Source of the DNA: Planktothrix sp. FACHB-1365
GTDB taxonomy: Bacteria; Cyanobacteriota; Cyanobacteriia; Cyanobacteriales; Microcoleaceae
Assembly: GCF_014697575.1 (NCBI RefSeq)
Contig: NZ_JACJSC010000008.1
Location: 1 to 29,074 of the forward strand
DNA length: 29,074 bases
Direction of reading: 5' to 3'
The notes beneath the pieces were generated by a model that was not told the DNA's origin, made no database searches, and saw only the letters and a program-made list of their open reading frames with translations. Both the position numbers and the translations under genes were made by a program. The number at the start of each line of letters is the position of its first letter. Position 1 is the stretch's first letter. This document shows positions 1 to 29,074 of this stretch, piece after piece.

Positions 1-503
1 GGCGAAATAACATTGAAGAGGTTTCAATGTGAATGCGCTGATGTTCTATTCCCATGATTAACGCCCACAGGGGATAATCGGGAAGAATTGGCAAAGTAAT
101 CGGCGTTTTTTCAATAAATTCTGATAGGATTTCTAAGACTTGTTCTCGATATTTCCAAGCCGAGGTAACGTCTGGCCATTCCAAATGAGCGATCGCTTGA
201 TTTAATTCGGTGGGTGTTGCGGGATCAACCCCAACTCCAAACAGAATTTCATAGTCCTGATTAAGGCTTTCTTCTAATAATCCAACGCGCATTAATTTAT
301 TGATATAGAAAGCCGCCGAGTGTCCGAGATAAAAAATAAGCGGATTTCTCAAAGGGTCAGGATTTAGATAAAATGTATCTTCTCCGACTAAACTTTTTAG
401 GAGTAGATCTTCGAGTTGCCAAGCTTCCTGAAAATAATTGAGGAGGGTTTGGCGATCGCAACAATCTAGTTGGGGAGGACAATTAGATGTCAGAGTCTTC
501 ATG
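1..503 (-). CDS. EgtB/OvoA-family sulfoxide synthase, N-terminal DinB-like domain. The start codon is at 503 and the gene runs off the window start.
   Basis: A minus-strand ORF starts at the ATG whose complement is 501-503 and stays open to position 1. Its translation is MKTLTSNCPPQLDCCDRQ...DPLRNPLIFYLGHSAAFYINKLM...MGIEHQRIHIETS. It has the HX3HXE iron-binding motif (IEHQRIHIE) and the PLIFYxGH block typical of EgtB/OvoA DinB-like domains. It is absent from the ORF track because it is open at the window edge. Confidence 0.5.
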
Positions 504-608
504 GTTAATGGAAATGAATGTTTTTTGAGAATTAAACCCGATTTTTGGGGGTTATATTCCTTGATTTTATCAATAAAGATGTCTGATTTTATAAATTATT
601 ATTAAAAC

Positions 609-650
609 AGGGAGTAGAGATCAGGGTTAATTTTCTCTACTCCCTTTTAA
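609..650 (-). terminator. Rho-independent terminator hairpin downstream of the DUF1232 gene
   Basis: A perfect 12-bp inverted repeat, AGGGAGTAGAGA (609-620) and TCTCTACTCCCT (634-645), flanks a 13-nt loop. T-rich tracts follow on both strands. It lies 20 nt past the stop of the minus-strand gene ending at 672. Confidence 0.55.
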
Positions 651-671
651 GATTTATATCAAAAAATTAAT

Positions 672-977
672 CTAGCTGACAGAAACGTCTACAACGGTTT
701 GATCACGGTTGACAGATTCAACTTCATTAACCTCTGTCCCTTGGCGGGTTTGTTTGCGACGGTTTAAACCTTCAATCAGTAATTGTGATACTTCAGTGAC
801 TAAAATGGTCGCAATTATCCCATCATCTAACCATCCGACAACGGGTAGAAAGTCAGGAGAAATATCCACCGGACTCAATAAATAAATCAAGCTTCCTAAA
901 ATAACAACCCAACGATATTTTGTATTCCGTAAGGTAACGCGATACCAATTATAAAAGGATTGAATTAAGTTTTTCAT
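672..977 (-). CDS. DUF1232 (YkvA-like) small membrane protein
   Basis: The 101-aa product carries the DUF1232 signature LLSPVDISPDFLPVVGWLDDGI and one hydrophobic helix. Confidence 0.7.
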   Translation of the reverse strand: MKNLIQSFYNWYRVTLRNTKYRWVVILGSLIYLLSPVDISPDFLPVVGWLDDGIIATILVTEVSQLLIEGLNRRKQTRQGTEVNEVESVNRDQTVVDVSVS

Positions 978-1133
978 TTCAGAGTCCTAATGTTGTCTAT
1001 CTATTTATAAAATGACAAATTTAACTTAGATCGAGAAGTGTAGAAAACCCTGTATTGTTGTAGGGATGTTTCACCAGAGATGTTTCCGTAATGGTGAGGT
1101 TGTTAGATGTAGGGTTTTATTTTAAATTCCTAA

Positions 1134-2102
1134 TTACTGATGACTGATAATCACCTGGACTTTTGCCCCTAAATCTATTTTTAATTGTTGTTGAGCATTT
1201 CCCCCATTCATGGCAATTTCTAACCACTGATGAGAACCTACTAACGCCACCAATTGACCCGATGGCACATCTCCATAGGTTTCACCTTTTGGAATCAGAC
1301 AAGATAAACCCGCAAGTTGATATTGTTCTGTTTGCAATATTTTTTTAGAATTTTTCTTGTTTTTAAGCTTATTTTTTTGGGGTTTGCGGTTTTTATCTTT
1401 GGTCTTTTTCTTACCTTTACTGATTGCTATATACCAGTTTTTATCCGCAATCGCTTCCCCAGGAATATTGGTGACTAAATTTCCAAATCCATCAATATAT
1501 TGAATACATCCTTCTATACCAAAATTAGTTAACTGATAGGACGGTAAAGATAACCGCACTAAGGTTTTGGGGTCAATGAAGGTTCCCAATTGTTCAAGGG
1601 GAATACCAGAGGCTAAATGAGCACCAACCGCCGCAAAAATATCTCGACCATGAAAGGTTGTACTTGGTTGAGTCGTTCGCCAATATTGAGGATTATTCAA
1701 TTCAATCGCCATAATTTCAGAAGATTCTAAATGATTAGAATTAATTTCATTTTTAGAAGTTAAAAAAGGTTCTAATAGTCCCGTTAATAATCCATTGTCC
1801 GGCCCAACTAAATAACTGTTTTTAAATTGAATCGCGATCGCTCGTCGTTGGGTTCCTACCCCAGGATCAACCACAGCAATATGAACGGTTCCTTCTGGGA
1901 AATAGGAATAAGCATTCATTAAACAAAATCGGGACATAGCAATATTTTGAGGGGGGATTTCATGGGTTAAGTCAATGATATTAATTTGAGGATTAATTTG
2001 ACTAATTACCCCTTTCATTACCCCAACATAAATATCTTTTGAGCCAAAATCTGTTAAAAGTGTTATGATTGGATAATTTGGTAACATCATAAATCTTATC
2101 AA
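1134..2102 (-). CDS. S-adenosyl-L-methionine hydroxide adenosyltransferase (DUF62, chlorinase/fluorinase-like family) carrying a Lys-rich low-complexity insertion
   Basis: The N-terminus ITLLTDFGSKDIYVGVMKGVI is the DUF62 signature. The core continues through HIAVVDPGVGT. At 322 aa it is about 50 aa longer than typical members, because of the insert KGKKKTKDKNRKPQKNKLKNKKNSKK. The real start may be the internal Met (MLPNYPIITLLTDFG), about 15 nt downstream of the track start. Confidence 0.8.
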   Translation of the reverse strand: MIRFMMLPNYPIITLLTDFGSKDIYVGVMKGVISQINPQINIIDLTHEIPPQNIAMSRFCLMNAYSYFPEGTVHIAVVDPGVGTQRRAIAIQFKNSYLVGPDNGLLTGLLEPFLTSKNEINSNHLESSEIMAIELNNPQYWRTTQPSTTFHGRDIFAAVGAHLASGIPLEQLGTFIDPKTLVRLSLPSYQLTNFGIEGCIQYIDGFGNLVTNIPGEAIADKNWYIAISKGKKKTKDKNRKPQKNKLKNKKNSKKILQTEQYQLAGLSCLIPKGETYGDVPSGQLVALVGSHQWLEIAMNGGNAQQQLKIDLGAKVQVIISHQ

Positions 2103-2117
2103 TTAATAAAAATAAAA

Positions 2118-2969
2118 ATGAACAGTCAATGGGAAAGTTTTCTAAAAAATCTGGGAGAATGGCAAGGATCTTTTACCCAGTTCTCAGCCCAAGGAGAACT
2201 CATTAATGATATTCCCAGTCATCTTACCCTAGAAAGTTTTAATGAGAATCAAACAGCCCGCCTAACCCTAAAACGATTTTATCCTAATTCTGATCCAACA
2301 CTTGAACCGGAAATTAAAGAATTAGTTCGAGAATACCAATCTCTGGGACGAGATATTTTATTTTTTGAGAATGGTGCTTTTTCTCAAGGAACTATTCAAC
2401 TGTCTCCAATTTCAAAATCCGGTGCAGAGTTTGGGTTTATTCATGAAAATCGACGGTTGCGTCTAGTACAATTATTTAATCTTGAGGGTTATTTAGAAAG
2501 CTTAACTTTAATTCGAGAAAAACGTCAGGGAAGCAATGATATTGAACGCCCTTCTTTAACCCTTGAAGCCTTATTAGGAGAATGGCAAGGTGAAGGAATT
2601 ACCCTTTATCCTGATTTACGTTCTCCTGATATTTATCCAACTCGAATGCAGTTGCAATTAGAGTCTGATAGTGAATATCAACTGCTGCAAAATTTAACGT
2701 TTGGGGTTCAGGACATTAAAATATCTTCAAAGGCAAAAATTCAGGGTTCAATAATTCGCTTTGATCAAGGGAAAAACCCAGTTAGAGTCATATTATTACC
2801 GGATGGATCATCTGCTACAATTCCTGAACGAGTAGAGTTAAGAAAACCCTTCTTTTTTGAAGCAGGTTGGTTAATTAAGCCTGACCTCAGACAGCGTTTA
2901 ATTCGCCAATATAATGATAAAGGTGAATGGGTGAGTTTAACTTTAGTTACTGAGCATAAACAATCATAG
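2118..2969 (+). CDS. Conserved hypothetical protein with an internal two-fold duplication (possibly a DUF3598-like cyanobacterial family)
   Basis: The 283-aa ORF has even coding composition. The two halves begin with matching motifs, LKNLGEWQGSFT and EALLGEWQGEGIT. Its start is only 15 nt from the divergent DUF62 start. Confidence 0.55.
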   Translation: MNSQWESFLKNLGEWQGSFTQFSAQGELINDIPSHLTLESFNENQTARLTLKRFYPNSDPTLEPEIKELVREYQSLGRDILFFENGAFSQGTIQLSPISKSGAEFGFIHENRRLRLVQLFNLEGYLESLTLIREKRQGSNDIERPSLTLEALLGEWQGEGITLYPDLRSPDIYPTRMQLQLESDSEYQLLQNLTFGVQDIKISSKAKIQGSIIRFDQGKNPVRVILLPDGSSATIPERVELRKPFFFEAGWLIKPDLRQRLIRQYNDKGEWVSLTLVTEHKQS

Positions 2970-3017
2970 ATAGGAAGTTTTGTCACCTAAAATTAGAGTT
3001 CTTCAGTTAGAGGGCTA

Positions 3018-3052
3018 GAGGGCGAGAAAACCTCGCCCCTACAGATTTTTAC
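3018..3052. terminator. Bidirectional terminator hairpin between convergent genes
   Basis: A GC-rich 7-bp stem, GGGCGAG (3020-3026) and CTCGCCC (3032-3038), flanks a 5-nt loop and is followed by ATTTTTA. It sits between the + gene ending at 2969 and minus-strand rtcB ending at 3049. Confidence 0.4.
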
Positions 3053-4230
3053 CCTTTGACGCAGAGAATTTGTTTTAAAGTGGCTACGACTTCAACTAAA
3101 TCCGATTGTTGTTTCATGACTTCATCAATGGGTTTATAAGCACCCGGAATTTCATCAATCACTCCTTCATCCTTGCGGCATTCAATTCCTTGAGTTTGTT
3201 GAATTAAATCATCCAGACTAAATTTTTTTTTGGCTTTACTCCGAGACATTAATCGCCCTGCGCCGTGGGAACAACTACAGTAACTATCATGATTTCCCTT
3301 GCCTTTAACAATAAAAGATTTTGCTCCCATTGAACCGGGAATAATCCCATAATCTTGTTCTGCTGCGCGAACTGCACCTTTACGAGTAACATAAACTTCC
3401 TCGCCAAAATGCACTTCTTTTTCCGAATAATTATGATGACAATTCACCTCTAATAAAGGTTTAGTGGGTTTACCTCCCGCAACGGCTTTTTCTACAATTC
3501 GTTTAAACCGTGCCATCATAATGTCTCGGTTAAATCGTGCATAATGTTGTGCCCATTGTAAATCATTCCAATAGGCTGCAAATTCGGGAGTTCCTGATAC
3601 AAAATACGCTAAATCAGGGTCAGGAAGTTTAAGTTCAGCTAATTTTGCGAGGTGTTTTGCCGTGTCAATATGATTCTGGGCTAACATATTACCAATATGA
3701 CGAGAACCCGAATGTAACATTAACCAAATATTGTTTTCTGCATCTAAACACAGTTCAATAAAATGATTTCCGCCTCCTAAAGATCCCATTTGTTTCATTG
3801 CTTTTGATTCTAAGTTTTGAACTTTAGAATGCAAGTCTTTAAAATTTCGCCATCCTTGCCAGTTGGTAACAGCTTTTTCAATGTCTTTATTGTCATTAAA
3901 TCCGACTGGAATAGCAGCTTCAATTTCTTGGCGAATTTTTTTGAGTTTTCCCTCGACTTGTTCGCCCGTAAAAGGTAATTTTAGCGCACACATCCCACAA
4001 CCCACATCAACCCCCACAGCCGCAGGAATAATGGCTTCTTTTGTAGCAATAACAGAACCGACTAATGCCCCTTTTCCTAAGTGAACATCGGGCATTAAAG
4101 CAACGTGCTTAAACACAAAGGGCAAAGAAGCGACGTTTTTTGCCATTTTGGTTTCTTCGGAACCTAACTCATGATTTGCCCAAGATAGGACGGGTTTAGG
4201 GGTGGAAAGATTTAAGGTTTCGTAAGGCAT
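3049..4230 (-). CDS. rtcB: RNA-splicing ligase RtcB (3'-phosphate/5'-hydroxyl RNA ligase)
   Basis: The 393-aa product has hallmark RtcB blocks: the DVGCGM metal site, GGGNHF, NCHHNY and CSHGAGR. Its length is typical for bacterial RtcB. Confidence 0.9.
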   Translation of the reverse strand: MPYETLNLSTPKPVLSWANHELGSEETKMAKNVASLPFVFKHVALMPDVHLGKGALVGSVIATKEAIIPAAVGVDVGCGMCALKLPFTGEQVEGKLKKIRQEIEAAIPVGFNDNKDIEKAVTNWQGWRNFKDLHSKVQNLESKAMKQMGSLGGGNHFIELCLDAENNIWLMLHSGSRHIGNMLAQNHIDTAKHLAKLAELKLPDPDLAYFVSGTPEFAAYWNDLQWAQHYARFNRDIMMARFKRIVEKAVAGGKPTKPLLEVNCHHNYSEKEVHFGEEVYVTRKGAVRAAEQDYGIIPGSMGAKSFIVKGKGNHDSYCSCSHGAGRLMSRSKAKKKFSLDDLIQQTQGIECRKDEGVIDEIPGAYKPIDEVMKQQSDLVEVVATLKQILCVKG

Positions 4231-4337
4231 AAGAGTTTTATAGGAGATCTAAATATACATCTATGTCAATAATATTACATTTATACTACATTGTCAAGAG
4301 GTGTGCAGATTTATGATAGGGTTAAGTTAAGTGAACT

Positions 4338-4402
4338 AGAAACCGGGTTTCTCAACAGATCTTAATTTGATGCCATTAATCTCCCATAGAAACCCGGTTT
4401 CT
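4338..4402. promoter_or_regulatory. Pair of 15-bp near-palindromes, AGAAACC(G/C)GGTTTCT, in the rtcB/acetyltransferase divergent intergenic region
   Basis: AGAAACCGGGTTTCT sits at about 4338-4352 and AGAAACCCGGTTTCT at about 4388-4402. Each is preceded by TA and the centres are 50 bp apart. Each is internally dyad-symmetric, as expected for a dimeric regulator operator. Confidence 0.35.
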
Positions 4403-4442
4403 GACGGCGATCATTTCCCTTTAAACCAAACTAAAATCTCCT

Positions 4443-5096
4443 ATGTATTCAACTAACCCGCAAATTGAATTTCAGCAAATTCAGCATCTTGATCACCCTG
4501 ATTTTGAGAATGCGATCGCTCTTTATGAACAAACATTTCCGTCTCAAGAAAAAATCCCGATTTCTTGGATACGAGAAGCAATTTTAACTCAAAAAACTCA
4601 ATTATGGGGCGGTTATTATCAAGAAGAATTCGCCCTAATGTCAATTTTATATCCCCTTCCCAGTTCTAATTTTATTCTATTAGCTTATTTAGCAACAGTT
4701 CCCCATTTGAGGAATATTAAAATTGGGTCTAAATTTTTAAAATATCTAATAGATTTAGAGAAAAGAGAGTCTAAATCGTTGATTTTAGAAGTTGAACATC
4801 CTGACTTTGGCGAAAATCGAGAATTAAAGCAGCGTAGAATTCAATTTTATCAACGGTTGGGAGCTAAAAAATTACAGGATATTGTATATATTTTACCAGC
4901 TTTAGATGGAACTAAAACTACAGAAATGATATTAATGATGATTTCTGATACAAATTCAGAAAAGCTCGAAAAAACCGTTGTTAAACAGTTAATTCGAGAG
5001 TTATATACAGAAGTTTATCGTCGTCATCCTGATGATCCGATTTTTAATTGGATTGAAAATATTAAAGATGATATTATTATTCTTACTGATAACTGA
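4443..5096 (+). CDS. Putative GNAT-family N-acetyltransferase
   Basis: The 217-aa product has a GNAT motif-A-like segment, LLAYLATVPHLRNIKIGSKFLKYLID. I recognise no stronger family signature. Its stop lies inside the heptamer repeat array. Confidence 0.4.
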   Translation: MYSTNPQIEFQQIQHLDHPDFENAIALYEQTFPSQEKIPISWIREAILTQKTQLWGGYYQEEFALMSILYPLPSSNFILLAYLATVPHLRNIKIGSKFLKYLIDLEKRESKSLILEVEHPDFGENRELKQRRIQFYQRLGAKKLQDIVYILPALDGTKTTEMILMMISDTNSEKLEKTVVKQLIRELYTEVYRRHPDDPIFNWIENIKDDIIILTDN

Positions 5097-5162
5097 TAAC
5101 TGATAACTGATAACTGATAACTGATAACTGATAACTGATTATTGATAACTGATTATTGATTC
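5085..5162. repeat. STRR-like heptanucleotide tandem repeat (CTGATAA)n: 7 perfect units plus about 4 degenerate units (CTGATTA or TTGATAA)
   Basis: The array is visible directly as gataactgataactgataactg...gattattgataactgattattgatt. It spans the stop of the + GNAT-like gene and abuts the stop of the minus-strand TPR gene. Coordinates are uncertain by about 1 nt: my manual indexing disagreed with the ORF track by 1 nt here. Confidence 0.9.
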
Positions 5163-6466
5163 ATTTGACGGTTAACAATATCAATTTTTTTCACAAAATA
5201 ATCTTCTCGATATTTTAACTGTTGTGCTAACGCTAATCCTTGTTGAAAGGCTGCGATCGCAGATTGATAGGCTTTTTGTGATAAATAGATATCGCCAATT
5301 TGATCATAAGCATTCATCATGCCATAATAGTTATAAGCTTGTTGATTGACTAAAACTTGAGCTTGATAAATATCTAAAGCGGTTTTAATTTGATTTTGAG
5401 AGCGATAAAGTTTCCCCAGTCTTCCTAATGCTTCGCTGGCGTTATCAAACTGTTGAATAGAGGTCGCAATACTGTAGGCTTCTTGATAGGTTAATCCGGC
5501 TTGTTCAAATTGTCCTAATTTTTCATAATTCCCACCAATTGCTAATTTAATTTCGGGAATGGGAAATAAATTAGGTTGATTTGCATAATAGCCTGCTAGT
5601 CTTTCCCGAACAGAAATAGCTTTTAAATATTCTCCAATTTGTTCATAAATAAATGCTAATTGTTGTAGCGATCGCACTTCACTGGCTGGCGGTGTTGGGT
5701 TGGGATTTTCTGGTGTCGCAGGTTGGGGTTGAGGCGGTGGCACATCTCCTCGTATTGTGCGAATTTCCTGCTGTAATTCTAACAGTTTTTCATAGGTTTC
5801 TGCGGCGTTGGGATAATCTAACCAATTCATATAAATTTGAGCAATTTCATTAAAATATTGTTCTTCTGCTAAAATATCTTGACTTTTGTTAGCTGTTTCT
5901 AATAAAGTTTGATAAACAGTTAAAGCTTGTGTTTTGGCTCTAACATTTTTAAAGGCTAATCCCAATAATTGCCATAATTCCAAATTATTATTTTTTTCTG
6001 TTTGCAGTTTTTGTAAAATTTGATCCAGACGTTCAGTGATAAATTTTATATAGAGTCGTTGACTATTATTCCAAGCAATTAATCCCACCCGATTTAAAGC
6101 AGCAATTTCTTGAGATAATCCGAAATAACGACGAATTCTTAACTCTCGGTTCCATAATTCAAACGCACCCGGAATATTTTGGGCGGCTAATAAGGCGGTT
6201 GCTTCTGCATTTAATTTGACTAATTCTGGTTCTAAGATTTCCTGTTGACTTTGACCTAAAATTTGTCCTTCAGAGGGAGGAGAAGGAAGTAAAGGATCAG
6301 GTTCTTTACTGAATAAGGGGTTAGGAGAAAAATCATCAAGTAGAGGTTTTTCGGGTTCAGTTTCTTTTTCTTTTTGTTTTTGGGCGATCGCAATTTCGGT
6401 ATTTCCGAAACCAGATAAAAGGATAGTAACAACCATTACAAGAGTGAGGTTTTTACGATTGCTCAT
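5153..6466 (-). CDS. Secreted tetratricopeptide-repeat (TPR) protein with a Pro-rich segment
   Basis: The N-terminal signal peptide is MSNRKNLTLVMVVTILLSGFGNTEIAIAQ. Pro-rich linkers follow (PDPLLPSPPSEG and PPPQPQPATPENPNPTPP). Multiple TPR-like helical repeats fill the rest (AxxYxxLG-type motifs). Confidence 0.7.
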   Translation of the reverse strand: MSNRKNLTLVMVVTILLSGFGNTEIAIAQKQKEKETEPEKPLLDDFSPNPLFSKEPDPLLPSPPSEGQILGQSQQEILEPELVKLNAEATALLAAQNIPGAFELWNRELRIRRYFGLSQEIAALNRVGLIAWNNSQRLYIKFITERLDQILQKLQTEKNNNLELWQLLGLAFKNVRAKTQALTVYQTLLETANKSQDILAEEQYFNEIAQIYMNWLDYPNAAETYEKLLELQQEIRTIRGDVPPPQPQPATPENPNPTPPASEVRSLQQLAFIYEQIGEYLKAISVRERLAGYYANQPNLFPIPEIKLAIGGNYEKLGQFEQAGLTYQEAYSIATSIQQFDNASEALGRLGKLYRSQNQIKTALDIYQAQVLVNQQAYNYYGMMNAYDQIGDIYLSQKAYQSAIAAFQQGLALAQQLKYREDYFVKKIDIVNRQMNQ

Positions 6467-6599
6467 AAAGTTAAAAGGGTATTTTTAAAAGATATTATAG
6501 CAAGCATCAATTAATTGTACCCTAAAAGTAACCGTCAATCTACTAAAAGTTTATAAAATATGGGATAATAGCAAAATTAGCATTCGGGAGGAAAGGAAA

Positions 6600-7745
6600 T
6601 TGAAAGCAATCAAAAAATACAATCGTCTTTTTAAAAGCCTAACAATCTTATTCTGTAGTCTAATTTTGTTAACCGCTTGTTCCATTCCCCAAGTATCCGC
6701 CGAGGATCGAATGTTTGTTGATTTATCCTTAAATTTTTTAGAAAAATATGAACTCTCGATCCCAATAATATCAGACGATCAACCTGTAAATCAGTTATCA
6801 TCTCTAACTTATCAAGTTCCAGGGTATGGAACCTCAACGGATAGCAAAATACAATTTTATGGATTATCAGATGCAGTAACAGCAGAGTCTCCAGCGAAAT
6901 TTTACACCTTTAACTTTAACTTAGATCCGTCCGAATCTATCCCTTTAAAAGATATCACCATAGAAGGATTTACACAACTCAAGGATAAACAAGATCAACC
7001 GCTTTTAGAAAATCAAGTTTATCCTGAAAGTATTGCATTTTCTCCTCGTAACTCAGTCTTTATTGCAACAGAAAATTTAGAAAATATTAACACTCCTCCC
7101 TTAATTGCTGAATACGATTTAAAAACAGGACAATTAAAAAATACTGTTCCTCTTTCTCCGTTTTATCTTCCCCAATTTAATGAATCTGAACAAACCCAAG
7201 GAGTCGAACCTCAATTTGGCTTTAAAGGGTTAACAATTTCTCCCGATGGCTTTAGTCCCGATGGTCGAGATCCCTTCAGATTATTTACGGTGACTGAAAA
7301 ACCGTTAATTCAAGATCGAGATTCTGAACAAGCCACTAAATTAAGATTATTGCATTATGTCATCGCAGATAGAGCTTCTTTTCTAGTTTCTGAAACCTTA
7401 TATCTACTAGATGAAACCTCTCAACGCTTAGTGGATATTGCAGCGGCTAAAGGGGGAATATTACTGAGTTTAGAACAATCAAAAGACACGGGTAAAATTT
7501 ATCAATTATTTACTGGAGATGCAACGGACACCTCTCGTATGGTGAGTTTACAAGGAGACTTAATTAAAGTACAACCTGTGCGAAAAAAATTATTACTTGA
7601 TTTAAAAGATTTAGGAATCCCTTTACAACAGTTAAGCGGAATGACGTTAGGCTCTCGTTTACCCGATGGAAGCCAAAGTTTAGTGATTTTGAATCAGCAG
7701 GATGATAGAACTCAGTTTTTATTATTGAGTTTGAAACAAAGTTGA
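6600..7745 (+). CDS. Hypothetical lipoprotein, probably a periplasmic beta-rich protein
   Basis: The track start is TTG, preceded by the strong SD GGAGGAAAGG. The lipobox is LILLTAC within MKAIKKYNRLFKSLTILFCSLILLTACS. The 381-aa product has no family I can name with confidence. Confidence 0.6.
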   Translation: MKAIKKYNRLFKSLTILFCSLILLTACSIPQVSAEDRMFVDLSLNFLEKYELSIPIISDDQPVNQLSSLTYQVPGYGTSTDSKIQFYGLSDAVTAESPAKFYTFNFNLDPSESIPLKDITIEGFTQLKDKQDQPLLENQVYPESIAFSPRNSVFIATENLENINTPPLIAEYDLKTGQLKNTVPLSPFYLPQFNESEQTQGVEPQFGFKGLTISPDGFSPDGRDPFRLFTVTEKPLIQDRDSEQATKLRLLHYVIADRASFLVSETLYLLDETSQRLVDIAAAKGGILLSLEQSKDTGKIYQLFTGDATDTSRMVSLQGDLIKVQPVRKKLLLDLKDLGIPLQQLSGMTLGSRLPDGSQSLVILNQQDDRTQFLLLSLKQS

Positions 7746-7783
7746 ATTGGATGGCGACTAATAATTAAGAATATAATAGTAGT

Positions 7784-9142
7784 TTAACGGTAAAATCGTC
7801 TTACTAAACTTCTAAGACCCAAAAAACCTAATTGATTCAACAGTTTAAGCCATTCTCCCAAGGACGCTGATTTTTTATAGTAGATGCGAATTAGATGGAT
7901 AGCAGCATCTCCAATTGTTTTCATGGACTTTAAGCGTTTTCCTTGTTTCAATAATTCTGAAAAAGCTAATATCGCCTGAGACCAATTTTCAGAATATTCA
8001 TATAATCTGGCTCGATTAGCTAGTACATTAAGCCGCTTAATATCCCCATAATCTAACTGATTATAAGCGTTTTCGGCTAGATCTAAATATTGTTCAGATG
8101 CTTCAAAATTGGGCTGCTCACCTTTGCTATAAGCAGCAGCAGCTAAAACATAAATATTACCTTCAATTTCAGGAAAAGATAGCTGATTTGTTCCAATTCC
8201 TAACTCTTTTGCTTTCTTTAACTGTTGAAGGGACTCTTCCAAAAGAGCTTGAGATCTTAGAAAATGACTTTGTTTATATTCTAACCAACCCATTCCATAA
8301 TAACTCAAGGCAAGAAAATACCAATTTTCTGTTGTTTCACATAATTCTTGAGCTTCTAAGAAAACTAATTCCGCTTCGTTGGTTTGGTTAAGGTTTAAAT
8401 GAGCAATTCCCTGGCTATAAAGAATCCGACCCAAATCAAAATAATTCTCAATTTTTCGCAAAATTGATGCTGATTCTTGATAACAACTAATAGCTAGATT
8501 ACTTTTCTCAAATCGATCATAGGAACTACCTAGATTCGCTAATGTATTTGCTTGTAAATAAAGATGATTTTGCTGTTCAAATAATTTTAAAGCCTGCAAA
8601 AGATGCCATTCTGCATCATCAGGTTGATTAGAACGTTGAAGTGCTATTCCCGCTCCTAAATGATTCCAAGCTAAAAACATTGGGTCGCCTGCTTCTTGAC
8701 TGGCTAAAATTCCTGCTTGATGATAGTCTATAGATTTTTGAAGTTGACCAATTTCTTCGAGATAACGTCCTAAACCACAATATAACCAAGGTGCATCTGT
8801 TCCTACACCTTTAGCAATTTCTTGTTCAGTCCAATTTCCCCAATCTCGCCAATCTTGAGTTAATTCACAATAGTTAAATATTACTCGACAATAATCTCTT
8901 CTATTTTGTTGATTAACATCATAATTCTGTTGATTAACATCATCATTAATTTGCTCAAAAATCTCTCGCAATTGCACAATAATTTCTGTTACTGATTCTG
9001 ATTTTTCTGGTTGATTACTAAATAATTGCTCATTAAGTTTTTGAGCTTTTTTTAACAAGTTTTGGCTCCAAATAGCTTCAGTAGAATCCCATAAATTTAG
9101 AAAATTTTGAATTTGAGCAAAATTACTTGGCAAGTTGTTCAT
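7784..9142 (-). CDS. TPR-repeat sensor-like protein, separate C-terminal partner of the upstream HTH-NB-ARC NTPase
   Basis: The 452-aa all-helical repeat protein has TPR-like motifs throughout. Its start overlaps the stop of the NB-ARC gene by 20 nt in a different frame, indicating translational coupling. Confidence 0.7.
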   Translation of the reverse strand: MNNLPSNFAQIQNFLNLWDSTEAIWSQNLLKKAQKLNEQLFSNQPEKSESVTEIIVQLREIFEQINDDVNQQNYDVNQQNRRDYCRVIFNYCELTQDWRDWGNWTEQEIAKGVGTDAPWLYCGLGRYLEEIGQLQKSIDYHQAGILASQEAGDPMFLAWNHLGAGIALQRSNQPDDAEWHLLQALKLFEQQNHLYLQANTLANLGSSYDRFEKSNLAISCYQESASILRKIENYFDLGRILYSQGIAHLNLNQTNEAELVFLEAQELCETTENWYFLALSYYGMGWLEYKQSHFLRSQALLEESLQQLKKAKELGIGTNQLSFPEIEGNIYVLAAAAYSKGEQPNFEASEQYLDLAENAYNQLDYGDIKRLNVLANRARLYEYSENWSQAILAFSELLKQGKRLKSMKTIGDAAIHLIRIYYKKSASLGEWLKLLNQLGFLGLRSLVRRFYR

Positions 9143-10535
9143 ATTTTTCTCTTAATGTATAGCGAAAATAACGGGCTGTAAAAGAGTGTAAAGATACTTG
9201 TTTACTTAATCCTGAACTGACATCTACTAGAGATAATCTAACTAAAATGCTCAAGGCATGATCAACTTCATTTTTTGATAATTGATCAGTAAGATCATAC
9301 AATAACCTCACCGGAACGGGTTGATTACGAGCCGCAAGATTAATTAATAAATATTGAGTCAAAACAGCATTTAAATTACAAAGTTCTTGCCAACTATCTT
9401 CAAAAAGATAATCATACAATGCTTGTCCTTCTGGTACATTCTCAAAGCGTTCAACAATGCGATCTAAATCCAAATTTTTCAATTGACTGACCAAAAGCTT
9501 CATCGCTAAAGGCATTCCATCAGTAATCTTTAAAATTTTTTCCATTTCAGCTTCTGTAGCTTGAAGAATAGGATTTTGACTAACCGGATATTTTTCTTTT
9601 GAAATGACTTGGATAAATTCACGCGATACATCACGATTTAATTTACCAAGTCTATATTCAAAAATATCACTCTCTGTTCCCTTCCTACTGGTTAAAATCA
9701 AGGTACTTTGCCCTAATAAACCCCGTAGTTCGTTAGCTAATTCTTTAGGACTTTCTGTGTCTTCTAAACCATCAATAACTATGAGAGTTTGTGTGTTATT
9801 TAAAACCTTTCTAATTTCCGTTTTACACTTTTCAATATCTTGTAATACGAAATGAGGTAATTTGAGTTCACTCCCAATGTCTTTAATAGCATCTTCTAAG
9901 GTTAAACGAGAATCTCTTGAGCTAGAATTAGGTTCATTTTTTTCAGGATAATATTGATATACTTTTGCTCTAACCCAAGCAATTTTTGAGAATAATTTAG
10001 CATGATAAGCTTGGGATACTAATTGATGACATAGAGCAGTTTTTCCTAAACCACCGATACCCAGTATCCCAATTATCCCTAAAACTTTATTTTTTTGTTC
10101 AGATTCTAGGTATTTTAAGAGTTCTTCTATTTCAGGATTTCGTCCTACAAATTGACCATAAGTTCTTTCTTTTTGCCAAGTTTCTTCACTATACTTTTTA
10201 GGATTATTATCAAAAGTATTGGTCTGCTGATAGCCTTTACAATTTCGTTCAATAGCTGCTTTAAAATTCCTTTTAGTTACTTCTTCTCCTAATGCTTTTG
10301 AAAGTTTATCCCAAAATTTATTTCCTACATCTTTTTGAAGATAGTTTTGACTATAATCATGGCTTTCGGCTATTTCATTGTAAGTTTTTTTCTGCCAAGA
10401 TTCTCTAAAAATAATTGTCTCAATATCACTAAGTTTCTCTCCAAATTTTTCATAAAAACATCTGTTGGCTACTTCTAAAGCTTCATCTTCACTTAAGTTA
10501 CTGAATTGCTCTGTCATAAGATTAAACACCCTCAC
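9123..10535 (-). CDS. STAND NTPase: N-terminal HTH domain plus NB-ARC ATPase, with no C-terminal repeat domain
   Basis: Walker A is GILGIGGLGKTAL. Walker B is LIVIDGLED. The N-terminal HTH-like segment is ETIIFRESWQKKTYNEIAESHDYSQNYLQKDVGNKFWDKL, a sigma region-4/LuxR-like pattern. The track start is GTG at 10535. The ATG at about 10517 (MTEQFSNL) with an upstream GAGGG is a likelier start. Confidence 0.8.
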   Translation of the reverse strand: MRVFNLMTEQFSNLSEDEALEVANRCFYEKFGEKLSDIETIIFRESWQKKTYNEIAESHDYSQNYLQKDVGNKFWDKLSKALGEEVTKRNFKAAIERNCKGYQQTNTFDNNPKKYSEETWQKERTYGQFVGRNPEIEELLKYLESEQKNKVLGIIGILGIGGLGKTALCHQLVSQAYHAKLFSKIAWVRAKVYQYYPEKNEPNSSSRDSRLTLEDAIKDIGSELKLPHFVLQDIEKCKTEIRKVLNNTQTLIVIDGLEDTESPKELANELRGLLGQSTLILTSRKGTESDIFEYRLGKLNRDVSREFIQVISKEKYPVSQNPILQATEAEMEKILKITDGMPLAMKLLVSQLKNLDLDRIVERFENVPEGQALYDYLFEDSWQELCNLNAVLTQYLLINLAARNQPVPVRLLYDLTDQLSKNEVDHALSILVRLSLVDVSSGLSKQVSLHSFTARYFRYTLREKYEQLAK

Positions 10536-10594
10536 CTGACTTAACCTGACTTAACCTGACTTCAATTATATCAGATGTTCAAAGCCCTGACTTC
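10535..10594. repeat. Tandem 10-mer direct repeats CCTGACTT(A/C)A, three in tandem plus one spaced copy, at the 5' end of the HTH-NB-ARC gene
   Basis: cctgacttaa occurs at 10535-10544 and again at 10545-10554. cctgacttca occurs at 10555-10564 and again at 10585-10594. On the coding (minus) strand the array lies directly upstream of, and abutting, the start codon. Confidence 0.8.
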
Positions 10595-10792
10595 AACTGT
10601 ATCGACTGTTTTAACAAGCTAAGAGAGCATAGGGTTATAGGTTTAAGAGTTCAGTTTTAGTTCATTTTATTTCGCAAAGTAGATTGAACAAACTGAGCGA
10701 TCAAACCCTTCATTATCAAGCATTCTGGAAATATAAGAGTAAGCAGAGTTGGCCGACGAGCTTCTCATCCCATTATTGAGAGGTAATCTGTG

Positions 10793-10969
10793 ATGAAACG
10801 TCTTTCTTTGACTCAAATTTTACTCATTGTGAGTTTAATGGTTCATACTGTAAGATTCATCAATGATATTTTGCCTTATAATCAACCTGCTTTTGCTTCT
10901 CCAGATCCTTTGGAAGTTAAGGTTAATCATAATTGTCCAGATGGTAATACAGGAGACACAAAGTAGTTT
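10793..10969 (+). CDS. Possible small secreted peptide (58 aa), speculative
   Basis: It starts at an ATG (a GTG lies 3 nt upstream) preceded by GAGAGG. The translation is MKRLSLTQILLIVSLMVHTVRFINDILPYNQPAFASPDPLEVKVNHNCPDGNTGDTK. The N-terminus is signal-peptide-like. It falls below the 60-aa ORF-track cutoff and sits in an otherwise empty 490-bp gap between minus-strand genes. Confidence 0.2.
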
Positions 10970-11027
10970 GTAATTCTAACTAGATTTGCCTAGATTATAG
11001 GCAGTCTAGTTGGGTTTTATAAAATCA

Positions 11028-12602
11028 TCATTGTTTAACTTTCTGCTTTGCTAATTCTTGCCATTCTTTGATTTCTGGCTGATTATCTGGAGCAGAATAA
11101 GTTAAACATTTTTGCCATTCTTCCTGTGCTGATTCTTGTTCAGCTTCTAATACTTGTGCCATTAAACAGTAAGGGGGTGCTAGATTTAAGTTGAAGTCAA
11201 TAGCTCGTTTTAGAGATTGTTTAGCTGCTGATAATTGTCCTAATTTTAATTGTGACCAGCCTAAATTTTTATAGAGATCATGTTTGGTTTTAATCTCAGA
11301 ATTAGGATTAATTTTTAAACTGCTTTCAATTAAAGTAATAGCTTGATCATAATTACCTGTTAAAATTTGTAAACGGGCTAAATTATTGTAAGATTTATCA
11401 AAATTGGCTATATCAATTGCTTTTTGATATTCATTTTTGGCTAAACCGAATTGTTCTTGATTCTCATAAAGTAATCCTAAGTTATAATGAACCTTAAAAA
11501 ATTTATTATTAAAAAATAAGGCGAAACGATATTGCCAAAAAGCACTGTTATAATTGGATTGCTCAAATGCTTCTAAACCACTATCATTAAGTTGTCTAGC
11601 AATTTGAGGTGATAATAAAGATAAAATTAGAGAGGTTACAACTAAAAAGGTAGCAGTAGGAATTGTATTTAATAAAAATTTTTGTTTTTGAATTAAAAAG
11701 AAATAATGCCAATAATTTTGATGTTTTATCACCTCTAAAATTTGATTAATATTTTCGTTTTTTTCTTGTTCTATCGCATCTAAATATTGTAAAATAATTG
11801 ATGTATTCTGAGGACGTTTACCTGGATATTTGTCGATCATATAATTAATTAAATTAGCTAAATCCTGAAATTCGCTTTTTAAGCAATTTTGCCATTTTTT
11901 ATTTGTATTTCCTGATTCTTCTGGCAGATTTCCAGTCAATAAATGCACTAAAGTTCGCCCGAGTGCAAAAAAATCTGATTGAGGAAAACACAGACCTTCA
12001 AATTGTTGTTCTGGAGGTGTATATGAGATAGAACAAATTTGTGTATCAAATTCACTTGTACCCATTTTAATTAAATAAGTTGCGGTAATTTGTCTAACAG
12101 CACCAAAATCAATTAAAACCAAACTTCCATCGGACTTTAAGATAATATTTTCTGGTTTAATATCTCGGTGGATAAAGTTTTCTTGATGAAGTAATGCTAG
12201 AATTTCTGTCAATTGTTTTAACCAATTAATGGCTAATTTTAGCTCGGTAATTTTTTGATTTTTTTCTAACCAATTCTTTAAATTTTCTCCGGTAATTTTT
12301 TCCATTACTAAACAATGTAATGGCTTTAAATAACCTTCTGGGATAATAGTAAAGTAATCATATCCTTTAGGAATACCAGGATGAGCTAATTTTTGTAATA
12401 CTTTTGCTTCTTGTTGAAACAGAGAAATGATTTTATTTTGATCTTTTTCTGGATAATATTGAAATTCGTTCTGGAGGAGTATTTTTAATACTTTATGTTC
12501 TTGCTCTTGGAGATCATAGACTTCCCACACTTCTCCAAATCCTCCTCTTCCTAGAAGACAGATCACCTGATATCTATCATTAATTATTTTTCCTACTTCC
12601 AT
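11028..12602 (-). CDS. Hanks-type Ser/Thr protein kinase with one transmembrane helix and a C-terminal TPR domain
   Basis: Kinase motifs are GRGGFGEV (Gly loop), VLKIL (Lys), HRDIKPENIIL, IDFGAV and YTPPEQ. A TM segment, FLVVTSLILSLLSPQIA, lies at about aa 305-325. TPR repeats fill the C-terminal ~190 aa. The start overlaps the upstream NB-ARC gene by 23 nt. Confidence 0.85.
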   Translation of the reverse strand: MEVGKIINDRYQVICLLGRGGFGEVWEVYDLQEQEHKVLKILLQNEFQYYPEKDQNKIISLFQQEAKVLQKLAHPGIPKGYDYFTIIPEGYLKPLHCLVMEKITGENLKNWLEKNQKITELKLAINWLKQLTEILALLHQENFIHRDIKPENIILKSDGSLVLIDFGAVRQITATYLIKMGTSEFDTQICSISYTPPEQQFEGLCFPQSDFFALGRTLVHLLTGNLPEESGNTNKKWQNCLKSEFQDLANLINYMIDKYPGKRPQNTSIILQYLDAIEQEKNENINQILEVIKHQNYWHYFFLIQKQKFLLNTIPTATFLVVTSLILSLLSPQIARQLNDSGLEAFEQSNYNSAFWQYRFALFFNNKFFKVHYNLGLLYENQEQFGLAKNEYQKAIDIANFDKSYNNLARLQILTGNYDQAITLIESSLKINPNSEIKTKHDLYKNLGWSQLKLGQLSAAKQSLKRAIDFNLNLAPPYCLMAQVLEAEQESAQEEWQKCLTYSAPDNQPEIKEWQELAKQKVKQ

Positions 12603-14352
12603 GATTAATCACACTGAATAAATGCTTAATATTTCTCTGAAAATATCCTAACCCTGAATTTGAATCCAGTTGTAATAATAAATCTTTTAATTGAGTATAT
12701 AAATCTTCAGAACCGTTTAAATTAACAAGTTTGTCTATAATTTGGTTTGATAGTTTAGGATTAATTAAGTTATTATGAGAATTAGGATAAACTAAAGGAT
12801 GAGTTTTTAAGAATCCTATATTTTGCCAATTTTGGGTTTTGATCACTGCTATCATATTAGCGCAAAACTTTTCTATAAATAAATTACTAACATATTTCTT
12901 AATAAATGGAGGTAGGCTATAAGTTATTTCTATATTATTAGCATCTTGAGTTAAGAGCGGTCGCCGTTTGAGCGATTTCATTGTATTAAAAATCTCTGTC
13001 CCTGATAAATGGCGATCAAAAACTTGTTTTAACTGTTCTTGGGACAAACTTTCAGTAACAATAGCCAGGAAATAAATAATATCTACTTCCTGTGCTGATA
13101 GTTTGGTAAATACCGGGATAATATAGTTACTAATGACATCACTTACTAGGAGTGAACTTTGTTTAAAATATTGTAAAATATTTCCATTAAATTCTTGTTT
13201 AATATCCTGTGCTACCAGGTTAAGAACTCCAGGGTGATAACTATAACGTCTGATTAAATTAGTTAAAACTTGAGAATCTTTTCCAAATCCTTGCTGTTCA
13301 AAAATCTGGAGAGCAGAGACTGGATCTAACCCCTTTAAATCCCAGGAATAAACAGGCATTTGTTGAGATAATAACATTTCAAATTGTATCGGTTTTTCTT
13401 GACTTATAAAAAGCCCACAACTTTGATGAGATGTTTTAGCGATTTGGCTTAATAACTTTCCATACTCTTCATATTCCGGGCGGTAATAACCTGCTAAATT
13501 TTCTGATTGTAAAAGTTCTTCCCAATTGTCTAATATGAGTAAACAACGATGATTACGAAAATAATCAATAATGGGTTTTATATCTCCTGTAAAATTTGTA
13601 GGTTGTTCGGTTAAATCATGCCAAAATAAAGAAAAAGGCTTAGGATTAGATAAAGTTTTATAAATAATACATTCAAACTGATCTGTGATTTGCTCTAAAA
13701 GATTTACGATGAAAGTTGTTTTACCAATTCCAGCCATTCCCGATAGTAGAATAACTTTTGTTTGTTTATTACTCAGCCATTCCAATAACTGATTTAACTC
13801 AGTTTTTCTTCCATAAAATATAGGCTGATGGGGAAGTTCATCTAAATTAGATTTTAATAAAAAGTGATCAGGCTGTTGGGATTCATTCTGAATTATTTTT
13901 TGCCAATCTAAATCAAGAATAGAACAATAAATTTTAAAAGCATTTACGTTAACTGGATATATTTTTTTATGAGAAGCAAACCGACTCCAAGTTCCCCAAG
14001 AAATATTTTGAACATAAATTTCCCCAGAATCAATCAATGTTTTGATTTTCTCTAAAAAAGTAAATTTATTATTTTTTAGAATTTCCCACTTGATTTTATC
14101 TAATTTTTCCTGTTTTTGTTCTTGAGTTTGGCGTTTATCTCTTTCAACTCGAAAAATTTGTTCAAACTCTTTCAACCACCGAGGGTCATTATCACTTAGC
14201 TGATGCTTTTGTTGATATTCCTCAATGTACCTATAACAAGCAATAACCAAAGGCCTAGTATCCTGTTCGCTGACTTTCCATTTTCTATTTGCGATCGCAG
14301 TTTGAATCTTTTGATGCCCTTCTTTCGATGCTGTAAAGGTTTGACCTACCAT
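12580..14352 (-). CDS. STAND NTPase: Xre-like HTH N-terminus plus NB-ARC ATPase, co-transcribed with the Ser/Thr kinase
   Basis: Walker A is LSGMAGIGKTTF. Walker B is CLLILDNWEEL. The N-terminal HTH-like block WGTWSRFASHKKIYPVNVNAFKIYCSILDLDWQKI is paralogous to the one in the 15835 gene. The 590-aa product has no TPR or WD40 C-terminus. Confidence 0.8.
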   Translation of the reverse strand: MVGQTFTASKEGHQKIQTAIANRKWKVSEQDTRPLVIACYRYIEEYQQKHQLSDNDPRWLKEFEQIFRVERDKRQTQEQKQEKLDKIKWEILKNNKFTFLEKIKTLIDSGEIYVQNISWGTWSRFASHKKIYPVNVNAFKIYCSILDLDWQKIIQNESQQPDHFLLKSNLDELPHQPIFYGRKTELNQLLEWLSNKQTKVILLSGMAGIGKTTFIVNLLEQITDQFECIIYKTLSNPKPFSLFWHDLTEQPTNFTGDIKPIIDYFRNHRCLLILDNWEELLQSENLAGYYRPEYEEYGKLLSQIAKTSHQSCGLFISQEKPIQFEMLLSQQMPVYSWDLKGLDPVSALQIFEQQGFGKDSQVLTNLIRRYSYHPGVLNLVAQDIKQEFNGNILQYFKQSSLLVSDVISNYIIPVFTKLSAQEVDIIYFLAIVTESLSQEQLKQVFDRHLSGTEIFNTMKSLKRRPLLTQDANNIEITYSLPPFIKKYVSNLFIEKFCANMIAVIKTQNWQNIGFLKTHPLVYPNSHNNLINPKLSNQIIDKLVNLNGSEDLYTQLKDLLLQLDSNSGLGYFQRNIKHLFSVINHGSRKNN

Positions 14353-14541
14353 ACCTAGTTTTAATTAATTGTCAAGATCAGTTGAGATCAGGAATAAGCC
14401 GATCTTAACAGATATGACAGCTTAAATCATCTCTTGGAATAATTAAGGTGTAGTGAAGCGAGAAACCTTTCTTGTCGAGGAAAGAAAGTTAAGCCTTTTC
14501 CCAATTCATTCAACCTCAATACGATAATAGGAGAAAAATTT

Positions 14542-15687
14542 ATGCCTTTGCCTACAACAGATAACGAATGGGATCGTCAAAGTGGCGATGATATTTTATT
14601 TGATGGTAATTCATCAAATGGAGAAAGTTCAGCCGAGGTTAAGCAAGTCTTCAGTAATTTATCTACTACAGTCTTGGGGCAGCAGTACCGTATGAGTGCT
14701 GGTTATGCTTATGACCAAAGTTATAAGAGCGGTTATGGCACTTGGCACGCAGGAGTTGATATCGCTGCACCACTTGGAACTCCGGTAAGAACAGCCGTTG
14801 GTGGTACAGTTATCGAACTGCAAAGAACTCCTCAATCCACTAACCGTTTTGTGGGTGTTCAAGGAGATGATGGTCATCTGTGGGTTTATGGTCATTTACA
14901 AAGTCTGCAAGTTCCCATCGGTGGTCGAGTTAATGCTGGACAGCAACTCGCTAGTATAGGTAATCCCGCAGCACCCCATCTGCATCTTGAAGTCCAACCC
15001 AACCGTCGCACTTATACAGTTACTAACGGCGCACACTGGGATCAAAACTTTGTTTTAAACAATACCATGAGTCCCTTACAAGCCTTTCATCGGGCTCGTG
15101 GTGGTGGAACAACTCCACCTCCAGGGGGAACTCCTACATCTGGCAACGATAATATTACTGGTGGTGCGGGTAACGACAATATCAATAGTTTAGCTGGAAA
15201 TGACACTGTATCAGGAGCCGCAGGAAATGATACCCTAAATGGTAATAGTGGTAACGATCAACTATTTGGCAATGATGGGAATGATTCATTACTAGGTTGG
15301 ACAGGAAACGATACCGTAACGGGTGGTAATGGCAACGATGTCTTGGATGCCTTTTATTACAGTGGTCTTAGTGGTAATGGAGAGATTGATTACTTAAGGG
15401 GAGATGCAGGTGTAGATACCTTTGTTATTGGTGATTCTTACGGCAAAGGTTACTTAGGAAATAGTTATGCTGTCATTGAAGATTTCAACTGGCGGGATGA
15501 CTATATCAAAATCCAAGGTAGTTTAAGTCAATATGCCCTTAAGCCCGGCAATCTTTACGGCTATTCTGCTAATGATACTGCAATTGTTTTAAGCAGTAAT
15601 AATAGTGAAGTATTAGCGATCGCTCGTAACGTATCCACAGCTAATAGTACAATTCGTTATTCTTCATCTGATTTTCTTTCGGCTTAA
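14542..15687 (+). CDS. Secreted M23-family metallopeptidase with C-terminal RTX (hemolysin-type) calcium-binding repeats; probable T1SS substrate
   Basis: M23 motifs are HAGVD and HLHLE. Seven GGXGXD-type nonapeptide repeats are present (GGAGNDNIN...GGNGNDVLD). There is no N-terminal signal peptide, which fits C-terminal type I secretion. Confidence 0.85.
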   Translation: MPLPTTDNEWDRQSGDDILFDGNSSNGESSAEVKQVFSNLSTTVLGQQYRMSAGYAYDQSYKSGYGTWHAGVDIAAPLGTPVRTAVGGTVIELQRTPQSTNRFVGVQGDDGHLWVYGHLQSLQVPIGGRVNAGQQLASIGNPAAPHLHLEVQPNRRTYTVTNGAHWDQNFVLNNTMSPLQAFHRARGGGTTPPPGGTPTSGNDNITGGAGNDNINSLAGNDTVSGAAGNDTLNGNSGNDQLFGNDGNDSLLGWTGNDTVTGGNGNDVLDAFYYSGLSGNGEIDYLRGDAGVDTFVIGDSYGKGYLGNSYAVIEDFNWRDDYIKIQGSLSQYALKPGNLYGYSANDTAIVLSSNNSEVLAIARNVSTANSTIRYSSSDFLSA

Positions 15688-15699
15688 TTCTATTTCTAT

Positions 15700-15740
15700 G
15701 GGGTGAATGATTTTTTATCAATCATCTCACCCCATTTCTA
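15700..15740 (+). terminator. Hairpin terminator candidate downstream of the M23-RTX gene
   Basis: GGGGTGAATGATT pairs with AATCATCTCACCCC as a ~13-bp stem with one bulge. The loop is TTTTATC. A weak T tract follows. Confidence 0.4.
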
Positions 15741-15834
15741 AAAGCAACCTATGATTTGAGATAATTTTCCCCAAATGTATTAAAATCTGATTATTAAAGC
15801 TAATAACCCTAAGAAATCAATTACTCCTATTATA

Positions 15835-17238
15835 ATGTCAGTTAGTCTTAGAGCCTCACAATCAGGCCGAGCATCCATCGAGCAAGCCCGCAAAAAGAAA
15901 GGCTGGTCAGCTAATTCTTCAATGTGGTGTAGCTACGTTCCTACATCACCAGCTACCTTAAAACGATTTCGAGAAGGAAAAGCCATTAACCAAGAGGTTT
16001 TCCTTAAACTCTGTGAAGCCGTTAGCGTGAATTGGGAAGAAGTTGTAGAAACAGATTTATCAACATCTTCTCAACCTGAACAAGTTCCCGAATTTTCTCA
16101 ATTTGATCAATCTTGGGTTGGTCGAGAACAACTCCTCACCGAATTAAAACAGAAAATAGAAGGTTCTTGTCGAGTTTTAATTATTACAGGAATTACAGGG
16201 ATTGGCAAAACCGCCCTAGCTGAAAAATTAGTCTTTGATTTACGGAAAGATTGGTTAAAAGATGACTGGACAAAATTTCATTCAGAGAATTTTGATAATC
16301 AAAACCAAGCCTCAGATTTTGCTAGTGTTGCGGTTCGTTGGTTAGAAAAATGGGGACAGATTGTTACCTTAGAAGATCGTAAAAATCCAGAACAAATCCT
16401 CCATCGCTTAGTCAATTTTTTGATCAATCATCGTTATCTGATTGTGATGGATTCCCTGGAATTGATTATGAAAGGAAATGAAGACGAGGGTTGGAGTGAT
16501 TTTGAAGATGAAGGGTGGGTTAAATTCTTTCACGCCTTATTAGCGAGTTCTATTTGTCAAAGTCGTTTGATTCTCACAACTCAAGAATTACCCGGACAAA
16601 TGCCTTCTCGCTATAAAAATTTCTGGGATTCTAAACGTTTAAGTGGACTTGAACCACCGGAACAATTAGCATTATTTGAAAAGACGGGATTAGAGATTGA
16701 TTTATCTTCCGATTATTCTCCCTATTTAGAACGGATTGGTCAGGCTTATGAAGGTCATCCTTTAGCCTTACGAGTCATTTCTGGTGAAATCGGTGATCAA
16801 CCCTTTTTTGGTAATGTTATCGCTTATTGGAATAAACATGGTAATGAAATTGAAGCAGTGGAAAAAGCGATCGCAGAAGCTAAAGAACAAGGTATAATTC
16901 AAGGTGCAAATGACCAATGGAAATTAGACCGATATACTGGGAATCTAAAACAGAGAGTGCGTTATCGACTAGAAATCACCTTTAGTCGTTTAGAGAAAGA
17001 TGCCTTTAATGCTTATCTTTTACTCTGTTCTGCATCCATCTATCGCTGCGCTGTTACTCCTGATTATTGGTTAAGTTTACTAGAAGATGATTGTGAAGAA
17101 GAAGAACAGAAAATTGCTTTAGAAACTTTGCGTGATCGCTATCTTCTTGAAGAAAGTATCGAAAACTATCAATATGTAATTAGACAGCATAATTTAATTC
17201 GTAGTGTCGCCCTAGAATATCTGAAAAACATGGATTAA
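15835..17238 (+). CDS. STAND NTPase: Xre-like HTH N-terminus plus NB-ARC ATPase
   Basis: The HTH-like block is SPATLKRFREGKAINQEVFLKLCEAVSVNWEEV. Walker A is ITGITGIGKTALA. Walker B is YLIVMDSLE. The 467-aa product ends 5 nt before the TPR partner ORF. Confidence 0.8.
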   Translation: MSVSLRASQSGRASIEQARKKKGWSANSSMWCSYVPTSPATLKRFREGKAINQEVFLKLCEAVSVNWEEVVETDLSTSSQPEQVPEFSQFDQSWVGREQLLTELKQKIEGSCRVLIITGITGIGKTALAEKLVFDLRKDWLKDDWTKFHSENFDNQNQASDFASVAVRWLEKWGQIVTLEDRKNPEQILHRLVNFLINHRYLIVMDSLELIMKGNEDEGWSDFEDEGWVKFFHALLASSICQSRLILTTQELPGQMPSRYKNFWDSKRLSGLEPPEQLALFEKTGLEIDLSSDYSPYLERIGQAYEGHPLALRVISGEIGDQPFFGNVIAYWNKHGNEIEAVEKAIAEAKEQGIIQGANDQWKLDRYTGNLKQRVRYRLEITFSRLEKDAFNAYLLLCSASIYRCAVTPDYWLSLLEDDCEEEEQKIALETLRDRYLLEESIENYQYVIRQHNLIRSVALEYLKNMD

Positions 17239-17243
17239 CCCTG

Positions 17244-18578
17244 ATGATTCAACTCCCCAATCAAGCTCTATATCAAAACTCTATTGATTTGATTTTAGAA
17301 CAATTAAATATTGATTCTGCCTTTTTTAAAACCCTACCCCGTTTTCAACGGATGAATTATATAGCTACGGTCAGGTTTTTGAGGGGCTATAAAACTCATC
17401 CAGATGAACAATCTTCACAAAAAGTCAAAAATAGCTTAGAAGCTTTATACCACCTGTGTACAATTCCAGAATGGGTACTAACCGATTCTACTATAATCAC
17501 TATTTTTGAACTTCCTATTGCTATTAATCCTTCTACGACTAATCTATTACTCCCTTTATCTGAATATCTATTTTTCAAAGGTTCTTATCAAACTTTACTG
17601 GGGGTCACTCAAGAGATTATAGATTCATTAAAAACCAGTAGCAAAATTTTGAATGATATTTTACTTTTAAAAGCTATAACGTTAAGTAGCTTAAATCAAA
17701 ATCCGACACAGGTTTTTCAAATTCTTCAAGAAATTTCTGCTACATCCCATCCTCAATCCTTACAACATATAAAAGCAAATTGTCATTTAGCAATGTATCA
17801 AGTTTCCTTGGGAAATTATCAAGATGGAATCAGGAACTTGAAAAAATGGTTAGTGATTGTTGATGAAAATTTGAAGCATCAAAATCTAGCTCAATCAGAT
17901 TTTCAGCTTGATGATATTAAAACGGGAATGCTTGAGATTTTGGCTCATTATGAAATGAATGCGAGTCATTTTGATCAAGCTTTAGAAATTTACGATCAAG
18001 TTATTAACTTAAGGAAAAAACTGGGATTAATTCATCGAATAATTACTCCACAAGTGCATCAAGGCATTATTTTACGGAGAAAAAGACAATATGACCAAGG
18101 GATTAAAGTTTTGCAAAATGCTCAAGAAAAAGCTAAACAAATTAATTATATTCAAGCCGAGGTTTTTATTGCTCATCATCTCGCTTATATATATCTTAAC
18201 CAAGGAAATTTAATAGAAGCAAAAAAATTAGCAATAGTAGCTTTTGAAGGCTATAAAAAGGCCGAGAATTACCAAGGAATTTCTGATTGTTATGAACAAT
18301 TAGGTTTGATTAATCTGGCGGAAAATAAGTGTGAACAAGCTATCCAAAATTTTAAAATAGCCCTAGAAATGAGACAAGCTAGTTTGAATCGACATGGAAC
18401 AGCTAGTTGTTTATTGGATTTGGCTTTAGCTTATTGGCATAAAAAACAAATTATGAAATCTATTTTTTTCTTAATTAAAGGTTTACAATCCTATGCTCAA
18501 CTGGGAATTTTAAATAGAGTTCGATTCATGCGAATGCTAAAAATAGCTTATAGTTGGACTCTGGGTAAACAAAACTAA
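17244..18578 (+). CDS. TPR-repeat sensor-like protein, separate C-terminal partner of the HTH-NB-ARC NTPase
   Basis: The 444-aa helical repeat protein has TPR-like motifs (AxxYxxLG/AxxxF patterns). It starts 5 nt after the NB-ARC stop. Its length and position mirror the 7784-9142 gene. Confidence 0.7.
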   Translation: MIQLPNQALYQNSIDLILEQLNIDSAFFKTLPRFQRMNYIATVRFLRGYKTHPDEQSSQKVKNSLEALYHLCTIPEWVLTDSTIITIFELPIAINPSTTNLLLPLSEYLFFKGSYQTLLGVTQEIIDSLKTSSKILNDILLLKAITLSSLNQNPTQVFQILQEISATSHPQSLQHIKANCHLAMYQVSLGNYQDGIRNLKKWLVIVDENLKHQNLAQSDFQLDDIKTGMLEILAHYEMNASHFDQALEIYDQVINLRKKLGLIHRIITPQVHQGIILRRKRQYDQGIKVLQNAQEKAKQINYIQAEVFIAHHLAYIYLNQGNLIEAKKLAIVAFEGYKKAENYQGISDCYEQLGLINLAENKCEQAIQNFKIALEMRQASLNRHGTASCLLDLALAYWHKKQIMKSIFFLIKGLQSYAQLGILNRVRFMRMLKIAYSWTLGKQN

Positions 18579-18597
18579 AAAATATCAGAAAATAAAT

Positions 18598-19119
18598 ATG
18601 AAAGTAGGAATTGTTTGTGGCTATGGTAATATTGTAGACGATAACCTGACTGATTATCTTGATTTTGTAATTAGCCATATAAAGGAGGAAAAAATTGATC
18701 AATTAATCCTGAGTGGTGGATGTAGTTTTACAAAATCCCCTATTTCTGAAGCTCAATTAATGAAGCAACTAATCACCAATAAAATATCAGATATAGATTT
18801 ATTTTTAGAAGAAAAATCTTTAACTACTTTACACAATTTATTATATTCAAAGGAATTTTTAGATAATCTTGAAAATAACCAAATTCAAGCTATTTATATA
18901 TACTGTGATCAAGTTCGTTATTTTAAAATAAATTGTTTGGCTAAAATTATTTTTAGAGATTACCCTATAAAAGTTATTAAATCACAAAGAAAAGAAAACA
19001 TCCTGATTTATTCAGCACAAATTCCATCTCTATTCATTCAATGCTTGGGAGCAATTTTTCCTAATATTGAAAAAAAAATTCTGATTAACAAGAAAAAATG
19101 GATTCAAAAATACAGATAG
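18598..19119 (+). CDS. DUF218 (YdcF/SanA/ElyC-family) protein, extremely AT-rich
   Basis: LILSGGCSFTKSPISEAQLMKQLI...LFLEEKSLTTLHN matches the DUF218 core pattern SGG...SEA..M...LE..S.NT..N. The gene lies 19 nt downstream of the TPR gene on the same strand. Its Lys/Ile/Asn-rich composition is far more AT-biased than its neighbours. Confidence 0.5.
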   Translation: MKVGIVCGYGNIVDDNLTDYLDFVISHIKEEKIDQLILSGGCSFTKSPISEAQLMKQLITNKISDIDLFLEEKSLTTLHNLLYSKEFLDNLENNQIQAIYIYCDQVRYFKINCLAKIIFRDYPIKVIKSQRKENILIYSAQIPSLFIQCLGAIFPNIEKKILINKKKWIQKYR

Positions 19120-19251
19120 GAGTAATAACTCCCAAGTACAGCTTGTGTTAGTGTTGTCGGTATAGAATCGGGGGAAAAGAACACACCAATGAACTGCGGA
19201 ATGTGATCTATATTATGATAACTTTGATTCTGATCTCAATCGAATTTAGTT

Positions 19252-19842
19252 ATGACTCATTCCAATGATATTGTCTCCTTAGCGAAATTAATGGCGGCGG
19301 ACTTCAGCAACCAAGCGCAAGCCTTTGAAAACCCGCCTTTTTTTGCCCACATTCGGGTTTGTATGCGTCCTTTGCCTGTAACATTATTAGATGGGGTCAG
19401 CTTGTATTTAGAACAAGCCTATGATATTAACTTAAAACAACCCTATCGGGTGCGGGTGTTGAAATTAGTTCCGGTGGAAAATCATATTGAAATCGAAAAT
19501 TATGTGATCGAAAATGAACAGGAATTTTATGGTGGATCTCGTGAACCTGAAAGACTTCAAGGGTTAACAAAAGACCGTTTGAAAAAAATGGAAAAATGCT
19601 CTTTTATTACCCATTGGACAGGACATAGTTTTAAAGGAGAAGTCGAACCCGGTAAAGGATGTATAGTCGAACGTAAAGGAAACGTCACCTACCTGGCGAG
19701 TGAATTTGAAATTGATGAACACCATTTTATTAGTCACGACCGGGGACACGACCCAGAAACCGATGAACAACTGTGGGGTGCTTTAGCAGGGCCATTTCAA
19801 TTCGTGCGCTGGACAAGTTTTGCGGACGAGGTAAAAATTTGA
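19252..19842 (+). CDS. cpcT: Phycobiliprotein chromophore lyase CpcT/CpeT
   Basis: The N-terminus LAKLMAADFSNQAQAFENPPFFAHIRVCMRPLP is the conserved CpcT/CpeT (DUF1001) signature. The 196-aa length is typical. Confidence 0.9.
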   Translation: MTHSNDIVSLAKLMAADFSNQAQAFENPPFFAHIRVCMRPLPVTLLDGVSLYLEQAYDINLKQPYRVRVLKLVPVENHIEIENYVIENEQEFYGGSREPERLQGLTKDRLKKMEKCSFITHWTGHSFKGEVEPGKGCIVERKGNVTYLASEFEIDEHHFISHDRGHDPETDEQLWGALAGPFQFVRWTSFADEVKI

Positions 19843-19858
19843 TCCCCTTTCCTGATAA

Positions 19859-21058
<1,200 letters not shown>

Positions 21059-21071
21059 TTGAGGGTTATGT

Positions 21072-21119
21072 TTACTGTAGAGAAAGGTTAGGTTCTCTAC
21101 AGTAAGCTTTGGGTTTTGT
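21072..21119 (+). terminator. Rho-independent terminator after sqdB
   Basis: A 13-bp stem, TTACTGTAGAGAA (21072-21084) and TTCTCTACAGTAA (21093-21105), flanks an 8-nt loop. GCTTTGGGTTTTGT follows. Confidence 0.65.
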
Positions 21120-21153
21120 AAAGTGTTATGATATATAGCCAGGAGGTATAATA

Positions 21154-22932
21154 ATGGATGTTGTCAAAGTCTTAAGCTTAAAAAATCAGCTAATTAATAT
21201 CGTAGAAAAAATACAATTATCTCTTAGCAGTTCTGAACTTGACTCTTCTAATAGTTTGCAATTTATACAAGAAATTAAATCAGATTTAAAAGCTATAAAC
21301 ACTAAAATCAACGACGAAAAAAGAAATCATTCAGTTTTTGGTGCGCTTGATCAGTTATCGTTCATGGATGCTAATCAAGATACTGCAAAAAAAGAGAAAA
21401 TTCAATATACTAAACGCCTAGATTTAATGAATCAGATTGCTATTGATAGCGGGTTGTTATTGAATCTTGTTGAGTTACTAGAATATTACTTTGATTCTGA
21501 ACAATATCCCGTGATTAAAAATGCTCTTCGCTATTTAGTCGATATTATTTTAATTGAATTAAAGAACTGGACAGATGAGAACGATAGTACAGAATTTATA
21601 GAAAAATATGATTGGAGTCGGTTAATTGATGCTTTAATGCAGTTTGAACAATCCCTTAATTTAACCTCTGCTAATCCTTTAATTACTCAATCTGAAATTA
21701 ATATTAATTCAATTTTTGATAATTTACAAACTTACCGCTTGCGTTTAAATGAACAGTATGAGGAATTAATTCAAAGTTCCCTTGAGTTACAGCGTCAGCA
21801 AGAAGCAGAATTACAGCGTCAGCAAGAATTAGAATTACAACGCCAGCAAGAATTAGAATTACAACGTCAACAACAGGAAGAATTACAACGCCAGCAAGAA
21901 TTAGAATTACAACGTCAACAACAGGAAGAATTACAACGTCAACGGGAATTAGAATTAAAGCGTCAACAACAGGAAGAATTAAAACGCCAGCAAGAATTAG
22001 AATTACAACGTCAACAACAGGAAGAATTGCAGCGTCAGCAGGAATTAGAATTACAGCGTCAACGGGAAGAAGAATTACAACGTCAACAAGAAGCAGAATT
22101 AAAGCGTCAACAGGAAGCGGAATTACAACGTCAACAGGAAGCGGAATTACAACGTCAGCAACAGGAAGAATTACAACGTCAACAAGAAGCAGAATTAAAG
22201 CGTCAACGGGAAGAAGAATTACAACGTCAACAAGAAGCAGAATTAAAGCGTCAACGGGAAGAAGAATTACAACGTCAGCAACAGGAAGAATTGCGACATC
22301 AACGCGAAGCTGAATTAAAACAGAAAAAGGAAAAAGAAATTCGTCAGTTCATAATTATTGTGGCTGGTGTAATCTTATTAGGAGGAGTTGGACTGTTAAT
22401 TTTTAATCCTTTTAAGTCTAAGCAAGAAAATCCAAATCTTTTGACCCCAGAAACTCCTCAAAGTCGTTTAGATACGGCTGAAAAGTTAGCAGTAGAAGCA
22501 TCCAAACTCATTGAAAATCCTCCCCATCCTTTAACGGTTTGGCAACAAGCTCAAACTCAATTGCAAGATGCTATTCAGCTATTAGAAGCAATACCTAAAA
22601 ATTATTCTGACTCTGAAAAAATAAACCAAAAATTACAAATTTATCAAAAAGATTATAACTCCATTAGCCAAATTTTAAATAAAGAACAAAAGGCAACAAA
22701 TGATTTAGAATCTGCTAAAAAACTTGCTATGGAAGCATCGGTTATGCTGCAAAATCCTCCAGAATCTTTGAGTGTTTGGCAGGAAGCAGAACAAAAATGG
22801 AAACAATCTATTAATTTACTTGAATCTATTCCTAAAGATTCTTTTATTTATCCTGAAAGTCAAGATCGACTAAAAATTTATCGAACAAATCATGAAGCAG
22901 TAGCCCAAAGAAAACAGCAGAAAAATCAATAA
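21154..22932 (+). CDS. Membrane protein with a long (ELQRQQ(Q)E(E))n coiled-coil repeat and a duplicated C-terminal ~55-aa motif
   Basis: The 592-aa product has a globular N-terminal ~210 aa. About 180 aa of ELQRQQE/ELKRQRE repeats follow, then a TM helix IIIVAGVILLGGVGLLIF. The C-terminal region has two copies of the motif A.KLA.EAS.L..NPP..L.VWQ.A...W..AI.LLE.IPK. Confidence 0.8.
   Translation: MDVVKVLSLKNQLINIVEKIQLSLSSSELDSSNSLQFIQEIKSDLKAINTKINDEKRNHSVFGALDQLSFMDANQDTAKKEKIQYTKRLDLMNQIAIDSGLLLNLVELLEYYFDSEQYPVIKNALRYLVDIILIELKNWTDENDSTEFIEKYDWSRLIDALMQFEQSLNLTSANPLITQSEININSIFDNLQTYRLRLNEQYEELIQSSLELQRQQEAELQRQQELELQRQQELELQRQQQEELQRQQELELQRQQQEELQRQRELELKRQQQEELKRQQELELQRQQQEELQRQQELELQRQREEELQRQQEAELKRQQEAELQRQQEAELQRQQQEELQRQQEAELKRQREEELQRQQEAELKRQREEELQRQQQEELRHQREAELKQKKEKEIRQFIIIVAGVILLGGVGLLIFNPFKSKQENPNLLTPETPQSRLDTAEKLAVEASKLIENPPHPLTVWQQAQTQLQDAIQLLEAIPKNYSDSEKINQKLQIYQKDYNSISQILNKEQKATNDLESAKKLAMEASVMLQNPPESLSVWQEAEQKWKQSINLLESIPKDSFIYPESQDRLKIYRTNHEAVAQRKQQKNQ
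21790..22320 (+). repeat. In-frame tandem DNA repeat of 24- and 27-nt units (gaattacaacgtcaacaagaagca and gaattacaacgtcaacaacaggaagaa variants), more than 20 units
   Basis: The periodic sequence is directly visible. It encodes the ELQRQQEA/ELQRQQQEE peptide repeats of the 21154-22932 gene. Confidence 0.9.
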
Positions 22933-23026
22933 TCAGACCCTATTAACCCTCACAGGGATTCCTTTTTCCGTTCAGAAAACTTTTTTTTGAGCTTCTGTAT
23001 TTTCATTTTTGAATTTAGGATTATAA

Positions 23027-28106
<5,080 letters not shown>

Positions 28107-28345
28107 AAAAATATTCTTTATTTATTGCTTGAGAATTGTTAGTAATAACCATAGTGACAGCTAGGAGAATAGCTGAATTAGGATTTTACCACTTCTGCGC
28201 GATCTTGGAGCAATGCCTCTTAAAATACTTAATCTTCTATTATAATATCAAGCTTAATCAGGTATATTGTAGAATGACTCGAAATAAGTAGTCAGAGCAT
28301 GACCAAGTATCTACTTGCCGTTAAATCAACATTCCTTAATAAATT

Positions 28346-29074
28346 ATGACTATCACAGTCAATGTTCCAGAAGTACAAACTGAAACAAAACCAACTTTGA
28401 ACACTTTACTGTTAATTCCCCTAGCAGTATTTATGTTGTCTCTAGCACCAATATTTATCAGAGTCAGCGAACAAGAAATTAGTCCTAATGCTACAGTCTT
28501 TAATCGGTTTTTGATTTCCACTGTCATCCTTGGGGTTTGGGAGATCATCACAATTATCAGTAGTAAAGTATCCCAGAAACCCCCTAAACCCCAGGAGTCT
28601 TGGACTCTTCAGGATATAGGATTATTTGTACTAGCTGCGGGTTTTGGTGCGGCTAACTTAACGGCTTGGGCTTGGTCTTTAACTCAAACCAATATTGCTA
28701 ATTCCAATTTATTGCATAATTTCACCCCATTCTTTGCCACTTTAGGCGGTTGGCTGTTTTTAAAACACAGGTTTGACAGCAAATTTATTATGGGTTTGAT
28801 TTTAGCTTCAGTCGGTGCGTTAACTATTGGTTTTGAAGATTTTAACTTAACGAGCACTCATTTTAGAGGAGATGCGATCGCTTTACTTTCATCTGTATTT
28901 TATGCGGGCAATGCTCTGTGTGCAGAAAAACTACGAGCTAAGTTTTCGGCAACAACTATCATATTATGGAGTTGTTTGTTCAGAACTCTTTGGCTGTTAC
29001 CCATAACTTTGATTTTTGATGATCAAGTTTTTCCTATTTCCGTGAATGGATGGTTAGCCGTAATTTCCCTCGCC
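28346..29074 (+). CDS. EamA/DMT-family transporter, 3'-truncated at the window end
   Basis: The ATG at 28346 opens an ORF that continues to the window end (243 aa seen). Multiple TM helices and EamA-like segments are visible (LSLAPIFIRV, LGGWLFLKHRF). It is divergent from the PKS gene, with a 240-bp shared upstream region. Confidence 0.7.
   Translation, partial: MTITVNVPEVQTETKPTLNTLLLIPLAVFMLSLAPIFIRVSEQEISPNATVFNRFLISTVILGVWEIITIISSKVSQKPPKPQESWTLQDIGLFVLAAGFGAANLTAWAWSLTQTNIANSNLLHNFTPFFATLGGWLFLKHRFDSKFIMGLILASVGALTIGFEDFNLTSTHFRGDAIALLSSVFYAGNALCAEKLRAKFSATTIILWSCLFRTLWLLPITLIFDDQVFPISVNGWLAVISLA

Follow-up and report, generated by a model that had tools for sequence, protein, structure and literature searches.

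Comparative genomics points to split STAND modules, with NB-ARC ATPase and TPR partner in separate genes, in a Planktothrix genome

Introduction

AfsR, a large SARP regulator of Streptomyces, is built as SARP-NOD-arm-TPR and recognises direct repeats with an 11-bp spacing; the nearby Ser/Thr kinase AfsK phosphorylates it, and its target afsS is a gene for a small protein (PMC10936776). The window analysed here, a stretch of 29,074 nucleotides from Planktothrix sp. FACHB-1365, holds three modules (A, B and C), in each of which a gene for an HTH plus NB-ARC protein (NBA, NBB, NBC) is followed by a separate partner gene (TPRA, KINB, TPRC). Similar to AfsR, the window combines HTH and NB-ARC domains, a partner domain in the position of the arm, TPRs and 11-bp-phased repeats; the kinase partner of module B recalls AfsK, and a small ORF beside NBA recalls afsS. 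In contrast, AfsR is one polypeptide and its DNA-binding domain is of the SARP type (OmpR-type wHTH plus BTAD), whereas those of the window are XRE or VMAP-M9, and the NCBIfam AfsR model scores 15-34 bits on the window proteins against a cut-off of 1430. To our knowledge, neither effector swapping nor hypervariable, multiplied sensors are known among AfsR relatives.

Avs proteins likewise join an N-terminal output domain, a STAND ATPase and a C-terminal TPR-type sensor, swap their N-terminal effectors (including PNP and TIR-like domains) and have fast-evolving sensors (PMC13581612 and general background). They differ in being generally single polypeptides, whereas the window modules are split; "split proteins" are named in PMC13581612 only in the methods. 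Furthermore, the output of the window proteins is an HTH, their antiviral activity is putative, and the nearest folds to their NB-ARC clade are those of plant NLRs and Apaf-1. The NTP-dependent conflict systems of Kaur, Burroughs, Iyer and Aravind (2020/2021) likewise come from filamentous cyanobacteria, use the same effectors as the window families (PNP, TIR, calcineurin-like phosphoesterase, HTH) and often have their components spread over adjacent genes, as here. Their separately encoded parts, however, are effectors or adaptors and not a TPR sensor.

In plant NLR networks, recognition and signalling fall to different, genetically linked proteins, and a hub can receive input from several sensors. 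The likeness to sensor/helper pairs is one of analogy, in that two to four partner genes per ATPase gene would correspond to several sensors at a hub; both partners of a plant pair are complete NLRs, whereas one partner here is entirely without an ATPase. Finally, among Ser/Thr-kinase defence proteins, PD-T4-6 models give a strong match to KINB (E = 8e-83), which covers the kinase domain only and may therefore reflect general kinase similarity. Unlike PD-T4-6, which consists of one gene, KINB has an NB-ARC gene coupled to it and carries a hydrophobic segment and TPRs.

Results

A sequence-only reading of this DNA had described three HTH plus NB-ARC genes, each followed by a partner gene, and the gene structure is exactly that, with coordinates and strands correct for all eight window ORFs that we checked. 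The junctions are a 20-nt overlap in module A (9123-9142), a 23-nt overlap in module B (12580-12602) and a 5-nt gap in module C (17239-17243), each with a change of frame. Pfam NB-ARC scores of 45.7 (NBA), 32.2 (NBB) and 36.3 bits (NBC) all exceed the gathering threshold of 23.5 bits; all three proteins have Walker A and Walker B motifs, NBA and NBC also GxPLA, and a Pfam search found repeat domains in none of them. The partners are TPR proteins of 452 aa and 444 aa and a 524-aa protein with Pkinase, hydrophobic segment and TPRs, and domain search bore out both an M23-RTX gene and a DUF218 gene.

Two points of that reading need revision. The three ATPase genes had been called paralogous, but NBB and NBC share 24.5% identity over 314 aa, NBA is related to NBB and NBC only at E ~1e-3 to 5e-5, and a comparison of TPRA with TPRC gave no significant similarity. 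These values argue against local triplication or recent paralogy: judged by them, modules A, B and C are three old, separate cyanobacterial families. The term low-GC island was overstated: GC in the block is indeed lower (0.331, versus 0.358 and 0.391 in the flanks), but the shift is weak and uneven, individual genes inside ranging from 0.26 to 0.43.

Module C has the following genes:
15835 to 17238, plus strand: NBC, XRE-type HTH plus NB-ARC ATPase module, 467 aa
17244 to 18578, plus strand: TPRC, 444-aa partner of NBC, putative N-terminal docking domain (about residues 10-129), then TPRs
18598 to 19119, plus strand: DUF218 protein, 173 aa (DUF218 36.8 bits)

In the AlphaFold model of NBC, residues 1-78 (pLDDT 84) have structural matches only to XRE/Cro-type HTH domains, and the full model, whose C-terminal third is of low confidence, matches plant NLRs and Apaf-1 first. 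The NBC family comprises more than 1,035 protein clusters, almost all of 455-490 aa, and TPR domains are absent from all 113 proteins shorter than 500 aa among the 120 family matches listed. With more than 1,000 clusters in this family the split is common among cyanobacteria, and the literature searched held no description or characterisation of it. TPRC (TPR_12 45.6 bits; docking-domain HMM E = 1e-28) has orthologues 3' of NBC orthologues in five loci (L044, L045, L096, L116 and L118), and the docking domain is conserved at the N-terminus of the TPR partners of the family. An adjacent docking-domain partner is present in 48 of 69 evaluable metagenome loci, 2 are fusions and 19 lack such a neighbour; 57 of 66 ORFs downstream of the family's ATPase genes fall into one TPRC-related cluster. 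The fused relatives are collinear with gene 1 plus gene 2, and the docking domain directly follows the ATPase module (which ends at residue 653 in L092, with the docking domain at 664-778, E = 4e-47; in L076 this domain lies at 832-955). Module C apparently has a third gene in DUF218: a DUF218 match comes after the TPRC-type partner in L044, L045, L096 and L116, every TPRC-orthologue locus with a match, the sequence of the fifth (L118) ending ~200 nt past the partner gene.

Module A and its divergent neighbour comprise:
7784 to 9142, minus strand: TPRA, 452-aa TPR partner of NBA (TPR_12 58 bits)
9123 to 10535, minus strand: NBA, HTH_VMAP-M9 plus NB-ARC ATPase module, without repeats
10793 to 10966, plus strand: small ORF of 57 aa, divergent from NBA, N-terminus signal-peptide-like in translation

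The longest ORF of NBA encodes 470 aa and its database counterpart has 464 aa, a length that places the start at the ATG at 10517. PF26355 (HTH_VMAP-M9) is a precomputed match on the near-identical protein P0001 (464 aa; 100% identity over 99% of the NBA query); the domain name presumably points to the vWA-MoxR (VMAP) systems of Kaur et al., and a domain search found no vWA or MoxR genes in the window. NBA has Walker A at residue 159, Walker B at 251 and GMPLA at 340, and TPR domains are absent from all 36 homologues found. The start codon of TPRA lies 20 nt within the 3' end of NBA, in the conserved context A(A/T)AAATATG. Orthologues of TPRA, all standalone and of ~450 aa, sit directly 3' of NBA orthologues in L004, L005, L008, L009 and L043, and L043 (58% identity) and L044 (93%) have a 57-aa ORF at the corresponding position. 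Module A is dispensable, being deleted in P. pseudagardhii, and its TPRA orthologue looks broken in Anabaena (L001). N-termini in this family also include PNP and alpha/beta-hydrolase.

Module B and its divergent neighbour comprise:
11028 to 12602, minus strand: KINB, Ser/Thr kinase plus hydrophobic segment (about residues 309-333) plus TPR
12580 to 14352, minus strand: NBB, interrupted XRE-like N-terminus plus NB-ARC, 590 aa, without repeats
14542 to 15687, plus strand: M23 peptidase plus RTX (Peptidase_M23 and HemolysinCabind), divergent from NBB

The N-terminal HTH of NBB (590-593 aa in its orthologues) is predicted from the alignment with NBC and from reading of the sequence, which suggests an insertion of ~85 aa inside the HTH domain. 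KINB, whose start codon lies 23 nt within the 3' end of NBB, has a Pkinase domain (122 bits) with intact HRD (145) and DFG (165) motifs and TPRs at residues 340-470. We read its hydrophobic segment as a putative transmembrane helix, after which the TPRs would follow; the single hydrophobicity peak, at 309, is no higher than that of a P-loop strand. The NBB/KINB pair with its 23-nt overlap recurs in L043 (56% identity) and L044, and NB-ARC plus kinase pairs also occur in L019, L023 and L036. Kinase partners of NBB relatives, five immediately adjacent and two nearby, carry WD40, periplasmic-binding, CHASE2 or FGE-sulfatase domains; some NBB relatives are themselves fused to WD40, some stand alone, and N-termini in the family also include TIR and BTAD. 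Given the receptor-type kinase partners, their varied domains and the WD40 fusions, module B is best described as a kinase/STAND pair with no detached sensor. Thus, the proposed two-component STAND architecture with a separate sensor holds for modules A and C and not for module B, where KINB had been taken for the missing sensor: a receptor-type kinase is not equivalent to the cytoplasmic TPR partners. By analogy, module B would most resemble AfsK/AfsR. An RTX gene also lies upstream of, and on the opposite strand to, an NBB-type gene in L044, L127 and L020. Module B may control the divergent secreted RTX peptidoglycan hydrolase.

Two sets of repeats lie upstream of NBA:
10535 to 10599, no strand assigned: direct repeats, four copies of CCTGACTT(A/C)A, immediately upstream of NBA, candidate operator
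10649 to 10667, minus strand: tandem AAnTGARY with 11-bp phasing (AAATGAACTAAAACTGAAC), in NBA orientation

On the NBA coding strand the direct-repeat unit reads AAGTCAGG, with three copies spaced at 10 bp and the fourth another 31 bp away; L043 and L044 keep three copies, at -44, -34 and -24. These repeats co-occur with the VMAP-M9 N-terminus and were not found upstream of NBA-family genes with an XRE-type N-terminus. The second element is the only tandem AAnTGARY match in the window and alone is not significant there. Across the module C family, 16 of 41 non-redundant genes are preceded by an 11-bp-phased pair, always in the same orientation, with control values of 0 in coding sequence, 0 on the reverse strand and a shuffle mean of 0.01. 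Tandem AAnTGARY also precedes NBA-family genes in L001, L005, L043 and L044, and the NBC gene of the window has no 11-bp motif within 250 nt upstream. Phased direct repeats ahead of HTH-bearing members support the predicted DNA binding.

The TPR arrays diverge far faster than the ATPase. Identity between L096 and L098 is 95% in the ATPase, 69% in the docking domain and 24% in the TPRs (92%, 84% and 35% between L047 and L055), and the NBC orthologue of Anabaena is 81% identical, its partner only 25%. A second partner gene, also with a docking domain, follows at this Anabaena locus, and two to four tandem partner genes stand behind one ATPase gene in eight metagenome loci of the module C family. 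The suggestion of exchangeable sensors is thereby borne out, with partners swapped or diversified against a more constant ATPase. Members of the module C family whose ATPase module is 54-58% identical also carry PNP_UDP, PNP+TIR/SEFIR or Metallophos in place of the HTH. The viral contigs searched yielded no relatives.

The same junctions occur in independent Planktothrix, Aerosakkonema, Okeania, Pseudanabaena and Anabaena genomes and in metagenomes, and the split is therefore genuine and not a sequencing artefact. Junction geometry, and even junction sequence, is kept across independent assemblies at 44-88% protein identity: the module A overlap is 20 nt in L008 (44% identity), L043 and L001, 8 nt in L004 and 11 nt in L005, with the same start context in all five, and the 5-nt gap of module C recurs in L044. 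By this conserved arrangement, modules A and C are a genuine split STAND architecture in which each half has its own gene and the two genes are closely coupled; stop and start codons that overlap or abut suggest translational coupling.

Discussion

We consider it fairly probable that the window holds three independent signalling modules with NB-ARC (NLR/STAND-type) ATPases, of which A and C are split immune-type switches and B is a kinase/STAND pair. Beyond the observed gene architecture and its conservation, we infer docking, ligand sensing, DNA binding and a biological role. Gene 1 of modules A and C would provide a DNA-binding HTH and a nucleotide-binding oligomerisation module (NBD-HD1-WHD), and gene 2 a family-specific helical N-terminal domain, in the position of the ATPase-sensor linker ("arm") of one-piece STAND proteins, followed by a variable TPR array. 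The TPR protein would dock non-covalently on the ATPase half via this N-terminal domain and keep the ATPase off; a ligand on the TPRs would then lead to nucleotide exchange and oligomerisation, and the HTHs, now clustered, would alter transcription by binding to helically phased direct repeats (11-bp AAnTGARY or, for the VMAP-M9 type, 10-bp AAGTCAGG). An HTH output suits an ordinary regulator and an immune sensor equally well.

The strongest competitor, unlikely but to be taken seriously, sees the window proteins as ordinary transcription regulators like MalT, GutR and AfsR that happen to be split and that take no part in immunity or in conflict with phages or competitors. Their signals would be metabolites, stress or cell-cell cues, and their targets nearby genes such as those for the small secreted peptide, the RTX hydrolase or DUF218. 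Such a role would agree with an HTH instead of a toxic domain in all three window proteins, with upstream phased direct repeats like those of SARP-type promoters such as AfsR's, with the lack of convincing PADLOC matches for the ATPases (none for NBA, marginal ones for NBB and NBC) and with a locus at the same chromosomal position in two Planktothrix species. It does not account, however, for PNP, TIR/SEFIR or Metallophos on such close relatives, for hypervariable and multiplied TPR arrays, for the patchy presence and decay of the modules, or for mobile or defence-type genes alongside them in other genomes.

It is improbable that the TPR product instead serves a self-sufficient HTH-ATPase as a dedicated inhibitor, chaperone or antitoxin-like partner, with the signal perceived elsewhere. 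While the 19 module-C-family loci without an adjacent partner, the solitary NBB relatives and the loss or breakage of the module A TPR gene in two genomes, with the ATPase gene partly persisting, would be in line with this, the partner in fused relatives occupies the exact STAND sensor position, the rapid divergence of the TPR arrays is that expected of sensor domains, and tandem alternative partners better suit a sensor repertoire.

Programmed +1 ribosomal frameshifting at the A-rich overlap, which would yield one fused STAND protein and make the two-gene appearance misleading, is very improbable. The conserved A-rich context of the partner ATG in module A and its constant +1 frame with respect to the ATPase gene would fit, but junction geometry varies widely within families (-47 to +145 nt, positive gaps included), the two genes of module C lie 5 nt apart after an in-frame stop, the partners all begin at a conserved start codon of their own, and no fused module A orthologue exists among the homologues found. 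The comparative data refute the view that the modules are three one-piece STAND genes disrupted by pseudogenisation or by frameshifts in sequencing or assembly, and its chance of being right is negligible: ORFs could in theory be joined or divided by one indel close to an overlap, and one orthologous TPR gene (L001) looks broken, but identical junctions recur in independent assemblies of several genera, including a 6.6-Mb P. pseudagardhii record, and in dozens of metagenome contigs, and the listed short NBC-family proteins uniformly lack TPRs.

For modules A and C as split switches, an immune or conflict role appears most likely, given the PNP, TIR/SEFIR and metallophosphatase effectors that replace the HTH in close relatives and the hypervariable TPR genes, sometimes two to four per ATPase gene. 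If this immune reading is true, the output of the window members would be transcriptional and not suicidal.

Architecture of the three modules

In the window, three genes for an HTH-containing NB-ARC ATPase (NBA, NBB and NBC) are each followed by a separate partner gene (TPRA, KINB and TPRC, giving modules A, B and C), as listed here with the other genes of the block.

7784-9142, minus strand: TPRA, TPR protein, 452 aa
9123-10535, minus strand: NBA, HTH and NB-ARC, 470 aa
11028-12602, minus strand: KINB, Ser/Thr kinase, hydrophobic segment and TPR, 524 aa
12580-14352, minus strand: NBB, HTH-like and NB-ARC, 590 aa
14542-15687, plus strand: M23-RTX, M23 peptidase and RTX repeats, 381 aa
15835-17238, plus strand: NBC, HTH and NB-ARC, 467 aa
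17244-18578, plus strand: TPRC, TPR protein, 444 aa
18598-19119, plus strand: DUF218, DUF218 protein, 173 aa

The observation of this architecture in the sequence-only reading is correct in its essentials: an ORF listing reproduced all of its gene coordinates, and the junctions are indeed a 20-nt overlap in module A (9123-9142), a 23-nt overlap in module B (12580-12602) and a 5-nt gap in module C (17239-17243), each with a change of frame. A database protein of Planktothrix sp. FACHB-1365 matches NBA at 100% identity across 99% of the NBA sequence. Scans of the window returned no Rfam or tRNA matches, and promoter-like and terminator-like sites were no more frequent than in shuffled sequence. 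A fourth standalone TPR protein of 437 aa with a TPR_MalT-like match (5153-6466, minus strand) lies just beyond the block; it adjoins no NB-ARC gene and has a 92% identical counterpart in P. pseudagardhii.

All three ATPases score above the curated gathering threshold of the Pfam NB-ARC profile (45.7 bits for NBA, 32.2 for NBB and 36.3 for NBC; cut-off 23.5) and carry intact Walker A and Walker B motifs, which bears out their initial assignment as NB-ARC P-loop NTPases. The GxP(LA) motif reads GMPLA in NBA and GHPLA in NBC, and is absent or degenerate in NBB. By sequence, no informative closest solved structure was found; the best Foldseek matches of a full NBC model were the plant NLRs NRC2/3/4 and ZAR1, and Apaf-1. 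Residues 409-464 of NBC have winged-helix-like secondary structure, the C-terminal third of the model being of low confidence. NBA, NBB and NBC are STAND NTPases of the NB-ARC (AP-ATPase) clade, with the NBD-HD1-WHD arrangement. Canonical STAND proteins combine sensor repeats and NTPase on one polypeptide, whereas Pfam detected no repeat domain in NBA, NBB or NBC, or across their families apart from rare fused exceptions.

The N-terminal domains differ between the modules. That of NBA is HTH_VMAP-M9 (PF26355), as given by a precomputed match on the near-identical database protein. For NBC, Pfam at E up to 10 yielded just HTH_3 and HTH_26 (E = 0.04), for NBB it yielded no match at the same threshold, and a PDB profile search gave no clear identity for the N-terminal domain. 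NBC residues 1-78 were modelled with AlphaFold on a 23-sequence alignment (pLDDT 84); the model resembled XRE-type structures in all 50 Foldseek matches listed, including MBF1, HipB, ClgR, SinR and the 434 repressor (TM about 0.6), and the predicted fold is an XRE/Cro-C1 five-helix HTH. Because the NBB-NBC alignment begins only at the second half of the NBC HTH domain, the HTH status of NBB is putative; its residues 35-120 or so appear to form a charged-rich insertion of roughly 85 residues within an XRE-like N-terminal domain. A 726-aa Anabaena protein has only the first 157 residues of NBB in common. The Anabaena orthologue of NBA (locus L001, 6001-7338) is 80% identical in the ATPase module, and its N-terminus is XRE-type instead of HTH_VMAP-M9 and 45% identical to that of NBC, the N-terminal domain having been swapped at a fixed junction; the TPR gene downstream of it is broken into two ORFs.

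Conservation of the split

Matching junctions occur in independent genomes and contigs, and the split is therefore genuine, as first proposed, rather than the product of a sequencing frameshift. Programmed frameshifting was also weighed and judged unlikely. For module A, a TPRA orthologue lies directly downstream of the ATPase gene in Aerosakkonema (20-nt overlap, 44% identity), Okeania (11 nt), a cyanobacterial MAG (8 nt), a JGI metagenome contig (20 nt) and Pseudanabaena (20-nt gap), and the ATG context of the partner, A(A/T)AAATATG, is identical in every case. None of the 36 NBA homologues found has a TPR domain; most measure 440-490 aa, and the longer ones bear other domains such as PNP or alpha/beta-hydrolase. 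Among 1.8 billion representative proteins searched, TPRA orthologues were standalone only: every full-length relative stood alone, the weaker matches were to generic TPRs, and we found no fused orthologue. P. pseudagardhii (88% identity) and the JGI contig (56%) both keep the 23-nt overlap of module B.

The NBC family comprises more than 1,035 clusters. Among 120 clusters listed, 113 are shorter than 500 aa, 6 begin with a PNP domain and just 1 carries TPRs; at the 69 evaluable metagenome loci, the partner is adjacent and downstream in 48 and fused in 2, whereas 19 have no adjacent partner. A split pair of DUF4062-NB-ARC and TPR genes is found in Anaerolineales, too. All three module types lie together in about 30 kb on the unrelated metagenome contig Ga0654610_0000085 from JGI (L043 and L045); Anabaena UHCC 0253 has modules A and C on one contig (VILD01000016) at about 80% identity. 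In the literature searched, we came across no account of a split NB-ARC/TPR pair; the "split proteins" of PMC13581612 are a mention in its methods. The split architecture is common and, as far as we found, undescribed.

The three modules had also been called paralogous, yet they are not recent copies of one another. Over 314 residues, NBB and NBC share 24.5% identity, the similarity of NBA to either of them reaches E values of only about 1e-3 to 5e-5, and pairwise comparison detected no significant similarity between TPRA and TPRC. These comparisons rule out a local triplication; each module belongs to a separate, widely distributed family. What remains of the proposed low-GC island is a weak signal, with a GC content of 0.331 inside versus 0.358 and 0.391 on either side, and with values from 0.26 to 0.43 for genes within the block. 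Taken by module, the initial interpretation is right for A and C, and wrong in detail for B as well as on recent paralogy.

A putative docking domain and rapid divergence of the TPR arrays

Partners of the NBC family have in common an N-terminal domain of about 115 residues (TPRC residues 10-129 or so), hereafter called the docking domain after its proposed role, which is followed by TPR arrays of widely varying length (340-790 aa). An HMM of this domain matches the N-termini of 82 ORFs and detected no copy in TPRA, which has its own family-specific N-terminus, in the orphan TPR protein (5153-6466) or in KINB. In the two fused relatives, the docking domain directly follows the ATPase module (residues 664-778 after an ATPase module ending at residue 653, E = 4e-47, in L092; residues 832-955 in L076), which places the gene boundary at the border between winged-helix domain and linker; in AfsR, the linker at this position is named "arm" (PMC10936776). 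The two fusions are Rosetta-stone evidence that the separate products work together as a single STAND protein.

Exchangeable sensor partners, as the sequence-only reading had suggested, find support in three observations. First, identity falls steeply along the pair: between L096 and L098, it is 95% in the ATPase, 69% in the docking domain and 24% in the TPR array, and between L047 and L055 it is 92%, 84% and 35%, respectively. Second, the NBC orthologue of Anabaena UHCC 0253 (81% identical) is followed by two TPR proteins, the first of 590 aa and only 25% identical to TPRC, the second of 734 aa, both with the docking domain. Third, two to four tandem TPR partner genes per ATPase gene are present at eight metagenome loci. 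Together, they support an extension of the idea to an arrangement of one hub and several sensors. Arrays of two to four partners, each with the docking domain, stand behind a single HTH- or PNP-NB-ARC gene at the metagenome loci L065, L066, L082 and L054 and in L046 (9409-13483).

The product of the DUF218 gene may act in module C as a third component, or be one of its targets. The gene lies 3' of the TPRC-type partner at the four TPRC-orthologue loci with a match (L044, L045, L096 and L116), a position kept even where ATPase identity to NBC is 44-47%, and its product is small with no obvious membrane segment.

Receptor-like kinases in module B

KINB is a Hanks-type Ser/Thr kinase with intact catalytic motifs (Pkinase, 122 bits; GRGGFGEV at residue 18, HRDIKPEN at 145 and DFG at 165). 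An uncharged hydrophobic segment of 23 residues (about 309-333) precedes the TPRs, which would be extracytoplasmic if this segment crosses the membrane. The kinases downstream of or near relatives of NBB carry WD40, periplasmic-binding-protein, CHASE2 or FGE-sulfatase domains, and other relatives are fused to WD40 themselves or stand alone. Module B is a kinase/STAND pairing that resembles AfsK/AfsR, and KINB is no detached STAND sensor. Upstream of the NBB-type gene and on the opposite strand, an RTX-repeat gene is present at four loci, and one could speculate that it is a target of module B. The head of the secreted RTX protein is an M23 peptidase in the window (14542-15687, plus strand) and CHAP in P. 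pseudagardhii (L044, 8801-9811). Over their C-terminal 180 residues the two proteins are 98% identical, so the RTX tail has stayed constant while the lytic domain was exchanged.

Phased repeats upstream of the ATPase genes

The intergenic region upstream of NBA holds the following elements.

10535-10599: AAGTCAGG(TA) direct repeats between a TATAAT-like box and the NBA start
10649-10667, minus strand: AAnTGARY pair upstream of NBA
10747-10764: near-palindrome GAAGCTCGTTGGCCAACT, core GTTGGCCAAC, GTTGGCCGAC in the window
10793-10966, plus strand: small ORF of 57 aa, divergent from NBA, with the signal-peptide-like N-terminus MKRLSLTQILLIVSLM...AFAS

Two copies of AAnTGARY at a spacing of exactly 11 bp, oriented like the gene in every case, precede 16 of 41 non-redundant NBC-family genes (upstream regions drawn from L047-L123), compared with none on the reverse strand, none in coding sequence and a shuffle mean of 0.01. 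In Anabaena, Okeania, the JGI contig, P. pseudagardhii and the window, the pair precedes NBA-family genes as well; the 250 nt upstream of the window's own NBC contain none. The pair may be an operator bound by the XRE-type HTH. The AAGTCAGG repeats occur in three to four copies, three of them 10 bp apart, at NBA and its VMAP-M9-type orthologues (L043, about 14009-14070; L044, about 13784-13813) and are absent at genes with an XRE-type N-terminus, and the AAGTCAGGTA repeats are a candidate target of the VMAP-M9 domain of NBA. Helically phased direct repeats would suit a putative DNA-binding domain that oligomerisation brings into clusters; SARP regulators such as AfsR bind direct repeats at this spacing (PMC10936776). 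In several genera (L001, L005, L043 and L044), the nucleotide sequence of the near-palindrome is preserved in the intergenic region that precedes NBA-family genes. The 57-aa ORF, for which no Pfam entry is on record, has a 57-aa counterpart in the same position in L043 (58% identity) and L044 (93%).

Conflict sensor or ordinary regulator

Several known systems share parts of this architecture. The vWA-MoxR (VMAP) ternary systems consist of linked vWA and MoxR AAA+ genes, and the HTH_VMAP-M9 domain of NBA bears their name; no vWA or MoxR protein was found among the 18 Pfam-scanned ORFs, a set that does not include the 1663-aa ORF. The syntenic region of P. pseudagardhii encodes a PKS as long as this ORF, a likeness by length alone. 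MalT and LAL regulators carry a C-terminal LuxR/GerE-type HTH after the sensor, whereas here the HTH is N-terminal and the window proteins have no GerE match. AfsR and the large SARPs combine an N-terminal OmpR-type wHTH with BTAD; window proteins have no Trans_reg_C or BTAD match, they reach 15-34 bits against the NCBIfam AfsR model (cut-off 1430), and BTAD (PF03704) occurs only in two distant NBB relatives (P0069 and P0070). Unlike Avs and other antiphage STAND systems, the window ATPases lack a clear match to a curated profile: PADLOC defence profiles recovered no family for NBA and only marginal matches to the P-loop region for NBB and NBC (E = 1e-5 to 1e-4), and nothing convincing places the ATPases in a known defence system. 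Relatives were also absent from IMG/VR viral contigs, which speaks against a phage origin.

The PADLOC result and the lack of viral-contig relatives both speak against an immune function, to which the main rival is an ordinary regulator that happens to be split. The behaviour of the families points the other way, as effector swapping, hypervariable sensors, module loss or decay and mobile or defence neighbours all recall the conflict systems described in multicellular bacteria (PMC7159879, PMC8195603). At 54-58% ATPase identity, the HTH of the NBC family is replaced by PNP_UDP or PNP plus TIR/SEFIR, or is elsewhere preceded by a metallophosphatase; NBA relatives carry PNP or alpha/beta-hydrolase, and NBB relatives TIR, BTAD, GerE or HTH_3. 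In P. pseudagardhii, module A is deleted, with NBA residues 1-317 joined to TPRA residues 400-452 in one called 364-aa gene (L044, 13811-14920), a remnant which suggests that the module is dispensable, and the TPRA orthologue is broken in Anabaena. Neighbours include a C39-peptidase ABC exporter with several small ORFs, DUF4007 with a BrxC/PglY-like gene, and ParE on the JGI contig, and an integrase, XisH/XisI and an ISL3 transposase on the Anabaena contig. An immune or conflict sensor with transcriptional output is the most likely reading, its function being one that we infer.

Implications for STAND signalling

STAND and NLR switches are commonly portrayed as one polypeptide whose sensor restrains the ATPase by intramolecular contacts. 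If this contact is intermolecular in the modules described here, they would offer a ready-made system to dissect NLR autoinhibition and activation in trans, and the quick diversification or exchange of sensors would be explained. Tentatively, and as a scenario that we regard as possible though rather unlikely in its entirety, filamentous cyanobacteria might operate an NLR system of "one hub, many sensors": a single HTH-NB-ARC hub would accept any of several hypervariable TPR sensors via a common docking domain, and activation would act on transcription by way of helically phased direct repeats. Given separate sensor genes and a common docking domain, sensor cassettes could be swapped, duplicated or lost and leave the switch untouched.

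The candidate operator motifs make the DNA-binding hypothesis directly testable, and thousands of database entries annotated merely as "NB-ARC domain-containing protein" or "tetratricopeptide repeat protein" are flagged as halves of one system. If true, an immune-type STAND scaffold would serve transcriptional output, and the one-hub system would represent a non-covalent version of NLR autoinhibition and a bacterial counterpart of sensor/helper NLR networks.
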